This document shows positions 1 to 64,000 of a DNA stretch of 64,000 bases, in pieces. Within the stretch, counting starts at the first letter, position 1. Every line of letters begins with the position of its first letter. The translations under genes were made by a program, and so were the position numbers. The notes under the pieces are model-generated. The model had not been told where the DNA came from. It worked only from the letters and a program-made list of their open reading frames with translations, and did no database searches. Source of the stretch: Halobacteriovoraceae bacterium (GTDB lineage: Bacteria > Bdellovibrionota > Bacteriovoracia > Bacteriovoracales > Bacteriovoracaceae); assembly GCA_963719505.1 (NCBI GenBank), contig CAVRCF010000002.1, forward strand, positions 320,001-384,000, written 5' to 3'.

Positions 1-238
1 TAGGTCCTTAGGAATTCTTTCGAAAATGCCAAACTTAGCTAGTTTAGAAAGAGATCATAAGAAGGTCGAAAAACTTTTTGCCAGAGGCGTTGTTTCAATA
101 TCAATGACAATTGAATCCCATAGACAGCAGATTGAGTTTTTAAAATCAAGGTTTGAAACTGAGAATGATGTTTTGGATACTTATGGAAAAATAATATTAA
201 TAGATGGAAACATATCCGCTTTTGAGCAGTTGTTGTAA
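1..238 (+). CDS. 3' end of TolC/CzcC-like outer-membrane efflux protein (5' truncated by window)
   Basis: Frame is open from base 2. The helical C-terminus 'KLFARGVVSISMTIESHRQ' resembles the TolC repeat end, and the ORF lies directly upstream of czcA. Confidence 0.6.
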   Translation, partial: RSLGILSKMPNLASLERDHKKVEKLFARGVVSISMTIESHRQQIEFLKSRFETENDVLDTYGKIILIDGNISAFEQLL

Positions 239-249
239 AAGGAATAAAA

Positions 250-738
250 ATGAAACTAATCTGTAGCTTTTTAGTTTGTCTGTTTTATTCAAACTTTATT
301 TATGCAAAAGAAAATAAGCATATGAATTCGAATAATATTGAAAAACACGATGACCACGGAAAACACGATGATCATGGCGGTGGAAAGTCCATCGGAAAGG
401 GAAAAGCAATTGAGGCTGTTGATGAAGTTCTTGGATTTCGACTCTCAAAAGAAGCAATTGCAACTCTTGATATCAAACTAGAGGCAATTTCAGCTAAAGA
501 TCTCTCTATTCATAAAGAGACGCTTGTCACATTTAAATCAGTTAAAGGGATTTATCGGTTTAGGGATGGATATTTCAAGTTCTTGCAAGTAGCCCTTGTT
601 AAGAAAACTGGAGGGCGATTTCTGATAAGTATTCCAGATTTCGAATTTGGAGATCAAATTGTTACAAGTGGTGTTGATCTTTTAAGAATCTCAGACGTCT
701 ATTCAACAGATGAAACTGAATACGGACACTCTCATTAG
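250..738 (+). CDS. His-rich periplasmic protein, miniature CzcB/adaptor-like
   Basis: Signal peptide, HDDHGKHDDHG motif, a C-terminal segment like the membrane-proximal domain of an MFP (…GDQIVTSGVDLL) and a terminal HSH. Lies between the TolC-like gene and czcA. Confidence 0.6.
   Translation: MKLICSFLVCLFYSNFIYAKENKHMNSNNIEKHDDHGKHDDHGGGKSIGKGKAIEAVDEVLGFRLSKEAIATLDIKLEAISAKDLSIHKETLVTFKSVKGIYRFRDGYFKFLQVALVKKTGGRFLISIPDFEFGDQIVTSGVDLLRISDVYSTDETEYGHSH
343..378 (+). repeat. Imperfect 18-bp tandem duplication encoding KHDDHG twice
   Basis: aaacacgatgaccacgga / aaacacgatgatcatggc. Confidence 0.8.
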
Positions 739-747
739 GATTTTAAA

Positions 748-3700
748 ATGATAAATAAAGTAATAGAATTCTCAGTTAAAAGTAGGATGTTTGTTTTTAT
801 AATGACACTGCTACTTATTGTTTTAGGATATCAATCTTTTCAAACACTCTCTATTGATGCGGTACCTGATATCACAAACACTCAGGTACAGATCAATACC
901 CCAGTCAAAGGACTTGTTCCAGAAGAGATAGAGCGAATGGTGACATTCCCTATCGAATACTCAATGAATGGTATTCCTGGTGTTTTAACGATTCGGTCTA
1001 TTTCAAGGTTTGGTATTTCTCAAGTGACGATTATTTTTAAAGAGGATATTGCAATCCTTACTGCTCGCCAGCTTGTCAGTGAAAAACTGCAAAACCTCGA
1101 ACTTCCTCGGGGTGTGACTCCTGAGATGGGACCTATTAGCACTGGACTTGGCGAGATTTTTCATTACTCAATTTCAGCAAAAAAGGTAGAAGTCGATCCC
1201 GATAAACGATTAGTTCAGTTGATGGAGCTTAGGTCCTTACAAGACTGGTTTATAAAGCCAAGACTTCTTACGGTGAAAGGTGTAACAGAAGTCAACACTA
1301 TCGGTGGCTACGAAAAACAGTTCTTTATTCAACCAAATATTAAAAAAATGACTAATTTGGGGGTTCATTTCGATGACATAGAAAATGCTATAGAACAAAC
1401 TAATTTGAATGTTGGAGGCGGATATATACAGCAAACCGGTGAGCAACTCCTCATTCGAGGGGTAGGGCTATTAAAGAACTTTAGTGATATTGAAAATGTC
1501 GTTGTCAAAAGGCTTTCGGATTATAAAGTTATAAAAATCAAAGATATCGCTAAGGTAAAATTCGATAAGCAAATAAGAACTGGAGCCGCAACTGTAAATG
1601 GCGAGGAAAGTATTATAGGTACAGCCTTTATGCTTTTGGGTGAAAATAGTCGTACCGTTTCAAATGACGTTAACGAAAAACTAAAAGAGATTGGAAAGGA
1701 CTTGCCCTCTTGGGTTGAACTTAATGTTCTTTATAATCGATCTGATATGGTTGATGCTACTTTAGGAACAGTTCAACACAATCTTTTTATGGGAGCAGGT
1801 CTGGTTATTCTATTTCTACTCTTACTTGTTGGAAATCTTAGGGCTGCCATCATAACGTCGATTATAATACCAATTTCACTTCTGATAACATTCATTTTGA
1901 TGAAGTGGCAAAACGTATCAGGTAACCTTATGAGTCTAGGCGCTTTGGACTTTGGGATCATTGTTGATGGAGCTGTTATTGTTATTGAGAACTGTGTTCA
2001 TAAACTACAAAAAGAAGGCAAGCGAGCGGGAAGAGAATTAACAAGGCATGAGGTTAAAAAATATGTTACTGAAGCGGCAATTGAGATTCGATCTGCTGCA
2101 GGCTTTGGTGAACTTATTGTTATTATCGTTTTTGTTCCCCTCTTCGCTCTCACAGGTGTAGAAGGGAAAATGTTCGGACCTATGGCCCAGACATTTATTA
2201 TGGCTTTATGTTCAGCTCTTATCCTTTCTTTTACTCTCGTACCTGCTTTAGCTGCTACTTTTTTGAGTGGGAAGACAAGAGATAAAAAACCATATTTTAT
2301 GAATTTAGCACAGAAAGTCTTTTCTCCAGTTTTGGCAAAAGCCTTGGCCTTCAAAAGGGTTGTTTTAGGAATTGGCGTTGCTTCTATCATTGGTGGAGTC
2401 GTTCTTTTTTGTCAAATGGGATCTGAGTTTATTCCGCAATTAGATGAAGGAGATTTTGCCCTTCAATTCATAAGACCAGCTAATGTGAGCACTGAAAATT
2501 CTGTTAAGCTACAAAAGCTCTCGGAGAAAATTATCAGAGAATTTCCTCAAGTAAAAAATGTGTTTGCCAGAACTGGTGCCGCAGAGGTCGCAACAGATCC
2601 CATGGGAGTTAATATTTCAGACTCTTATGTTATGTTGTTCCCAAAAAAGAATTGGCCGGTTGATGAAAGAATCAAAACAAAAAAAGACTTAATAAAAGCT
2701 ATAAAAGAACGGATAGAGCTTCATGTTCCAGCACAAGTGCTTATGGTATCCCAACCTGTAGAACTTCGATTTAACGAACTTTTAGAGGGGACACGTGCCG
2801 ATGTATCCGTAAAAATATTTGGAGATGATCTGGATCAAATAATAGCCTACTCTAAACAAGTTGCAAATATTGTCGCTCAGATAGATGGAGCTGGAGAAGT
2901 TGAGTCAGAGTCTAAAGGTAAGTCTCCATTGCTTCAGTATACTCCAAAAATTGAAGAACTAGCTCAACTTGGTGTTACCGCAAGACCTGTCTTGGATGCT
3001 ATTAGTACGGCTATTGGGGGAAAAGAGATAGGGCATGTTTATGATGGTGTAAGAAGTTTTCCTATTGTCACAAGGCTATCTGAAGAAGAGAGAAAAGATG
3101 TCTTTACTATTAGTAAACTGCCAGTCGGAATTTCAAATGGATACACTGTTCCTATTGAACAAGTTGCTGACATAAGCTTTGTTGAAACCTTCACTGCGGT
3201 TGCTAGAGAAAATTCACAAAGACGAGTTGCCGTTTTAATAAATCCTGAAACAAGAGATATTGAGTCATTCGTCAACAAAGCAAAAGAGAAAGTTGAAAGC
3301 ACAATTAAGTTTCCTGAAGGTTATTATATTGAGTGGGGTGGAAGTTTTAAAAATCTTCAAAGTGCAAAAGAGAGATTATTTATCCTTGTGCCACTTGCTA
3401 TGCTTGTGATCATTGGGATGCTTTATGCTGCTTTCAAAAACTTTGCACAAGTCTTACTTATTTTTGCTTGTGCTCCTATGGCATTAATTGGAGGCGTCGT
3501 CTCTTTAAATCTTTTTGATATGCCATTTAGTATTTCTGCTGGAGTTGGGTTTATTGCTCTTTCCGGTATTAGTATTTTAAATGGGGTCGTACTCGTGACC
3601 TATTTTAACAGACTGATTGGAGATGGTAAGTCTCCAGATGATGTTGTTAAGGAGGGCGCCATGTCAAGATTAAGACCAGTTCTTATGACAGCACTCACGG

Positions 3701-3885
3701 ATATATTTGGTTTTCTTCCCATGATGTTTTCTTCAGGACTTGGTGCTGAGGTTCAAAAGCCTCTGGCAACGGTAGTTGTTGGTGGTATCTTTACCGCAAC
3801 AATTCTGACTTTAATTGTTATACCTAGTTTATATCGATTATTTATAAAATATATGCAACCTGATCTTGAGGAGATTAAAGAATGA
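748..3885 (+). CDS. czcA: CusA/CzcA family heavy-metal efflux RND transporter
   Basis: 1045 aa with IDAVPDITNTQVQ, GPISTGLGEI, SLGALDFGIIVDGAV and RLRPVLMTAL motifs. Confidence 0.95.
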   Translation: MINKVIEFSVKSRMFVFIMTLLLIVLGYQSFQTLSIDAVPDITNTQVQINTPVKGLVPEEIERMVTFPIEYSMNGIPGVLTIRSISRFGISQVTIIFKEDIAILTARQLVSEKLQNLELPRGVTPEMGPISTGLGEIFHYSISAKKVEVDPDKRLVQLMELRSLQDWFIKPRLLTVKGVTEVNTIGGYEKQFFIQPNIKKMTNLGVHFDDIENAIEQTNLNVGGGYIQQTGEQLLIRGVGLLKNFSDIENVVVKRLSDYKVIKIKDIAKVKFDKQIRTGAATVNGEESIIGTAFMLLGENSRTVSNDVNEKLKEIGKDLPSWVELNVLYNRSDMVDATLGTVQHNLFMGAGLVILFLLLLVGNLRAAIITSIIIPISLLITFILMKWQNVSGNLMSLGALDFGIIVDGAVIVIENCVHKLQKEGKRAGRELTRHEVKKYVTEAAIEIRSAAGFGELIVIIVFVPLFALTGVEGKMFGPMAQTFIMALCSALILSFTLVPALAATFLSGKTRDKKPYFMNLAQKVFSPVLAKALAFKRVVLGIGVASIIGGVVLFCQMGSEFIPQLDEGDFALQFIRPANVSTENSVKLQKLSEKIIREFPQVKNVFARTGAAEVATDPMGVNISDSYVMLFPKKNWPVDERIKTKKDLIKAIKERIELHVPAQVLMVSQPVELRFNELLEGTRADVSVKIFGDDLDQIIAYSKQVANIVAQIDGAGEVESESKGKSPLLQYTPKIEELAQLGVTARPVLDAISTAIGGKEIGHVYDGVRSFPIVTRLSEEERKDVFTISKLPVGISNGYTVPIEQVADISFVETFTAVARENSQRRVAVLINPETRDIESFVNKAKEKVESTIKFPEGYYIEWGGSFKNLQSAKERLFILVPLAMLVIIGMLYAAFKNFAQVLLIFACAPMALIGGVVSLNLFDMPFSISAGVGFIALSGISILNGVVLVTYFNRLIGDGKSPDDVVKEGAMSRLRPVLMTALTDIFGFLPMMFSSGLGAEVQKPLATVVVGGIFTATILTLIVIPSLYRLFIKYMQPDLEEIKE

Positions 3886-4211
3886 AAAACTTAGTATTAT
3901 TAATAGTTGGTATAATCTTAGGTGTCTCCTGCGCTCATCACCATAAAGAAGGAGCGCATCATCACCACAAGGCTTGCAAAGAAAGTTGTAAAGTGAACCA
4001 TGCAAAGGTTGATATGTTTAGTCGGTATTGCGCCCAGTCTATTTTAGAGGGGAAGTTGCACGTCAAAGGTGAGGAAGAGCTAAGTCTTAAACACGGAGGG
4101 CAAATCTATTATTTTTCAACTGAAGAAAAACGAGATAAATTTAAGGAAAACTTAGAATTGAATGCTATAAATGCTACAAAAATTTGGCATGAGGGCTCAG
4201 CGAGAAGGTAA
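3882..4211 (+). CDS. His-rich YHS-domain lipoprotein
   Basis: Lipobox GVSC, His tracts, and the YHS-like motif 'HGGQIYYFSTEEKRDKF'. ATGA overlap with czcA. Confidence 0.7.
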   Translation: MKNLVLLIVGIILGVSCAHHHKEGAHHHHKACKESCKVNHAKVDMFSRYCAQSILEGKLHVKGEEELSLKHGGQIYYFSTEEKRDKFKENLELNAINATKIWHEGSARR

Positions 4212-4214
4212 AAA

Positions 4215-5090
4215 ATGGGACATGACCATTCACATCATCATCATCAAGATTCAAAAAATATACTGGTGGCTTTTGCTTTAAATGCCACATTTTCAATTAT
4301 TGAATTGATTGGTGGATATTTAACCAATAGTGTCGCGATATATTCTGACGCTCTTCATGATTTTGGAGACAGTCTCTCTCTTTTGTTCGCATACTTTGCT
4401 GAAAAAATGAGTCATAAAAAGCCTGATGACAAATACACTTTCGGATATAGAAGGTTCTCTATTCTTTCAGCGCTTATTAATGGGATCATTTTGTTGGGTG
4501 GAAGTATCTTTGTCATTGTGGAAGCCGTTCAAAGAGTGATGAGTCCGGAGGTTGTGAAACCAGAAGGAATGCTCTGGTTGGCCATTCTTGGTATTGCCGT
4601 CAATGCCATTGCTGCTTATAGAATGTCAAAAAATACAGGGCTTAATACCAGAATGGTAATGTTACATCTTCTTGAAGACCTTTATGGATGGGTCGCGGTA
4701 CTTGGAGTTAGTATTGTTATCATGTATAAGCCATGGTATTTTTTAGACTCTCTTTTATCCATTTTTATCTCAGTTTTTATACTTCGTGGAGTCTATAAAA
4801 ATTTGATAAAGGTTGGAACAATTCTTTTGCAAAGATTCCCTGATGAAATAAAACTTGAATCTATTTTAGAGGAGATCTCACAATTTGAACTTGTTAATGA
4901 TATCCACGCCGTCAAGGGCTGGTCATTAGACAATGAAACGTTCTACCTACGATTTCATGTAAAGGTTCCAGACGATACTGTTATCGGTGTTCTCGATGAT
5001 CTAAAATTGAAAATCAAAAAGGTTTTAGTCTTTCATAGCGTGACGTTTTCAACAATTGAATTTGAAGCCGAGCACTGTGATCTGAAGTAG
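4215..5090 (+). CDS. czcD: Cation diffusion facilitator (CzcD/ZitB-like) transporter
   Basis: His-rich N-terminus, SDALHD, TFGYRR and HLLED motifs, about 6 TM segments. Confidence 0.9.
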   Translation: MGHDHSHHHHQDSKNILVAFALNATFSIIELIGGYLTNSVAIYSDALHDFGDSLSLLFAYFAEKMSHKKPDDKYTFGYRRFSILSALINGIILLGGSIFVIVEAVQRVMSPEVVKPEGMLWLAILGIAVNAIAAYRMSKNTGLNTRMVMLHLLEDLYGWVAVLGVSIVIMYKPWYFLDSLLSIFISVFILRGVYKNLIKVGTILLQRFPDEIKLESILEEISQFELVNDIHAVKGWSLDNETFYLRFHVKVPDDTVIGVLDDLKLKIKKVLVFHSVTFSTIEFEAEHCDLK

Positions 5091-5177
5091 AAGGCTTATC
5101 CCTATTTACGAAATTTAGATTTTTAATCTCTTCATAAATTGTTCCTTCTGGGATAAAGTTTAAAGCTAGGAGCAAAC

Positions 5178-5714
5178 ATGAAAAGACTAACACTTATCAA
5201 GATCCATCTTTATTTTTCAGGCATAACTCTTATTTTTTTAGCACTAATGGCTCTTTCAGGTTCTCTGCATTTACTAACTGGTGATGAGTCTGAGGCGGTA
5301 AAGTGGATTAAGACGACCAAAGTTTCATCTCCTTTTGATAAGGAGGCTTTAACCAAATTATTTGAGTCCGAGTTAAAAAATATTGATTCTGAGTATCGCT
5401 ATGATTATATTAAGGGGTCTAGTTCTTCCCAAACGAGTCGTCCGACAACCAGAAAGTATTACACAATAGATTTAAAAGACTCTACCGCAATTATCAAAGA
5501 GCATAGTCCTTCTCTAAATAAACGTTTAATGGAACTTCATAAAGGCCATGGACCACGCTCCTCTAGGAATGTCCTTGGTGTTTTGGGAATCTTTGTCATC
5601 GGTGCAGTTCTAAGTGGACTTTGGTTAGGTCTAAGTTCAAAGGCTTTTAGGAAAGTAACCTTGGCGACGATGTTAAGTGGGGCATTCGTTTACCTTTTGT
5701 TGTTTTATCTCTGA
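5178..5714 (+). CDS. PepSY-associated TM helix protein
   Basis: KIHLYFS and LMELHKG His motifs plus SGLWL; 3 TM segments. Confidence 0.7.
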   Translation: MKRLTLIKIHLYFSGITLIFLALMALSGSLHLLTGDESEAVKWIKTTKVSSPFDKEALTKLFESELKNIDSEYRYDYIKGSSSSQTSRPTTRKYYTIDLKDSTAIIKEHSPSLNKRLMELHKGHGPRSSRNVLGVLGIFVIGAVLSGLWLGLSSKAFRKVTLATMLSGAFVYLLLFYL

Positions 5715-6121
5715 TGAGTATGATTGTTTATAAAAACGAGCTTTCTAAAACTGATCTCATTGATGGTTTTTTCGTCGGGTGGCCTAATCCTCCGTCTGTG
5801 GAGATCTTCCAAAAAATTTTAGCCGGTAGTTATCACTATATTTTGGCGCTTGATGAAGATCGGGTCGTGGGGTTTATCACAGCTGTCTCTGATGGTGTTC
5901 TAAGTGCTTATATTCCACTTTTAGAGGTGCTCCCAGCATATCAATCCCAAGGAATAGGCAGAGAACTTTTCAGGAGAATGAAAGTACAGCTTGATCATCT
6001 CTATATGATCGATCTTCTTTGCGATCCAGATCTTATTTCATATTATGAGAAATTAGGAATGACAAAAGCCTTCGGTGTCATGGTGAGAAACTATGATCGA
6101 CAAAATGGAGAGGCATATTGA
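5714..6121 (+). CDS. GNAT family N-acetyltransferase
   Basis: Acetyl-CoA motif VLPAYQSQGIG; YYEKLG. Confidence 0.9.
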   Translation: MSMIVYKNELSKTDLIDGFFVGWPNPPSVEIFQKILAGSYHYILALDEDRVVGFITAVSDGVLSAYIPLLEVLPAYQSQGIGRELFRRMKVQLDHLYMIDLLCDPDLISYYEKLGMTKAFGVMVRNYDRQNGEAY

Positions 6122-6277
6122 GAATATATATCACTGGAGCTAGAGAAGACGCAACACCAGCTCTTAGTCTATCACTTTGCAAAAAATGAAATAATTTTTT
6201 CACTTGTCGTAACAAAAGATTGAAAAATTGAAAAGCCCCTCGGTAGAGAAGCTACTCACAAAGATATTTTAATGTTT

Positions 6278-6715
6278 TTAAAGCTGTAAGTCTTCAGTTG
6301 ACCACTGGTTCTCTTTAAACTTAATATACGACAGTCTTAGCTTTAAAGATTTTTGAACCGTTGTAAGAAGAGTGATTCCACTTTTTAGAACATCAGTGAT
6401 TTTCTGATTGTGTTTATATTTTTTCATACTGTGAGAGATGTACTCAATCGTTCTATGAGTATTTAAGTAAACCAGTTCTATATTCTTTTTGCTTTTGTTT
6501 AGATTTTTAAGCAAGTTTTTTCTCTTTTTTCTATCAGCATCACCCAGTTTGAAACCTTTTGTTGTATTTTCTTTAATCATATCTTTAAAAAGGACTTTCG
6601 TTCTAACCATTTTTGCTATTTCAGACATAAATTTAACATCTGAAGTTGCAGTCGTATCTTTTGCATACGAGTAATTACATAAAAGTGTGAAAAGAAGTAA
6701 AAAAGTGAATTTCAT
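6278..6715 (-). CDS. Secreted helical hypothetical protein
   Basis: Signal peptide ending in SYA; SD (aagga) upstream. Confidence 0.7.
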   Translation of the reverse strand: MKFTFLLLFTLLCNYSYAKDTTATSDVKFMSEIAKMVRTKVLFKDMIKENTTKGFKLGDADRKKRKNLLKNLNKSKKNIELVYLNTHRTIEYISHSMKKYKHNQKITDVLKSGITLLTTVQKSLKLRLSYIKFKENQWSTEDLQL

Positions 6716-6813
6716 TGAGAATCCTTTACAGTGTCTAATCTTTCAACATTTTTATTGTTTAAAGTGCTGAAAATTCATTATGTTTTTGTTAGAGGTCTTG
6801 TCAGGGTGTGTTC

Positions 6814-7731
6814 TTAAAATCTCCAAGCAAGTATATGACTTATCTTTTGCCCATGGTTCATCTCAATTGTTCGGATCTCTACTTTTTCTTGATATTCAAG
6901 TTCTTTATAAAGAGCTTTTAAGTGAGCTTTATTTGAAACAAGACAGGTGAACCAATTACATTGTTCTTTGAATCTCTCACTTTCTTTAATCATTTTTTTG
7001 ATTAAAGCGAGCTCACCGCCTTGGCACCATAGTTCGTCTTTGACTCCACCAAAGTTTGACAATTTCTTTTGATCCTCAGCATGTCCCTTTTTCTTTTTAT
7101 TGATATTAAGGTTTTTAATCTTGCGGGCCGAGTTTCTTTTCGCTTCCTCTAGGGAGGAGTAAAAGGGAGGGTTGCAAATTGTAAAATCAAAGTATTCTTC
7201 AAACTTGATGATACCTTGAAAAAAATGATGATCAGAGTCCTGAAATCTGAGTTTGATATTTTTTTTATGAGTCGGATTAGAATCTAGAATTTTGTTGGCA
7301 TGGTTGATTGAATGTGAGTTTATATCGCTTCCAACAAATTTCCATCCATAGATACTTTTTCCTAATATCGGATAAATACAGCTGGCTCCAGCTCCTATAT
7401 CGAGCCCTTTTACTTTGGGTCCCACAGGAATATCTCCATCGTGTTCCTCTGATAAAAGGTCAGCAATATAGTGAATATAATCTGCTCTTCCCGGTACTGG
7501 AGGACAAAGGTTTCCGTTTGGTATACTCCAGTCTTTTATAGCGTACTGATGGATCAAAAGAGCTTGATTTAAACACAGTACAGCTTTAGGGTCGGAGTAG
7601 TCTATACTTTGAGTTTGATACTGGTTTTCTTTAACAAAGGTTGAGAGCTTAGGGTGTGAGGCCATAAGTTCTTTAAAGTCATAGTCTTCTTTATAAATAT
7701 TTCTTGGGTGAAACCCCTTATCTTTTTCCAT
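6814..7731 (-). CDS. rlmF: 23S rRNA m6A1618 methyltransferase
   Basis: HPRN, LCPPVPGRADYIH, LDIGAGASCIYP and CNPPF motifs. Confidence 0.95.
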   Translation of the reverse strand: MEKDKGFHPRNIYKEDYDFKELMASHPKLSTFVKENQYQTQSIDYSDPKAVLCLNQALLIHQYAIKDWSIPNGNLCPPVPGRADYIHYIADLLSEEHDGDIPVGPKVKGLDIGAGASCIYPILGKSIYGWKFVGSDINSHSINHANKILDSNPTHKKNIKLRFQDSDHHFFQGIIKFEEYFDFTICNPPFYSSLEEAKRNSARKIKNLNINKKKKGHAEDQKKLSNFGGVKDELWCQGGELALIKKMIKESERFKEQCNWFTCLVSNKAHLKALYKELEYQEKVEIRTIEMNHGQKISHILAWRF

Positions 7732-7817
7732 AATATTCTTCTTACCTCAGTTCACTTCAGAAGATAAGCTTTTTAGATTTTTAAATTGGAAAGAAGATTA
7801 AAAAGGGTTAATCTTTA

Positions 7818-8660
7818 ATGAAGATGGCAGATTCAAATATTAAAATTCATGTGAAAAATAGTAAACAACCCTTTGCGCGTGATGTTTAATTCTTTTTAAT
7901 GTCAAAGAGTTGGACAAAGGTCTTTTTGATCATCTATTTTGCTTTCATTTTGATAAATGTTTTATTTGGCTCAATTTACTTTCTCTTACCAAATTCCTTA
8001 ACACTAGAAAACCCAAGTTGGTGGGATTGTTTCTTTTTCAGTATTCAAACTCTTTCAACTATAGGTTACGGGACGATCTCTCCGCTGAGTTTTGATGCCA
8101 ACCTGGTAGTGAGTATTGAGTCGGGACTAGGTCTCATCTTTACCGCACTTGTTACGGGAATTGTTTTTTCAAAGTTTTCAAGGCCATCTGCAAAGATAAC
8201 ATTTTCAAAGCCAGTTCTTATCAATAATCATGATGGAAAGAGAGTGCTAACCTTTAGAGTGGGCAATATTCGAGGAAATGATATCGTTGATGCCTCTATC
8301 AAGGTTTCAGCTCTGATAGAAGAAAAGAGCGCCGAGGGCACAAAGCTTAGAAGAATAAGAGAGCTAAAACTAGAGAGATCTCATTCTCCATTTTTTTCGC
8401 TCTCTTGGGTTCTTTTTCATCCGATAGATGAACATTCACCTATTTTTGATCTCGTCGGTTCTGACTCCATTGATCCTAAACTCTTTTCTATCGCCTGCCT
8501 TTTGACGGGACACGATGGAAATTATTCCCAAACTATATATGCAAGACATTCATATTACGGTGAAGACTTTGTGTTTGATCGCTATTTTGCTGACGTTTTA
8601 ACAAACCTACCTGATAGAGTCATTGAAATCGACTTTATGCATTTTGATGATCTTCGATAA
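7818..8660 (+). CDS. KirBac-type inward-rectifier K+ channel. In-frame TAA at 7887-7889 interrupts the N-terminus; the intact ORF runs 7899-8660.
   Basis: Filter TIGYG, FFFSIQT and FSRP motifs, cytoplasmic Kir domain. The upstream in-frame ATG at 7818 gives slide-helix-like 'ARDV*FFLMSKSW', where * sits at the usual Tyr. Confidence 0.85.
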
Positions 8661-8665
8661 TTTGA

Positions 8666-10009
8666 TTACCTTTTATTTGCATAGAGCTTAGATCGCTTTA
8701 GAATATTGTAGTAATTTCTGATTCGATTTACATAGAGGACAGGTTCAAGGCCTCTGGCATAGCCGTGGGGCAGTCTTTTATAAATTTTTCTAGAAGAGAG
8801 CAAAGGCAGAACCTTTTTTACTCCAGACCAACTGTTTGGATTTTTATTCTTCCAAGCCGCGACACCTCTTGCATCTCTGAGATGAGCAAAACCTACATTG
8901 TATGCTGCCAGTGTCATCCATTTTCGATTGGTGCCAGTGATATAACTAGGTATTCTTTTTTCAAGATGGTTTAGATATTTAGCCCCTCCCCAAATACTCT
9001 GTACTGGATCAAGTCGATTTTTGACACCCATATATTTTGCTGTGCTAAGAGTTAGCATCATAAAGCCCCTGACTCCTGTTGGGCTTATCGACTTAGGATC
9101 CCAGTGAGATTCTTGATAGGCAATGGCCGCTAAGAGCGTCCAGCTCCATCCAAACTGTGCTGCCGCTTTTTTAAGATGAACTTCGTATGCGGGAAGGCGA
9201 GTTTTAATTCTTTTTCTAAACTTCTTTAAATCATAGGAATCAAAATCTTTCACAAATGAGAAATAGTTTTCTTTTAGAGAAGGAAGTTTATTTTTTCTAA
9301 TTGTTTTAAACCACGTCTGCATTTTCTCTTTGAGTTGGGTGGCTTCACTTGGCAATGCCCAGGCTATAGACTCTTCGCTTCCCAGTTTCATTGGAACATT
9401 GATATCCGGAAAGTAGCGCCTGTAAATTTGAACAATTTCCTCGTCGGCAACTGTACATTGATATTCGCCTTTCGCTACCGCTTGAATAAGCTCAGGGCCA
9501 GTTTTGCTTTGAACTTCCTCCCAACTAAGACCCTGATATTCTTCTTGTAGTTTTTTAAGTCTTTGAGCGTAGCTTGTCTGGGCCCCCACAACAATTTCAT
9601 ATTTTTGTAGTTCATTGAGGTTCTTTGGATTTATTGTTGGTCCACAAACTAAGTTTTGTTGCGTTTTGTGATATTCAGGTCCAAATAGAAAAACTTCCTC
9701 TCTCGACTTTGTGATAGAAATCCCAGCGGCGACGAAATCTCCTTTACCTAGTTTGAGATCATCCAAGGCTTGAGAGACAGAGTTTCTGACAATATATTTT
9801 ACCTTGAGGTTTTCATGCTCGGCAAAGGATTGAACAAGATCATGTTCAAAACCTTTTATCGTTCCATCTCGATCCTCATAGCGAGTCGTTTCTGAATTGA
9901 TAGTAATAACTTTTAAAGTTTTAGATTTTTTAATCTTCTCGAAGGAGCGCATTCCTGAGTCACAGCTAGTAATAAAAATAAAAAGAGTAATATAGATAAA
10001 ATTTTTCAT
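8666..10009 (-). CDS. mltF: Membrane-bound lytic murein transglycosylase F
   Basis: Lipoprotein signal (MKNF…ITSC), SBP domain, and SLT motifs AYQESHW, GFMML, AAYNVG, GYARG. Confidence 0.9.
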   Translation of the reverse strand: MKNFIYITLFIFITSCDSGMRSFEKIKKSKTLKVITINSETTRYEDRDGTIKGFEHDLVQSFAEHENLKVKYIVRNSVSQALDDLKLGKGDFVAAGISITKSREEVFLFGPEYHKTQQNLVCGPTINPKNLNELQKYEIVVGAQTSYAQRLKKLQEEYQGLSWEEVQSKTGPELIQAVAKGEYQCTVADEEIVQIYRRYFPDINVPMKLGSEESIAWALPSEATQLKEKMQTWFKTIRKNKLPSLKENYFSFVKDFDSYDLKKFRKRIKTRLPAYEVHLKKAAAQFGWSWTLLAAIAYQESHWDPKSISPTGVRGFMMLTLSTAKYMGVKNRLDPVQSIWGGAKYLNHLEKRIPSYITGTNRKWMTLAAYNVGFAHLRDARGVAAWKNKNPNSWSGVKKVLPLLSSRKIYKRLPHGYARGLEPVLYVNRIRNYYNILKRSKLYANKR

Positions 10010-10081
10010 ACTTGACCCTAGCAAATGTAGAGCCATAGTTAAAGCTCACTCTCTATACAATTTCTGAGCAAATAGGGGCAC

Positions 10082-11062
10082 TTATAGATCCAGCTGCGAT
10101 AGAGCTTTTAATGATTCGATCTTCTTTGCATTGTCAAAGATCGAAGTCACAACCATTAATTCATCTGCTTGAGTTTCATGAATAAACTCTTTTAACTCGC
10201 TTTCCACTTTTTCTTTAGTTCCGATAAAAGAGTATTTTAGCATATGCTCGGCCATCATTTTTTCACTTGGGTCCCAGTAACTATCGATATCTTTAAGAGG
10301 TGGCTGGAATTTCTTTTTCACACCTCTTCTTAAATTTGCAAAACTTTGTTTCTGACTGGTGGAAAGAAATTCAGCTTCTTCATTTGTTTTGGCTATGATG
10401 ACATTAACACCGAGAGTGACATAAGGCTTTTTTTGTTGGAAAGAAGGCTTGAAGTTATTTCTATAAAGTTCAATGGCATCAAAAATCGAGTCAGGGGCAA
10501 AGTGTGACGCAAAGGCATACGGAAGGCCGTAAAAGGCTGCAAGTTGCGCTCCAAAGGTACTCGAGCCTAAAATCCAAAGGGGGACTTCTAGACCTGAACC
10601 GGGATGAGCTTGGATAGAAGAATCCTTATTCTCTTTTGAAAAATAATGTTGTAGCTCTTTCACGTCTTCTGGAAATCTATTTGAACTATCGATATCTGTT
10701 CTTAGGGCTTGTAGGGTTTTTCTATCGGTCCCTGGTGCTCTTCCAAGGCCCAAATCAATTCTTCCCGGATAAAGAGATTCTAGAGTTCCAAATTGTTCTG
10801 CAATGACAAGGGGCGAATGATTTGGCAACATGATGCCTCCAGCTCCAAGTCTTATTTTTTTTGTTCCCGCTGCGAGAAAACCAATAACGACACTGGTCGC
10901 AGCGCTAGCAATAGCTTGCATATTATGGTGTTCAGCGACCCATATTCTATTATAACCATACTCTTCAGCTTTAATCGCAGTCTTTAGACTATTATTTAAA
11001 GCATCAGTGGCGGTTTGACCTTCATTGACGAAGACAAGATCTAGAATGGATAGCTTTGTCAT
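10082..11062 (-). CDS. LLM-class (luciferase-like) flavin-dependent oxidoreductase, YhbW-like
   Basis: [22 protein letters not shown] and GLGRAPG motifs. Confidence 0.92.
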
Positions 11063-11229
11063 ATATATAACCTTAAAGTTGATCTTCCTTTAATAATACA
11101 GCTTAGCTTAAAAGTATGTCTTTTGTCCAAATGCCAGGAATGTCTTTAATTTGTCACATAAACTAGTTTTTTCCTTGAAGAATAAAAACAAATACCAATC
11201 TTTTTTCTCCATGCACTTACGTTTTTTAA

Positions 11230-12063
11230 GTGCTATCTTTAGGAATGTTTCAAAGTCCAGTTACCCAGTGGGAAAAAATATTAAATAAGCCTCTAAAGAA
11301 CCAGATAAAGTTTTTAAACAAGGTTTGTAGTGTTAATAAAAGAGATGATCTTATCATTAGAGAAGCTTTTTTTAATAATCTTAGCTTTGAGTTAATCAAA
11401 AGAATTTTCAGACTTGTTGAAGATGTTGTTCAAGCCGATGGTATTGACTATAGCTTTCAAGATATCATCTACGATAGACTTTTAAGGGTCACTGGAATCG
11501 CTCATCTTTATCCTGAAGATAAAGAAGCTGAAGATAATATTATTGAAGGTGAGGGCTATCATGTCTACTCTGCTGGATATCATGATCTCGATCTTCTTGT
11601 CGATTTTGTTCATCAGCATAAAGATATTCATTCTCTTTGTGACTTAGGCTCTGGCTCTGGCCGCGCTCTTTTATACCTTGCTCTTGAGATAGAAAGAGAC
11701 ATGAAGTATTTGGGTCTTGAGCTTGTCGATGAAAGAGTGGACTTTACAAACTCTATTGCCGACTATTTTTCACTAGAAAATGTCAGGTTTAAAGCGAGTG
11801 ACTTTTTAGATACCCCTGAAGATTTTCTTGGTTATGATGCCTATTATCTTTACGATCCCGTGGGCACAGATGATGTTGATCTACTGGCTTCTTACTTCCA
11901 AAAAATGATTGATGATGGTGCAAAATTTTATATTTTGTTTATCTCTGGATGGGATGATTTAATGGTCAATGCCCTTGGCAAAATCAAAGGCCTTAAAATA
12001 CTCAGCTCAGTAAAAAGTCATAAACAGCAGGGAAGAGTTGTCAATTTCTATAAAGCGACTTAA
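11230..12063 (+). CDS. Class I SAM-dependent methyltransferase (DOT1-like fold possible)
   Basis: Motif I DLGSGSGR, acidic GLELVDER, YLYDP. Start codon uncertain (GTG 11230 or a nearby downstream ATG). Confidence 0.75.
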   Translation: MLSLGMFQSPVTQWEKILNKPLKNQIKFLNKVCSVNKRDDLIIREAFFNNLSFELIKRIFRLVEDVVQADGIDYSFQDIIYDRLLRVTGIAHLYPEDKEAEDNIIEGEGYHVYSAGYHDLDLLVDFVHQHKDIHSLCDLGSGSGRALLYLALEIERDMKYLGLELVDERVDFTNSIADYFSLENVRFKASDFLDTPEDFLGYDAYYLYDPVGTDDVDLLASYFQKMIDDGAKFYILFISGWDDLMVNALGKIKGLKILSSVKSHKQQGRVVNFYKAT

Positions 12064-12175
12064 ATTTATTTTATTTTGAGGAAGGTCTCGTCCAAGCTTT
12101 GGTGCTGCGTGAAAAGCTCTTAGCATAGTTAACTAAACTCACTTACTGCAAAAAATACGAGATGATGAGAAACAT

Positions 12176-13891
12176 CTAATTAATAAAATATTTCCTATAA
12201 TCATTATAGTTTTTTATTCGATTACCATAAGCTTTTTGAAAAGCATCATCAAAGTCTCCATCTTCTATTATTGTTAAACAAGAAGATGTTTCGGGAAGGA
12301 GTTCCTTTTTTAAGGAAGCCTTGATCTCTTCAGATGTTTTTATATACTTGTGTCGCAGTGTGGATCTATCTGAAACACCAATGTCTTCATTGATCTCCGT
12401 TGCATAAGGAAAGACTTTTCCGTGAGATCTAAACATCATAATATTCACATACTCTTTCATTCTCTCTTTTATACAGCTCTTTGCTGCGTCGTTTGAGTAA
12501 CCAGCTTCTTCTGGTGTTGTCAGTTGAATCTTTTTTGAAAGATTATTTCTATCCAAAAAGTTCTCATAAGGCTTAATATATTTCGACTCCAAAGAGTTAG
12601 AGGTTGTTCTAAGATCTCTCTCATTTATGAATTGAGTAAGTTCATTCACAGGGAGACTATCAAAGTACTGACCGATATGGTCAAACTGAGATATATAGTA
12701 TGGTTTTTCTCCATCGTAAAACTTCATAATATTTCTCGGAAGAGAGGTCTCTATTTCACCGTTACTGATAGTGTATTTGTAAACGGGATATTTTATCATT
12801 TTAAATCCCTCGTCAGAGACAAAGGAGTATACAATTTCATTTTCACCGTGGTTGTCTATGTCCCAGCGCTGCTTGGCAAAGTTCGTCTTGCCGCCAACTT
12901 GATGAAAGTAATGACCACGGGCTTCTTTGGGAAGATCTTTGTGATAGTAGAGCTCGTTAATGCACTTCATGTAAAGACTTGCCTCAAGATTTTGCGCTAT
13001 ATCTTGAATTTGCTCTATATTGCGTTCAGTTTCACTTTGAACCTCGGGTGGAGAACAGCTGCGAGATGAATCAGTTAGGAGTACTTGAGATGATACGATT
13101 GAGACTGTCTGTGGTTCCTTCTCTTTTACTTTTGTGTCGTGTTTAACAATAGCGTCTTCGACTTCTTCTTTGGGTTTAACAGTCGTTAAAATTTCAAGCT
13201 GGGCTTGGCAGCTCTTAAGATCTAAAGCTAAAGACTTTGATTTTCTTGACGACTGAATGGCGCCACAAAGTTTTGATGTGTAGTCTTTAGATTTTTCCAT
13301 TGTTAGAGGATCTTTAAAAAGTCCAGTGAAGCTCTTATTGAAGTTTTCATCCTCAATCGCTTCAAGAACACTGCTGAAATTGAAATTTTGAGGATTTGTT
13401 TGAGAAACTTCTCGAAGGGCTTTTTTTGTTTTTTCGGAGAAGTTTTGCATTTTTTCTGGCGTAGCTAAACTCACGACCGACTGGTATGAACAGTGCTTTT
13501 ATAGTTCAGATCCAAGGGCCGCAGAAACGCAAAAAGGTTTTGAGTCTGTGCTTCCAAAAACTTGGGGATTACAGGCGTATTTTCCCTTAGAACAGCTTCC
13601 TCTATATTCTTTCGCCCCATCGGCCAAAGACAGTCGACACATACCATTTTTGTACGTGCTTTGAAAGCCTAAGATTAAGCAGGGATCACCCTCTTTATAG
13701 GCATAGGCTTTTGAGAAGAGATTAAAAATTTCAGCGCTTTTATAGCTCCATTCCAAGTTGTACGGATAAAGAGTCTCAACATGAGTCACATAAGACATGA
13801 GAGACAATCTTTTTAAAGTGTTCTCTTTGTCTTTTGCATGAACAGTATGAAGGCATGCGGAAAATACTAGAAATAGGATTAGAGTTCTCAT
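12176..13891 (-). pseudogene. Secreted Cys-rich hypothetical protein split by a single in-frame TAA (13499-13501); pseudogene or sequence error
   Basis: ORFs 13499-13891 and 12176-13474 are in the same frame (…GSEL*KHCSYQSVVSLATPEK…). Signal peptide and Cys-rich domain (GDPCLILGF…CNPQVFG…FCV). Confidence 0.7.
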
Positions 13892-13897
13892 GCATTC

Positions 13898-13924
13898 TTA
13901 TCGGATATTTCTTGAAATAATTAA
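13898..13924 (-). promoter_or_regulatory. Putative sigma28 (FliA) promoter
   Basis: Minus strand reads TTAA-N15-TCCGATAA, ending 6 nt before the ATG at 13891. Confidence 0.6.
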
Positions 13925-14032
13925 GCCTTAACTTATAGTGTTCAGTCTAACTAATATTGAGGTGACCTTGTTGACATCTATCAACACTTTGCTCACTATA
14001 TAGCCTAGTTATGTATATTCAGGATAATATAA

Positions 14033-14476
14033 ATGAAAGAAGAGAAGCTTGCACAGGAAATGTTTGAGCGAATTCCTCCACTAATGAGCATGATGAGATC
14101 TGAAGTTCGAGCCTGTGCTCAGGGAAGTATTACGGTGCCACAATTTCGGGTGTTGGCCAATGTTCAAAGAGGTTTAAATCATGTTGTGGACATCGCCCAG
14201 CACCACGGTGTTAGTCAGCCATCGATGACAAAGCTTGTAAATAACCTGGTTTCTCGAGGCTTAATACGAAGAGAGCCGAGTGAATCTGACGGAAGAGTGA
14301 TGAATCTCTTTTTAACACAAGAAGGCGACGACCTTTTTAAATGTATAAAGAAGCAAGCGTTTAAGAGTTTGGCTAAAAAACTTAAACTCTTAGAACCAAA
14401 ACAAGTAGACGAGCTTCAATCGTTTATTTCATCGGTAGAAATATTTGTTAAGCATTTTTCGGTAGGTACAAAATGA
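14033..14476 (+). CDS. MarR family transcriptional regulator
   Basis: wHTH motifs 'VSQPSMTKLVNNLVSRGLI' and DGR; TTGACA at 13971. Confidence 0.9.
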   Translation: MKEEKLAQEMFERIPPLMSMMRSEVRACAQGSITVPQFRVLANVQRGLNHVVDIAQHHGVSQPSMTKLVNNLVSRGLIRREPSESDGRVMNLFLTQEGDDLFKCIKKQAFKSLAKKLKLLEPKQVDELQSFISSVEIFVKHFSVGTK

Positions 14477-17400
14477 AAGGTCTTATTAATTACTTCATAG
14501 GAAGGCCAGTTGTTGTTAACGCCCTTATGTTTGGACTTCTCTTTTCCTCCATCTTTCTTTGGCAAAAAATTGGAAAAGAAGAGATGCCAGAGTTTGAAAT
14601 GGAGTCTGTTAGAATCACTGTTCGATACCCGGGGGCTTCTGCCGCTGATATTGAATCTTTCATTGCCAAACCAATTGAAGAAAAACTCAAAGGGATCACT
14701 TCTTTGGATGAAGTGACTGTTAGCTCGTCTTACGGAACATGTTCTATCAGAGTAAATTTTGAGCCTAATACAGGGAATCTTTCAGAAAAAATTCAAGAAG
14801 TTAAAGACGCGGTTGATTCAGTTCCTCTTCCAAAAGAGGTAGAAGACCCCGTTTATAGGCAGTACAAAAGTTCAGAGAAAGCTATTATCGATATAGGTAT
14901 TTATTTAAAAGACGTCGAAATCTTATCTGTTTCAGATAGACAAATTCTTCAAAAGTATGCTCTTGGATTTAAGGATAAATTATTGTCCATTCCCGAAATC
15001 AGCGGCGTTGATATTTCCGGCTATTTACGACCGGAGTTGCAGGTAAAAGTTGATTCAGAAAGTCTTGAGAAGTTTGAAATCTCTATGAGTCAGGTTAAAA
15101 ATCAAATCATAAGCCAAAATGTAAGAAAGCCCATCGGATCCATGAAGGATAAACGAGAGACTGAGCTTAGCATCGTCTCTGAACTCGATAGTATAGAGTC
15201 TCTTAAGGGAGTTATCGTTACTTCTGGTTATCAGGGTCAAAGACTTAAGCTAGATAAAATTGCAAAAATTGTGGAAGGCTTTGAAGAGTCGACTTCAATT
15301 AGCAAGGTTCAAGGGCGAGAGGGGATTATATTTAATATCCAAAAGAGTGCTTCGACAGATATTTTGACAGCTCAAAAAACGATTGTTGATTTTGTAAATA
15401 GTTTTAAAAAGAACAATAAAGATTCTCCTGTGGACTTCGTTCTTATTGACGATGAATCTTACGATGTAAAAAATAGATTGGAACTTATCGGTTCTAACGG
15501 AGTGATAGGTTTTGTTCTAATTGTCATCATTCTCTTTTTCTTTCTCGACTTTCGCTCGGGAATGTGGGTGGGAATGGGAATCCCATTTTCTTTGGCCTTT
15601 ACGTTATTAGGCTCATACCTATTGGGCTACACCATCAACAATATGACCTTAGCTGCAATCATTATTGTCCTGGGAATTGTTGTCGATGATGCCATTATCG
15701 TTGCTGAAAATATTTCGAGAAATGCAAAAACTGGCGAAGTCGACAAAGCTATAAGTTCAGTTGCTGACGTCGGAGCGCCTGTTTTAGCGAGCGTTCTTAC
15801 AACCTGCGCCGCTTTTGTTCCTCTTTATTTTTTTAGTGGGCGATTTGGACTTTTTGTAAAGTATATCCCGGCTGTTATTTTTCTCATGCTTTTGGCCAGT
15901 ATCATTGAATCTTTCTTTTTTCTTCCTTCTCACATGATTCATGAGACAAAGTTTGAAAAATTTATGAAAGGGTTCTTTAAAAAGAGTAAGCTTCCAAAAA
16001 CGAGAGAGAAGTTCGTATCCATGTTGGAGAGTAAGTATACATCTGTCTTGACGAAAATTTTAAAATTGAGAGTTCCTTTTCTTTGTGGGTTTGTCGGATT
16101 GCTTTTATTTTCAGGCTATCTTTTTCAAAATCACCTAAGCTATGTCATGTTTCCCAGAGAAGAGTCTCGGGACTTTAGGTTGAAGGTCGTTACACCCGAT
16201 GGTTCAACAAGGCTAGAGACGGCAAAAATGGTAAGAGAGGTAGAGGATATCTTCTTAAATGATAGTCGTGGCATTGTGACATCTGTAAGAACGAGTGTTG
16301 GACAAAATAGAAGAGGTGGAGAAGTGAGGGAGAATGAAGCTTCGATGAGAGTTGAGATTGTTGCGCCTTCAGAAAGGAGTATCTCTTTGAATAAGTTGAT
16401 TGAACAGTGGAGTGAGAAAATAGATAAAATTGATAAATTCCAAGAAGTTAAATTTCAAAAAAGTCGCTTCGGCTCAGATAGCGGCAGTCCCATTGCTATC
16501 GAAATTCAAGAAAACAATGATGCTACTCGTGGTCAGCTTGTTCAAGAATTAAGGACTGAACTTCAAGGGCTGGATTTCCTAACGAATGTAGAAGAGGAAA
16601 AACCGGTCACCAAGTATGAATACCGCTTGGAAATTAATAAAAGCGAAGCGAGTCGCCTTGGAGTCCAGTTCGATGAGCTTGGTAATACGCTACGAGCTTA
16701 TATAGAAGGTGATATTCTTTATACCTTAAATAATGGAGAAGAAGAGGTTGATGTTCGTTTTACAAGTAATGACGACAGCAAAAAAGACGTTCAAAAACTT
16801 CTTGGACTCTTAGTCGCAAACTCAGACAATTACCTTGTACCAATAAATTCTTTAGTGACTTTAACCGAGCGTAAAAAGCCCTCTACAATTCAAAGAGTTA
16901 ATTATAAAAGAGCAACAATGCTCTATGCCGATCTTGTGAAAGGAGCAAAGATAACCCCTCTAGAGATTGCAGAACTGGTTGAGAGGGAAGTCTTTCCGAA
17001 AGTTTTAAATGGAAAACCATCTGCAAATATTCATTTTAGAGGAGAGGTAGAGGATTCAAGAGAATCTCAATCCGATTTTGCTCTTTCTATCTTTTTAGTT
17101 TTAGGTATCATTTATCTTTTGCTTATTATTTTATTTGACTCATTTTTAACACCCCTTTTAATCGGAGCGATCATACCCTTTGGCGTTATTGGAACTGTAA
17201 TAGCTTTTTGGGCCCATGGAATGGAGCAGTATGGATTCTTTGCTGTCATTGGAACCCTGGGAATGATAGGGGTTGTTATTAATGATTCAATTGTTCTCAT
17301 TGATAGGCTAGGCAGCCAACTCGTTAGCACTGATAACCTCTTTTCTAATATTGCACAGATTGCATCGACGAGGCTTAGGGCAATCATCATCACGACAATT

Positions 17401-17595
17401 ACCACCGTTGCTGGGCTTTTTCCGACGGCTTATGGTCTGGGTGGTTTTGATTCTATGCTTTCAGAAATGATGCTGGCGATGGGGTGGGGGTTATTAATTG
17501 GAATGTTTGTGACACTATTATTAGTTCCATGCATTTATTCTTTTTATGCGCAAATAAAATTAAAGAACAAGTCAAGTCTTGGAGAAGAGAAATGA
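14473..17595 (+). CDS. AcrB/AcrD/AcrF-family RND permease
   Basis: 1040 aa with GIVVDDAIIVAEN, GVVINDSIV and RLRAIIITT motifs. Confidence 0.92.
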   Translation: MKGLINYFIGRPVVVNALMFGLLFSSIFLWQKIGKEEMPEFEMESVRITVRYPGASAADIESFIAKPIEEKLKGITSLDEVTVSSSYGTCSIRVNFEPNTGNLSEKIQEVKDAVDSVPLPKEVEDPVYRQYKSSEKAIIDIGIYLKDVEILSVSDRQILQKYALGFKDKLLSIPEISGVDISGYLRPELQVKVDSESLEKFEISMSQVKNQIISQNVRKPIGSMKDKRETELSIVSELDSIESLKGVIVTSGYQGQRLKLDKIAKIVEGFEESTSISKVQGREGIIFNIQKSASTDILTAQKTIVDFVNSFKKNNKDSPVDFVLIDDESYDVKNRLELIGSNGVIGFVLIVIILFFFLDFRSGMWVGMGIPFSLAFTLLGSYLLGYTINNMTLAAIIIVLGIVVDDAIIVAENISRNAKTGEVDKAISSVADVGAPVLASVLTTCAAFVPLYFFSGRFGLFVKYIPAVIFLMLLASIIESFFFLPSHMIHETKFEKFMKGFFKKSKLPKTREKFVSMLESKYTSVLTKILKLRVPFLCGFVGLLLFSGYLFQNHLSYVMFPREESRDFRLKVVTPDGSTRLETAKMVREVEDIFLNDSRGIVTSVRTSVGQNRRGGEVRENEASMRVEIVAPSERSISLNKLIEQWSEKIDKIDKFQEVKFQKSRFGSDSGSPIAIEIQENNDATRGQLVQELRTELQGLDFLTNVEEEKPVTKYEYRLEINKSEASRLGVQFDELGNTLRAYIEGDILYTLNNGEEEVDVRFTSNDDSKKDVQKLLGLLVANSDNYLVPINSLVTLTERKKPSTIQRVNYKRATMLYADLVKGAKITPLEIAELVEREVFPKVLNGKPSANIHFRGEVEDSRESQSDFALSIFLVLGIIYLLLIILFDSFLTPLLIGAIIPFGVIGTVIAFWAHGMEQYGFFAVIGTLGMIGVVINDSIVLIDRLGSQLVSTDNLFSNIAQIASTRLRAIIITTITTVAGLFPTAYGLGGFDSMLSEMMLAMGWGLLIGMFVTLLLVPCIYSFYAQIKLKNKSSLGEEK

Positions 17596-18962
17596 AAGTT
17601 ATTTTTGCCAACTCAATCCTTTTTATAAGTCTTTTTAAAAACGTCTATTCTTCTGAATTAAATCTAAAAAAACATATGACCTTATCGTTTAAAAATAATC
17701 CAACCTATATCGATATTTTGGCGGAAAGAAGGAAGTTAAAGTTTGTTGTTGATCAAGGTCTACCTTCAAGGCAGCTGTTGTTAAGCGTAGCAAGTGAAAA
17801 TGGTTATAGTTCGGATAGTGATCAAAATACAAGTGTGACCAGTGGTGAATTATCCAAAGAAATAATTGAAACGGGAACAGATTTATCAGTTTCAAAGACC
17901 AAGACAGTCAGACCTGATCGAAATGAGGACGTTACGCAAATAAGAGTGGGACAATCTCTTTATAAAAATATGTTCGGACGTGATGTGAGGCTTATGAAAG
18001 AGTCACTTCAAGAGCAAAAGAGCTTAAGAGAGCTTGAAATAGAGGAATTAGAAGAGAACTTTTTGGCCACAACATTAAAGAACTATCTGGAATTAAGCAA
18101 ATCGTATAGGGACTACACACTGTCAAAGCAGATTCATAGCGAAAGCTTGAGGCTTAAAAAGAATGTAGAATCAAAGTTTAAATCTAAAATCGCATCAGGC
18201 ACAGACTTAAATCGAACAAAGCTTTTAGTTCTTATCCAACAAGAAGGTATCTTGGATAATAAAAATGTTTATGAATCTTTAAAAAAACAAATTGAAAAAA
18301 CTATTTTGTATGAGTTTGAAAAGTTCGAAGAAAGTGACTCAACCAAACTTATAAGTTCCTTAGAGAAGATAAACCGAGAACTTTTAAATCCCGCATTTGA
18401 AAATACGCGAATGGCAAGAATAGCAGTCTATAGGGAAGCCTTTACGAAAAAAGATGTTGTCCTCCAAGATCGAGTCGATAGTCCCGATTTAAGCTTCGTT
18501 GTCGGTTATAATAAAGACGACTCTTCACGATTTTCAACTGTTATTAAAAGAGATGAAACAGTTTTTGGTCTTAAACTAGATATTCCCTTTGGAGATACAA
18601 AAGCTAAAGCGAACTATCAATTGGCAAATATTGAGCTGATCAAGTCTCAAAATCAAAGAATACAAGACGCATTAACTTTTAAAAATCAAAAAACACAAAT
18701 TGAAAACCGACTAGTCCAAGCTAAAAATCAGATGTTGATTGATGATCAAAAAGTTAACCTCACCAAAATGATTATTAAAGACGAGGAGAAGAGGTTCTCT
18801 ATAGGAAGAATTGACCTGGAGACACTTATTGAATTAAAGAGTGATTATGCTTCCTATCGCTCGCGTCAGAGTCAATCACGTCTAAGCTATGGAATGGCAT
18901 TGATAGATTGGTTGGCATTAAATGACCGACTGGACAGGGAGCTGATCGCTCAGAAATTGTAA
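17592..18962 (+). CDS. TolC family outer-membrane protein
   Basis: ATG at 17592 overlaps the RND stop (ATGA). Two TolC-like helical repeats (…KFKSKIAS…; EEKRFSIGRID). Confidence 0.8.
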   Translation: MKVIFANSILFISLFKNVYSSELNLKKHMTLSFKNNPTYIDILAERRKLKFVVDQGLPSRQLLLSVASENGYSSDSDQNTSVTSGELSKEIIETGTDLSVSKTKTVRPDRNEDVTQIRVGQSLYKNMFGRDVRLMKESLQEQKSLRELEIEELEENFLATTLKNYLELSKSYRDYTLSKQIHSESLRLKKNVESKFKSKIASGTDLNRTKLLVLIQQEGILDNKNVYESLKKQIEKTILYEFEKFEESDSTKLISSLEKINRELLNPAFENTRMARIAVYREAFTKKDVVLQDRVDSPDLSFVVGYNKDDSSRFSTVIKRDETVFGLKLDIPFGDTKAKANYQLANIELIKSQNQRIQDALTFKNQKTQIENRLVQAKNQMLIDDQKVNLTKMIIKDEEKRFSIGRIDLETLIELKSDYASYRSRQSQSRLSYGMALIDWLALNDRLDRELIAQKL

Positions 18963-18970
18963 TTTTTTAG

Positions 18971-19408
18971 TTAGTTCGTCTCGAGGTCTGAATTTACTTT
19001 ATCTAAAAGATTCATCAGTGATTTGATCTCACTTGAAGACAGTGAAGTAATTTTACAGCTCATGGCACTGGGAATTTCTAAAGATTTTTCTTTAAGATTT
19101 TTTCCTTTTCTTGTTAGAACTATGCTTTTCATTCTTTTGTCTTGTTCCGAGTGTTCAATCTTTATGATCTTTTTTGACATCAATTTATTGAGGATTTGAG
19201 TCAGGGATCCGCCATCGATTTTAGTTCTACTCGTCACGTTATTAACAGGCACGTTATCTTTTTCCCATAAGGCCATGAGCACAACATACTGGGGATATGT
19301 TATATCTAATGCTTCAAGTAATGGTCTGTAAGCCCTGGTTATAGCATTGGCTGCAACGTAAAATCTGTGACAAAGCTGATTCTCTAATTTTAAATTATCA
19401 TTTTTCAT
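18971..19408 (-). CDS. ohrR: OhrR-type MarR regulator
   Basis: LENQLCHRFY (sensing Cys), ITYPQYVVL and DKR motifs; divergent from the peroxidase gene. Confidence 0.85.
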   Translation of the reverse strand: MKNDNLKLENQLCHRFYVAANAITRAYRPLLEALDITYPQYVVLMALWEKDNVPVNNVTSRTKIDGGSLTQILNKLMSKKIIKIEHSEQDKRMKSIVLTRKGKNLKEKSLEIPSAMSCKITSLSSSEIKSLMNLLDKVNSDLETN

Positions 19409-19425
19409 AAAGTCCTCATGCTTAT

Positions 19426-19491
19426 ATTACTTTGTGTGCAAAGTAATTGCAAGAATCATTCTTTTCTGTTATAGTTTGCGTGCAAAGTAAT
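19426..19491. promoter_or_regulatory. Two putative OhrR operators flanking a sigma70 promoter
   Basis: Palindrome ATTACTTTG-tgtg-CAAAGTAAT (19426-19447) and a near copy tagtttgcgtgcaaagtaat (to 19491). TTGCAA(19447)-17 nt-TATAGT(19470). Confidence 0.75.
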
Positions 19492-19518
19492 TAAACCAAC
19501 TAATATCAGGAGAACACA

Positions 19519-20061
19519 ATGAGTATTGCAAACATCGAATTTCAAAATGCTAAGGGCGAGTCTAAGACAATTAAGGACTTTGGGGCAAAAGCTTATCTCA
19601 TTGTCAATACAGCATCAAAATGTGGACTGACACCACAGTACGATGGTCTTCAAGAGCTCTATAAAGAATATAAAGATCAAGGTCTTGAAATTCTAGGCTT
19701 TCCTGCAAATGAATTCCTCGCTCAAGAACCAGGTTCAGATGAAGAAATTCAAAGCTTTTGTAAGGTTAATTTTGGTGTTTCATTTCCCATCAATAAAAAA
19801 ATTGTGGTTAAAGGTGAAGGCCAGCATCCTTTATATAAGGCTTTAACTGAAGGTAAAAAAAGTGCTGTTAAAAATGAAGATGGTGGTTTTGAGAAAAAAC
19901 TCACGGATAAAGGACTTATCACTGGAGCTGATCACGATATTCATTGGAATTTTGAAAAATTTCTCGTTGATGCTCAAGGGAATATTGTTGAACGTTTTTT
20001 TCCTGATGTGACTCCTAAAGATAAAAAGATTGTTGATGAGATTGAAAAGATTTTAAAATAA
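19519..20061 (+). CDS. Glutathione peroxidase (Cys-type)
   Basis: VNTASKCGLTPQY, LGFPANEF and WNFEKFL motifs. Confidence 0.95.
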   Translation: MSIANIEFQNAKGESKTIKDFGAKAYLIVNTASKCGLTPQYDGLQELYKEYKDQGLEILGFPANEFLAQEPGSDEEIQSFCKVNFGVSFPINKKIVVKGEGQHPLYKALTEGKKSAVKNEDGGFEKKLTDKGLITGADHDIHWNFEKFLVDAQGNIVERFFPDVTPKDKKIVDEIEKILK

Positions 20062-20073
20062 AGGAAAGTTATT

Positions 20074-21114
20074 ATGAATCAGACGGCAGATATAAATAGA
20101 CAGATCACCTTAGTCTCAAGACCTAAGGGGGCTCCAGATGAGTCTAATTTTAAAACTGAAAAGAATCCTATTCCTAATCCAAGTGAAGGTGAGATGCTTT
20201 TGAGAACAGTTTTTCTGTCAATTGATCCCTACATGCGAGGAAGAATGAGTGATGCAGAGTCATATGCTGATCCCGTTGAACTTGGACAGGTGATGATTGG
20301 TGGTAGCGTCTGTCGTGTTGAAAAATCTCGTCACTCAGATTTTAAAGAGGGTGAGCTTGTTGTCGCTTTTGGTGGATGGCAAGACTACAGCATCTCAAAT
20401 GGAGAGGGACTTTTAAAAGTAGATAAAGATTTGGATCATCCCTCTTATGCGCTTGGGATAATGGGGATGCCCGGACTGACGGCTTATATGGGACTTCTTG
20501 ATATCGGTGAGCCAAAAGAGGGTGAGACTGTTGTCGTTGCTGGAGCGACCGGAGCTGTTGGTAGTATTGTGGCCCAGATTGCAAAGATCAAAGGGTGTAA
20601 AGTCGTTGGAGTTGCCGGTGGTGACGAGAAGTGTAAATACGCTGTTGAAACTTTAGGTCTTGATCATTGTATCGATCATAAAAGTGAAAACTTTGAAAAA
20701 GAATTAAAGGCTGCTTGTAGAGATGGAATAGATGTCTATTATGAAAATGTTGGTGGAAAGGTTTTTGATGCAGTGATGCCACTTCTAAACACCTGTGCAA
20801 GAATACCACTTTGTGGACTAATTTCTCAATATAACGCTACTGAACTACCCAGTGGTCCAGATCGCTTGTCTCAGCTTATGGGTTTAATTCTTAGAAAAAG
20901 AATGAAGGTTAAGGGATTTATAGTCTTTGATGACTACGGCCATAGATACGGTGAGTTCTCAAAGCAGATGGGAACTTGGCTAAAAGAGGGAAAAATTTCG
21001 TACAAGGAAGATATTGTCGAGGGGTTAGAGAATGCTGTCGAAGCGTTTAAAGGTCAACTCGTCGGTAAAAATTTTGGAAAGCTTGTCGTGCAAGTTGGTC
21101 CAATTGAAAGATAA
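20074..21114 (+). CDS. curA: NADP-dependent oxidoreductase (CurA/YncB, PTGR1-like)
   Basis: SIDPYMRGRM, GMPGLTAY, GATGAVG, LCGLISQYN and GKNFGK motifs. Confidence 0.9.
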   Translation: MNQTADINRQITLVSRPKGAPDESNFKTEKNPIPNPSEGEMLLRTVFLSIDPYMRGRMSDAESYADPVELGQVMIGGSVCRVEKSRHSDFKEGELVVAFGGWQDYSISNGEGLLKVDKDLDHPSYALGIMGMPGLTAYMGLLDIGEPKEGETVVVAGATGAVGSIVAQIAKIKGCKVVGVAGGDEKCKYAVETLGLDHCIDHKSENFEKELKAACRDGIDVYYENVGGKVFDAVMPLLNTCARIPLCGLISQYNATELPSGPDRLSQLMGLILRKRMKVKGFIVFDDYGHRYGEFSKQMGTWLKEGKISYKEDIVEGLENAVEAFKGQLVGKNFGKLVVQVGPIER

Positions 21115-21291
21115 AATATAGTCTTGGTTTTAGGTTCATTCTATCTCTGGGAATTATCACCCTTTCTTTTTTGTCTTGAAATTCAGGATATAGGTGATTC
21201 AACATCTTACATTTAAGAAATATTACGATTCATTATTGATGAATATAGAGTTTTTGTGAGAGACTATTCCTAACTTAAATAAAAGGAATAT

Positions 21292-22524
21292 ATGAGTATT
21301 TTTGGGCTGGTCTCTCTTATCTTAGTGCTCGTTGCACTGTTTTCTTATATCAATTTGAAAGTCTTCAAGTTACCAACAACGATTGGTGTTATGGTGATGG
21401 CACTTCTTTTCTCAACGAGTTTAATCGTTTTACATAATTTTGGTTTTAACTATGATGTTATGGCAAAAGAGATATTATCAAAAATAGACTTTCATCAAAC
21501 ACTGATGAACGGGATGCTAAGTTTCTTACTTTTTGCAGGAGCTTTGCATGTCAATTTAAGTGATTTAAGAAAACAACTTGCTCCTATTTCACTGTTGGCA
21601 ACAGTAGGGGTGTTACTTTCGACTTTTCTAATCGGCTACCTGACTTATCTTATTATTACTCCTTTGAATCCAGGTATCGAATTTATTCACTGTCTTCTTT
21701 TTGGAGCTTTGATTTCGCCTACCGATCCAATAGCCGTTATTTCTCTTCTAAAAGAGGCAAATGCACCAAAAAGTTTAGAGACAAAAATTGCTGGAGAGTC
21801 CTTGTTTAATGACGGAGTCGGCGTTGTCATCTTTATTGTGATTCTTCAGCTTATAACCTCTAATGCTGAACTCTCAATTATCAATATCTCAACTTTGTTT
21901 TTTCAAGAAGCCGTTGGAGGGGCATTTTTTGGTCTTGCCATCGGAATGATTGGGTTTGTCGCTTTAAAGTCGATAGATCATTATAAAGTTGAAGTTATTA
22001 TTACTCTCGCATTGGTGACAGGCGGTTATAGTTTGGCCCATTACTTTCATTTCTCAGGGCCAATCGCTATGGTTATCGCAGGTCTTCTCATCGGAAATCA
22101 AGGGCGAAAACATGCTATGAGCAAAACGACAGAAGAATACCTCGGTCTCTTTTGGGAACTTGTCGATGAGGTGTTAAATTTAAGTCTTTTTGTGTTGGTT
22201 GGACTTGAGATTATCGTTATCTCTTATAATCTTGAAATCTTTTACTACAGTTTGGCCATTATTCCTGCTGTGCTGTTTGGAAGATTTTTAGGCGTGTTGT
22301 TTCCTATTACCATCATAAAAAGATTTCGAACATTCATGAAGGGCGTCGTTCCGGTCATGACCTGGGGGGGCTTAAGAGGAGGGATCTCAATTGCCCTTGC
22401 TTTATCCATGCCAGATATTCCCGGGCGTAATATCTTTATTGGAATAACCTACTCCGTTGTCGTTTTTTCTGTTGTGGTCCAAGGACTAAGTTTTAAAAGA
22501 GTTTTAAAGTATTATATAAAATAA
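21292..22524 (+). CDS. CPA1/NhaP family Na+/H+ antiporter
   Basis: SPTDPIAV, GESLFNDG and WGGLRG motifs. Confidence 0.92.
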   Translation: MSIFGLVSLILVLVALFSYINLKVFKLPTTIGVMVMALLFSTSLIVLHNFGFNYDVMAKEILSKIDFHQTLMNGMLSFLLFAGALHVNLSDLRKQLAPISLLATVGVLLSTFLIGYLTYLIITPLNPGIEFIHCLLFGALISPTDPIAVISLLKEANAPKSLETKIAGESLFNDGVGVVIFIVILQLITSNAELSIINISTLFFQEAVGGAFFGLAIGMIGFVALKSIDHYKVEVIITLALVTGGYSLAHYFHFSGPIAMVIAGLLIGNQGRKHAMSKTTEEYLGLFWELVDEVLNLSLFVLVGLEIIVISYNLEIFYYSLAIIPAVLFGRFLGVLFPITIIKRFRTFMKGVVPVMTWGGLRGGISIALALSMPDIPGRNIFIGITYSVVVFSVVVQGLSFKRVLKYYIK

Positions 22525-22537
22525 AAAGGAAAGCCAA

Positions 22538-22807
22538 ATGGATTGGTCAATTTTTAGTGCAACTTTTATCACTATTTTCATTGCAGAAATTGGAGATAAA
22601 ACCCAGTTTGCGGCAATGGCCGCTGCCTCTCAAACAAAGTCTACCATGTCAGTTCTTGTGGCGACTGTTCTGGCTTTGGCCATCGCTGGTGCCCTGGGGG
22701 TCGCTGCGGGGACTGTTCTTAGTCGATTTATAGACCCTGAAAAAATGAAGTACTTCTCTGGAAGTGCTTTTGTCTTAATGGGAATTTGGATTTTAGTAAA
22801 AAAATAG
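22538..22807 (+). CDS. TMEM165/GDT1 (UPF0016) single-repeat protein
   Basis: AEIGDKTQ motif; 3 TM segments. Confidence 0.9.
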   Translation: MDWSIFSATFITIFIAEIGDKTQFAAMAAASQTKSTMSVLVATVLALAIAGALGVAAGTVLSRFIDPEKMKYFSGSAFVLMGIWILVKK

Positions 22808-22911
22808 GATTCCCCATGCTTCAAAGATTGCTTAAAATTGGGTGCTGATATATAAGAAGGTATCGAAGCTTCTTTATTAAAGAATCCTAGACAAAATGTT
22901 AGGGGTATCTT

Positions 22912-23568
22912 TTGAAAATTAAAAATACAGTTTCTTCTGTTGGAATCAATAAAAAAGAGATGAATCTCGACTTGATGAATCTTTCTTTAGAGCAACAAAG
23001 CTGGTTTTTTCAAGATGGATTTCTCGATGCTGATCTATGTGATCGCATTTGTAGAACCTATATTGATGCGTTAAATCCTGAATGTTTTATCGAAGCTGAA
23101 GTCGGTAAAGGGCTTAGGAAAACGCAGAACAAAAAGATTAGAAAAAGCTCAATTCGTTGGATTACGGATTGGGAAGAAAATAGCTCTTTAAATGAACTCA
23201 ATGATATTTTTTCCCAAATCTTAAAAAGCACGAAAGAATACTTTCGAATTCCCTTAAAGCGATTTGAGTCCCAAGTCGCCGTCTATAATAAAGGGGGATT
23301 CTATAGAACTCATCTTGATCAGCATCCTAAGACGAGACATAGGCAACTAAGTTGTTGTTTGTACCTCAATGATTGTGAAGCTGGAGGCGAGCTTGTTCTG
23401 TTCAAAAAAGGATCAAAAACTGAAGTTGAACAAATCGTGCGTCCCAAGAAAGGGACGATTGCTTTGTTTCTGTCAGCAGATATTTTTCATGAGGTTAGAA
23501 TGGTTAATCAACCTAGATATTCTGTAACTACTTGGTTTCGTGATGATGAAATCGAACCCTTTATATAG
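22912..23568 (+). CDS. 2OG-Fe(II) oxygenase (prolyl-hydroxylase-like)
   Basis: HLD…H…R triad (YRTHLD, HEV, RYSVTTW) and YLN…GGEL. Confidence 0.88.
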   Translation: MKIKNTVSSVGINKKEMNLDLMNLSLEQQSWFFQDGFLDADLCDRICRTYIDALNPECFIEAEVGKGLRKTQNKKIRKSSIRWITDWEENSSLNELNDIFSQILKSTKEYFRIPLKRFESQVAVYNKGGFYRTHLDQHPKTRHRQLSCCLYLNDCEAGGELVLFKKGSKTEVEQIVRPKKGTIALFLSADIFHEVRMVNQPRYSVTTWFRDDEIEPFI

Positions 23569-23639
23569 AGACCTTGTAAAAACAACAAAATGCCCCCTTT
23601 TTGCTTACCTAAATTAATCCTTTTGGATAGTTAAAGGCC

Positions 23640-24593
23640 ATGAAAATATCTATCTCTATAATACTTCTAATCTTAAGTTTCTCCTCTTTTGCGTACTCAG
23701 TTGATCGTGCCTTTAAAGATTTCTTTAATGACTCCGTTATAAGTTCGCGTCACTGCGGGAAAAACATCTATCACTTTCTCAATTATCTAGATGATAGAGG
23801 GATAAAGTATAAAGAAGGTTACGTCGTCTCCCTTCATGATCAAGTCGGCGCTCTTAATCACTTTGATGCTAGATGGGGGAGTCGAGAGTCCTACCAAGAG
23901 GGTGGAAACTACTATCGTTCAAATTGGTATTTTCATGTTTTTGCCATCATTGATGGAAAAGCTTACGACTTTTCGCAAAGAGATAGCAAGACATCTTCTA
24001 TTAAAACATATCTTGAGCAGGCCTATCTCCCAGCTGGAACAACTGAAAGTATTATTTTTTTAGGTCGTCTCAACAAAGATAAAGCTTTGAAACACTACAT
24101 GAAAATGTCGATGAAAATATACGATCTTAAGGACTATGCCAACAATTATGGACCTGTTCTATACGAAGGAAGTTTTGTAGAACTATTTAACTATCTAGAC
24201 AATAGACCTTCCTTGTCTTATGGACCGAGGTTCTCGCAGGTAAAAGTTAATTTTGATTCTCAAAGAATGACTGAATACGGTACAACGTTTAGAAACCCTA
24301 AAGTCCAAAAAGATGGTGTTCTCTATCCTGTAAAGGCTGAACCTTTTCAGATATGTCGATCTTTGGGCTTCATGGGGGCTGTGAATTCCCTTTTGGAGTA
24401 TGAGGTTAGTGATCAGGTTAAAATGTTAAGCCTCGGGTCTTATTTTTCCAAAGACACCAGTCGATTCATTTCAAGTAAAGACATCAAGGTGTCCTCAAGT
24501 TTCACAGAAACTGTTGGTGACATACCCAATCAGCCTTTAGTTCACTTTGCCACCTCAGTGACGTGCTCTGACTTTAATAGTTTTGGCTTTTAA
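23640..24593 (+). CDS. Secreted protein with papain-like Cys-His-Asp (glutamine deamidase-like) domain
   Basis: Signal peptide; HCGKN…WYFHVF…AYDF. Confidence 0.55.
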   Translation: MKISISIILLILSFSSFAYSVDRAFKDFFNDSVISSRHCGKNIYHFLNYLDDRGIKYKEGYVVSLHDQVGALNHFDARWGSRESYQEGGNYYRSNWYFHVFAIIDGKAYDFSQRDSKTSSIKTYLEQAYLPAGTTESIIFLGRLNKDKALKHYMKMSMKIYDLKDYANNYGPVLYEGSFVELFNYLDNRPSLSYGPRFSQVKVNFDSQRMTEYGTTFRNPKVQKDGVLYPVKAEPFQICRSLGFMGAVNSLLEYEVSDQVKMLSLGSYFSKDTSRFISSKDIKVSSSFTETVGDIPNQPLVHFATSVTCSDFNSFGF

Positions 24594-24646
24594 AAGAGCG
24601 AAAAATACTATTTGAAGGCTTTTCCTTATAGTGTTAGATTTATAAG

Positions 24647-25600
24647 ATGGATAAATATCTAACACTTCTTTTTCTTATCTCTACAAGTATATACGCAAAT
24701 GAATCAGCTATTGTTTCCGGTGAGGTGTCGAGGTTTTATACCACGGATGATTTAAGTATTGAGAAGAAGAGTCTGAGAATTATGAATAACAGACGTAATC
24801 TTTTTTGGAATTACGAAGAGTCAGAAAAAAAGGCTTATGATATTGGAGCTGATGCGAGCACCTATAGTGGAGAGTACATTGGCGATAAATTTAACTCCTC
24901 AGCCGCACAAGTCATTCTTGGAAGAAAGTGGAATAGAAAAAACTACACCTCCTTCTCTTTTGGTGGCCACAATCTGAATTTTGAAGACGAATCTTTTTCA
25001 ATTGGTACATACGAGCTTAAACACTCAATGATCTTTGGTAATATTAGAACAAGTCTCAGTCTTTCAAAAGATTTCCAGTTCATTCAACAACAAATTCCAG
25101 CTCCACTTTTCGATGGTTTGGTAAGAGATGAATTGGCACTCTATTGGGAATACTCACTTGGCGATCATTGGCGTTTGCCTATTAATATGAGCAAAATTTT
25201 TATCAGTGATGGGAATAATGCTGTTCAATACGATGTTGCCGCTTATTATGGGCGGGTGTATCCAACATGGTGGTGGGTTGGTTATGGGGTTAGCGGTTTT
25301 GATCATGAAACAAAAAAAGTAGGTTATTGGTCTCCAGAGAAGTTTACCTCTCATGGACCAAGAGCAGAAGTAGCTTATTCCTTTGATGATTATTGGCAAG
25401 CAATGGCCGGTTATAATTATAGCTTTATTAAAGAAGATGACTTTGAGGCAGGAACTTCTACCTACTCAAGTGTTGGAATCCAATACGGAAAAAGAGATGA
25501 AGGGTTAATCTCTTTGTCTTGGATTGAGATTCTCTCTGAGCAGCAGGCCAGTAGCTGGAACAGTAAAGGTTATTCTCTTCTGTTTGAAAAATCATTTTAA
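24647..25600 (+). CDS. Outer-membrane beta-barrel, putative polysaccharide export pore
   Basis: Signal peptide, alternating aromatic strands, GYWSP motif like PgaA/BcsC barrels, C-terminal Phe. Confidence 0.6.
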   Translation: MDKYLTLLFLISTSIYANESAIVSGEVSRFYTTDDLSIEKKSLRIMNNRRNLFWNYEESEKKAYDIGADASTYSGEYIGDKFNSSAAQVILGRKWNRKNYTSFSFGGHNLNFEDESFSIGTYELKHSMIFGNIRTSLSLSKDFQFIQQQIPAPLFDGLVRDELALYWEYSLGDHWRLPINMSKIFISDGNNAVQYDVAAYYGRVYPTWWWVGYGVSGFDHETKKVGYWSPEKFTSHGPRAEVAYSFDDYWQAMAGYNYSFIKEDDFEAGTSTYSSVGIQYGKRDEGLISLSWIEILSEQQASSWNSKGYSLLFEKSF

Positions 25601-26740
25601 ATACTTTCTATAAACTTCATCTATTGTCATGACATCAATTTTTGACTCCTTCAGATATTTACAAAAGATATCAAAGTTTTTTGGAGTGTACTGCAATTGC
25701 GTTTCAGGTTTATCTTTAAGATAGTGAAACATTAAGATCAGCCACTGATTTCCTTTTTTTGCTTTTTCAATCTCTTCTTTAATCTGTTCAGGTGTTGTTG
25801 AATCGAGAACATTATAAGTTCTCAATCGGTAAAGGTCAGCAGGAGGAAGAGTCTCAGTTCCGCCGCCGGCAAGTCTCGCTGTTTGAAAATGACTCTGCGT
25901 TTGTGCTACAACGGTATCGTTATGACGTCCTAGGGGGTAAGCCAAGTGTTGCGTCTGACTTTTTAAGTTTTGTTTGTTGAGGTACTCCAGACCGAAATCA
26001 AATTCTTTTTTTAGTTGATCTTCTTTTATTGTTGTAAGAGGGACGGCGTGATGAGATTGAATATCCCAGCCATAACTTTTTAAAAGAGTAATCTCTTTCG
26101 TCGTCATGAGTCCCGCTTCTCCTATATTTCGAGGCATAATATAAGCTGTGCCTTTTAAGTCGTATTTTTTTAAGCTTTCACCTGCCAGAAGCTGAGACTT
26201 ATAGCCGTCATCAAAGGTAATGCTCACCACTCCAGAGCTTTTTTTCTCTTTCTTATCTATTTCTTTTAAGGAAAATTTCATGGGTTTATTTTTTGTAAAT
26301 AAAAAGAAGCTTACATATTTAATCGTTTCAGCTGGTTTTTGTACTGAGATTAAGTTCGCCATTGAGATTCCATAACTTAACCATTTACCCTCTTTGTAAG
26401 TATTGAAATCGCCATCTGAAAAATAGGGTAGTGTGTAAGAGTAGTATGAATCTGAATTTTTTTTCGAAGAGAATCTAATTTCTAATCCGTGAAAATTTTC
26501 AATTTGGTCTATTTTAAAGTCAAAGTAAAAATTATCCTCACTTAAATCCAGATCCATCTCTTTAACATCTGCTATGATAAAATAGTTGTCGTCTGTAGAT
26601 GTTTCAATCTGAACAGCACCAGAGACTTGATTTAATTTACCGTTTCCCCAGTACAGAGAGATATCATCTAAGTCGAGGCCGGACCAAACAGTGGAGACAT
26701 AAAAGAGACTAGTAAGAGCTAAAAAAATTTTGAATTTCAT
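25592..26740 (-). CDS. CE4 polysaccharide deacetylase with N-terminal beta-sandwich domain
   Basis: ITFDDG, QSHH, AYPLG and LMFH motifs. Signal peptide from ATG 26740 (MKFKIFLAL). Confidence 0.85.
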   Translation of the reverse strand: MKFKIFLALTSLFYVSTVWSGLDLDDISLYWGNGKLNQVSGAVQIETSTDDNYFIIADVKEMDLDLSEDNFYFDFKIDQIENFHGLEIRFSSKKNSDSYYSYTLPYFSDGDFNTYKEGKWLSYGISMANLISVQKPAETIKYVSFFLFTKNKPMKFSLKEIDKKEKKSSGVVSITFDDGYKSQLLAGESLKKYDLKGTAYIMPRNIGEAGLMTTKEITLLKSYGWDIQSHHAVPLTTIKEDQLKKEFDFGLEYLNKQNLKSQTQHLAYPLGRHNDTVVAQTQSHFQTARLAGGGTETLPPADLYRLRTYNVLDSTTPEQIKEEIEKAKKGNQWLILMFHYLKDKPETQLQYTPKNFDIFCKYLKESKIDVMTIDEVYRKYLK

Positions 26741-27773
26741 ACCACGCCTTTCTGTGATAGAGCTCGTAGCCAAGAGCATTTTTTTGATAAGTAAGCATCT
26801 TCTCTGGAGTTTCTGAGGTTTTTCTCCAAATATAGACACCGGAAAATTCTTTCAAATCTTTCAGTGCTGTGAGAGTTGCTTTGTAATTCATTGCTTGCCT
26901 TAATTCATTTGATTGACCTTTAAGTCTCCATTCAAATGGTTCTAAATGTCCTTTAGAGTGCCCAGTGAACCCAAGTTCTGTTAACATAATGGGTTTTCCT
27001 AGTGAACGTCCCAACCTTTGATAATGAAAAAAGTTCTTTTTTTGAAACTGTACAAGCTCTTTTTCTTTATAGGAATCAGGCAAAGGTTGATAGTGATCTA
27101 TACCGATAAAGTCGAGATCTCTCCAAAAACCTACCTCTTTCCATTCATAAACACCTTCAACCTTGCCCCAGTTGGCTCCATAAGTGATATCTCCTTTAAA
27201 GTGTTTGCGCACTTCTGAGATTATATTTTTCCAAAAGGGTGTATATTTTTTTCTCGTCAAAGAGCAATACTCAGCTCCCAAATTGAAAAGCTCAAGTTTA
27301 TGTTGCTCTGAAAATTTCGAAAAATAGATCAGAGTTTTTTTTAATTGCTTGAAGGTTTCAGCTTTATTTTTGGGGCTCCAATAACAGCGCCACTGATTAT
27401 CTAAAAGATCAACGTAGACCCTTAGGCTGACAATAAAATTTCTTTCTCGCGCAAGCTTGATCGCTTCACTTAAACGATCTTTTCTGGGAGAGTCAAAAGA
27501 GTCGCAATCGATTTCACTATCATTTTTATCACTAACATGACAGGTATACAGAAATGAAGCCGTATTAGCACCAAGGGCTTCCAGCTCATTTAAATAAGTC
27601 TCGACAGAAGTTCTCGTGTAGCTATCACTTCCATACCCAGTCAGAACTAAAGAAGTAAGTTTTCTGTCCTTTATTAATTTTCTTGGAGTAACGGAAGTTG
27701 ATGAACATGATTGAAGGACCAAGAGGATGATCAAAGACGTTAGTAAGGAAAAATTCGCCTCATATACTTTCAT
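26709..27773 (-). CDS. Glycoside hydrolase family 113-like lipoprotein
   Basis: Lipobox LQSC; LGAEY, ITYGANW, DFIGIDHY and MLTELGF motifs. Confidence 0.8.
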   Translation of the reverse strand: MKVYEANFSLLTSLIILLVLQSCSSTSVTPRKLIKDRKLTSLVLTGYGSDSYTRTSVETYLNELEALGANTASFLYTCHVSDKNDSEIDCDSFDSPRKDRLSEAIKLARERNFIVSLRVYVDLLDNQWRCYWSPKNKAETFKQLKKTLIYFSKFSEQHKLELFNLGAEYCSLTRKKYTPFWKNIISEVRKHFKGDITYGANWGKVEGVYEWKEVGFWRDLDFIGIDHYQPLPDSYKEKELVQFQKKNFFHYQRLGRSLGKPIMLTELGFTGHSKGHLEPFEWRLKGQSNELRQAMNYKATLTALKDLKEFSGVYIWRKTSETPEKMLTYQKNALGYELYHRKAWYEIQNFFSSY

Positions 27774-27840
27774 TAGGTAATCCTCCGATGGACATATTAT
27801 AATTTGCTAAAAGATAAGTAAATAAACTTTAGGAGTAACC

Positions 27841-28728
27841 GTGGTAAATGCTTCGTTAAAAAAACTTCTCATTGTCGATAGCGATCTTGACTCTAAAGAC
27901 TTAATGCTTGAAACCCTACAGAAGACGTACGAAGTCGTAGTGATAGATAACGCAGCGGACGCTATGGATTACAGCGAAAACTTTGTTCCCGACCTTATTT
28001 TACTCGATCTCGATATGCCGCAAATTGATGGGTTTGAGCTTCTCAATCGTTTAGATGAGCATCCCACTTTGTGTGATGTACCAGTTATAGCTATGAGTGA
28101 TAGCAAAGATGAGCAATTTAGTCGGCGAGCTCATGACGAGGGTGCAAGTGGAATTATTTATAAACCCTTTAACATTGCTAATTTAACTCGAGACATTGAA
28201 GGTATTTTAAAACATACATCTAGTACTATTATTTCGACCAATGAGAGAATTACATACAATATAGAGTTTAGCGAAAAGACTAAGATAAAAAAAATAAAAG
28301 AAATTATAAACAATCAAGATTTTGAATCTGAACCTCTTATTCTCCTTAGCTGGAGTCGAGGAGAGGACCTCATAACCGATGTTGATGATATCGACTCAAA
28401 GATCAATAACGACAGCCTTATTTATCTCGAAATGAAGCCCTCACTTGTTAGTAAGTTTCCCTATCTGCAAGACGTAACTCCCGTCGTATTGGAAATTAAA
28501 AATTTTCTCAAAACAAATAGTCGTAAATATCATCTAGTTATTGAAGAGCCTGGACATCTGTTTAATATTAATCAACGAGAAAGAAGTATCTCGCAGGCCT
28601 ACAATATAGCTCAACTCCTCCACAGTGACTTCAATAGAATCACCTACGTTAACTCTAGACCTCAGTCATCTGAGTCAGTTAAGTTTATCTCAAAAATTGG
28701 AAATATTCTCACAGGTGTTCGAAACTAG
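27841..28728 (+). CDS. Response regulator: REC domain plus unrecognised alpha/beta C-terminal domain
   Basis: LLDLDMPQIDG and KP motifs of REC. The C-terminus is possibly a degenerate RecA/MEDS-like fold. Confidence 0.8.
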   Translation: MVNASLKKLLIVDSDLDSKDLMLETLQKTYEVVVIDNAADAMDYSENFVPDLILLDLDMPQIDGFELLNRLDEHPTLCDVPVIAMSDSKDEQFSRRAHDEGASGIIYKPFNIANLTRDIEGILKHTSSTIISTNERITYNIEFSEKTKIKKIKEIINNQDFESEPLILLSWSRGEDLITDVDDIDSKINNDSLIYLEMKPSLVSKFPYLQDVTPVVLEIKNFLKTNSRKYHLVIEEPGHLFNINQRERSISQAYNIAQLLHSDFNRITYVNSRPQSSESVKFISKIGNILTGVRN

Positions 28729-28730
28729 AG

Positions 28731-30032
28731 ATGGAAAGTTTCGTGAGAAAAACATTTACCGTTTTCTTTCTTTTGCTTGTGATGGCGGGGCTTACAGTGA
28801 CCTTTTATCTTTATTTTCCTGGCCACTGGCAAAAAGGAAACTCATGGGTTGAGTTCGCCACTACTGTTATGCTTTATTATCTTCTCTTTATTTTTGCTCG
28901 AACTATTTTTTTACTTTCACTCTCTTTTATAGAAAGCTTTTTTAGCAGAAAAATAAAACCCGTTGAAACATTCCCTTTAGTCTCAATTATTATCCCTTGT
29001 TTTAACGAAGAAGTTGGAATAAAAAAAGCGATTGAGTCGATTAAAGGAATTAACTATCCCAATATTGAAATTCTTGTTGTTGATGACGGATCAACAGATA
29101 AAACGTTCGAAATAGTAAAGGCCCTAGAGTCGGAATATTTGGTCAGGCTTGTTCATCAAAGCAATGCTGGAAAATCTCATGCTCTCAACAATGGTATTCA
29201 GCAAGCTCTTGGGGACTATTTTGTTTGTATGGATGCAGACAGTGTTCTTAGTGAAAACCTTTTGACCGATTCAATTCCCTACTTTGAGGCGGATCACAAT
29301 CTAGCCGCTGTTGCTGGAGCTGTGGAGGTTGGGAACGACTCATCAATCATCACACGATTTCAAAAACTTGAGTATATAGTAGGACTAAATTTTCACAAAA
29401 TGGCACAGAGTTGTCTCAATCTAGTTACGATCGTACCGGGGCCAATTGGTGTTTTTAAAAAGGACTTGGTTTTGTCAGTGGGAGGGTATCATACAGATAC
29501 CTTTGCAGAGGACTGCGACTTAAGCATGCGTCTGTTAATGGCGGGGTACAATATAAAATATACGGGAAAAATCAAAGCCCGAACAGAGGCTCCCGATGGT
29601 TTTCAGGCTTTGATAACACAAAGATATCGTTGGTCCAGAGGAATGATTCAGGCCATCGTCAAATCCGTTCAAGATCTAACGAAAAGCTTTACCTTCAGAA
29701 GAGCATTTGTTGTCTTGTATATGTTTGTTGAAACAATTATGATTCCGCTCATCAATTTTACTTTTGTGATTATTACACTAGAATTTGCGCTGACCTACTC
29801 GACAGCGGAGCTAATGGGGCCCTTTTTCATCGGTCTCACCTTGCTCGATTTGACGCTTATTTTATACTCGATTATTATTGAACGAGAACTAGGAAGCCTC
29901 TTTTTCCTAGGAATTTTTAATAGATTAACTTACGGACTCTCTTTGGAGGTGGTTAGATTCTTCTCGATATTTGACGAGATATTTAGACTCCCTATGAAAT
30001 GGGGACGATTGAAAAGAAAAGGTATGGATTAG
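28731..30032 (+). CDS. GT2 processive polysaccharide synthase, PgaC/IcaA-like
   Basis: DDGSTD, DAD, AED and QRYRW (D,D,D,QxxRW) motifs; flanking TM helices. Confidence 0.9.
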   Translation: MESFVRKTFTVFFLLLVMAGLTVTFYLYFPGHWQKGNSWVEFATTVMLYYLLFIFARTIFLLSLSFIESFFSRKIKPVETFPLVSIIIPCFNEEVGIKKAIESIKGINYPNIEILVVDDGSTDKTFEIVKALESEYLVRLVHQSNAGKSHALNNGIQQALGDYFVCMDADSVLSENLLTDSIPYFEADHNLAAVAGAVEVGNDSSIITRFQKLEYIVGLNFHKMAQSCLNLVTIVPGPIGVFKKDLVLSVGGYHTDTFAEDCDLSMRLLMAGYNIKYTGKIKARTEAPDGFQALITQRYRWSRGMIQAIVKSVQDLTKSFTFRRAFVVLYMFVETIMIPLINFTFVIITLEFALTYSTAELMGPFFIGLTLLDLTLILYSIIIERELGSLFFLGIFNRLTYGLSLEVVRFFSIFDEIFRLPMKWGRLKRKGMD

Positions 30033-30034
30033 AA

Positions 30035-30403
30035 ATGGATGTTAAAAATGTTTTCAATATTATTCTTCTTGCGCTCTCTCTTACCACAATATTTATTACA
30101 TTAATCAGCTATATTGTTTTTAAATTGAGACAAGCCTCAAGTATGGAGAGCTCTAATGATTTTCATAAATTAGAAGGAAGTTACTTTCGAAGATATGCTC
30201 CGCAGCTTGAAAAAATAAATGAGGAGAAAAGGGCCATCATTTTAGCAAAAGAAAAAAATCCTAAAAAATTCTACTTAAAAATTGCCTCGATGTTTGCTTT
30301 TGTTTTCCTTATAATCTTCACCGTTTTTTTGGTTGATGACTATTACCAAAGAAGGCTGAGTAATGATCCTTCAACTCCCCAAGTAGAGACGACTTTTGAT
30401 TGA
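30035..30403 (+). CDS. Small two-TM protein, positional PgaD/IcaD analogue
   Basis: Two TM helices; ATG 30035 begins 2 nt after the GT2 stop. Confidence 0.55.
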   Translation: MDVKNVFNIILLALSLTTIFITLISYIVFKLRQASSMESSNDFHKLEGSYFRRYAPQLEKINEEKRAIILAKEKNPKKFYLKIASMFAFVFLIIFTVFLVDDYYQRRLSNDPSTPQVETTFD

Positions 30404-30536
30404 AAACTGAGTCGTTTTGTCGACTTCTGTTAATACTCCTTGAGATTGAAAAAAGTGATTTTATGAGAAGGTTTACTTTAACTTACAGAAATCGTTATGT
30501 TATTTTAAAAGAACAACATAAACTTGAGGACAAAAA

Positions 30537-31508
30537 TTGAAAAAATTTTTTAAATACCGTGAGAATCCAAGCTTACCCAAAATGATTGTTTCTTTTATTC
30601 TTCTGTTGGGATTGATCTATCTCTTTGGCTTTACTGATAGCCTTGATCAATTAAAAGGGTATTATGGTCAACACGAATTTAGCTTTAAAGCCGGAAAGTA
30701 CAAGTTAAGTTTACACGATATCGTCAAAGGAATTATCTTCACCGTCATCGTCTTTTGGGTGACATCTCTTACGTCAAAGTTTATAGAAAAAAGAATCTTC
30801 AAAATGACGCATTTGCGAGCGGGGACTAGGGACCTTGTGATTAAGCTTGTGCATATTGGGCTTTACTTTGTTGCCTTTCTTGTCGTCTTAAATTCCCTGG
30901 GAATTGATCTCACCGCTCTTACTGTTTTTAGTGGAGCAGCTGGTATCGGGTTGGGTTTTGGATTACAAAAAACGGCGTCAAATTTTATCAGTGGTATTAT
31001 TCTGCTCTTTGAAAAAACGATAGAGCCAGGTAATCTTATTGAGCTCAATGATGGAACATTGGGCTTTGTAAAAAAGACAAAAGCTCGCTACACCCTTATT
31101 GAAACATTCGACACACGTGAAATTATTGTTCCAAATGAAGACTTGATGACGAATAAGGTGACCAACCTTACCATGACAAATTCGTCGGGAAGAATTGATA
31201 TTGAAGTTGGTATCTCGTATAAGTCAGATGTCCATCTTGCGAAGAAAATAATTCTAGAAGCAGCTACAGAGCATCGCTTCTGCCTTAAAAAGCCCGAGCC
31301 CAACTGCTACCTTGTGAAATTTGGTGATAGCTCTGTTGAATTTCTATTACATTTTTGGATTGGAGACGTTGCTCCCGGACGATTCCTTCCAAAAAGTGAA
31401 GTCATGCTCTCCATTTGGGATAAGTTTAAAGAAAATAATATTGAGATTCCATTCCCTCAAAGAGACTTGCATATAAAGAGCTCTGAGATAGGTAAATTGA
31501 ACGTTTGA
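30537..31508 (+). CDS. mscS: MscS family mechanosensitive channel
   Basis: GIGLGFGLQ…NFISG, IVPN, VGISY and IEIPFPQ motifs. Confidence 0.92.
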   Translation: MKKFFKYRENPSLPKMIVSFILLLGLIYLFGFTDSLDQLKGYYGQHEFSFKAGKYKLSLHDIVKGIIFTVIVFWVTSLTSKFIEKRIFKMTHLRAGTRDLVIKLVHIGLYFVAFLVVLNSLGIDLTALTVFSGAAGIGLGFGLQKTASNFISGIILLFEKTIEPGNLIELNDGTLGFVKKTKARYTLIETFDTREIIVPNEDLMTNKVTNLTMTNSSGRIDIEVGISYKSDVHLAKKIILEAATEHRFCLKKPEPNCYLVKFGDSSVEFLLHFWIGDVAPGRFLPKSEVMLSIWDKFKENNIEIPFPQRDLHIKSSEIGKLNV

Positions 31509-31572
31509 AATTACCTTCTCGACGATACAGGTATTTAAACTTATAATTGCTTCTTAATACCAAGGCGGTCAA

Positions 31573-32996
31573 ATGAGAAAAGTAGAAATAATAAAACCCG
31601 ATAGTTTTGAACAAGAGGATCACTTTTATCCCAAAGCCCTTAATTCTCAACTCCATGCTATGGTAGGGCATTTTTTCAATCTCGATCATGACAGAATTGT
31701 AAAAAGATATAGCCATCTCAACCCACAGGTTAATAGCGAAAATTTAAAATCAATTCTCAAGTATCAGTCAAACCATTTCTTTTGGGGGGAGCTGACCTTT
31801 TCTATGTTGCAACAGAGCAAGGAAATAGAAAGATGGTGGTTCTCGAGACAAACTCTTGTCCTTCAGGTCAAAAGTCAATGCCTCCTCGTGGTGACTCAGA
31901 TGAATTTCGAGGTTATAGATATTTAATTGAAAATTCTTTTATTCCTCAACTCAAAAAGAAAGACCTTCCCCCTGGTGCTCTCGCTGTTATTTATGACAAA
32001 AACTATATGGAAGTTTCCGGCTATGCTGCAACGATAGCTGAACTAACAGGTGAAGACGTCTATTTGATTCCGCACTTTAATGAAGAGAAACATTTTTTAA
32101 AGTTTGATGATGGAGTCTTGATCTATAAAGATGATCAGGGTGTCGATATTCCAATCCGTGCTGCTTTTAGATATGTGACTCAAAAGCCTTGGAATCGAAT
32201 TCCCGTTGTCACAAAAACATTTATTTTCAATTCAACTCTCGTCTGTCTCTCAGGTGGACGCAATAAATTATTAGCAAATAAGGCGTATGAAATTTATAAT
32301 AGTGAACTGATGGATAGTGGTCTGGAGATCATGATGCCTGAGACGATCAAAGATGTTTCTAAAATAGAAATTCCTCTTTGGGTTCAAAAATTTGGTGGAA
32401 AAGCTGTCATCAAAAACCCTTACTCAAATGCTGGTCAAGGAGTCTATACTGTTACCAGTGAAAAAGAGCTTGCCGCTTTTATGGAAGAGGATCATCCTTA
32501 TGATCAGTTTATCGTTCAAAGTTTAATTGGTCATTATGACTGGAGTTCTAATAGTTCTCAGGGAAAGTTTTTTCATATCGGAACCGTTCCAAATAAGAAA
32601 GGAAATATCTACATAGCAGACCTTAGAGTGCTTGTTTATTCTTCACCGCAGGGATTTCTTCCCTGTGCAATATATGCAAGAAGAGCAAAGCTTCCAATGA
32701 CTCCTACGATTGAATCAAACTCTTGGGAAGTTCTAGGGACAAATCTTTCTGAAAAGAAAGGAGAAAACGAGTGGACCTCCGATACAAGTAGACTCATGCT
32801 AATGGATAGAAAAGATTTTAACTCTCTAGGTGTAGGGATTGATGATTTGATTGAAGCTTATATTCAGACAGTTATGACAATTATTGCAATCGATAAAATG
32901 GCCACTAATCTTGTGGATAAAAACGGAGAGTTTGATCAAGAATTGTTTAAATCACTCGATAGCGATGAATCGCTCTTTAAGGAAATTTTGATATGA
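31573..32996 (+). pseudogene. Circularly permuted ATP-grasp ligase with a frameshift in the G6 run at 31784-31789 (probably assembly error)
   Basis: Adding one G joins the two ORFs (…NHFFWGGADLFY…). ATP-grasp motifs: ADL…VLETNS, IKNPYSNAGQGV, IVQSL, DLRV. Confidence 0.7.
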
Positions 32997-34012
32997 GTAA
33001 AGTTTTAACGATTAAAACAAAAGAAGAGCTGAGTATCGAGTCACTTGGAGCAGCAGAAGTTCATAGGATCCATCTTCATCTTTCTGATAATGCCCTTGGT
33101 GTGCCTTGGCGTCTTCCTTTAATTATTATTAAAGGAGCAAGTGAAGGTCCTACCGTTGGTATTACAGCGGCTCTTCATGGAAATGAACTGAACGGAATTT
33201 CTACTATCTTTAAACTGATTGAACTCGTTGACCCTACAAAGCTCAAAGGAAATTTAATTCTAGTTCCTATCACAAATGTCCCGGGTTACTTGATGGATCA
33301 AAGAAAATTTTCAGATGAAGTTGATCTAAATCGTATCATGCCAGGAAAGCCAGTGGGGTCGGCCAGTCAGATATATTGCCACAATCTTGTCACAAAAATT
33401 ATAGGGAAGTTTGACTACCTTCTTGATCTGCATACTGCAAGTCCAGGTAGAGTAAACAGTCTTTATATTCGAGCAGATATTGAATCTGAGGTCACAAGAA
33501 ACTTGGCCTACCTTCAGAATCCTCAAATTATCGTGAAGAAATTTGATGAGGAAGGGACGTTGAGATCTTGGGCGAATGACAATGGGATTCCCTCTATTAC
33601 AATTGAGATCGGTAATCCAAACGCCTTTCAACATAGTCTTATCGATGAAACTCTTGAGGGCATCATGAATACACTTTATTACCTTGAGATGCTTGAAGGA
33701 GAGGTCAAGGACATGGTAACTGAACATGCCATTGTTTGTGACAGCTCTTACTGGATCTATTCAAAGAAGGGTGGCATTATTGATGTTATGCCAAAGCTTG
33801 CTGATGAGGTGAAAGAGGGGCAAATCATTGCAAAGATTTTCGATGTTTTTGGTCAAATTAAAGAACTTGTGAAAGCGGATAGATCGGGGATCGTCATCGG
33901 TAAAAATGTTAATCCAAGGTGCGATGCTGGGACGAGAGTTCTTCATTTGGGGGTAAGTATCTTCGAGCCTGAAACAGAAGATATTCCAGGCCATGAAGAC
34001 TTTGAAGACTAG
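32993..34012 (+). CDS. Succinylglutamate desuccinylase/aspartoacylase (M14) family protein
   Basis: HGNELNG, DLNR, DLH and IEIG motifs; C-terminal biotinyl/lipoyl-like barrel; ATGA overlap with the upstream gene. Confidence 0.9.
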   Translation: MSKVLTIKTKEELSIESLGAAEVHRIHLHLSDNALGVPWRLPLIIIKGASEGPTVGITAALHGNELNGISTIFKLIELVDPTKLKGNLILVPITNVPGYLMDQRKFSDEVDLNRIMPGKPVGSASQIYCHNLVTKIIGKFDYLLDLHTASPGRVNSLYIRADIESEVTRNLAYLQNPQIIVKKFDEEGTLRSWANDNGIPSITIEIGNPNAFQHSLIDETLEGIMNTLYYLEMLEGEVKDMVTEHAIVCDSSYWIYSKKGGIIDVMPKLADEVKEGQIIAKIFDVFGQIKELVKADRSGIVIGKNVNPRCDAGTRVLHLGVSIFEPETEDIPGHEDFED

Positions 34013-34013
34013 T

Positions 34014-34547
34014 TTACAAAATGAGGTCGATAGCACCGTTAATAATTGGTGCAATCTCTGCTCTTGAATATAACGTTATTAAAGGCATAGATCGACCAGC
34101 AACATAAAGCTTCTCAAATGAAAGCTCCGGGTTGTAGATCTGATCATTTTCTGAGGGCCTTGTAATAAAAAAGTTAAACGTTAATCTATTTTTATCAATA
34201 TCACTCATTCTCAACCCGAGTTCCTGAGCTAAGGCTTGTCTGTCAATCTTTGTATCAAGATCAATTGTTACAAGTTTTGCGTGACATTTATTTATAGCAA
34301 GGTCAATATTCCCTTCGTACTTTCCATTTGTAAGAGTAATATACTTTTAAAAAAACTTGGGTGAACGATCTGAAAAAATGTCACCTGAGAATGTTGTACA
34401 AACTCTTGATGTGGATGTTGATTTATAAACTAACGATACTTTTGTATAAGTTAAAAACGATACTTTGCTAGATAAATCTAATTTTAGATCTACTGAACTT
34501 GCCAACGCTGATACGCTTAGCAATAGGGTTGTAAGAATTATTTTCAT
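34014..34547 (-). pseudogene. Secreted hypothetical protein (~177 aa) split by an in-frame TAA at 34347-34349
   Basis: SD aaggag and signal peptide at ATG 34547. The frame continues past the stop (…PKFF*KYITLTNGKYEG…) to 34014. The stop lies at a T7/A4 homopolymer junction. Confidence 0.65.
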
Positions 34548-34735
34548 GATGATCTCCTTTTTATAAGTACTTATCATCACCGTTTCAAAAAACGCTGTTC
34601 AGACTGTAAAAAGTTCATAGGTAACCAAAAAAAATTAAGAGAAAAGTGAGGAAAGATAGAGTTAGGGAATATGATGTTGGGTGAGGCATTATGGGTTTCG
34701 ATTCAATAATTCCACTCCATTCCCTCGTAGCTTTT

Positions 34736-34783
34736 AAAAAAAGTCACCGGAAGAAAAAGCAGTAGCGATCTTCCAGTGACTTT
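34736..34783 (-). terminator. Intrinsic terminator hairpin downstream of 34804-35772
   Basis: aaagtcaccggaaga…tcttccagtgacttt stem with an adjacent A run (U tract on the minus strand). Confidence 0.6.
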
Positions 34784-34803
34784 ATAATGACTTTTTTTAA
34801 CCT

Positions 34804-35772
34804 TTAAACAACAGTAATTCTTGCTGCTTGGCTTCCTGCTCTTCCGACAAAACCAGAAAGGATCAGTCCCATTAAAAGAACGCCAAATAAGACGGCTAAT
34901 GTTGTCGCGATATCATTTTTAATCATATCAGCTTCCTGAACAATTTCCTCTTGAGCTTGTTGTACTTCGTTTCTCAGTCTTGGGATTGTTGTATCTAGTC
35001 TTTGAGAAATTTCATTTATTTCTCTCTCCCAATTTTTTGCCATGCGGTTGACCTGACTTTCAGACAGATCAGAATTTTTTTCAATAATATTTTTTATCTT
35101 ATCTTCAGTTGCCAAGTTAGCTAGTCTGTCTTTAGAAGATTGTAATTGCATTTGAATTCTTTCTAATCCTCTTTCTACTCTGTTGGGATTAATTGCGGCA
35201 GCAATAACAACATCTCTAACAGTCGCTTTAATTTGAACGTACTCACTTCTCACGGCCTCTTTAACCTCAGGAGCTGCTATCTGCTCAATTGAGTTTTCAA
35301 TTTGTCGGTAGCTCAAATCATCCATTCCGATTTGAACATCAAGGTTTTGAAAAGCTGAATAATTTGCTGGAACTAATGAAGCCACTGCGTTGGCTGATTT
35401 TGATGCCATAAAGCTTATTCCATTTGCTATCGAGCTAACAGTAAGAAGAGAAATAATTGACCAAACAACTAATCCACTTGCTACTCCAGAGAAAGATGTC
35501 ACGCTTCCAGATAGCCTTGCAGCTGTATAGGCCCCAACTCCAACGGCGATTGAATAGGATGCGAAAAGCCAAATACCTGTGCTCCAAGTACTCGCTGTAA
35601 GACTAATTCCATTCTCAAAGTCCATAACGGCAATACCCACTACACTTGAGAGAAGAGTAAAGAGAAAGAAAAGCGCGAAAGCGATAAGCGTTCCACCCGC
35701 GATGGCCCCCCATGATATATGAGGCAAGATTAGATTTGACTGTGATTCATTGACGTTGATTTGTGATGACAT
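34804..35772 (-). CDS. Membrane protein with N-terminal TM bundle and coiled-coil periplasmic region
   Basis: ISWGAIAGG, GAYTAARL and GLVVW motifs of a widespread uncharacterised family; C-terminal TM. Confidence 0.75.
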   Translation of the reverse strand: MSSQINVNESQSNLILPHISWGAIAGGTLIAFALFFLFTLLSSVVGIAVMDFENGISLTASTWSTGIWLFASYSIAVGVGAYTAARLSGSVTSFSGVASGLVVWSIISLLTVSSIANGISFMASKSANAVASLVPANYSAFQNLDVQIGMDDLSYRQIENSIEQIAAPEVKEAVRSEYVQIKATVRDVVIAAAINPNRVERGLERIQMQLQSSKDRLANLATEDKIKNIIEKNSDLSESQVNRMAKNWEREINEISQRLDTTIPRLRNEVQQAQEEIVQEADMIKNDIATTLAVLFGVLLMGLILSGFVGRAGSQAARITVV

Positions 35773-35963
35773 TTGTTTCTCCTTTTTCTTAAGTTATAGT
35801 CAATCGAAATTGTAAGGGCTTCACAGACTGAAGTATTTAATGGAAGTTATATAGTTCTTGTTCAAATATACACATGAGACCTTTTTGAGGCTTTGAGGTG
35901 CAGTGTCCTTAAATGCGCTTAATTCCAGATGACAGTAAAGGCTTATTTTGCTAAGGTCGCGCT

Positions 35964-36239
35964 ATGAAGCTTTTTCTGTCCTCTTTATTCATTTTATTAT
36001 GTGTTACAACATCTTTAGGGAGTAAAGCTCATTTTCATGATCACGATTCAATAGAGGTTGAATGCCTCGATTGTCTTTTATCAGCAAGCCATAGTGCTTC
36101 TGATGCTTTAGAGTCACAACCAACAGCTGTTATCGATTCTGTAGTGCTCTACAGTACTGTCTTTACTGCTTTGCCAGTTTCTAGATATCTTTTTGATCCT
36201 TCTCTTTATAGGTACTCTCGAGGACCTCCCATTTCTTAA
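35964..36239 (+). CDS. DUF2946/CruR-like metal-binding leader peptide
   Basis: Signal peptide, HFHDH, CLDC and C-terminal RGPP; first gene of the metal-uptake operon. Confidence 0.7.
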   Translation: MKLFLSSLFILLCVTTSLGSKAHFHDHDSIEVECLDCLLSASHSASDALESQPTAVIDSVVLYSTVFTALPVSRYLFDPSLYRYSRGPPIS

Positions 36240-36301
36240 ATTTAAATACGTTTTTTTACCTTTAAATTTAAAATCCCAAAATTGGGGAAGAGGAGCTCAC
36301 T

Positions 36302-37399
36302 GTGAGATCATTTTATATCATTATTATTTTAGTCGTTTGTTCAAAGCTGTATGGGCAAAGCACCATGATCCAAAATAGAGGAAGTCAGTTTAATCCCGCA
36401 ACAGGATTAAATGCGACAATGCTTATGCGAAAATCAGAAAACGATACCGAGCACGATGGCTTTATGCTCCAAGGGGTGGAGTTACAATTCAACTCTGATG
36501 TCGATGCCTACTTTAGGGCCCAAGTGGTTATTGGTGTTCATCCAGAGATTCATGAACATCATGACGAAGAAGAAGAAGAAGAACATGAAGAAGAAGAAGG
36601 TCATAACCAATACGAGATTCACCCCGAAGAGGCTTATGTCGAGACGATTGCAATTCCTTCGGTAACTCTAAAAGCGGGAAAGTTCCTTTCTCAATTTGGA
36701 AAGTATAATGCCATCCATCTTCACGCACTTCCCTTTGTTTATAGAGGAGTGGTTCAAAAAGAAGTTTTTGGAGGTGAGGGCTTTACGGCGCCAGGTGTCT
36801 CAGCTTCTTTTCTCTTACCAATAGGCTGGTATAGCGAGTTATCTCTAGAGGCGATGCAGTCTGACAATGAGACTTTATTTGTAAAATCATCTAATGCCAC
36901 AGTTTACGTCGCTAAAATGAAAAACCTATGGGACTTAAACGACGAGACCACAATTGAGTGGGGTCTGTCTGGACTCAATTACGAAAGAGCAAGTTTTGGA
37001 GATAATGAAAAAGAGACCTCCAAACTTTTAGGAACCGATCTGACAATTAAATGGCGTCCTACCCAAAATGGAAGAAGCTCTTCTGCAATGTGGTCAACAG
37101 AATTTATTCAAAAGCAAAGGTCTGGAACAGTTAATTCTGAAAATGGTGGAATCACATCATTTATTAGGTATCAAATCAAACAAAGATGGTTCACCCAAGC
37201 CCAATATGAATTTTATGGAATTAATAAATCTGATGATGAGGAAAGTATACAGGCTTACACAGGGCTTATTGGATACATTCCCAGTGAGTTTTCGGCCATT
37301 AGATTACAGTTCGATAAAATAAGTTCACACGAAGATGACTCGAGAATATCTCTTCAGTTTAATATGAGTATTGGTGCCCATCCTGCACATAATTATTAA
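36302..37399 (+). CDS. Zinc-regulated outer-membrane porin/receptor-like protein
   Basis: His/Glu-rich loop, EEAY and LKAGKF motifs, C-terminal IGAHPAHNY. Confidence 0.75.
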   Translation: MRSFYIIIILVVCSKLYGQSTMIQNRGSQFNPATGLNATMLMRKSENDTEHDGFMLQGVELQFNSDVDAYFRAQVVIGVHPEIHEHHDEEEEEEHEEEEGHNQYEIHPEEAYVETIAIPSVTLKAGKFLSQFGKYNAIHLHALPFVYRGVVQKEVFGGEGFTAPGVSASFLLPIGWYSELSLEAMQSDNETLFVKSSNATVYVAKMKNLWDLNDETTIEWGLSGLNYERASFGDNEKETSKLLGTDLTIKWRPTQNGRSSSAMWSTEFIQKQRSGTVNSENGGITSFIRYQIKQRWFTQAQYEFYGINKSDDEESIQAYTGLIGYIPSEFSAIRLQFDKISSHEDDSRISLQFNMSIGAHPAHNY

Positions 37400-37409
37400 G
37401 GGGGAGAGA

Positions 37410-38282
37410 ATGAAAATTTTATTGTTTCTCATCACACTAAACTGCTTTGCAACCTTAAAAGTCGTGACAACAACTTCAAATCTTAAAGCGCTCACTAAGA
37501 CAATTGGTGGAGATAAGGTTGAGGTTCTGGGGCTTTGTAAAGGGGCTCAGGACCCTCACTTCTTAGAAGCAAAACCTAGCTATATTTTTAAACTATCCAA
37601 AGCTGATCTGTTGGTCAGTGTTGGCGCTGACTTAGAGATAGGGTGGCTTCCTCTTATTATCCAAGGCAGTAGGCAGCCTAAATTGAGAGTTGGGCAAAAA
37701 AATCATTTAGTCGCAGCTAATTCCGTAGAGCTTCTTGAGAAGATTGAGGGAAGAGTCTCAAGGGCGCAAGGTGATGTTCATCCCAATGGAAATCCTCACT
37801 TTATGCTCTCTCCTATGGAGTCAATTAACGTGGGAGAGGCTTTGGCGAATAAGCTCTCAACTGTCGATCCCCAAAATGCAACATTTTATAAAGAGAACCT
37901 TGAAGCTTATAGACAATCGATTCTAAAGAAGATGATTGAGTGGAAAAAAAGGGTTCCTAAAAACCAAAAGGTGGTCACTTATCATAGAACGCTATCTTAC
38001 TTTTATAGGGACTTTGAGATAGAGAATATTGATGTTCTTGAGCCAAAGCCTGGTGTTCCACCAAGTGCCTCTCATATTATGAACCTCATAAAGAAAATGA
38101 AAAAAATGAAGACGAATATTATCATTGTAGAAAACTACTTTAACGATGCAGTCGCGAAGAGAATTCAAAGAGAAATACCTAATATCAAAGTTAGGACTGT
38201 TCCTGTAGCCGTGCAAGGCACAGAAGGTATAGAGAACCTTATTGATCTTTACTCATTCTTAGTTAAAAGCGTGGAGAATTAA
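37410..38282 (+). CDS. Zn/Mn ABC transporter substrate-binding protein (ZnuA/TroA family)
   Basis: DPHF, GNPHF, TYH and EPKPGVPP motifs. ATG 37410 follows the SD ggggag. Confidence 0.9.
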   Translation: MKILLFLITLNCFATLKVVTTTSNLKALTKTIGGDKVEVLGLCKGAQDPHFLEAKPSYIFKLSKADLLVSVGADLEIGWLPLIIQGSRQPKLRVGQKNHLVAANSVELLEKIEGRVSRAQGDVHPNGNPHFMLSPMESINVGEALANKLSTVDPQNATFYKENLEAYRQSILKKMIEWKKRVPKNQKVVTYHRTLSYFYRDFEIENIDVLEPKPGVPPSASHIMNLIKKMKKMKTNIIIVENYFNDAVAKRIQREIPNIKVRTVPVAVQGTEGIENLIDLYSFLVKSVEN

Positions 38283-38283
38283 A

Positions 38284-39090
38284 ATGGAAGTCATAAACTT
38301 TCTTCTTGCTCCCTTTTTAATGTGTCTCGTTTTAGTTGGAATTCACTGCTACTTAGGTTTACACGTCTTAAGAAGAGAGGTGATCTTTATTGATCTCTCT
38401 TTAGCTCAAGTGGCAAGCCTTGGAAGTACAGTTGCTCTTTTATTTCATGTTGAGCATCACTCCAGTGGATCCTATTTTCTCTCACTTGGATTTACACTTT
38501 TAGCTGCGCTCTACTTTGCTTGGGCGAAAAAATTTGAGAAGAAAATTTCTCAAGAGGTTTTAATCGCTCTCGTTTATGCTTTTTCATCGGCAGCAGTTGT
38601 CCTTGTGGTCAATATGCTCGCCCACGGAGCTGAACATATTAAAGAAATACTCGTTGGTAAGATTCTTTGGGTTAGTCTTGACGAGGTTAAAGAGACCGCA
38701 CTTATCTATCTAGGCGTCGCTATTGTTCATTACCTTTTTAGAAAGCAGATGTTTAAAGCGACCAACGGTGAAGTTGAGAATCATAAGTTTTGGTGGGATT
38801 TTTTGTTCTATGCCCTTTTTGGAGTGGTTATAACTTCTTCGGTAGGCATTGCTGGAATTCTTCTTGTCTTCTCTTTTCTTGTTGTTCCGGCGTTGATTAG
38901 TATGCAGTTGGTGAAGAGTATCAAAAGCCAGCTTCTTTTGGGTTGGCTAATAGGCAGTCTCTTGTCTTTGGTGGGAATGTTCTTGAGCTATCGTTATGAT
39001 TTACCCTCAGGGGCCATCATCGTCGTGGTTTTCACCTTGGTGCCTTTAGTTGGGTTGATTTTAATGGGGATGATAAAGTTGAGAAAATGA
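38284..39090 (+). CDS. Zn/Mn ABC transporter permease (ZnuB family)
   Basis: LGLHVL…FIDLSLAQ, GILLVFSFLVVPA and DLPSGA motifs. Confidence 0.88.
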   Translation: MEVINFLLAPFLMCLVLVGIHCYLGLHVLRREVIFIDLSLAQVASLGSTVALLFHVEHHSSGSYFLSLGFTLLAALYFAWAKKFEKKISQEVLIALVYAFSSAAVVLVVNMLAHGAEHIKEILVGKILWVSLDEVKETALIYLGVAIVHYLFRKQMFKATNGEVENHKFWWDFLFYALFGVVITSSVGIAGILLVFSFLVVPALISMQLVKSIKSQLLLGWLIGSLLSLVGMFLSYRYDLPSGAIIVVVFTLVPLVGLILMGMIKLRK

Positions 39091-39217
39091 TCGAAACTTT
39101 AAATGTTGAATGTTCAACCGAGGTTGAATCTTTATGACAAAATTTCCTTTAGCTTTTTCTTCAAAAACCATCGTTCTTTTTTTGTCACGAATCTTCATTT
39201 TGAAGTTTCGATCATTT
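39085..39217. repeat. Long imperfect inverted repeat (~130 nt stem-loop)
   Basis: aaatgatcgaaactttaaatg (39085-39105) pairs with cattttgaagtttcgatcattt (39196-39217). Inner pair tgacaaaa/ttttgtca. Confidence 0.7.
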
Positions 39218-39240
39218 CCTATACCTAGGATATAGGAAAT
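39214..39240. terminator. Hairpin between convergent genes, possible bidirectional terminator
   Basis: Perfect 10-bp stem atttcctata-cctagga-tataggaaat. Confidence 0.55.
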
Positions 39241-39294
39241 TTAGATTTTTATCTTCTAAGACTTTATAAGCTTAGGTAAACAAATGAATACAAT

Positions 39295-41280
39295 TTAAGA
39301 GTTTGTATTAAAATCAATCTGAACTTGCTTAAAACGTCCGTCTCCAACAGATGTACTTTTAAAATCACCCTCTTTTTCTACGTATTGATGAATGATTCTT
39401 CTCTCTGCTGGATTGAGTTTTTTCGTTAGCACAGCTGCTTTTTTCTCTTTCACTTCGCTTATCACAGTCTGAGCGATTTTATGAAGTTGAGCTTCCATAT
39501 TTGGGTTTTTCTCTCTTCTATTATTTGTTGGACGTTTACGGTCAGATTTTGGTTTGTCACCATCTTCTGTTCTCCAAGAGATTCTTGTGTTGCTGGCCAT
39601 CGAAACTTTATTGCGAAGATACTGCATTGATACTTCTTTGATCGCGTTGTGAAGAGCAAACTTTCCTTTGGCCAACTCTTTAGCATCTGTTCCCGAGAAG
39701 GTTACCGAAACATTTGGTTCTCTATAGCTCACATCAACAAAGACTCTCAGGTCCATTTTCTTAAAAAGATTTATAAGAAAAGGAAGAAGAATTTTTCTGT
39801 AGATGGGTTGAACTTTAAATTTGTACTGAGTCTTGCTAGGTCCAAAGATAATGAATTTCTTTTTCCCTTTGCCAACAACTTCGTGCTCAAGAATTGATTC
39901 TTCATTAATATAAAAGTATTCAAGAGCTTTCTCTTTTGCTTCTTCTAAGGAATAAGTCGAAACATTGAAAAATCTTTCATAGATCTTAACTTCTTTCGCT
40001 GGAGAATCTTCTCTTTTTGCTTTGGTTTTCGTTTTTTCAGTTCTAGGTTTTTTATCCATACTTTTTTCTCTCGCTTTATCGTTTGTCTTTTTATTCTCAT
40101 AAGGTTTGAGAGTTTTACTATCTATTCTTGGACGTTTTACAATATCAGTTGCAAAGTCTTCATCTTCTATATCTGCTTTTGGTATTTGCATACCGATGTA
40201 CTGGGTAATGGCTTCAAAGTTTTCTGAGTCATCATAACCACAAAAACCGACAGCTAGTCCCGACTTTCCAGCACGCCCTGTTCGCCCGATTCTGTGGACA
40301 TAGTTTGGTGCCTCATGCGGCATGTCCCAGTTGACGACCAAGTTAACATCTTTAATATCTAGGCCTCTCGCTGCAACATCAGTACAGACAAGAATATTTA
40401 TTTTTTTATCTCTAAAGTCTTGAAGAAGACGAGTTCTTTTACTTTGAGGAAGTCGTCCAGAGATTGGCTCGACTTTAAAGTCCATCTGTCCCAACCAAAT
40501 CGCAACAAGTGAAGTCATATACTGAGTATTACAGAAAATAATAGCGTAGTTGTCTTCATTTTTACGAAGAAGGTTAACCAAATAGGGCATCTTTTCTTCT
40601 TCACTTATCATCGCCACTTTTTGATTGATATTATCCACTGTCAAACTGTCTTCATTGAGTTTGACTTCCTCTGGAAGAGAGCCAAACTTATAAGCCGTTC
40701 TAAAAATTTCTTGATTATTTGTCGCCGAAACCATGATGAGTTGTCGTGACTCTTTTACTGATCTAAGAACAAATTCATTGTCTTTATTAAAGCCCATCTC
40801 AAAGAGTCGATCCGCTTCATCAAAGATGACGCAATTACAGTTTTTCGCTTTTATAACTTTTTGTTTGATGAGGTCACATATTCGCCCTGGAGTTCCAACG
40901 ATAATGCGGGCCCCTTTTTCGATAAATTCTTTTTGTTTTTCTGCACTCTCTCCACCGATGACACTAACAGAGTGAATACCTAGAGGTTCACCAAAGTCTG
41001 AAAAGACTTTGTGAGTTTGCTGTGCAAGTTCACGTGTAGGACTTAAGACAATATAAATATCGTCATTATTTTTCCTAAGAATTTGTTCAAGAACTGGAAT
41101 TGCAAAGGCTCCCGTTTTCCCACTACCTGTTTCTGCTTGTGCAAAAATATCTTTATCAGCAAGAATAATAGGTATGGTTAATTCTTGAATAGGAGAGGCG
41201 TTTTCAAAACCTAATGCTTTTAGGCTTCCAATAAGTTTTTCGTTTAAGTTAAATTCAGTAAAGGCTGCTGATGTTTCGAT
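39295..41280 (-). CDS. DEAD-box RNA helicase fused to Jag/EloR (Jag_N, KH-like, R3H) domains
   Basis: Q motif, AETGSGKT, PTRELA, TPGR, DEAD, SAT, ARGLD, HRIGRTGR; then Jag_N 'SLEEAKEKAL…EVVGKGKKKFIIFG' and R3H 'LNPAERRIIH'. The ORF track starts at 41376; a start at ATC 41280 is inferred. Confidence 0.88.
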   Translation of the reverse strand: METSAAFTEFNLNEKLIGSLKALGFENASPIQELTIPIILADKDIFAQAETGSGKTGAFAIPVLEQILRKNNDDIYIVLSPTRELAQQTHKVFSDFGEPLGIHSVSVIGGESAEKQKEFIEKGARIIVGTPGRICDLIKQKVIKAKNCNCVIFDEADRLFEMGFNKDNEFVLRSVKESRQLIMVSATNNQEIFRTAYKFGSLPEEVKLNEDSLTVDNINQKVAMISEEEKMPYLVNLLRKNEDNYAIIFCNTQYMTSLVAIWLGQMDFKVEPISGRLPQSKRTRLLQDFRDKKINILVCTDVAARGLDIKDVNLVVNWDMPHEAPNYVHRIGRTGRAGKSGLAVGFCGYDDSENFEAITQYIGMQIPKADIEDEDFATDIVKRPRIDSKTLKPYENKKTNDKAREKSMDKKPRTEKTKTKAKREDSPAKEVKIYERFFNVSTYSLEEAKEKALEYFYINEESILEHEVVGKGKKKFIIFGPSKTQYKFKVQPIYRKILLPFLINLFKKMDLRVFVDVSYREPNVSVTFSGTDAKELAKGKFALHNAIKEVSMQYLRNKVSMASNTRISWRTEDGDKPKSDRKRPTNNRREKNPNMEAQLHKIAQTVISEVKEKKAAVLTKKLNPAERRIIHQYVEKEGDFKSTSVGDGRFKQVQIDFNTNS

Positions 41281-41424
41281 AGTTCTCTCGTTTGTGTTAA
41301 TTATTAAAGGGTTACAGTAGCAAAAACTGAGTGATTTAGACAATGTTTTCTTCCATTGATTTTTGCTTCGCAACATCTAACCTTTGGACTAATCAAAGCG
41401 TACTTTTAAAGCTATTCTCAATGA

Positions 41425-43185
41425 ATGTACAAATTAAGGGGCTATCAAAAAGATGCCGTGAGTCAGACAATTAAATACTTTCAAAAGAAAAGACAACCGG
41501 CTGTCATTGTTTTGCCAACAGGAGCTGGTAAGAGTTTAGTTATCGCAGAGCTTGCTAAGCTTGCTTTGGGACGAGTGCTTGTTTTGGCCCACGTCAAAGA
41601 GCTGGTAGAGCAAAACCATGCAAAATTTGAAAGCTATGGATTGAGTGCTGGTATTTATTCAGCAGGGCTGAATAAAAAAGAGAGCTCGCATAAGGTTATC
41701 TTTGGCAGTATTCAATCTGTTGCCCGAGCGCAGGAGGACTTTTTCGAAAACTTCAGTCTGCTCGTTATTGATGAGTGCCATCGGGTTGGCCTAGAGCCAG
41801 ACACGCAGTATCGATCAGTGATTGATAAACTTAAAAAGCTAAACCCAGAACTTTGTGTTCTCGGACTCACCGCAACACCATATCGTTTAGGTCTTGGTTG
41901 GATTTTTAATTTTGATGCTGAGGGCTCAACTTTGACAAACGAGTCGCGCTTTTTTAGCCAGTGCATTTTTGAACTTCCCCTGGAATACATGATTGAAAAT
42001 AAATTTCTCACTCCACCAATCAAAGTTGATATCCCGGTGACTTGTTATGACTTTTCAGAACTTGTGCAAGATGGTCAAAAGTTTAAAATTAAAGACATTG
42101 AGAGACTTCTCAAGGAGCAAAGAAGTTTAACTCCTCTTATCGTGAAAAATATTATCGACATAACGACTGTCTATAAGAGGCAAGGAGTGATGATCTTTTG
42201 CTCAACGATCAAGCACGCGAAAGAAATTGTTGATTGTCTTCCTAAAGGTGAGGCAAAACTTGTTATAGGAGATACAGATTCTAGTGAGAGGTATCAGATT
42301 ATAGAGAGCTTCAAGCAAAGGCAATTTAAATACCTGGTGAATGTGTCTGTTCTCACAACAGGTTTTGATGCCCCTCATGTCGACGTCATAGCCATCTTGC
42401 GTCCAACGGAATCGGTGAGTTTGTATCAGCAGATTATTGGTCGAGGCCTAAGATTGTCAGCTTCGAAGAAGGACTGCTATGTTCTCGACTATGCAGGAAT
42501 GGGACATAATATCTATAGACCAACTGTGAAAGATAAAAGACCCAAACCAGAATCAGTCAGAGTGCGAGTTAAATGTCCTCAGTGTTGTTTTATAAATACT
42601 TTTTGGGGAATTAAAAACCTTGATGGAGAAGTCGTTGAACACTTTGGAAGAACTTGTCGAGGGGGAACTAAAGATGCTCTGAGCTTCGAAGTTAAGCCTT
42701 GTGGGTACCGTTTTCGTTTTAAGATTTGTGATAAGTGTTTTCATCAAAATGATATGATGGCCAAAGAGTGTGAAAGTTGCCATCATGAACTCATCGACTC
42801 AGATGCCAAACTCAAACAAGCAAAACTTTCTAAAGACTCCCACGTCTTAACACCGGAGACATTTATTTTTGATCAAGGGGTGGATGATGAGGGGAGTGAG
42901 TACCTCGAAATTAGATACTACGATTTTAATGGTGATTTTTTAAAAGAAACTCACTACCTTCAAGAAGAAGTAGACAGGCAAAGGTTTGAGATTAATTTTT
43001 TGCGCTCACACAAAAAAATCCCTGAATTTAAGTTTCATTTTTTAAATCCTCAAGACGTCATAAAGAAACAAGGTCTTTTTCGACAGCCCTCTTTTATTAT
43101 TGGGCGAAAGAAGGGGAAAGAGTGGAGAATTACAGAAAAGATTTTTGCAGAAGGACTAGGTAAGATTAAGCCCCAATTTGAATAA
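41425..43185 (+). CDS. radD: DNA repair SF2 helicase RadD (YejH)
   Basis: LPTGAGKS, DECH, GLTATP, LTTGFDAP and QIIGRGLR motifs; C-terminal Cys zinc finger. Confidence 0.9.
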   Translation: MYKLRGYQKDAVSQTIKYFQKKRQPAVIVLPTGAGKSLVIAELAKLALGRVLVLAHVKELVEQNHAKFESYGLSAGIYSAGLNKKESSHKVIFGSIQSVARAQEDFFENFSLLVIDECHRVGLEPDTQYRSVIDKLKKLNPELCVLGLTATPYRLGLGWIFNFDAEGSTLTNESRFFSQCIFELPLEYMIENKFLTPPIKVDIPVTCYDFSELVQDGQKFKIKDIERLLKEQRSLTPLIVKNIIDITTVYKRQGVMIFCSTIKHAKEIVDCLPKGEAKLVIGDTDSSERYQIIESFKQRQFKYLVNVSVLTTGFDAPHVDVIAILRPTESVSLYQQIIGRGLRLSASKKDCYVLDYAGMGHNIYRPTVKDKRPKPESVRVRVKCPQCCFINTFWGIKNLDGEVVEHFGRTCRGGTKDALSFEVKPCGYRFRFKICDKCFHQNDMMAKECESCHHELIDSDAKLKQAKLSKDSHVLTPETFIFDQGVDDEGSEYLEIRYYDFNGDFLKETHYLQEEVDRQRFEINFLRSHKKIPEFKFHFLNPQDVIKKQGLFRQPSFIIGRKKGKEWRITEKIFAEGLGKIKPQFE

Positions 43186-43245
43186 CGCACTGTCTTTTGG
43201 GCGATTTATTTTGATTTAGTGGATGAGTAAATATATAAATTCTCT

Positions 43246-46041
43246 ATGATAAAACTACTTTTAATTTTCTTAGTGAGCTTAAGCTCTTACGGTCAAGCTA
43301 TTGACTACTCTCAAAGCTCTTCCGATATATCCTGGAAAACAATTTCAAATGACTTTGTAAAACTCATCTATCCAGATTACCTAAAGGATGATTCCGTTTA
43401 TCTGGCTAACCTTATTGAACATTACTCAAAAGATGTTGGTCAAAGCTACCAAATAGAGAGGCCAGAACAGATTACTGTTATTATTAGACCAGAGACTTCT
43501 CAGCCAAATGGATTTGTGACTCTTGGGCCAAGGCGAAGTGAGTGGTTTTCAAGTTCAATGTACTCGCCATTTCTCGGTGGACTCGAATGGTATCAAGCTC
43601 TTTCCATTCACGAATATCGACATGTTCTCCAATACGACTATTCGAGAAAAGGTATTATTAAATTTTTAGATCTTGCCCTAGGGGACAGTGGCTATAGTGC
43701 GGGGTTATTCCTAGGACTTCCATCTTGGTTTTTTGAAGGTGATGCTGTTTGGGCCGAGACAAAGTATACCGATGCAGGACGAGGAAGGTCTCCTCGATTT
43801 TTAGCGCGTTTAAAATCATTGATTAAAGGTCATGATATTCCAAGCTATGACGAATTTCTTGGAGGCAGTTTTAATAGACCGCTTCCTAATCACTACGTCT
43901 ACGGCTATATCTTAGTCTCAAGTGCCACAAAGAGGTTTGGTGATGACTTTTGGCAAAAGGTTATCAAGTACGTTGCCGATTTTCCTCATCCCTATAGAAT
44001 CTACAGCGGAATAGAGAAATTTTCTGGGATGGAATTTGAAGACTTTTACAATGAGACAATGAATGAGCTCAAAGATGAGTGGCAAGGTTCTCAAAAGTCA
44101 GAAGATAAGAAGTATTCAGATATAAAGTTTCCCACCATGATTGATGGAGAGTTGATTTCTGTTGTTTATGATCTTGATCATTATTGGAGCCTTTACAGAG
44201 GAGACAAAAAATTAACTGAAATCCCTTTTTCAAATGATTTAACCCGAATGAGCTTCTCAAAAAAGAATGCCGTTTATAATCAGTATCTGCCTTCTCCAAG
44301 ATTTGACTATAAAGAGAGTTCAGATCTTATCTTAGTCGATCTAAAAAGCGCAGAGACAAAAAAAATCACTGATGGCTTAAGACTTTATAATCCTTCTTTT
44401 AATCGATCTGGAGATAAAATTCTAGCAACTTTATTTGATGAAGAAAATAACTGGTCGATTGCCGAATTTAATCTCGAAGGTGAGAGGACTAAAAAGTGGT
44501 TTTTTAAAGATTTAAAAATTGCAGAGTCTCACTATATTGGAGATGAGTCGGCCGTCGCTGTTGTGATTAATAAAATTGGTGAAAAAAGTATTGTCAGATT
44601 TGACTTAAACTCTAAAAAGACAAATCTAGAAACACTTCTTCCATTTTCTCGAAACACAATTTTCAATCTTAATATTACCAAAGAAGAGGATATTTTGTTT
44701 GAAGCCCAAAAAAATGGTGTTGTTGATATCTTTAGATTTTCCCCCTCTGGCGTCCTTTCTCAGTGTACACAAGCAAGTATTATGGCGACAACGCCCTCTT
44801 CAGATGGAGAATTCCTTTATTTTAGTGACCAAGTTGAAAATGGATCTGTGGTGGGAAAGACTCTTCTTTCAAATTGTAAAGAAGTGAGTGTTAATGAAAT
44901 TATAGATTATAAATATTTAGGAAAGAATAGTTCAGATGCTTACAATGACTTCAAGCTAGAGAAGTTTCCAAATTTTGCAGATCTTGTCACCCAAGACGAT
45001 GATCGATATAAAGCTGAAGACTACGGCCATATTGACTCTAGACTTTTCGTTCCTCACTCTTGGAACTTTTTTGGGGGGAATGGTTTCCAGCTTTCAACTC
45101 AAACAGATAATTACCTAAGAACTTTATCTCTTGGAGCCACTATTGGAGAGGATGGATCTGAAAACGTTAATTACTCCGAGTTTACTTTGGCCTTTAAAAA
45201 ATACTATCCTATCTTCGCTCTTTCTGCAGGTGCTCGAAATAGAAGTCTCAACCCAATAGGTTTTTCGAATTCTTTGTCATGGGAGGAGAAGTCTGCACAG
45301 CTCAATATAGTCATTCCATATATCTACTCTTTTGGACTTTTTAACTTTGGCTCTCAACTGGTCCTAAGCGGTGGGTATCTCGATGCTTCGGACTATAAGT
45401 ATAATGATGAAAGTATTGAAAGAGAGTCAAGCTACTTTTACACGAGCTCTGTGACTGCTTCATTTAAGCTGTCTAAGAGTTTAAATGCTCGTTCTATTCA
45501 ATCGCCACTGGAAGTTGGATACACGGTTAAATACGACGACCTTGACAGTCAAAAAGTAGAGGCGCACTCATCTTATAGACTCTTTCAAAACCTTGATGTA
45601 AAGGTGCCGGGATTTTTTCTCCATGATGGTTTCAAGTTAGAGTTACAAGAAGAGAGACATAAAGAGGATAGAGCTGCTTACCTCATTTCACCTTCTACAA
45701 CAGATCCAACCGAGAATATTTTTTCAAGAGGTTATGGATATGAAAGTTTCGCTAAGTATTCTAAAGCTTCTTTGAATTATGTTTTTACACTTGGATATCC
45801 AGATTACAATCTTTGGAATTTCGCTTACACAAAAAGGGTTGTGACAAATCTCTTTTTTGATTCAACAAGACTCGATCTTATTGAGCGGGAAAAAACCTTA
45901 AACAGCTTGGGCTCAGAGGTAGAGTTTGAGACTATGTTTTTTAGATTAATTCAGCTCAATTGGGGAATAAGATACTCTTATCGACTCAGAGATAGTGAAA
46001 GCGTCGGTGAGCTCTATTTTGCTAGTGATCTCTCTTTTTAA
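43246..46041 (+). CDS. Outer-membrane protein: gluzincin-like domain, beta-propeller and C-terminal beta-barrel
   Basis: Signal peptide, HEYRH…WFFEGDA, TolB-like repeats (LYNPSF, TPSSDG), barrel strands, terminal Phe. Confidence 0.7.
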   Translation: MIKLLLIFLVSLSSYGQAIDYSQSSSDISWKTISNDFVKLIYPDYLKDDSVYLANLIEHYSKDVGQSYQIERPEQITVIIRPETSQPNGFVTLGPRRSEWFSSSMYSPFLGGLEWYQALSIHEYRHVLQYDYSRKGIIKFLDLALGDSGYSAGLFLGLPSWFFEGDAVWAETKYTDAGRGRSPRFLARLKSLIKGHDIPSYDEFLGGSFNRPLPNHYVYGYILVSSATKRFGDDFWQKVIKYVADFPHPYRIYSGIEKFSGMEFEDFYNETMNELKDEWQGSQKSEDKKYSDIKFPTMIDGELISVVYDLDHYWSLYRGDKKLTEIPFSNDLTRMSFSKKNAVYNQYLPSPRFDYKESSDLILVDLKSAETKKITDGLRLYNPSFNRSGDKILATLFDEENNWSIAEFNLEGERTKKWFFKDLKIAESHYIGDESAVAVVINKIGEKSIVRFDLNSKKTNLETLLPFSRNTIFNLNITKEEDILFEAQKNGVVDIFRFSPSGVLSQCTQASIMATTPSSDGEFLYFSDQVENGSVVGKTLLSNCKEVSVNEIIDYKYLGKNSSDAYNDFKLEKFPNFADLVTQDDDRYKAEDYGHIDSRLFVPHSWNFFGGNGFQLSTQTDNYLRTLSLGATIGEDGSENVNYSEFTLAFKKYYPIFALSAGARNRSLNPIGFSNSLSWEEKSAQLNIVIPYIYSFGLFNFGSQLVLSGGYLDASDYKYNDESIERESSYFYTSSVTASFKLSKSLNARSIQSPLEVGYTVKYDDLDSQKVEAHSSYRLFQNLDVKVPGFFLHDGFKLELQEERHKEDRAAYLISPSTTDPTENIFSRGYGYESFAKYSKASLNYVFTLGYPDYNLWNFAYTKRVVTNLFFDSTRLDLIEREKTLNSLGSEVEFETMFFRLIQLNWGIRYSYRLRDSESVGELYFASDLSF

Positions 46042-46223
46042 AAGGGAGATAGGTTTTTACTATGGTTATAGCTTATATTTACCTTAATAAAAATTTAGGT
46101 TGTGTAACTCTTTCATATCAAGTGAATTGATTGTTACATATTTGGTTTTAACATATGTCTGCATCTTGATTTGTGAAACAACTATGGTATTTAATCATCT
46201 TAGATGAATTTAGAGGAGTCGGG

Positions 46224-46538
46224 ATGAATACCACGGATGTTTTATTATCAAACCCAAGCACAAGAAAAATTGTCTTTTTCTTTGTCGAAAACTTACCCAA
46301 AAGAGTTGGGTCAATAAGGCTAGACCTTGAATCTGAGTCTAGAATTGAGTTGAGAAATCATGCCCATGAACTCAAGGGGACTGCCGCATCTTTTGGTTTT
46401 ATGGATATTTCCGACCTTGCTTCTGAGTTAGAAACACAAGCCGAAAGTAGCTCTTATGAGTCTCTTGAAAAATACCTTCGTAAAATGGAACTTTTATCTA
46501 TTGAAGTATGTAGTAGTTTTGAAAATAGGATTCATTAG
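46224..46538 (+). CDS. Stand-alone Hpt phosphotransfer protein
   Basis: AHELKGTAASFG motif. ATG 46224 follows the SD gaggag. Confidence 0.88.
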   Translation: MNTTDVLLSNPSTRKIVFFFVENLPKRVGSIRLDLESESRIELRNHAHELKGTAASFGFMDISDLASELETQAESSSYESLEKYLRKMELLSIEVCSSFENRIH

Positions 46539-46803
46539 AACAACCCCTTCGCTTTTAGACTTTTTGCTTTCAGGGCAATTAAGGAAATTTAACTTAATGC
46601 GGCGCCAAAGTTCCCTTTACGGAAGCTTTATCACTATGCTAATCTTTATCAAAGTTTATTGAAGTCGAATCTAGGCTGATGCGAAAACTAAACGAATATA
46701 CGGTGCCCGGGCACAGGTATAAAGCTCTCGATAATTCTCAAAGCTTCTTTCCACTTTTTACACGATAAATATATAACGGCTTTTGGCTTAGGTTTGTAAA
46801 AAT

Positions 46804-49800
46804 ATGTCACAACGAGAAACTCATTCAAAAGATAATTTAAAGACTTCAACTCCTATTGTCGCCGTTGGTGCTTCTGCTGGTGGACTTGACGCTTTTCAAA
46901 AATTTCTGAGTCATTTACCTAGTGATTCAGGCATGGCTTTTGTTTTAATTCAACATTTAGATCCAAATCATAAAACCATGATGCCTGACATTCTTAGTAG
47001 CTCTACCAATATGAAGATTGAAGAGGTTAAAAGTAAGGTTGAGATTAAAAAAAATCATATTTATTTTATAGCGCCCAATTCAACTTTAACAATTGATGGA
47101 AAGTTTCTTGTTTCACAAAAGCCAAAACAGGCCCATGGCCACAGATTGCCCATTGATATTTTCTTTCAGTCTCTTGCCGAAAATAAAAAGTCAGATGCTA
47201 TTGGTGTTATTTTATCAGGGACAGGTTCTGATGGTTCAATAGGTATAAAGGCTATTAAAGAGGCTGGGGGATTAACCTTTGCTCAGGATTTAGAGTCATC
47301 CAAATATGATAATATGCCTCGTTCCGCTGTTGCAACTGGGATGGTTGACTTTGTAATGGATATACAGTCTATGTCAGAGCATCTGGTTGATTATGTTAAT
47401 CATAAACTGAACTCTGATCATGAAAGATCAACTCCCTCTGATGAGGCAAAGGTGATCCTTCATGATGTTTGTCGACATCTTCATCGCCACCTCAATCACG
47501 ACTTTTCAAAATATAAAGAAAACACATTGTTGAGACGGATCCATCGTCGAATGCAAATGCGCCAGCTAGATTCTGGAGCGGACTATTTAGCAGTAGTAAA
47601 ACAAAATAAAGAAGAAGCAAAAGCACTGTTGAATGATTTTTTAATAGGTGTTACCTATTTTTTTAGAGATGCAGAAGTTTTTAAATATCTTAAATCGGAT
47701 GTCATTCCGGAAATTTTGAAAAAGAACAAAGATCTCGTGAGACTTTGGGTTCCAGGCTGTGCCTCTGGTGAAGAAGCTTATAGTCTTGCTATTTTACTTA
47801 AAGAAGTAATGGATGAGTTAGATGTTGATCCCAAAAGTACAGATTTTTGGAACAGATCTTGATGAAAGAAGTGTTGCGACGGCCAGAGCCGGACTTTATA
47901 GTGAAGGAATTGCCGAGCATGTAAGTCCAAAAAGACTAAAGCGTTTTTTTGATAGAGTCGGAAATAATTATGAAGTGGGTAAGTCACTCAGAGAAATGTG
48001 TCTCTTTTCAAAGCACGACCTCCTGCAAGATCCTCCCTTTGCAAAAATTGATTTAGTTTCATGTCGAAACCTTTTGATTTATTTTGGACCAGAGTTACAA
48101 GTCAATGTTATGGCTTTGTTCACATACTCGGTCAAAAATAATGGATTCTTACTTTTAGGCCCGACAGAATCTATGAGGGGCGAGAACAGTCAGTTTGAAT
48201 GCATAAATAAAGAATACAAGGTTTTCAAAAACTTGAACTCTTACTATCTACCAAAAATTAATTTCCCTTTGAAGTTTACGGGTATTACAAAGACAGATTC
48301 TGTAACCAGTAACTCTCAAGAGCCAAATCAATTTAGACAGCACAATAGTTTCAGTCAGCAAGTCGACAATCTTATTTTAAGAAAACATATCCCGGCTCAT
48401 GTTATTATTGATAAAAACTTTGATGTTCAATTCTTTTCACATAATCTAGAAGGCTTGATCATTCCTTCAAAAGGTGTTCCTTCAAATAATCTTGTCCAAG
48501 TTATCGAGCCTTCTTTACGAGTGGAGCTTAGGTCGCTTCTGTCAAAGGCCTCTCGAGAGTCGAAACCCGTTAAGAAAGAGAGAATCCTATTTAGAGATGG
48601 TGAAAAACACTTCCACTTAACGATTACAATAGAGCTACTTTCTGAAGAGGAAGGACTCGAAAATTTTTTTCTCGTTGTTTTTGACAAGGTGAAGGTTAAG
48701 AAAAAAACTGTGGAGACAGGAAACTCTTTGGTCACAAGTGGCGATGTAGACTCAAAAGAAGTTGAGCATTTACAGGCTGAAATAAGAAGTATGAAGGAGC
48801 AACTACGCTCAACAGTAGAAGACTTAGAGCATGCCAACGAAGATTTAAAAAGTTCAAATGAAGAACTCTTATCTCTTAATGAAGAGATGCAATCGGGAAA
48901 TGAAGAGTTACAAACCTCCCACGAAGAAATGCAGTCAGTGAATGAGGAGTTGGAAACTGTTAATATGGAACTTTCCACAAAGGTTGTTCAGTTAGATGCT
49001 GCTAATAGTGACTTAGAAAACTTATTTAGAAGCACTGAAATTGCAACCATATTCTTAGATAATAATTTGAGAATAAAAAGATATACTCCAAGAGCAAAAG
49101 CAATTTTCAATTTTATAGAAAGTGATCTTAATAGGCCCCTTACAGACCTAGCCTTTACTTTTGAAGGCTATGATATTGAAAAAGAACTATTTGAGGTCGT
49201 GAGACTACTTGTCTCAAAAGTTCAAACAGTGAAGATGAGTAAAACCAATAAATGGTTTAAACTTCAAATGCACCCCTATAAAACGATAAATAATGTTATT
49301 GAAGGTGCTATCATTTCTCTTCATGAAATAACTGAGCTCAAAGAGGCAGAAAAGGAATTAAGCGACAGACTGTCTCAGCAGGTTTCCGTAGCGGACTTTG
49401 GATTTAAAGCTCTCTCCAACGAAATGGAGCTTTCAAGACTTAAAAAGCACGCCGTTCGAATTCTCAAAGAGACATTGAGAGTTGACTTCACCAAGATATT
49501 AGAACTTTCTGATTCGGGGACCAGTTTACTGCTCGTAGAAGGTCTCGGCTGGAATTTTAATGAGGGCGATGAAGTCAGAGTAGGAGTTCAGCTCGAATCT
49601 CAAGCAGGTTATACTTTGCATTCTAAATACCCAGTTCTCGTTGATGATCTTTTAGTGGAGAAACGTTTCCAAGGCCCTCCACTTCTTACAGACCATGGAG
49701 TGCGAAGCGGAATTAGTGTCACGATTAAAGGTCAAAGTGGTAAAGCGTATGGTGTTTTGGGCGTACACTCTAGAACAGCCCATCATCTTTCTGAGCAAGA

Positions 49801-51406
49801 TATTCAATACGTACAATCAATAGCCAATACTTTGGCCACTGCAATTGAGAGACATGACCTCATAGAGACTAAAACAAGACTTGCTCAAATCGTTAATGGA
49901 TCTAAAGATATTATCTTTAGCTGTAATAGAGATGAAATAATTAACTCTTGGAACCCAGCTGCTGAGAAAGCATACGATATAAAGGCTAAGAATGTTTTAG
50001 GTAAAAGCGTCTCTGAATTTATTCTTGGTAAGTCCGATGTGTTAGGACTTGAAGCTTCTATTAGAAAAGTTCTTCAGGGAGAAAGTTCAGAAGAGATTAA
50101 GTGTGAGTTTTTCAATGGTATTGGAAACAGAGTGGTTCTCTCTCTTAACTTAACGGCAATTAAAAGTGGACGCGGCAAGATTGAAGGAGTCTCATTTGTT
50201 GGACGTGATATCTCTGAAGACTTAAACAATCAAAAACTTTTATTAAATGCAAAAAATGCTGCAGATGAAGCCAATGAACTCAAGAGTAGATTTATGGGAG
50301 TCCTTAGTCACGAGTTAAGAACCCCTCTTAGTTCAATTTTGGGTTATACCAATCTTTTGATAAAGGATGAAAATATAGCGGAGAAAGATAAAGGTGAATT
50401 TCTCGAAAAGGTTATAAAGAATGGTAACCTCTTGCACTCTCTTGTTAGCGATATTCTTGACGTTTCAAAAATTGAACAGGGCAAAGTCGACATAAAAAAA
50501 TCATATTTTAAATTGAAAGACTATATTTCAGAACTGGTCTCTGCACTAAGTGCTTTGGCAGACAAGAAAGGTCTCTCACTTGAAGTTAATTATCTTGGTA
50601 AAATTCCAGACAAAATTAAGACTGATCCTTTAAGACTTAGGCAGGTAATTGAGAACTTAGTATCGAATGGAATAAAGTATACAAATAAAGGGCGAATAGA
50701 AGTTCGAATTACTGTTGAGTCCCAAGATGATGCAGGACATGCTCTTATCATTGAAGTTGAAGATACCGGCCGAGGGATGACAGAAGACAAGATGGCTAAC
50801 TTATTTTCTCCCTTTTTTAGGGCCGAACCAGGTAAGGGAGCTCCAGGTGTTGGACTCGGACTTTATTTAGCAAAAAATTTGGCTTCTCAAATGGGAGGGC
50901 GCTTATCTCTTGTTGAGACAACTGAGTCAAAAGGCTCTACCTTTAAGCTCTTTGTTCCCGTTGATGTTTCCTCAAGCGATGAAGAAACTCCTAAAAAGGA
51001 AAACTCTTTCTCTGAAGTGATTTCAAGCACAAGCTTAAAGGATAAGACAATTCTCTTGGCTGAAGATTCAGAAGATCTTCGAGGACTCTTGACTGCTTAC
51101 TTAGAGTTAGTTGGTGCCAAGGTGGATGCCTTTGAAAATGGTAAACTGGCTTTGGCAGCTCTAAAGAAAAATGTTTACGACCTGGCGATTCTTGATCTTT
51201 TTATGCCTGAAATGGATGGTAAAGAACTAGTTGGAGAGATGAAAAAACTCTCTTTAGATATTCCTGCTATAGTGGTTACGGCCCATGCAATGTCTAACGT
51301 GAGACAAGAGTGTCTTGATCTTGGATTTAAAGATTATGTTTCTAAACCAGTTACTCAAGAGAAACTGGTTGAAACTGTTTTAAAAAACTTAGTAAGTTTA
51401 GACTAA
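46804..51406 (+). pseudogene. CheB-CheR-PAS-coiled-coil-PAS-GAF-PAS-histidine kinase-REC fusion with a +1 frameshift at the A4 run 47833-47836 (probably assembly error)
   Basis: CheB GASAGG/QHL/GTGSDG; CheR GVTYFFRD, GCASGEEAY, then in the second frame VQIFGTDLD, SCRNLLIY; SNEEL repeats; SHELRTP; N/G boxes; terminal REC. Confidence 0.85.
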
Positions 51407-51415
51407 ATTTAAGGA

Positions 51416-51607
51416 CTATTCGGATTTAGAGAATTTTGAATCTAATGACTCCTTTAAAGACTCAGAAAGTTTTTCTCCCACTTTAGCTGCCTGGTCATGA
51501 TCCATGAGGCCTTCGTTATAGAGAAGATCCTCTAACGTACTGTCTGTTTTAGACTTTTGAACTTTACCACCACGAGCTAAGAACTCTTCAACTGTTTCAG
51601 TTTTCAT
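51416..51607 (-). CDS. Small hypothetical protein
   Basis: ATG 51607 after the SD aaggtg; sequence 'ETVEEFLARGGKVQK'. Confidence 0.7.
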   Translation of the reverse strand: MKTETVEEFLARGGKVQKSKTDSTLEDLLYNEGLMDHDQAAKVGEKLSESLKESLDSKFSKSE

Positions 51608-51661
51608 TAAACACCTTTTGATTGGGATACAGGGGATTTCTAACACAATGAAAAGATCCTT

Positions 51662-51689
51662 TAAAGTATTGCTTCACATTTTCCGATAA
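51662..51689 (+). promoter_or_regulatory. Putative sigma28 (FliA) promoter for the M23 peptidase
   Basis: TAAA-N16-TCCGATAA just upstream of ATG 51698. Confidence 0.55.
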
Positions 51690-51697
51690 GTTTTGAT

Positions 51698-53050
51698 ATG
51701 ATAAATTCTAATATGTTGAAATTGTTGCTCTTTGCTGTATTCACTTTAGGCACTCAAGTGTCTTTCTCTAAATCAAATTCGTCTTTTGATACCAAACTTT
51801 CTAATTTTGATACAAAGTCAGGTGTTGTTGAAAGAGGCCAAGGGCTTTTTCAGGCATTAAGAGGTGTTGGAGTTGAAGGCGCTACTGCGCTTGAGGTCAT
51901 TAATGCTTTGAGGGATGAAGTTGAATTCTCCTCTTTAAAAGTAGGCGATGCCATTGAGGCAGATTTTAGCGATGGTAAGCTCTCTTCATTTTCCTTTTCT
52001 CAAAATCCAGCAGAATTCCACCTTTTAAAAAGGACAGGCACTGGTGATAAGTGGGTGTACACTTTTAAAGAAAAGCCCACGTTTTGGTATTCAAAAATTG
52101 TGGAAGGTTCTTTAAAGAAGGGATCAACACTCCAGGCAGACCTTATTTCTCAGGGACTTTCTAGGATCGTTACAGGCGAGGTTGTGAATATTCTTTTATG
52201 TAAAGTGAACTTTAGGCTCAATGCTAGAGAAGGCGATAAATTTAAAGTTTTAGTGAAAGAGAGAAAACTTGGCAATCAGATCATTGAGACCAAGGTGATG
52301 TATACTTCATACAGTGGGACTCGGGCTGGAAAAAATGAGGCTTTTTATTATGATGATGGAGTTAAAGGCTCAACCTTTACAGCTCATTATACCAAAGATG
52401 GCCAGGCTCTTATTCGCTCAGGGCTAAGATATCCACTCCCAAGGCTTCATATTAGATCTCACTATGGCAAGAGAACCCATCCGGTTACGGGAAGAAGGGC
52501 AATGCATAGGGGAGTTGACCTCAGAGGATACAACGGCCAGCCTGTGCGCTCTGTCGCAAGTGGTAAGGTTGTTGTTTCAAGCTATAATAAATTTGCTGGT
52601 AACAAAGTCGCAATAAGGCACAGAGATGGATCAACATCTTACTATCTTCATCTCAAAGGAAGAAGGGTGAGAGTTGGTCAGTGGGTTAGGTCGTATCAAG
52701 TTATAGGATCTGTGGGGGCAACTGGTAGAGTTACAGGACCGCATTTACACTTTGGTTTTAAAAAGCCAAACGGAAGATGGATGAATCCTATGAACAAGAG
52801 AATGATTGCAACTCCGAAACTCACTGGAGCAAGGCTAATGCAATTGGAAAAGCAGGTGCTTGTTTCTGAGTCTTTGATCGATAGTCTCGAAATTAGTCGA
52901 GTGGCAAAATACATTGTTAAAAAAATTCCAAACCAAAAAATAGAGTCTGTTTTTGATTATCTCAACTGGGATGAAAAGAAGCTTTTTAAGACATCTGCTA
53001 GATACCTTGCCCAAACAGAGACAGAGAACGTTTTAACTGTTGAAAAATAG
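51698..53050 (+). CDS. M23 family peptidoglycan endopeptidase (MepM/Csd3-like)
   Basis: HRGVD, YLHL and TGPHLHF motifs; Csd3-like middle domain. Confidence 0.92.
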   Translation: MINSNMLKLLLFAVFTLGTQVSFSKSNSSFDTKLSNFDTKSGVVERGQGLFQALRGVGVEGATALEVINALRDEVEFSSLKVGDAIEADFSDGKLSSFSFSQNPAEFHLLKRTGTGDKWVYTFKEKPTFWYSKIVEGSLKKGSTLQADLISQGLSRIVTGEVVNILLCKVNFRLNAREGDKFKVLVKERKLGNQIIETKVMYTSYSGTRAGKNEAFYYDDGVKGSTFTAHYTKDGQALIRSGLRYPLPRLHIRSHYGKRTHPVTGRRAMHRGVDLRGYNGQPVRSVASGKVVVSSYNKFAGNKVAIRHRDGSTSYYLHLKGRRVRVGQWVRSYQVIGSVGATGRVTGPHLHFGFKKPNGRWMNPMNKRMIATPKLTGARLMQLEKQVLVSESLIDSLEISRVAKYIVKKIPNQKIESVFDYLNWDEKKLFKTSARYLAQTETENVLTVEK

Positions 53051-53073
53051 ATCTCCTTTGCTAATCTAAAGAG

Positions 53074-53697
53074 ATGAAAAATCTCATTATACTTTTATTT
53101 TTAACTTTTGTAACAATCTCTTATAGTAGCGAGCGATCACAAAATAGCGGATGGGTTGGAATTTTTGCAAAAAAAGAACTAACAAAAGAATTCTCATGGT
53201 GGTCAGAAGCCCAACAACGCTACAGTTTTGATCAAGGTGGTGTGGGACAATTCCTCTATCGCACAGGTGGACTTTATCGTTTGAATGACAGTCATGGACT
53301 TGGACTTATTTATGGTTATATAACTACGGGAGACATTAAAGAGCATCGCTGGACGTTTCAACATACTCAGTCCTTTATGAGTTCTGAGTCATCAAAGCTG
53401 TCCAGCCGTACTAGATTAGAATACCGAAATAATGAAGATAGTGACGACGACTCTTGGCGCTTTAGATATTTATTGAGGTTTGATAAAAATGCTGGGGTTT
53501 TCTGGAATGAAGTCTTTCTAAATTTTACAGATGAAGAAGGTGCAGATCATCAAGCTTTCGAGAGAAACCGACTTTTTATAGGAAGAGGATTGGAGCTTTT
53601 TGATTCTAAAGTTGAATATGGTTACTTAAATCAATATGTCCCAAGACAGGATACTTCGATCATTGAACATATCGCTGTTGTCTATTTTTTCATGTAG
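53074..53697 (+). CDS. DUF2490 outer-membrane beta-barrel protein
   Basis: EHRWTFQ, RTRLEYR, RFRY, NEVF, NRLF and GYLNQ motifs. Confidence 0.8.
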   Translation: MKNLIILLFLTFVTISYSSERSQNSGWVGIFAKKELTKEFSWWSEAQQRYSFDQGGVGQFLYRTGGLYRLNDSHGLGLIYGYITTGDIKEHRWTFQHTQSFMSSESSKLSSRTRLEYRNNEDSDDDSWRFRYLLRFDKNAGVFWNEVFLNFTDEEGADHQAFERNRLFIGRGLELFDSKVEYGYLNQYVPRQDTSIIEHIAVVYFFM

Positions 53698-53709
53698 AGG
53701 AGAATTAAT

Positions 53710-54024
53710 ATGGAAATGATTCCCGTTTTTATGATCGTAAATTTAGAAATTAATGATGCTGAAGAATATAAAATTTATGAAAAAGGCTTTTTTCCATTAT
53801 TAAAGAAATATGGAGGATCCTTTGTCACTTATGACGATAACCCCATTCATATGGAGGGGGAGAGTCCAAGACCTGGGCGTATGATTATTTTTAAGTTTCC
53901 ATCTGAGCAAGCTGGTAAAGATTGGTTTGCCGACAGTGATTATAAAAAATTGTCTGAACATCGAAGGGCTGGAACCAAAATGAATTTTTTAACTATGGTC
54001 CACGGTCTCCCACCTAGAAATTAG
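53710..54024 (+). CDS. DUF1330 family protein
   Basis: YGG, EG, FPS…W…Y…R pattern. Confidence 0.85.
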   Translation: MEMIPVFMIVNLEINDAEEYKIYEKGFFPLLKKYGGSFVTYDDNPIHMEGESPRPGRMIIFKFPSEQAGKDWFADSDYKKLSEHRRAGTKMNFLTMVHGLPPRN

Positions 54025-54473
54025 TAGCTAATAAGTATTTGAATGACTCTTACAATTAGAAAGATGGGAATCAAGAAAATAAAAATGCCAAGAAATCCAA
54101 TGAAGAGATTATTGATCCAGCTTTTTGCAACAATACCTTTTTCTTTGCGTGAATATTCGCTAACTAATCTATAGTTCATCTCATTTGACTTCCAAACAAA
54201 ATCAAAAATATCTCCAAAAATTGGAATCATTCCAATAAGCTGGTCAATGATGATATTGAGTGCCATGCGAATAATAATAATTTTAGGAATATTGAGATTT
54301 GTTGCGCGAATGAGTATATAGCTTCCAAGACCTGTCGTGATAAGATCACCAAATCCAGGTATAAGGCCAATAAGACCATCAAAACCAAACTTAATACCAA
54401 AAGGCCCTTGAAATTTTGTATCTAACCATTTTGAGATAATCTCTATGTCTTTGATATCATTTGATTTACTCAT
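54021..54473 (-). CDS. DUF4112 family membrane protein
   Basis: FGFDGLIGLIPGFGD and IPIFGDIFD…N motifs. Confidence 0.88.
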   Translation of the reverse strand: MSKSNDIKDIEIISKWLDTKFQGPFGIKFGFDGLIGLIPGFGDLITTGLGSYILIRATNLNIPKIIIIRMALNIIIDQLIGMIPIFGDIFDFVWKSNEMNYRLVSEYSRKEKGIVAKSWINNLFIGFLGIFIFLIPIFLIVRVIQILISY

Positions 54474-54577
54474 TACAAACCTCTTTCAATTTTAAATGCC
54501 CAAATTCATTGAGATTTTCCATTTAGATAAATAGCTTACTGTTAATATGCTATAATTGCCAAGTTAAAGGAGAGCTT

Positions 54578-55636
54578 ATGATTGATCTTGTCGTTGGTCC
54601 GCCACTTTTAAATAATACATCAACTCAACATATCGAAGATATCTTTGAAGGGATCTCTCTTTTTGAAGCAAAGAAGTTCAACCTTATTGTCTTTAATTTA
54701 GCAGATGTTATTTTGAATGAAAGAGATGTCTCTCGACTCAAAAAATTAGTCAGTAGTCGCAAGTCAAATTGTATTTTTATCTCGACTCAAAAAGACGTTC
54801 AAAACTTTGATGAGATGGAATTTGTCCAAAGCTTTGCGCCAGAGCATATAGATTTATACATAGATGACTCTATTAAAGAACTTCAAAGAAGAAGTGACTT
54901 AAAAAATAAATACTTGGAGCAGTCTAAACAAAAACGGTCCATCCCTTTCTATATTCTTGGAACTTTACTGCTTATAGAGCCTCTTATCAAAGTTATCTTT
55001 TTGAAGATAGATACGGGCTTCAGCTTTGGGAAAGTTTTTGAAGTCGTCACAAGTATTGATGACCCTCTAAAGTTCATTGAGTTTTGGGTCCTCTTTCCCA
55101 TGGCGGGATTAGCACTTTTAAAGCCTGCAGCTATAAGCTTATTTGTGTTCGCTACCGTTCAACTCTACTCGGTCTATAGTTATGTTAATTACGAAAAGTT
55201 TACGTGGCCTTTTGTACAGGAAAATCCTCATATTAGTAGTGCTCTTTTACTTTGCTTAAACCTTGGGATTTTGGCATTCTTTCTTATTCCAGAAAACAGG
55301 AAGCCTTATATCTTTAAGGCCAAAGAACTGTTTAGAAAAAATAAAAGAATCAACTGCCTTTTGCGTGCAACAGCCAAATTTGATGGAGGTCATTTGGAGG
55401 TTGAGGTTCTTAATCTTTCTGAGACCGGTCTGATGGCTTCAACAAAAAAGAAGGTTGGTCATGGCGAGAAAATAATTATTTGTATTGATGATGTAAAACT
55501 GCACGGAGAGATTGTAAGGGTCTCTAAAGCGGGTGATTTTTATCAATACGGTATTTTATTTAAAGGGAGAAATTCTGAGGCTGGAAAACTTATCAAAAAA
55601 CTAGAACAGGGGCAGACAATCAATTCAGTCGCGTGA
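54578..55636 (+). CDS. Membrane protein with C-terminal PilZ domain
   Basis: About 4 TM segments, then RKNKR…NLSETG (RxxxR, D/NxSxxG). Confidence 0.8.
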   Translation: MIDLVVGPPLLNNTSTQHIEDIFEGISLFEAKKFNLIVFNLADVILNERDVSRLKKLVSSRKSNCIFISTQKDVQNFDEMEFVQSFAPEHIDLYIDDSIKELQRRSDLKNKYLEQSKQKRSIPFYILGTLLLIEPLIKVIFLKIDTGFSFGKVFEVVTSIDDPLKFIEFWVLFPMAGLALLKPAAISLFVFATVQLYSVYSYVNYEKFTWPFVQENPHISSALLLCLNLGILAFFLIPENRKPYIFKAKELFRKNKRINCLLRATAKFDGGHLEVEVLNLSETGLMASTKKKVGHGEKIIICIDDVKLHGEIVRVSKAGDFYQYGILFKGRNSEAGKLIKKLEQGQTINSVA

Positions 55637-55647
55637 TATAAATAGAT

Positions 55648-56127
55648 ATGACAAATAATGATGTGCTGCGAAGACTCAGATATACCCTCGATTACGGCGA
55701 CCAACAGATGATGGAAGTCTTTTCTTTGGCCGACAAAGAAGTGTCGAGGGAATTACTTAGCAATTGGTTAAAGAAAGACGATCATGATGACTACCAAGCT
55801 CTCAAAGACGTGGATTTGGCCACTTTTCTCAATGGACTGATAAATGAGCTCAGAGGCTCTAAAGATGGTGAAAAGCCAGCTGCTGAAACCGAGTTAAATA
55901 ATAATATTATTCTTAGAAAACTGATGATTGCCTTCACTTTAAAATCAGACGATGTCCTTAAAATTCTTGATATTGCCGATCTTAGGGTTAGCAAGCCCGA
56001 ATTAAGTGCATTTTTTAGAAAGCCAGGTCATAAACACTATAGACCTTGCAAGGATCAAATCCTTCGAAATTTCCTGACAGGTTTACAATTAAAACTAAGA
56101 GATCAAGACGAAATCACTCCAAGTTAA
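55648..56127 (+). CDS. yehS: DUF1456 (YehS) family protein
   Basis: MTNNDVLRRLRY, NNIILRKL and SAFFRK…HYR…DQILRNFL motifs. Confidence 0.9.
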   Translation: MTNNDVLRRLRYTLDYGDQQMMEVFSLADKEVSRELLSNWLKKDDHDDYQALKDVDLATFLNGLINELRGSKDGEKPAAETELNNNIILRKLMIAFTLKSDDVLKILDIADLRVSKPELSAFFRKPGHKHYRPCKDQILRNFLTGLQLKLRDQDEITPS

Positions 56128-56163
56128 TTGACTGGGGATAAACGCCCTTGATATAACATATCT

Positions 56164-56593
56164 ATGCAATCGATGAAATTAAATTCACTGGTTTTTGGTT
56201 GTTCTGGCCATCAGCTTTATAGCAATGCTTGGCAGTCTCTTTTTTAGTGAAGTTATGAGCTATACACCTTGTGTTTTGTGCTGGTATCAAAGAATCGCCT
56301 TATATCCACTGGTGTTTATCTTTTTAGTTGGATCTTTTCAAACGCCCCGCGCGACTTTTATGTTTTCCGCCCCACTTGTCTGTACCGGATGGATCATTGC
56401 CTTATATCATAATCTTCTTCACTACGGCATTGTCCCTGAGTCAGCTTCTCCTTGTGTCTCTGGTGTGCCCTGTTCGACAGTTTACATCAACTGGTTTGGC
56501 TTTATAACAATCCCACTACTGTCTCTTATCGCTTTTAGTCTTATAGGATTCTTACTCATTTTGTTAAATAGGAAATACACTTATGAAAAATAA
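56164..56593 (+). CDS. Disulfide bond formation protein DsbB/BdbC; apparent frameshift near 56190-56210 separates the ATG from the main ORF
   Basis: GSLFFSE, PCVLCWYQR and second Cys pair (PCVSGVPC). The promoter TTGACT-18-TATAAC points to ATG 56164, which is out of frame with 56195. Confidence 0.85.
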
Positions 56594-57236
56594 AATTGCT
56601 ATTTTTGGAGCTAGTGCTCTTGCACTCGTTATTCTATTCATCTTGGGGGCGCGAGCTTACAAAAAGGGACAAATGGAAGCTTATAGTTTCTTGGCCATTG
56701 GTAATTCTGAAGTTTTTGTCAGGGCTCATTCTCCGATCTATGGTCAAAAAGAGGCTAAAGTTTATATCACTGAGTTCTTGGATCCTGAGTGTGAGAGTTG
56801 TCGAAGGTTCTATCCAGAGGTGAAGGAGCTTTTAAATAAGTACCAAGGAAAAGTTCAGCTCGCGGTAAGATATGCAACCTTCCATAAAAACTCAGAGCTG
56901 GCAGTTCGTGCTTTAGAAGCCGCTAAGATGCAAGGAAAGTATTGGGAGTCTCTTAGTCTTCTCTTTGAAAAACAACCAGAGTGGGGCAATCATCAAAATC
57001 CAAAACCAGAGTTAATATTTGTTTATCTCAAGGAGTTAGGGCTAGATATTGAGCGCTTAAAAACGGATATGCAAAGAGACGAGATCAATAAAATTTTAAT
57101 GATTGATGAGCAAGATATGATTAAGCTTGGAGTGCGTGGAACTCCAACATTTTTTGTCAACGGAAGGCCTCTTGAAAGTTTTGGTATGGAGTTCTTAGAA
57201 AAAGCCGTAAACGAAGAAATTGACAAGCTCTACTGA
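56583..57236 (+). CDS. DsbA/BdbD family thiol-disulfide oxidoreductase
   Basis: EFLDPECESC and GVRGTPTFFVNG motifs. Confidence 0.92.
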   Translation: MKNKIAIFGASALALVILFILGARAYKKGQMEAYSFLAIGNSEVFVRAHSPIYGQKEAKVYITEFLDPECESCRRFYPEVKELLNKYQGKVQLAVRYATFHKNSELAVRALEAAKMQGKYWESLSLLFEKQPEWGNHQNPKPELIFVYLKELGLDIERLKTDMQRDEINKILMIDEQDMIKLGVRGTPTFFVNGRPLESFGMEFLEKAVNEEIDKLY

Positions 57237-57271
57237 GAAGGTAAAGCGGCAATCAGTTTCTTGGAGAGTGT

Positions 57272-57652
57272 ATGAGAAAGCTATTCATTTTATTTTTTAT
57301 TCTTGGTTTTAGTGGGGAGAGAGACTTAAAGAAAGGATCTAACCTTTTGATCGAAAATGACGAGATCTTGAGAGTTGATTGTCTCGATGAACTTTGTATT
57401 GATAAAAAAGAATCTCATTACACTGATATGCAAATTAATGATCTTTTGTTACGGCGATTCTCATTTGAAATTGAGTCTCTAGATAAATTGATTATAGATA
57501 ATCCAAAGAATGAAACTCTGTTCCAAAAAAGAGAGAAGCTTCTAAAATACAAAGAGGCAAACCTGCCCAAAAGGGTTAGGGCTGAAATTTTAAATAAAGA
57601 AGATCTTGAGTTTAGAAGTTATATCTTTGCCGCGACAGATTCGCTAGATTAA
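57272..57652 (+). CDS. Hypothetical secreted protein
   Basis: SD ggag and a hydrophobic N-terminus. Confidence 0.55.
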   Translation: MRKLFILFFILGFSGERDLKKGSNLLIENDEILRVDCLDELCIDKKESHYTDMQINDLLLRRFSFEIESLDKLIIDNPKNETLFQKREKLLKYKEANLPKRVRAEILNKEDLEFRSYIFAATDSLD

Positions 57653-57653
57653 G

Positions 57654-58010
57654 ATGAGCTTCACAATGAGAGTCTTTATTCTTATGACAGGACTGATCTT
57701 TATGAGTAATAGTGAGCAACTTGAAAAATACCATTGGAAAAAGAGAATTATTCTTTTAACATATTCAGATGTATCGAATAAGAAAGTCCTTGAACAAAGA
57801 AAGATATTTGAGCAAACTCCTGGTGAAAATAAAGAGAGAAAGCTTATTCTCATTGAAAAAGTGAAAGAAGATATCGAGTTTAAATTAGATCTTATTGGGT
57901 TAGATGGTGGGGTGAAGAAGAGCTTCAAAAATATTGTTCCGATGAAAGATCTTTTTAAAATAATAGATTCCATGCCGATGAGGGCCAGTGAATTAAAAAA
58001 GCCCCGCTAA
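57654..58010 (+). CDS. DUF4174 family protein
   Basis: WKKR, LIGLDGGVK and IDSMPMR motifs. Confidence 0.85.
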   Translation: MSFTMRVFILMTGLIFMSNSEQLEKYHWKKRIILLTYSDVSNKKVLEQRKIFEQTPGENKERKLILIEKVKEDIEFKLDLIGLDGGVKKSFKNIVPMKDLFKIIDSMPMRASELKKPR

Positions 58011-58019
58011 TACGAGGCT
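57995..58019 (-). terminator. Intrinsic terminator for the minus-strand secreted-protein cluster
   Basis: Minus strand reads agcctcg-tattag-cggggct-tttttt. Confidence 0.65.
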
Positions 58020-58046
58020 CTTTGACTTTATTAATTTGTATTGATC

Positions 58047-58568
58047 TTAGTTTCCACCCATATAAATTTCTGGCTCATAAGTAGACTCAGAAACAAATAA
58101 CCTATTGGCGATGTAAACAAATGCCACTGCACTAAGAAGAAATATTGAAGCATCTAAAACACCACTACCTGTTGTAAGGGAGAAGTTTGCACCTTCTCCA
58201 ATAAGAGCTTCACTCATTAATTCTGGACTTGCCAAGAATAATTCAAGATCCTCTGGTGAAGACGTCTCTAAAACTCTCAAGTATGCTTCTCTCGTTTCTG
58301 ACTGAGGTATTTGCTCAATAAGGATGTTGAAGCTCTTGATAAGCTCTTCAGTTGAGGAAGCCTCAACAACGGCACGAATCTCTTGCTTCATTTGAGCTAG
58401 AGTCTTCGCCTTAAACTGATCATCATGGGCCATTGGATGGCTCGTTAGCATATAGTCAAACTTCTCTAAGGTCTGGTTTAGGTTGAGGTCTGTATTTGCA
58501 TATGGCTGTGCTAATGCACTTACAGAGAAAAATGCTGACAAAATAAATGATTTAACTGAACTGATCAT
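58047..58568 (-). CDS. Secreted helical protein, paralog A (GEGANF followed by a hydrophobic helix)
   Basis: Signal peptide ALA/QPY; clear similarity to 58596-59354. Confidence 0.75.
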   Translation of the reverse strand: MISSVKSFILSAFFSVSALAQPYANTDLNLNQTLEKFDYMLTSHPMAHDDQFKAKTLAQMKQEIRAVVEASSTEELIKSFNILIEQIPQSETREAYLRVLETSSPEDLELFLASPELMSEALIGEGANFSLTTGSGVLDASIFLLSAVAFVYIANRLFVSESTYEPEIYMGGN

Positions 58569-58595
58569 AATTTTTCCTTCTATATTGATATTAAA

Positions 58596-59354
58596 CTATT
58601 TCTTTTTTGATCTATAAGATGCAACACCAGTACAAGAACCTTCATTTCCTTGGACTGAGTTTCCATTTTGAGTCGTATAAGTGTAGCGCTCAAAGCTATA
58701 AAGGAATCCAAAGAATTCACATGTATCAGGTCTTGGGGATTCTGACTCGCATCTCATTTTTGCATCTGCTTTCATATTATTTCTCTCAGCAGAAGAAACA
58801 TATTGGTTAAAAGTGTAATCCGCACAGTAAGGAACGTCCTGAATAGTAACAGGGTAACTAGCAAATCGAGGTCTATTTGATTTTACAATCGCATTAATCA
58901 TGACAAAAAGAATAAGGCCCGTCATGATGATATAAGTAGCAACGATCAAGGGTTCATCTGTGATGAGAGCAAAGTTTGCACCCTCACCAGCTAAAGCGTC
59001 ATTCATAAGTGCCGGGGCACTGATAAAAGCGAGGAGCTCTTCTTGAGTTGAGTTTTTTAGGACTTTTAAGTAGGCTTCTCTTTTAGAACGCTGAGGAATT
59101 TTTGCGATAATTTGTTCAAAACTCTCTTTTACTTCTTCTTCAGATGAACGAGATAAAGAGGCACTCAATTCCTCTTTATACTTTTTCAAATTTTCATTTT
59201 GAAAGCTATCTTCGTGTGCTTGAGGGTGAGCGGTAAGAATATAATCGTACTTCTTTACGATGGCACTCGGAGATAAATTTATCTGAGAGTAGGGTTGTGC
59301 TAACGCTGTAAAAGAGAAGGTTAGCATGAGTATTAGAGCTGAAAGAGATCTCAT
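58596..59354 (-). CDS. Secreted helical protein, paralog B, with extra Cys-containing C-terminal domain
   Basis: ATG 59354 after the SD aagga; ALAQPY, YDYILTAHPQAH and GEGANF. Confidence 0.75.
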   Translation of the reverse strand: MRSLSALILMLTFSFTALAQPYSQINLSPSAIVKKYDYILTAHPQAHEDSFQNENLKKYKEELSASLSRSSEEEVKESFEQIIAKIPQRSKREAYLKVLKNSTQEELLAFISAPALMNDALAGEGANFALITDEPLIVATYIIMTGLILFVMINAIVKSNRPRFASYPVTIQDVPYCADYTFNQYVSSAERNNMKADAKMRCESESPRPDTCEFFGFLYSFERYTYTTQNGNSVQGNEGSCTGVASYRSKKK

Positions 59355-59436
59355 TGTAGTTCCTTTGTTAATAATTTTTTCAATTGATAACACAGAAAGT
59401 CATGTTTTGAGACCAAAGCTATAATTTTTGTAAAAT

Positions 59437-60594
59437 CTATATCCCTCTATTATTGAGAAGAATACTTGTTTCAACTCCATATTCAGGAAAAAATTCCCAG
59501 AAAAGGGCCGGAAGACCTTCTCTTATATTCGTATCGACACTGAGACCTTTTCTCATTTCAAAAAGACGTTTTTGGACAAAGGTATCTCCTTCATACTTAG
59601 AGATATATCTTTCTACATCGTGAAGAACGGAAAGAACAAAGTCTGTACCGACTCCCAGTTTTGTATCGAGGTTGAGATCAAAGGCGATCTTATTGATTGC
59701 CGATCGTGACTTGGCAAGCTTTCCATAGTCTCCAAGTTCATGTGCAAGCTGATCGATACCACTTACTTTGGTCGCAAAGTAGTCGGCAAAGCCCTCAAGG
59801 ATTGAACTATTAACCTCAGGTGCTACTGAATCGCTCATCGCATAGTGTGAGTATTCGTGGTACATGACTTCAGGTACAAATGAGGCATCGAAGTAGAACT
59901 CTTTGCCAAGGAAAAGGCTTGCGAGCTCTGGAACAGCAACCCTAATAAAGGAATCAATCAGAAAGTTTGTTAAAAGAGTTTTCCCTGAAGTCTCTAAAGA
60001 TCCAGAGATATCACTTGAAACGGAAGCATTCAAAGCTGTGAAAATGAGAACATCAGTGTCTATATTTGATCTTCTTGGCAATGAGTCTCTAAGCATTTTC
60101 TTATATTTTTTTCTAAATTCTTTGGTAATTGCTATCTTTTTAACAGGTCTAAACCAAATTTCATTTCCCCATGGTTCAATCCCAAACATAGCATCCCCTG
60201 TACCTGCTGCAATAGTTGTAGCATTATTAAAGACAGGAGAGACCTGAGGGTTTTGGAAGTGAAATCTTTTATGATAAGCATTTTGGATATCAACTCTGAT
60301 AATAAGTTGTTCCGTTTGAGGTTTTCCCAAAGTTTCAAAGTACTTTCTGGCAATATCAAGATGATATAAAATCGTCGCTGACTTTCGAAGAAGCTTTTCA
60401 TCAGTTGTCTTTATCACCTCGTCAGTTGTTCCTTTAACGAGTTTAAAAAACGGAGTCTCAAAATAAAGATCTTCTTTAAGATTTTCTAATGTTACTTTCC
60501 TTGGGATAAGTTTATCTTTTTCTCCTCGAACAATAACCTGAGTTTCGAAGGAGAAGGCTGAAAATGAGAGGATGATTAAAAAAATTATTCTCAT
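59437..60594 (-). CDS. Secreted gluzincin metalloprotease (M4/M36-like)
   Basis: Signal peptide; YHEYSH…LEGFADYF. Confidence 0.7.
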   Translation of the reverse strand: MRIIFLIILSFSAFSFETQVIVRGEKDKLIPRKVTLENLKEDLYFETPFFKLVKGTTDEVIKTTDEKLLRKSATILYHLDIARKYFETLGKPQTEQLIIRVDIQNAYHKRFHFQNPQVSPVFNNATTIAAGTGDAMFGIEPWGNEIWFRPVKKIAITKEFRKKYKKMLRDSLPRRSNIDTDVLIFTALNASVSSDISGSLETSGKTLLTNFLIDSFIRVAVPELASLFLGKEFYFDASFVPEVMYHEYSHYAMSDSVAPEVNSSILEGFADYFATKVSGIDQLAHELGDYGKLAKSRSAINKIAFDLNLDTKLGVGTDFVLSVLHDVERYISKYEGDTFVQKRLFEMRKGLSVDTNIREGLPALFWEFFPEYGVETSILLNNRGI

Positions 60595-61814
60595 AACTTC
60601 TGCTCACAGTTTCCATAGAAAAGATCATGCTCAAATGAGGGATCTTTTACTTCTTTTTTATTAATTTTCCCATCGAGAATAGAAATTCCAATCGAGTAAC
60701 CTATACCGACAACGGGACCAGCAACAGCTGCAACAAGAAAATCGAGTCTTTGAAGAAATGAGACAGACTTTTGCCAAAAGTTTTTCTTAACTGTTTTTTT
60801 CTCTAAGAGGCTTAATCCATTGAGCTCTTTTTCATCGACCTGGTTTGTTTGATAACCTAAAGTCATGAGGTCTCTATAGTCAAAGTTTGCACCTCTAAAG
60901 TAGTCTTTTTGTAACAGGAGGTTCTTCTCTTTTTTGTATAATTTTAGCGCGAGTCTTATCTGCTCTGTATGGGTGAGTTGAATCCTCTCATTAACAATAC
61001 CTTCTTTTGCAGAAAAGATGAGTTCAGACTTATGAGAGTTAAAACGCATGGTCATTTTATTGAGGAGATTGTTCATCTCTTTGATTTGAATGAGTGAGAA
61101 GTTATTAAAAAGTTTATACCTTCTGCTTTTTTGACCTTTGTCTCTTTGTGCGAGATGAAAGCTTGTCACAGTGTCGTTCATTTCTAATTGATTCTCTAAA
61201 AGCCAAGCCCTTTTTTCCTGATAGTCTTTAACCTTTAAAAGAGACGACTCATTATCCGAGATGATTCTAACAGTCTCTATGAGATGGTATTCATTTTGAG
61301 AAATAAATCCCGATTCATAAGCGAACTGATTAAGCCTTTGATAGATATTTTCATCATCACCTTGGAGGACAATCTTCTCTTTAAACTCGACCCACTTATC
61401 AGACAGACAGCCATTAGAAAATATCGCTCTATAGTTTCTCTTTAATACATCTGTTCTTTGTATGGATAGTTTTGTCTCTCCTGCAAGCGCAGATCTCTTG
61501 AAGGCCTGTGCATAGGAATAGAAAATATCGGCTTCTACTTCGTCAATAAAACCTAATTTATGAGCTTTAATAACGGCAAAGGGGATGCTTTTTTTGTTGA
61601 GAGAGGAAAGGCTTGAGATGACATCAATCTCACAAGACTTCATGCCATGAGAGAAACTAGCTTTTAGACTCTCTGTTGAATAAATGTTTTCAACTTTGGT
61701 AAACTCTTTTTCTAGCTTTCGTTGTCGGAATTGTGTCTCCAACCAAACGGTTGGGGTATTGGCGAAAACACCAAAGCTCATGATTGAAAGAATTATAAAA
61801 CAGCTAAATTTCAT
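60591..61814 (-). CDS. Secreted hypothetical protein with a C-terminal hydrophobic Gly/Ala-rich segment
   Basis: Signal peptide; 'FLVAAVAGPVVGIGYSIGISIL'; ATGA overlap with the protease gene. Confidence 0.7.
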   Translation of the reverse strand: MKFSCFIILSIMSFGVFANTPTVWLETQFRQRKLEKEFTKVENIYSTESLKASFSHGMKSCEIDVISSLSSLNKKSIPFAVIKAHKLGFIDEVEADIFYSYAQAFKRSALAGETKLSIQRTDVLKRNYRAIFSNGCLSDKWVEFKEKIVLQGDDENIYQRLNQFAYESGFISQNEYHLIETVRIISDNESSLLKVKDYQEKRAWLLENQLEMNDTVTSFHLAQRDKGQKSRRYKLFNNFSLIQIKEMNNLLNKMTMRFNSHKSELIFSAKEGIVNERIQLTHTEQIRLALKLYKKEKNLLLQKDYFRGANFDYRDLMTLGYQTNQVDEKELNGLSLLEKKTVKKNFWQKSVSFLQRLDFLVAAVAGPVVGIGYSIGISILDGKINKKEVKDPSFEHDLFYGNCEQKL

Positions 61815-61874
61815 AAGACTATTCTATCTTTTAGGCGGAGAATTTACTCTTTCGTTGAAGAAGTTTCAATGGGG

Positions 61875-63185
61875 TGTATAAAGATTCGACAATTATGTCC
61901 TATCCTTATTTCCCAGCGAAAATGTCCTACTTAACGCATTAATATTACAATACTCAGGTAATCAAACCTGAGGTGTTAAATGGGAAAAATAAGCATGGAT
62001 GCTAAACAAATGAAGCTTTATAGACTCGCCTGTGAAGTCTTAGCCGGAAAAATTTCTATTAAAGAATTTTCCATCATATCTAAAAAGTCATATCGCCAGT
62101 CTCAACGTATTATTAAGAATGTTGAGACTCATGACTTCATAGGAGTCATACATAAAAATTCTGGTGTTGCTCCAGTAAATAAAACTTCTGAAAGACTAGA
62201 AGCTTTGATCGTAGATCTTCTAACTTATAAGTATGTTGGATTTAATCTCACTCACTTTAACGAAATGTTAATTAAAAATGAAAACATTAAAATTTCAAAG
62301 TCTTCACTTCATCGAATTGCAACTAAACACAATCTTGTAAAAGCTCCAAGAAGAGCGAAGAGAAGATCTTTCAAGCCTAGAGCCAGAGTCCCTCAAGAAG
62401 GTATGCTCGTGCAGTTCGATGGAAGCCATCACCCTTGGTTTGGTAATCACAAATCGGACTTAATTGCAGCAATCGACGATGCAACCGGAAAGATTTTAGC
62501 AGCAGAGTTTTTTTACGGAGAGAAGTCGATGCATTCGATGAAAGTTATCAAGGAAGTAATTGATAAAAATGGAATTCCAGAAGCCTTCTACATGGATCAA
62601 GCAGGGATTTATGGAAAGGTAGATCGAGACTGGGAATCTCAGATCTCAAGAGCCTTTGATCAGGTTAATATTAACTTAATTCTTGCAAGCTCTCCACAAG
62701 CTAAAGGACGAGTAGAGCGTCTCTTTAGGACTCTACAAGATCGACTGGTAGCGGAGCTTTCGTTTTATAAAATAGAAACTTTGGAAGAGGCAAATGACTA
62801 TTTGAGAACAACTTTTATAGAAGCTTTTAATAAGCAGTTCTCGGTAGAGTCGCAAAGCTTCGATACAGCTTACAGGAAAAATGTTTTTGGAAATTTAGAC
62901 AGAGTTTTTTGTAAAAAAGAGAGAAGAAAAATTGGAGTTGGAAACGTATTTTCTTTCGAAGCAATTACTTGGTTGATAGACGAAAAGTTTTGCTATCGAG
63001 GTCGCGAAGTGAATATAAATACCCATCTTGATGGCAGTCAGAGCTTTGATATTATGGGTAAAGAAATATATCCAATAGTGTTCAACACAAAGAGGATTTA
63101 TGACTATAAAAAGCGAGCAATATGACACACAAGGTAGGACATAATCGCTGGGATATTAACCGGACATAGTCGCTGGGATTCAACA
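61875..63185 (+). mobile_element. Complete IS1202-family (ISNCY) insertion sequence, ~1.31 kb
   Basis: Subterminal repeats TCCCAGCGAnnATGTCC occur inverted at both ends and the right end is …CAACA. Flanked by the direct repeat GAAGTTTCAATGGGG(TG) at 61860 and 63186. Confidence 0.88.
61980..63125 (+). CDS. ISNCY/IS1202-family DDE transposase
   Basis: N-terminal HTH; VQFDGSHHPWF, AIDDATG, YMD and SPQAKGRVERLFRTLQDRL motifs. Confidence 0.92.
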   Translation: MGKISMDAKQMKLYRLACEVLAGKISIKEFSIISKKSYRQSQRIIKNVETHDFIGVIHKNSGVAPVNKTSERLEALIVDLLTYKYVGFNLTHFNEMLIKNENIKISKSSLHRIATKHNLVKAPRRAKRRSFKPRARVPQEGMLVQFDGSHHPWFGNHKSDLIAAIDDATGKILAAEFFYGEKSMHSMKVIKEVIDKNGIPEAFYMDQAGIYGKVDRDWESQISRAFDQVNINLILASSPQAKGRVERLFRTLQDRLVAELSFYKIETLEEANDYLRTTFIEAFNKQFSVESQSFDTAYRKNVFGNLDRVFCKKERRKIGVGNVFSFEAITWLIDEKFCYRGREVNINTHLDGSQSFDIMGKEIYPIVFNTKRIYDYKKRAI

Positions 63186-63219
63186 GAAGTTTCAATGGGG
63201 TGTCTATTTTTTAGACACT

Positions 63220-64000
63220 TTACTTTTCACTGGGCTCGTAGCGATTTTCAACACTTGGCCTCACCCTTAGGCTTGCTAGAAAGGGGACTTGAAAAGTTAG
63301 GCTCAGTCTGTCTCGATGATCTATTTGTTTTAGGGCCAGATCCCAGGGTGATGTAAAATCAATGGCTCTAGATGTTTTAATTCCCTTTCTAAAATGAAGT
63401 TCAAAGCTACTCTCTAGTTCTAAGCTGGCCAAGAAGATATCAAATTCGGTCCCAACTGATAGACCAAATCGAACCTCATTGAGCTTAAATAAACCCCTGT
63501 TTTGTTCTGCACGGTCTGCTGTTTTAAGAATGCTTAAAAATGGGATCGTTAACGAACTCATATTGAGTTTTTTAAGAATATCAGCTTTACGTGTCTTCGT
63601 ATATTCTACTAAAAAACCCGAGCCTGCAGATAAGGAGGCAAATTTGATATCTCCGCTGATATTTAGATCAAAAGAGGCTCTTAGACGATAGAGGTTATAG
63701 CCGGTTTCCCTTTTAATTTCATTTTCATCGACTTTGGAAATCTTTTTAAATAGTTTATCTACAAGCTCACTTTGTCTCGAGGATTCCTTCTCCTTTGAAG
63801 GTGTAATTTTAAATCTAAACCTAATTCTTTTGTCGTAGCCCACTTTTAAAAAATCTAATATTCCAAGATCAAAAGAGAAATAATAGTTTCTCCAAAAGCT
63901 ATTTATCTGCCACCCATTGGGCGGGGTGATGGAGCTCATTGTTTTAGCAAAAGTACTTATTTTTTTGGCATCTTTGTGGAGAGTTTTTAAAATTTTTCTT
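63220..64000 (-). CDS. Hypothetical protein with repeated beta-hairpin units (5' end beyond window)
   Basis: The frame stays open from 63939 to the window end. Confidence 0.65.
   Translation of the reverse strand, partial: RKILKTLHKDAKKISTFAKTMSSITPPNGWQINSFWRNYYFSFDLGILDFLKVGYDKRIRFRFKITPSKEKESSRQSELVDKLFKKISKVDENEIKRETGYNLYRLRASFDLNISGDIKFASLSAGSGFLVEYTKTRKADILKKLNMSSLTIPFLSILKTADRAEQNRGLFKLNEVRFGLSVGTEFDIFLASLELESSFELHFRKGIKTSRAIDFTSPWDLALKQIDHRDRLSLTFQVPFLASLRVRPSVENRYEPSEK

Follow-up and report, generated by a model that had tools for sequence, protein, structure and literature searches.

CruR (Bp2923) of Bordetella pertussis is the prototype of the DUF2946 proteins and acts as the arrest leader of a copper TonB-dependent receptor (PMC9426467; PMC12992588). 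The CxxC motif of CruR lies 45 residues from its arrest motif, and the addition of five residues to this distance strongly reduces copper regulation (PMC9426467). The ribosome stalls on CruR when the two proline codons occupy its P and A sites; RAPP and RGPP, the latter being accepted as an equivalent of the former, both cause a robust arrest that is not relieved by EF-P (PMC12992588). CutF of Rhodobacter capsulatus is exported as a nascent chain that carries a metal motif and, at its C-terminal end, a Pro-Pro stall site (PMC9973294; bioRxiv 10.1101/2025.02.05.636593); according to the proposed mechanism, the stall melts mRNA structure that otherwise hides the ribosome-binding site (RBS) of the next gene (PMC9973294). 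The ApdA, ApdP and SecM group consists of small secretory proteins that carry an R-A/G-P-P core close to their C-terminal end and whose genes lie upstream of the gene under regulation. Arrest in the ApdA/ApdP group occurs while the P and A sites hold the last two codons of this core (PMC12992588). Metals other than copper have already been proposed for some CutF-like and arrest leaders (PMC9973294; PMC12992588).

The window analyzed here is a 64,000-nucleotide stretch of Halobacteriovoraceae bacterium DNA (GCA_963719505.1, contig CAVRCF010000002.1, positions 320,001 to 384,000 of the forward strand), and all coordinates below are window positions. Its (+) strand carries a leader ORF of 91 aa (35964–36239, ending in TAA), whose ATG is the sole start available, as the frame is closed 9 nt upstream by a TAA. 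Judged by eye, the N-terminus (aa 1–19, 35964–36020) resembles a signal peptide, with MK, about 15 mostly hydrophobic residues and SLG|SK. It is followed by an HFHDH cluster (aa 23–27, 36030–36044), a CLDC motif (aa 34–37, 36063–36074) and an RGPP motif (aa 86–89, 36219–36230), after which come only Ile-Ser and the TAA stop. The Pro-Pro pair is therefore at −4/−3 from the C-terminal end, RGPP stands two residues before the stop, and 48 residues separate CxxC from RGPP. An earlier, sequence-only reading had described a 91-aa uORF with a signal peptide, HxHxH, CLDC and a terminal RGPP-IS, and each of these elements is found in its place, the signal peptide by eye. From the toeprints of CruR, ApdA and ApdP, the predicted stall position would have the proline codon CCT (36225–36227) in the P site and CCC (36228–36230) in the A site (PMC12992588), as in the ApdA/ApdP group. 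Of the 53,717 stop-to-stop frames in the whole assembly that span 30 codons or more, only 4 have R[AG]PP within their last 12 residues. A methionine is present in just one of these four, the window leader, which also has the hydrophobic N-terminus. The leader ORF is more than a product of chance.

The window leader shares with CruR its place as a small gene at the head of a metal-uptake operon, the CxxC motif and an R-A/G-P-P motif 2–3 residues before the stop; its N-terminus, judged by eye, resembles the export signal of CruR. Its CxxC-to-motif spacing is three residues longer than that of CruR, within a range of 43–48 residues in the clade. On the other hand, the window leader has RGPP rather than RAPP, carries a His cluster before CxxC, and has no Pfam match. 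Where CruR precedes a TonB-dependent receptor, the genes downstream here encode a TonB-independent porin and a ZnuA/ABC-3 importer, and the probable metal is zinc instead of copper. The expected polarity is that of CruR, in that a stall would keep uptake on and the metal would turn it off. Copper sensing by CruR has been proposed to proceed without need for its signal peptide, which counts against the preferred reading of the window leader given below.

The window leader would resemble CutF in being a nascent chain destined for export, with a metal motif and a Pro-Pro stall site near its C-terminus, and an mRNA structure similar to that proposed for CutF is predicted at its end. The filters described for CutF-like proteins are a length below 150 aa, PP among the 15 C-terminal residues, a signal peptide, and a gene that lies downstream, on the same strand and within 1000 nt (PMC9973294). 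The window leader falls within all four, with 91 aa, PP at −4/−3, a signal peptide by eye and a 62-nt spacer to a gene on the same strand. However, CutF controls a detoxifying oxidase and copper raises its stalling, whereas the opposite response is expected for an uptake operon. In the main text of the report on CutF-like proteins (PMC9973294), zinc, ZnuA and a porin context do not occur. The R-A/G-P-P core near the C-terminus also recalls ApdA, ApdP and SecM, but those proteins monitor Sec or YidC and have no conserved Cys/His set, while the window leader has putative metal ligands and stands before a metal-importer operon.

An R-x-PP uORF is present at 7 of the 8 loci with a close porin orthologue. 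In an alignment of these seven family leaders, identity is 20–25% and the invariant residues are M1, H23, C34, R86, P88 and P89. R-x-PP is thus retained in 7/7 and CxxC in 6/7; in the seventh leader, CxxH replaces CxxC at the same distance to the motif. Loss of RGPP and CxxC among orthologues, which had been named as evidence against an arrest leader, is accordingly not what these loci show. The nearest relative (L110) has a porin identical at 294 of 365 positions (80%) and a leader identical at only 26 of 91 (29%), yet HxHxH, ECxxC and RGPP occupy the same positions as in the window leader. A wider set of 78 related loci, which overlaps the close-orthologue set in part, contained 72 evaluable loci, and an R[AGS]PP-ending uORF lies 5′ of the porin gene at 57 of these, making this a widespread clade. 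The motif is RAPP in 36 of the 57 leaders, RGPP in 19 and RSPP in two, with 1–9 residues (most commonly 2–3) after it. CxxC is found in 40 and is missing from 17; in all 40 leaders that have it, the distance to the motif is 43–48 residues, with peaks at 44 and at 47–48. The remaining 15 of the 72 loci, including the close relatives L026, L027, L030 and L032, have no such uORF, and therefore the operon can function without the leader. According to record titles, the clade consists mostly of Bdellovibrionota or its lineages, with a few records labelled Nitrospinota/Nitrospina, Binatia, Syntrophobacteraceae, Pseudomonadota and candidate division WWE3.

A profile search for DUF2946 (PF11162), suggested in the sequence-only reading, returned no match to the window leader even at E ≤ 10. 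Among the 57 wider leaders, 23 match at E ≤ 0.1, and each of these matches ends at the last profile position, on RxPP. The gathering score (23.7 bits) is exceeded by one of the 57 (24.5 bits), with two more at 23.5 and 23.6 bits, and two of the seven family leaders match below the threshold (17.8 and 15.1 bits). Judged by these scores, the window leader is a fringe relative of DUF2946 that lies outside the Pfam family as defined. Because only 1/57 scores above the threshold, a search with the Pfam model would overlook most leaders of the clade if the family cut-off were applied.

The leader mRNA probably starts at or beside the ATG. A promoter-like string on the (+) strand consists of a −35 element ATGACA (35929–35934), a 17-nt spacer and a −10-like TAAGGT (35952–35957), and since the latter ends 6 nt upstream of the ATG, a transcript from it would be leaderless. 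This differs from CruR, where transcription starts 45 bp 5′ of the start codon. The spacing that had led to the suggestion of a leaderless transcript is borne out, and it gains comparative support from L110, where the counterpart reads ATGACA-17-TATAAA-6-ATG with no Shine-Dalgarno (SD) sequence, and from the seven family loci, in six of which the best hexamer pair ends 6–8 nt 5′ of the ATG. A strict promoter scan of the region upstream of the window leader, however, found no promoter, and the AAGG within TAAGGT, 7 nt 5′ of the ATG, could instead be a weak SD.

The leader is followed on the (+) strand by three genes. The first (36302–37399, GTG start) encodes a porin-like outer-membrane protein of 365 aa with a His/Glu-rich loop HPEIHEHHDEEEEEEHEEEEGH (aa 80–108, 36539–36625), invariant H139 and H141, and a C-terminal GAHPAHNY. 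The window porin itself has no Pfam match, but of 26 relatives, nine match Porin_O_P (PF07396; best 1.9e-6) and six match BBP2 (PF07642). Its AF2 model (pLDDT 83) has 16 strands, and the best Foldseek matches are 16-stranded porins (TM 0.55–0.64), with OprP at a TMq of 0.64. The second gene (37410–38282, 290 aa from the ATG at 37410) encodes a ZnuA-family periplasmic metal-binding protein (PF01297, E = 2e-46), and the third and last gene of the operon (38284–39090, 268 aa) encodes an ABC-3 permease (PF00950, E = 1.1e-24); the gene 3′ of it is on the opposite strand. These matches agree with the earlier description of a His-rich outer-membrane channel, a substrate-binding protein and a permease behind the leader. 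The order of leader, porin, ZnuA-family and ABC-3 genes is kept in all four extended loci examined, and a binding-protein match lies 3′ of the porin in 75 of the 78 wider loci, with one more that is doubtful. The combination of a ZnuA-family protein bearing a His-only site with an ABC-3 permease is like that of Zur-repressed znuABC importers. Unlike those, the operon contains no ATPase gene, includes a porin gene and begins with a leader peptide.

Two hairpins and one long-range helix are predicted around the spacer. An A/U-only hairpin (36236–36271, + strand) starts at the stop codon, with arms TTAAATTTAAA and TTTAAATTTAA that are 11/11 complementary and a 14-nt loop. The small hairpin TCCCAAAATTGGGGA (TCCC-AAAATTG-GGGA; 36274–36288, + strand, four pairs in the predicted fold) had already been recognized next to the downstream SD, and it exists there; it is weak, however, and adjoins the SD GAGGAG (36290–36295) without covering it. 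Because it is kept in both the free and the “stalled” predicted folds, it is unlikely to be the switch. In the minimum free energy fold of 36219–36325, the larger predicted feature is a helix in which GAG..CCUC within the RGPP codons (36220–36228, + strand) pairs with the porin SD GAGGAG plus CUC (36290–36298, + strand). A ribosome stalled at RGPP would cover the 5′ arm and free the porin SD. The L110 locus has the same three-way layout in different letters. Over the seven family loci, the mean pairing probability between the RBS and the stall region is 0.43, against 0.22 (sd 0.06) when the stall region is shuffled, and none of 150 shuffle sets reaches the observed value; taken locus by locus, pairing exceeds the shuffles at 0.05 in two of the seven, and L007 gives no signal. 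Over 50 wider loci the corresponding values are 0.31 and 0.16, with 35 loci above their own null and 12 at ≤ 0.05 (Wilcoxon p = 9e-7, related loci being non-independent). When stall arms and RBSs are swapped between loci, the duplexes are as strong as the native ones (native −8.99 vs swapped −8.53 kcal/mol, sd 2.89), and therefore much of the complementarity is the generic CCUCC:GGAGG match of any Pro-Pro codon pair. These predictions give moderate grounds for a pairing of the RGPP codons with the porin SD, and an output by SD unmasking would be of the CutF type, unlike the Rho-dependent termination of CruR.

Because it bears the hallmarks of CruR and CutF, the leader probably switches zinc uptake through its own translation. 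Our preferred reading, to which we assign a fair probability, is that the leader would be a cis-acting metal-sensing arrest peptide of the CruR/CutF type, likely for zinc, whose stall at RGPP opens the porin RBS. The idea that an arrest leader like CruR has been redeployed for a different metal and a different type of transporter is supported by the comparative evidence, namely motif conservation and spacing. The sequence features, their conservation and fixed spacing, the gene context and the predicted pairing are observed here; that the ribosome arrests, which metal is sensed and where, and which way the response runs are inferred. On an mRNA that would begin at or beside the ATG, the N-terminal signal sequence would target the nascent peptide for export, and the ribosome would arrest at Arg-Gly-Pro-Pro, its P site holding Pro88 and its A site Pro89. 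The stalled ribosome would then cover the RGPP codons and the stop codon, the stretch that pairs with the porin SD in free mRNA, so that during the stall the SD would be open and the porin translated, with the ZnuA-type and permease genes joining in only where their own translation hinges on that of the porin. At this point a distance of 48 to about 60 residues would separate the His cluster and CxxC from the peptidyl-transferase center, and both would be just out of the ribosome/translocon. When metal is present, they may bind it, and a metal-induced fold or pull could free the arrest, leading to termination, re-formation of the helix and uptake being turned off.

The identity of the metal is best approached through the binding protein. 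Its H50, H124, H130 and H192 are invariant in 66/66 homologues. Mn proteins such as PsaA bind their metal through His/His/Glu/Asp, and ZnuA proteins of the zinc type have His at the three ligand positions; the binding protein has His at the Glu position of PsaA (third ligand) and Val at its Asp position (fourth), where 65 of the 66 homologues have V, I or L. Zinc is favored over manganese because of this His-only site, and judging from it, zinc is most likely the metal sensed. The earlier suggestion of zinc, manganese, nickel or cobalt is upheld insofar as a metal other than copper is favored, and its list can be narrowed, with zinc as the most likely. Nevertheless, CxxC is classically a copper(I) motif. 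The same arrest mechanism could serve copper by way of CxxC, the copper motif of CruR and CutF, nickel or cobalt by way of the His cluster, or manganese or iron by way of the ZnuA-family protein, an alternative that we regard as unlikely. His-only CutF-like clusters adjoin HupE/UreJ nickel/cobalt genes (PMC9973294), the best solved sequence matches of the binding protein are Mn-binding PsaA entries, and its NCBIfam matches all lie far below the cut-offs, no equivalog cut-off being reached. Against a metal other than zinc stand the four His residues, the zinc protein AztC as the best of these NCBIfam matches (below cut-off), and the family leader with CxxH for CxxC at unchanged spacing.

The remaining alternatives concern the output and the nature of the leader. 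The same sensor might act through Rho, in that a stalled ribosome would block Rho, release would lead to termination before the porin, and RBS masking would be minor. CruR, the only characterized uptake-side member, works in this way (PMC9426467), the genome has a match to the RNA-binding domain of Rho, and the last 150 nt of the leader contain more C than G (36 vs 24). We consider this output rather improbable, as CruR has a 162-bp G+C-rich spacer, whereas the leader-to-porin spacer of the window is 62 nt and A/T-rich (37–83 nt in the family) with predicted RBS masking, and the stall-site/RBS pairing exceeds shuffles and is kept with changed letters in L110; moreover, the Rho match of the assembly is split over two frames with two TAA inside, leaving its integrity in doubt. 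Alternatively, the leader may be a secretion monitor like SecM, ApdA and ApdP, freed by translocon pull alone and tuning envelope-protein synthesis to export capacity with no sensing of metal. Its signal-peptide-like N-terminus and RGPP tail are as in Sec/YidC-linked arrest peptides (PMC12992588), and each of the three genes behind the leader encodes an exported or a membrane protein. Such a monitor, however, gives no role to invariant His/Cys residues at a fixed 43–48-residue distance, the downstream genes are for metal uptake and include no sec or yidC, and the sub-threshold matches are to the metal-linked DUF2946, all of which makes it a quite improbable reading. Finally, the export signal, the His cluster, the Cys pair and the shared operon with a metal importer would also suit a stable, small periplasmic metal-binding protein, a chaperone or scavenger for the importer, in which R-x-PP is incidental or serves another purpose. 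A folded binding protein would not be expected to conserve only motifs and spacing, nor to differ as the L110 leader does where the porin is 80% identical. In addition, RAPP/RGPP are strongly avoided in proteomes save toward the C-terminal end of small secretory proteins encoded by uORFs (PMC12992588), and CruR itself has not been detected as a protein (PMC9426467). This last explanation is very improbable.

A bolder proposal, which we advance tentatively and hold to be doubtful, is that a nascent-chain sensor rather than Zur mainly governs zinc uptake in these marine predatory bacteria, with periplasmic zinc read through a leaderless exported leader and RBS unmasking. In this proposal, the arrest at RGPP would coincide exactly with the arrival of the His cluster and Cys pair at the periplasmic mouth of the translocon, and therefore periplasmic zinc would be read directly. 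No Fur/Zur-family gene was found in the assembly of the window (83.5% complete), nor in six of the eight genomes that have a close porin orthologue; seven of these eight carry the leader. If true, this would make the leader the first arrest peptide to respond to zinc, and the operon a case of transcription-factor-free zinc homeostasis with a dedicated zinc porin and importer.

That leaders of this kind could act on metals besides copper has been published as a general principle, and the probable zinc operon is a new example of it. Its 91 codons and 62-nt spacer form a compact and easily mutated test system, and the 43–48-residue ruler, in leaders that are otherwise unalignable, provides a handle on how a ligand-binding signal reaches the peptidyl-transferase center. 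Metal-sensing arrest peptides have been established experimentally only for copper, in CruR and CutF; a zinc version, if true, would extend the principle to a metal whose uptake is otherwise credited to Zur.

The operon heads with an open reading frame (ORF) of 91 codons at 35964-36239 (+), and its sequence context indicates that this frame is a real, conserved regulatory leader. Translation can begin only at the ATG, since 9 nt before it there is an in-frame TAA. The encoded peptide runs in the order MKLFLSSLFILLCVTTSLG-SKA, HFHDH, ECLDC, a poorly conserved middle and YSRGPPIS before the stop codon. After a spacer of 62 nt follows the porin gene (36302-37399, +), which reads as an ORF with a GTG start preceded by GAGGAG, and then the genes for a ZnuA-family binding protein (37410-38282, +; PF01297, E = 2e-46) and an ABC-3 permease (38284-39090, +; family match E = 1.1e-24); the gene after the permease is on the opposite strand. 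What an earlier, sequence-only reading had stated about the letters of this region was correct throughout, including a small hairpin at 36274-36288 and the string ATGACA-17-TAAGGT-6-ATG. Endings of this type are rare in the window's own assembly, G000 (3.69 Mb, 36.8% G+C): among 53,717 stop-to-stop frames that are 30 or more codons long, only 4 carry R[AG]PP in the last 12 residues, and the leader is the sole one of these that contains a Met, after which its N-terminus is hydrophobic. The leader promoter shares a 190-nt intergenic region with a divergent gene (34804-35772, -), which encodes a protein of 322 aa that is hydrophobic in its N-terminal half and, in its C-terminal half, charged and rich in Glu, Gln and Lys; a family search with this protein gave no match above noise.

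As a single-sequence query against 1.84 billion representatives, the leader found only itself, and the neighbouring porin gene was therefore used as the approach; leader homologues were reached only through porin neighbours and profile search. A search of 60 relatives gave close porin orthologues (E < 1e-60) in 7 other genomes. Upstream of the porin, the window and 6 of these 7 loci have an ORF of 91-109 codons whose product closes with R-A/G-P-P followed by 1-3 residues, while the seventh (L003) has no such ORF in upstream DNA of only 335 nt. The three loci L009-L011, which are more distant and belong to another family, have no RxPP leader ahead of the porin homologue, and eight remote porin paralogues (L012-L019) have different upstream genes. 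The seven aligned leaders are only 20-25% identical. Conservation of RGPP and CxxC among orthologues, on which the proposal of an arrest leader depended, is borne out at C34, R86, P88 and P89, which together with M1 and H23 are the invariant columns of this alignment; in the L008 leader, CxxH replaces CxxC at an unchanged distance. A leader profile search returned 10 proteins, 9 with CxxC and all with R[AG]PP followed by 1-3 C-terminal residues; the source names on 4 of them are Halobacteriovoraceae, Halobacteriovorax or Bacteriovorax. In the nearest relative, a metagenomic locus (L110), porin identity is 294/365 and leader identity only 26/91, with HAHAH, ECSLC and RGPP at positions identical to those of the window leader. 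Judged from the two sequences, this is the pattern of a peptide in which only the motifs and their geometry matter.

The arginine of the stall motif (window 36219-36221) is encoded by CGN in 7/7 family leaders (window and loci among L002-L008) and in 45/50 wider loci, and Arg codons in the long frames of G000 are AGA in 57% and CGN in only 31%. The A-site Pro codon of the window leader is CCC (usage 14%). This choice might serve an RNA helix or the arrest. In L009 (288-455) and L010 (978-1322), the porin homologue is preceded by ORFs that share a C-terminal GPFT(N/K)FVT(F/L), which may reflect mere relatedness, as the two genomes are congeneric (genus g39, in another family of the phylum).

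A scan for relatives with a single porin sequence found none, and an alignment-based porin scan with one genome per species gave a wider set of 78 loci, which overlaps the first set in part. With 6 loci of <300 nt upstream DNA set aside, 72 were evaluable. An upstream frame with R[AGS]PP in its last 20 residues is present in 57 of them (36 RAPP, 19 RGPP, 2 RSPP) and absent from 15, among which L034 ends in QAPP (its leader has CTVC) and L055 in NSPP. The leader gene is missing from close relatives such as L026, L027, L030 and L032. CxxC occurs in 40/57 wider leaders, always 43-48 residues ahead of the Arg; the remaining 17 lack it, some having Cys/His variants near that place. Both RSPP leaders (L089, L090), with CxxC 43 residues upstream, are from Nitrospinota-labelled records (one Nitrospina sp., one Nitrospinota MAG). 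Downstream of the porin, a ZnuA-type match was found in 75/78 loci, plus one flagged as doubtful, and a permease match in 70/78. Most record titles name Bdellovibrionota or its inner lineages; a few name Nitrospinota/Nitrospina, Binatia, Syntrophobacteraceae, Pseudomonadota or candidate division WWE3. In one orthologous operon (L023, genome G020), a second small ORF of 119 codons (4940-5299, -) lies right after the permease gene. It has a hydrophobic N-terminus, GHHLSH, a single Cys and the end SRAPPYLVS, and it stands at the head of two further genes (580 and 431 codons), after which comes a 98-aa ORF with a Cys-rich tail. By these features it is a putative second arrest-type leader of another sequence family at the same locus.

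Two copper-sensing leader peptides that stall ribosomes, CruR of Bordetella and CutF of Rhodobacter, serve for comparison. For CruR, mutation of RAPP is reported to eliminate expression of the TonB-dependent receptor encoded downstream, mutation of CxxC to render it copper-blind, and a spacing increase of 5 residues to break control (PMC9426467). Fujiwara et al. showed that arrest by RAPP/RGPP is robust and unrelieved by EF-P, that these motifs are over-represented towards the C-terminal end of small secretory proteins encoded by uORFs ahead of metal genes, and that the ribosome stalled on CruR has one Pro codon of the pair in the P site and the other in the A site (PMC12992588). The sequence hallmarks of CruR and CutF are present in the window leader, the signal peptide as judged by eye, and on the same terms it passes all four rule-based filters for CutF-like leaders. 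CutF has been described as a DUF2946 member (PMC9973294; bioRxiv 10.1101/2025.02.05.636593). The HMM search for DUF2946 that the sequence-only reading had suggested gave no Pfam match for the window leader. Among the wider leaders, 23/57 match DUF2946 at E <= 0.1, each alignment ending at the last profile position on RxPP, and only 1/57 exceeds the gathering score. Since the window leader lacks a match and its relatives are mostly sub-threshold, it is filed as a fringe relative, one that would work like the DUF2946 family from outside Pfam membership.

No SD-like run precedes the leader ATG in 5-6 of the 7 family loci, and the porin genes have one in 6/7. In 6/7 loci, the best -35/-10 pair found within 70 nt leaves 6-8 nt between its end and the leader ATG. 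L110 reads ATGACA-17-TATAAA-6-ATG, with the -35 and spacing of the window and a much better -10; the window -10 is poor (3/6 match) and contains AAGG at SD distance. A strict sigma-70 scan of 35600-36500 found no promoter. A leaderless mRNA for the leader is a plausible reading. As to repressor control, no Zur-like palindrome shared upstream of the seven family leaders was seen by eye, the short palindromes differing per locus, and the G000 assembly (83.5% complete) has no Fur/Zur-family (PF01475) match. Only 18/41 genomes of its family have such a match. A Fur-family gene was found in 2/8 genomes with the operon vs 12/27 genomes without it that both searches covered; as none was found in 6/8 operon genomes but also none in 15/27 of the others, there is no specific link. 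In five genomes (G016, G032, G012, G006 and G018), remote porin paralogues of 24-30% identity (L012, L013, L014, L015 and L018) lie downstream of a ~200-aa His-rich protein and a ~210-aa lipoprotein-like protein, with no leader; in 4/5, a Fur-family gene is within ~3 kb of the paralogue, which suggests a repressor-controlled sister system.

Two outputs of the stall have been described in the comparison peptides. CruR acts through Rho-dependent termination (PMC9426467), and in CutF, stalling that copper enhances is described as melting the stem-loop which covers the ribosome-binding site (RBS) of the following gene (PMC9973294; bioRxiv 10.1101/2025.02.05.636593). When the window mRNA was folded from the Arg codon to 24 nt inside the porin gene, GAG..CCUC within the RGPP codons (36220-36228, +) was predicted to pair with GAGG..CUC at the porin SD (36290-36298, +). 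This outer helix encloses the small hairpin and an A/U hairpin that begins at the stop codon (36236-36271, +; 11/11 complementary), and it disappears from the predicted fold when the first 22 nt are held single-stranded, mimicking a ribosome stalled at RGPP. L110 keeps the three-way layout with changed letters (CUCCUG vs CAGGAG). Across the seven family loci, the mean pairing probability between RBS and stall region is 0.43, vs 0.22 (sd 0.06) with the stall region shuffled, and 0/150 shuffle sets reached the observed value; individually, only L004 and L005 pass 0.05, and L007 has no pairing. A wider test took the 50 of 56 loci with an assignable start that had a 15-130 nt spacer. Here pairing is 0.31 vs 0.16, above the null in 35/50 and at <= 0.05 in 12/50, with a Wilcoxon p = 9e-7 that is overstated, as kin are not independent. 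Native and swapped stall-arm/RBS duplexes were not separated (-8.99 vs -8.53 kcal/mol); therefore, much of the effect is a generic fit between Pro-Pro codons (CCUCC) and SD.

Rho-dependent termination, the output known from CruR, is the main rival. The leader-porin spacer, however, is short and A/T-rich, unlike that of CruR, and the Rho match in the G000 assembly is split: two overlapping frames share the RNA-binding domain match (contig C3, 365447-365667), which contains 2 TAA. The cause is either a broken rho gene or an indel error of the assembly at this site, and in the latter case caution would apply to other frames of G000. Taking the predicted folds together with these points, unmasking of the RBS is the more likely output. 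Terminator-like sites with weak T tails number 2 in 35600-36500, vs 0.5 +/- 0.7 in shuffles; both are weak, lie inside the leader ORF (36054-36068 and 36139-36154, +) and were treated as chance.

For the metal, the binding protein was aligned with Mn-binding PsaA (1psz), whose ligands are His, His, Glu and Asp. Both His ligands are kept, Glu is replaced by His and Asp by Val. H50, H124, H130 and H192 are invariant in 66 binding-protein homologues from these loci, and the PsaA Asp position is V, I or L in 65/66. The best NCBIfam match, far below its cut-off, is the zinc protein AztC. This His-only site, as read from the alignment, points to zinc; the metal sensed may instead be copper, nickel or cobalt. 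The importer operon (36302-39090) has a binding protein and a permease and no ATPase gene. In the DNA around the loci, a frame with Walker-A plus LSGGQ lies on the operon strand in only 1/79. For an AztA/ZnuC-type ATPase, the AztA model found only generic ABC ATPases in G000 (best 109 bits vs a cut-off of 220), and this assembly has a single ZnuA gene and a single ABC-3 gene. The porin-like protein has no Pfam match of its own; among 26 relatives, Porin_O_P matches 9 and BBP2 matches 6. Its AlphaFold model (pLDDT 83, pTM 0.80) has 16 strands, with 16-stranded porins as best fold matches. The His/Glu run (aa 80-108) appears in the model as a disordered loop joining strands 3 and 4, which by porin topology should face outwards. 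H360 is invariant, as are H139 and H141, which lie between strands 5 and 6.

The CruR/CutF kind of leader is published, including the idea of other metals, as some members near HupE/UreJ have been proposed to sense nickel/cobalt (PMC9973294). A literature search found no description of such a leader ahead of a zinc importer, and zinc is unmentioned in the main texts of the CruR (PMC9426467) and CutF (PMC9973294) papers. DUF2946 genes appear in a table from a Zur regulon analysis of Caulobacter, one of them ahead of the czr efflux genes, with no leader function assigned to them (PMC4176598).

At the stall, 88 residues of the window leader would have been made, with, by rough estimate, ~35 in the exit tunnel and ~20 more spanning the translocon. 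This would place the His cluster (aa 23-27) and the CxxC (aa 34-37) at the periplasmic mouth. This geometry fits periplasmic sensing as proposed for CutF, whereas CruR is proposed to act without its signal peptide. Following the logic of CruR, stalling would keep the uptake genes on and metal would release the arrest, which would be useful for an uptake operon.

Follow-up and report, generated by a model that had tools for sequence, protein, structure and literature searches.

A single open frame on the minus strand of the analysed window, a stretch of 64,000 nucleotides, joins a DEAD-box RNA helicase core to a complete KhpB/Jag module, and we consider it fairly probable, at about 60%, that the gene encodes an active helicase in which this module serves as a substrate-recruiting appendage. 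The frame starts with ATG, ends with the stop codon at 39295-39297 and encodes 693 residues (Table 1). A first-pass annotation of the same DNA had placed a fusion in one frame at 39295..41280. The one-frame fusion is borne out, whereas the upper limit has to be moved, since the frame opens at the ATG at 41376. Position 41280 falls on the ATC codon of I33, at which the part conserved among homologues begins, and translation could truly start either at the ATG at 41376 or at a TTG further downstream (codon 2 or 12). The three peptides quoted in that annotation are all present (STYSLEEAKEKALEYF... at residues 474-512, ELAKGKFA at 567-574 and LNPAERRIIH...STSVGDG at 654-681), and the order of domains that it had read, with a DEAD-box core followed by a basic linker, Jag_N, a degenerate KH domain and R3H, is upheld by Pfam, by a profile of the tail, by the structural model and by alignments with VIA-align. 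A full-length AlphaFold model (pLDDT 76, pTM 0.42) yields the domain limits and carries no information on the docking of the tail to the core.

Table 1. Features of the helicase-KhpB fusion gene, in positions of the window.
Feature	Position	Strand	Basis
Whole gene, DEAD-box helicase and KhpB/Jag fusion, stop codon included	39295..41376	-	One open frame; orthologues in frames of 634-782 aa at 63 of 72 family R3H places
N-terminal residues 1-32, unconserved, modelled as disordered	41281..41376	-	Alignment A1; DNA; pLDDT <50 for 1-27
RecA-like domain 1 (Pfam DEAD, residues 61-223)	40708..41196	-	Pfam E 3e-45; motif scan
RecA-like domain 2 (Pfam Helicase_C, residues 261-370)	40267..40596	-	Pfam E 8e-33; motif scan
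Family-specific conserved C-terminal core extension (residues 371-428; includes DFATDI..RPRID.KTL)	40093..40266	-	Alignment A1; model
Basic disordered linker (residues 429-466)	39979..40092	-	pLDDT <50; length and sequence vary among homologues
Jag_N domain (residues 470-522)	39811..39969	-	Sub-threshold Pfam; profile match to 3gku; structural alignment
Type II KH domain (residues 523-606)	39559..39810	-	hhalign against stand-alone Jags; VIA-align; complex prediction
Basic KH-R3H linker, disordered (residues 607-623)	39508..39558	-	pLDDT <50 for 606-624; variable in alignment
R3H domain and preceding helix (residues 624-690)	39307..39507	-	Pfam R3H; RxxxH = R659...H663

Both RecA-like domains pass the gathering scores of Pfam (DEAD with 154.3 bits at a cut-off of 26, Helicase_C with 113.4 bits at a cut-off of 23.5), and a scan with consensus patterns located all nine DEAD-box motifs between residues 56 and 368. 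Domain 1 contains the Q motif (56-64) and motifs I (AQAETGSGKT, 79-88), Ia (PTRELA), Ib (TPGR), II (DEAD, 186-189) and III (SAT), domain 2 the motifs IV (IIFCNT), V (TDVAARGLD) and VI (HRIGRTGR). Many residues of the core are invariant over 18 homologues, and together with the intact motifs this conservation suggests a catalytically competent DEAD-box helicase. The extension that follows domain 2 is modelled as a strand (369-379) and a helix (381-394); its pLDDT is 75-86 in the blocks up to residue 420 and 71 in residues 421-430. The stretch leading into the tail is basic, with 19 K/R and 10 D/E among the 54 residues 417-470. The nearest NCBIfam equivalog models stay below their curated cut-offs (CshA with 360.6 vs 646, DbpA with 329.6 vs 524 and RhlB with 312.9 vs 588 bits), and an identity with one of the named helicases CshA, DbpA, RhlB, RhlE, SrmB or DeaD was rejected, as no equivalog cut-off was reached. 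The core thus constitutes a distinct subfamily. In source databases the protein is labelled merely as a generic helicase or as RhlE.

The C-terminal tail was recognised by Pfam to a different extent in each of its parts. R3H is matched at residues 630-687 with 41.8 bits at a cut-off of 26.8, and in 63 of 63 family tails, and R659, R660 and H663 are invariant in alignment A1. In contrast, Jag_N, at residues 476-512, scores 20.1 bits, or 22.1 bits on the tail alone, and in either case misses the cut-off of 25, with matches at E<=0.01 in 16 of 63 family tails, whereas Pfam KH_KhpA-B does not match this protein at all and is found in only 5 of 63 family tails at E<=0.01. The Pfam and profile search that the first-pass annotation had proposed for this region has thus supported R3H directly, while Jag_N, which fails in Pfam, is supported by a profile match to a known structure. 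Because Pfam is weak or silent here, the assignment of Jag_N and KH leans on the profile of the tail, on AlphaFold2 and Foldseek and on VIA-align. The profile, built from 63 homologous tails, matches chain A of PDB entry 3gku, the Jag protein of Clostridium symbiosum, with an E value of 8.7e-27 (profile 10-224, chain 6-209). The AlphaFold2 model of the tail (pLDDT 91.6) finds 3gku, 9lri/9lrg (KhpB of T. thermophilus) and 2pt7_G as its top Foldseek matches, and its alignment to 3gku by VIA-align (Z 11.8) covers 201 of 206 residues (model 8-233 on chain 1-208) at an rmsd of 16.9, which is large because the domains are differently oriented. Over KH and R3H, the comparison with stand-alone Jags by hhalign gave a probability of 99.9 and an E value of 1.8e-32, and the KH domain superimposes on that of ribosomal protein S3 with a Z of about 8 to 8.5 and an rmsd of 2.0 over 74 residues. 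The position of its GXXG loop, which had been suspected of being degenerate, reads K570-G571-K572-F573, and the family consensus carries no conserved glycine there. Degenerate KH loops are also seen in stand-alone Jags of the phylum.

The tail thus shares with KhpB/Jag/EloR (3GKU, 9LRG/9LRI), a stand-alone RNA-binding protein that is the partner of KhpA, the same order of Jag_N, type II KH and R3H with an intact RxxxH and a homology that is evident at the level of both profile and fold, and the docking of KhpA that is predicted for it would use the experimentally mapped alpha1/alpha3 face. It differs from a typical KhpB, whose gene lies beside yidC and codes for a separate protein of about 200 aa, in its attachment to the C-terminus of a DEAD-box protein, in its location away from yidC-mnmE, in the sequence KGKF at the GXXG position, in a KH domain that is not seen by Pfam KH_KhpA-B and in an NCBIfam Jag_EloR equivalog score of 43.4 bits that does not reach the cut-off of 145. 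Since this model, the helicase equivalog models and Pfam KH_KhpA-B all miss their cut-offs, we have not assigned equivalog status. Jag_N is present in one of two groups of KhpB proteins.

The KH domain offers a candidate docking site for a second protein. The genome encodes a stand-alone KhpA of 79 aa between rpsP and rimM, which has kept the canonical GKQG loop. A complex of this KhpA with the KH domain (residues 519-609), predicted on alignments that we built ourselves, obtained an ipSAE of 0.78 (0.78, 0.75 and 0.79 in three runs, with a best control of 0.00), a value that expresses the model's own confidence and that may mirror a mere likeness to known KH dimers, because related complexes have been modelled or solved; of the solved complexes, 116 of 157 attain the same mark, as do 2 of 215 mismatched pairs. 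Contacts are at least 98% alike between runs and the pLDDT of the partner is at least 87. In the predicted interface, alpha1 (533-543) and alpha3 of the KH domain, the latter within an alpha2/alpha3 stretch (567-589), face residues 3-17 and 46-69 of KhpA with I61 in a central position, in agreement with the experimentally mapped contact between L239 of EloR and I61 of KhpA (10.1101/435529) and with the alpha1/alpha3 face reported for the KhpB dimer of T. thermophilus (PMC12408800). Among 121 genomes assigned to the Bacteriovoracaceae by their record titles, KhpA is present in 115, with full-length matches that are 70-95% identical, and R3H in 71, and KhpA is equally well kept in genomes without the fusion and without any R3H; it is therefore independent of the fusion, and co-occurrence lends no support to the pairing.

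The same alpha1/alpha3 face might instead be used mainly for homodimerisation, which would result in a two-headed helicase that has two R3H sites and does not depend on KhpA. Dimeric DEAD-box helicases with C-terminal dimerisation domains are known in CshA and Hera and would provide a precedent. The retention of KhpA irrespective of the fusion would fit such an arrangement, as would the report that KhpB of T. thermophilus crystallises as KH-mediated homodimer whose composite RNA site needs dimerisation (PMC12408800). We nevertheless regard this alternative as rather unlikely, given the confident prediction of the heterodimer with its clean controls and the strong binding of KhpA by the KH domain of S. 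pneumoniae KhpB (10.1101/435529), although the homodimeric and the heterodimeric mode are not mutually exclusive.

The fate of the separate jag gene is apparent from the origin region of the genome, where the operon reads rpmH-rnpA-yidC-mnmE-mnmG-rsmG-parA-parB. The first-pass annotation had described jag as a gene normally located near yidC, and in other families of the phylum a stand-alone jag was found between yidC and mnmE at 20 of 20 sampled loci. The leftover copy that it had suggested to look for does not exist at this place: yidC abuts mnmE, and the fusion is the only R3H match of the genome, which is 83.5% complete. In Bacteriovoracaceae carrying it, the fusion takes the place of the separate jag, which is gone from the yidC-mnmE slot. 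The surroundings of the fusion gene itself are poorly conserved. Its neighbours in the window are shared by at most 3 of 75 homologous loci, with no operon partner seen, and the commonest cluster of neighbours, found at 12 of 75 loci only, does not point to a pathway. A scan for promoters and terminators between 39000 and 41600 found sites that are no commoner than in shuffled sequence (5 vs 5.7, and 1 vs 1.3).

This genomic context bears on a different role of the tail, in which the helicase would be anchored by Jag_N at a complex of the membrane or cell envelope, in the way that EloR is anchored to MltG, and remodelling of RNA would be localised at the membrane or the division site. The contacts of Jag_N with membrane and cell-elongation proteins in Streptococcus, on which this idea was based in the first-pass annotation, are in print, with the Jag domain of the S. 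pneumoniae protein described as required for midcell localisation and as binding the intracellular domain of MltG (10.1101/2020.12.18.423453), and in C. jejuni Jag-N is reported to be needed for regulation and not for RNA binding (10.64898/2026.10.12.757534). Jag_N is moreover retained in the fusion as a domain that is modelled as well folded. However, the gene has left the neighbourhood of yidC and its context reveals no membrane partner, and the MltG/YceG homologue resides in a frame of 345 aa that is nearly filled by the YceG domain, where a long cytoplasmic docking domain is unlikely, an indirect and weak argument against simply transferring the mode known from the pneumococcus. Membrane anchoring thus appears improbable to us, and the evidence points more towards docking of KhpA on the KH domain than to tethering by Jag_N.

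The architecture search that had been suggested across related genomes has revealed the helicase-Jag fusion as a recurrent feature of the family. The R3H domains of the 71 genomes lie at 72 places, of which 63 belong to frames that are 634-782 aa long, and R3H is accompanied by the orthologous core (45-82% identity, E<=1e-97) in 65 of 121 genomes. Another 6 genomes contain R3H without the core and 50 contain neither, with their best DEAD-box matches listed being 33-39% identical, whereas the core without R3H was found in 0 of 121 genomes; the core subfamily thus strictly co-occurs with the tail. Since the fusion was lost or never present in 50 of 121 genomes, it is dispensable in the family. 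In named public contigs, 74 of 79 loci match through the tail. Identity among homologous tails drops to about 23-30%, and a single tail sequence used as query found no relative among the genome contigs, whereas the alignment-based scan and the genome search did. When the tail profile was compared to 1.84 billion representatives, all proteins of at least 587 aa among the best 150 of 9336 matches belonged to the top-ranking group (E<=1e-32). The long matches from this group that were scanned (P0036, P0049, P0054) are helicase fusions, and other long ones that were scanned (P0155, P0107, P0123) are Jags with long linkers. A quick tree of the Jag module requires at least 2 changes, which could be either one fusion followed by fission or loss or two fusions. 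The notion that an error of sequencing or assembly, or else a recent frameshift, has merged neighbouring helicase and jag genes and that no fusion protein is made, which might be nourished by one family genome with core and tail in different frames of one contig (G432) and another with a decayed tail containing in-frame stops (G339), is contradicted by the recurrence of the unbroken frame in assemblies that are independent of each other (the 63 long family frames and the 74 public-contig loci), by a linker that is always in frame, by the divergence of the tails and by the lack of any core orthologue without tail, and its probability is negligible: the fusion is no assembly error.

Most likely, the protein is a DEAD-box ATPase whose own KhpB part acts as the adaptor that ties it to RNA, probably together with KhpA. 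In the mechanism that we propose, R3H and the two basic disordered linkers would hold single-stranded RNA, while the KH domain, which lacks the GXXG loop for RNA, would mainly serve as protein-protein face that docks the separate KhpA via alpha1 and alpha3. The tethered RecA core would then spend ATP on the opening or remodelling of duplexes or ribonucleoproteins in its vicinity, on RNAs selected by KhpA/KhpB that may belong to sRNA/mRNA turnover or to rRNA/tRNA maturation, and Jag_N would probably recruit a further partner. There is precedent for a KH domain that does not bind RNA while R3H does in KhpB of C. jejuni, where GKEA is reported to replace GXXG (10.64898/2026.10.12.757534), and for T. 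thermophilus KhpB the mutant G83D is described as normal in RNA binding (PMC12408800). This would amount to a KhpA/KhpB RNA chaperone or decay adaptor that is driven by ATP, and it would operate in a family in which none of the 121 genomes yielded Hfq.

In its general layout, the fusion resembles DbpA/YxiN, Hera, CsdA/DeaD, CshA and RhlE, where a non-specific RecA core is tethered via a C-terminal domain on a flexible basic linker. The appendages of these proteins have RRM-like or other folds, and we know of none among them that is a KhpB module or that brings a docking site for a KhpA-like second protein. A KH or R3H domain that is joined to a helicase core and sets its substrate preference is also found in DDX43/DDX53 (KH with DEAD-box) and IGHMBP2/SMUBP-2 (SF1 with R3H), and YTHDC2 combines R3H with a DExH helicase. 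The KH domain of DDX43 is reported to contribute to specificity and processivity (PMC11261784). However, this domain is N-terminal, of type I and has a working GXXG, and IGHMBP2 is an SF1 helicase whose R3H matches the tail profile only with an E value of 0.93. The eukaryotic KH and R3H helicases are thus independent inventions, none of which contains the triad of Jag_N, KH and R3H. As already noted in the first-pass annotation, we are aware of no characterised protein with the architecture described here, and the papers listed by our literature search, to which the phylogenomic survey of KhpA/B by Olejniczak et al. 2022 does not belong, have yielded no description of a helicase-KhpB fusion.

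To our knowledge, a partnership between KhpA/B and a helicase has so far only been hinted at by pull-downs of the M. tuberculosis degradosome. There, the KH-domain protein Rv2908c and the Jag-like Rv3920c, which are of the KhpA/KhpB type, are physically associated with RhlE, PNPase, RNase E and RNase J and are described as predicted accessory components of the RhlE-containing degradosome (PMC6582357), a case that a paper on F. nucleatum sums up as KhpA and KhpB binding the degradosome. The fusion makes this association covalent, whereas in M. tuberculosis it is non-covalent and involves separate genes, with a jag that is still origin-proximal and with RhlE as helicase, which is not of the subfamily of the fusion.

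KhpA and KhpB are emerging as global RNA-binding proteins in bacteria without Hfq and ProQ, and their mode of action is described as still unclear (10.64898/2026.10.12.757534, PMC12408800). The conserved fusion hints that these proteins cooperate with helicases, and by the gene-fusion (Rosetta stone) argument, the covalent link between KhpB and a helicase predicts a functional partnership of KhpA/B with helicases. As a tentative extension, KhpB might generally hand RNAs selected by KhpA/KhpB to a DEAD-box ATPase, either a degradosome or a chaperone helicase, an interaction that the Bacteriovoracaceae, where Hfq was not found, would have hard-wired as an ATP-driven matchmaker composed of helicase-KhpB and KhpA. 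If this were the case, the recruitment of a helicase would form part of the mechanism by which KhpA/B regulate in Gram-positive bacteria, Fusobacterium, Campylobacter and mycobacteria. The combination of a KH domain devoid of GXXG with an intact R3H fits the division of labour that has been suggested for C. jejuni, and the KhpB module would extend the range of RNA-targeting appendages of DEAD-box proteins by a new type. The fusion also provides a simple system for testing the role of each KhpB domain, and such experiments are feasible, since its carriers include strains that are cultured according to their record titles, such as Bacteriovorax sp. BSW11_IV and Halobacteriovorax sp. CON-3.

The fusion gene forms a single open frame of 693 codons, which starts with an ATG at position 41376 preceded by AAAGG and whose translation contains all three peptides cited in the first-pass annotation, although the upper gene limit of 41280 proposed there has to be extended since the codon at this position is ATC. 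Its helicase core comprises a DEAD domain (residues 61–223, E 3e-45, Pfam) and a Helicase_C domain (residues 261–370, E 8e-33, Pfam) with all nine DEAD-box motifs (Q, I, Ia, Ib, II reading DEAD, III reading SAT, IV, V and VI). In a model of the full-length protein (pLDDT 76), the core and a conserved extension end at about residue 428 and are followed by a basic linker (429–466), which shows pLDDT values below 50, as do residues 1–27 and 606–624 and two short core loops (243–248, 367–370). Residues 1 to about 30 are not conserved among homologues and are disordered in the model. A scan for promoters and terminators at the gene (39000–41600) yielded no more sites than shuffled sequence (5 against 5.7 and 1 against 1.3), and no conserved neighbour was found across the homologous loci compared.

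Profile, fold and motif evidence define the tail of the protein as a diverged but complete Jag_N-KH-R3H unit. Pfam detects R3H (residues 630–687, 41.8 bits at a cut-off of 26.8), whereas Jag_N (476–512) reaches only 20.1 bits and remains below its cut-off of 25. Because scores of the single sequence gave little support to two of its three domains, we have used an alignment of 63 homologous tails as profile, in which R3H is matched at E≤0.01 in all 63 sequences, Jag_N in 16 and KH_KhpA-B in five. This profile matches Jag from Clostridium symbiosum (PDB 3gku_A, E 8.7e-27) over all three domains (profile 10–224, chain residues 6–209) and KhpB from T. thermophilus (9lrg, E 7.8e-14). Compared profile to profile with 18 stand-alone Jags of other phylum families, KH and R3H align with a probability of 99.9 (E 1.8e-32). 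An AlphaFold2 model of residues 460–693 (mean pLDDT 91.6) retrieves 3gku, 9lri/9lrg and H. pylori HP1451 (2pt7_G) as top Foldseek matches. In VIA-align, it superimposes on 3gku_A with Z 11.8 over 201 of 206 residues, with an rmsd of 16.9 reflecting differences in domain orientation, and its single domains match the KH domains of ribosomal protein S3 (rmsd 2.0 over 74 residues, Z about 8) and the R3H domain of PARN (Z 7.8–8.0). The domains initially read from the sequence are thus upheld, including the suspected degeneracy of the KH loop, where K570-G571-K572-F573 occupies the position of the GKRG loop of 3gku and the conserved glycine of the GXXG motif is absent from the consensus of the tails. 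The RxxxH motif of R3H is intact (R659, H663). Most stand-alone Jags sampled at loci L125–L135 of other phylum families lack Jag_N and open with a short MxxFxKLFGG motif, and already show some degeneration of the KH loop (e.g. EKEGQ); Jag_N is kept in one other family (L116–L121).

The architecture recurs in many members of the family Bacteriovoracaceae. When the tail was used in a word-indexed search, 29 clusters were obtained, the query among them, all with at least Helicase_C and all but one with R3H, several being short at the N-terminus and the named ones labelled 'superfamily II DNA/RNA helicase' or 'RhlE'. With one genome scanned per species, 79 loci were identified, of which 74 match through the tail (query residue ≥625). 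Their titles read Bacteriovoracaceae, Halobacteriovoraceae, Halobacteriovorax, Bacteriovorax, Bdellovibrionales or Oligoflexia, some naming isolates (Bacteriovorax sp. BSW11_IV, Halobacteriovorax sp. CON-3), with few odd ones including a 'Sulfitobacter sp.' and a 'Bdellovibrio sp.' MAG. Within a sample of 401 genomes of the phylum, long-frame matches of the tail are confined to the family, whereas those in other families reside in separate Jag proteins of roughly 180–380 residues. R3H was found at 72 places in 71 of 121 family genomes, one per genome except for a single genome with two, and 63 of these places lie in frames of 634–782 residues, supporting the proposal that helicase and Jag form one gene. 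Cross-tabulation of two tables from the same 121 genomes revealed an orthologous core (45–82% identity, E≤1e-97) in 65, all of which contain R3H; none carries the core without R3H, six carry R3H without the core and 50 neither, with the best DEAD-box matches listed for the latter at 33–39% identity. Gain and loss have thus affected this helicase subfamily and the KhpB tail together, and the absence from 50 genomes renders the fusion dispensable within the family. The recurrence of long frames and the co-occurrence of core and tail exclude an assembly artefact. Among the six R3H-only genomes, one is truncated by a contig end (G198), one carries a decayed copy (G339) and in the other four (G261, G417, G435, G418) a diverged stand-alone Jag is encoded outside the yidC locus. 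The copy in G339 (G339:C16:1375649-1376310), with three in-frame stops in the tail and no orthologous core found, and that in G432 (G432:C50:1781-3818), where a 429-residue core frame adjoins a 320-residue tail frame in a different frame on one contig, look like decaying or mis-assembled genes.

The usual location of jag near yidC, noted in the first-pass annotation, was found at all 20 stand-alone loci sampled from other phylum families, which read yidC-jag-mnmE. In the source genome (83.5% complete), the origin-region operon rpmH-rnpA-yidC-mnmE-mnmG-rsmG-parA-parB leaves 8 nt between yidC and mnmE, and the fusion gene is the only R3H match. In a quick, outgroup-rooted maximum-likelihood tree of 85 modules (63 fused and four stand-alone from the family, 18 from other families), which contains one long branch (L136), the 67 family modules are separated from the other Jags (SH-aLRT 89) and a single clade (support 94) unites 61 of the 63 fused tails. 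The remaining two (L105, L107) cluster with two stand-alone Jags (support 95), so that in this tree the state of the module must have changed at least twice, by one fusion and one fission or by two fusions. These stand-alone partners, L138 (3400..4389, +) and L139 from G417 and G435, have a long, strongly basic N-terminal stretch resembling the helicase linker and may have arisen from the fusion gene by fission.

The cores of DEAD-box proteins show no sequence preference in binding and unwinding RNA, and their specificity usually comes from appendages. This logic, together with published work on KhpB, the retention of KhpA and a complex prediction, leads us to regard the protein as most likely an RNA-tethered DEAD-box ATPase, in which KhpB most likely acts as RNA-specificity appendage. 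RNA would be held by R3H and the basic linkers, KhpA would be recruited by the degenerate KH domain and the core would remodel the bound RNA or RNP. Published work describes the KH domain of EloR/KhpB as docking site for KhpA via helix α3, with an in vivo contact between EloR L239 and KhpA I61 (10.1101/435529), and for C. jejuni a KhpB with a degenerate GKEA loop that binds RNA by R3H while KhpA contributes the working GXXG (10.64898/2026.10.12.757534). KhpA of the source organism is canonical (loop GKQG, I61, gene order rpsP-khpA-rimM). It is found in 115 of 121 family genomes (70–95% identity, full-length matches), including those without any KhpB/R3H, and since it is kept with or without the fusion, co-occurrence lends the pairing no support. 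A controlled complex prediction of KH (residues 519–609) with KhpA scored 0.78 (runs 0.78, 0.75, 0.79; best control 0.00), a mark that 116 of 157 solved complexes attain, as do two of 215 mismatched pairs, with contacts at least 98% alike between runs and partner pLDDT ≥87. The predicted interface pairs α1 (533–543) and the α2/α3 stretch (567–589) with KhpA residues 3–17 and 46–69, with I61 at its centre. The prediction supports binding, although likeness may account for the pass, as this mode is already known from experiments. The fusion protein could equally homodimerise through the same KH face, as observed for T. thermophilus KhpB, which dimerises via α1 and α3 and does not require its GXXG loop for RNA binding (PMC12408800). 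The membrane tether via Jag_N suggested initially is a less likely reading; the MltG homologue, in a 345-residue frame almost filled by its YceG domain, leans weakly against it. In C. jejuni, regulation requires Jag-N, whereas RNA binding does not (10.64898/2026.10.12.757534). As regards other RNA-binding proteins, Hfq was found in none of the 121 family genomes sampled (91 of high quality) and ProQ was not found in the source genome, where CsrA is present.

Both parts of the fusion, DEAD-box helicase and KhpB/Jag, are known by themselves, and DbpA-type helicases follow the same logic of a core with an RNA-binding appendage. The eukaryotic helicases IGHMBP2 and YTHDC2 were independently joined to KH or R3H domains. 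The same holds for DDX43, which carries a KH domain (PMC11261784). For the M. tuberculosis degradosome (RhlE, PNPase, RNase E, RNase J), Rv3920c, which resembles Jag, and Rv2908c, a protein with a KH domain, were predicted as accessory components (PMC6582357). In the literature, supplements and subscription papers aside, we found no description of a helicase with a complete bacterial KhpB module, which here stands in for a separate jag. The fusion predicts a partnership between KhpA/B and a helicase that is testable in cultured Halobacteriovorax or Bacteriovorax strains.

Coordinates of the fusion gene, its neighbours in the window and genes of RNA-binding proteins elsewhere in the source genome (G000)
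Feature	Coordinates	Strand	Remark
365-aa protein	within 36302..39090	+	His/Glu-rich tract; no Pfam match; directly upstream of znuA
znuA	37371..38282	+	
ABC-3 permease	38284..39090	+	
Fusion gene	39295..41376	-	
SF2 helicase (ResIII + Helicase_C), 586 aa	41425..43185	+	C-terminal half rich in paired cysteines
931-aa open frame	43246..46041	+	signal-peptide-like N-terminus
khpA	G000:C5:644189-644425 (locus L002, 1480..1719)	-	stand-alone, 79 aa
csrA	G000:C1:257718-257873		

The SF2 helicase gene is oriented divergently to the fusion gene, with start codons only 48 nt apart, a pairing that is not conserved (homologue near the fusion in three of 75 loci). The 931-residue frame matches no Pfam family at E≤1e-4. 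The His/Glu-rich protein may be an accessory or outer-membrane component of metal uptake.
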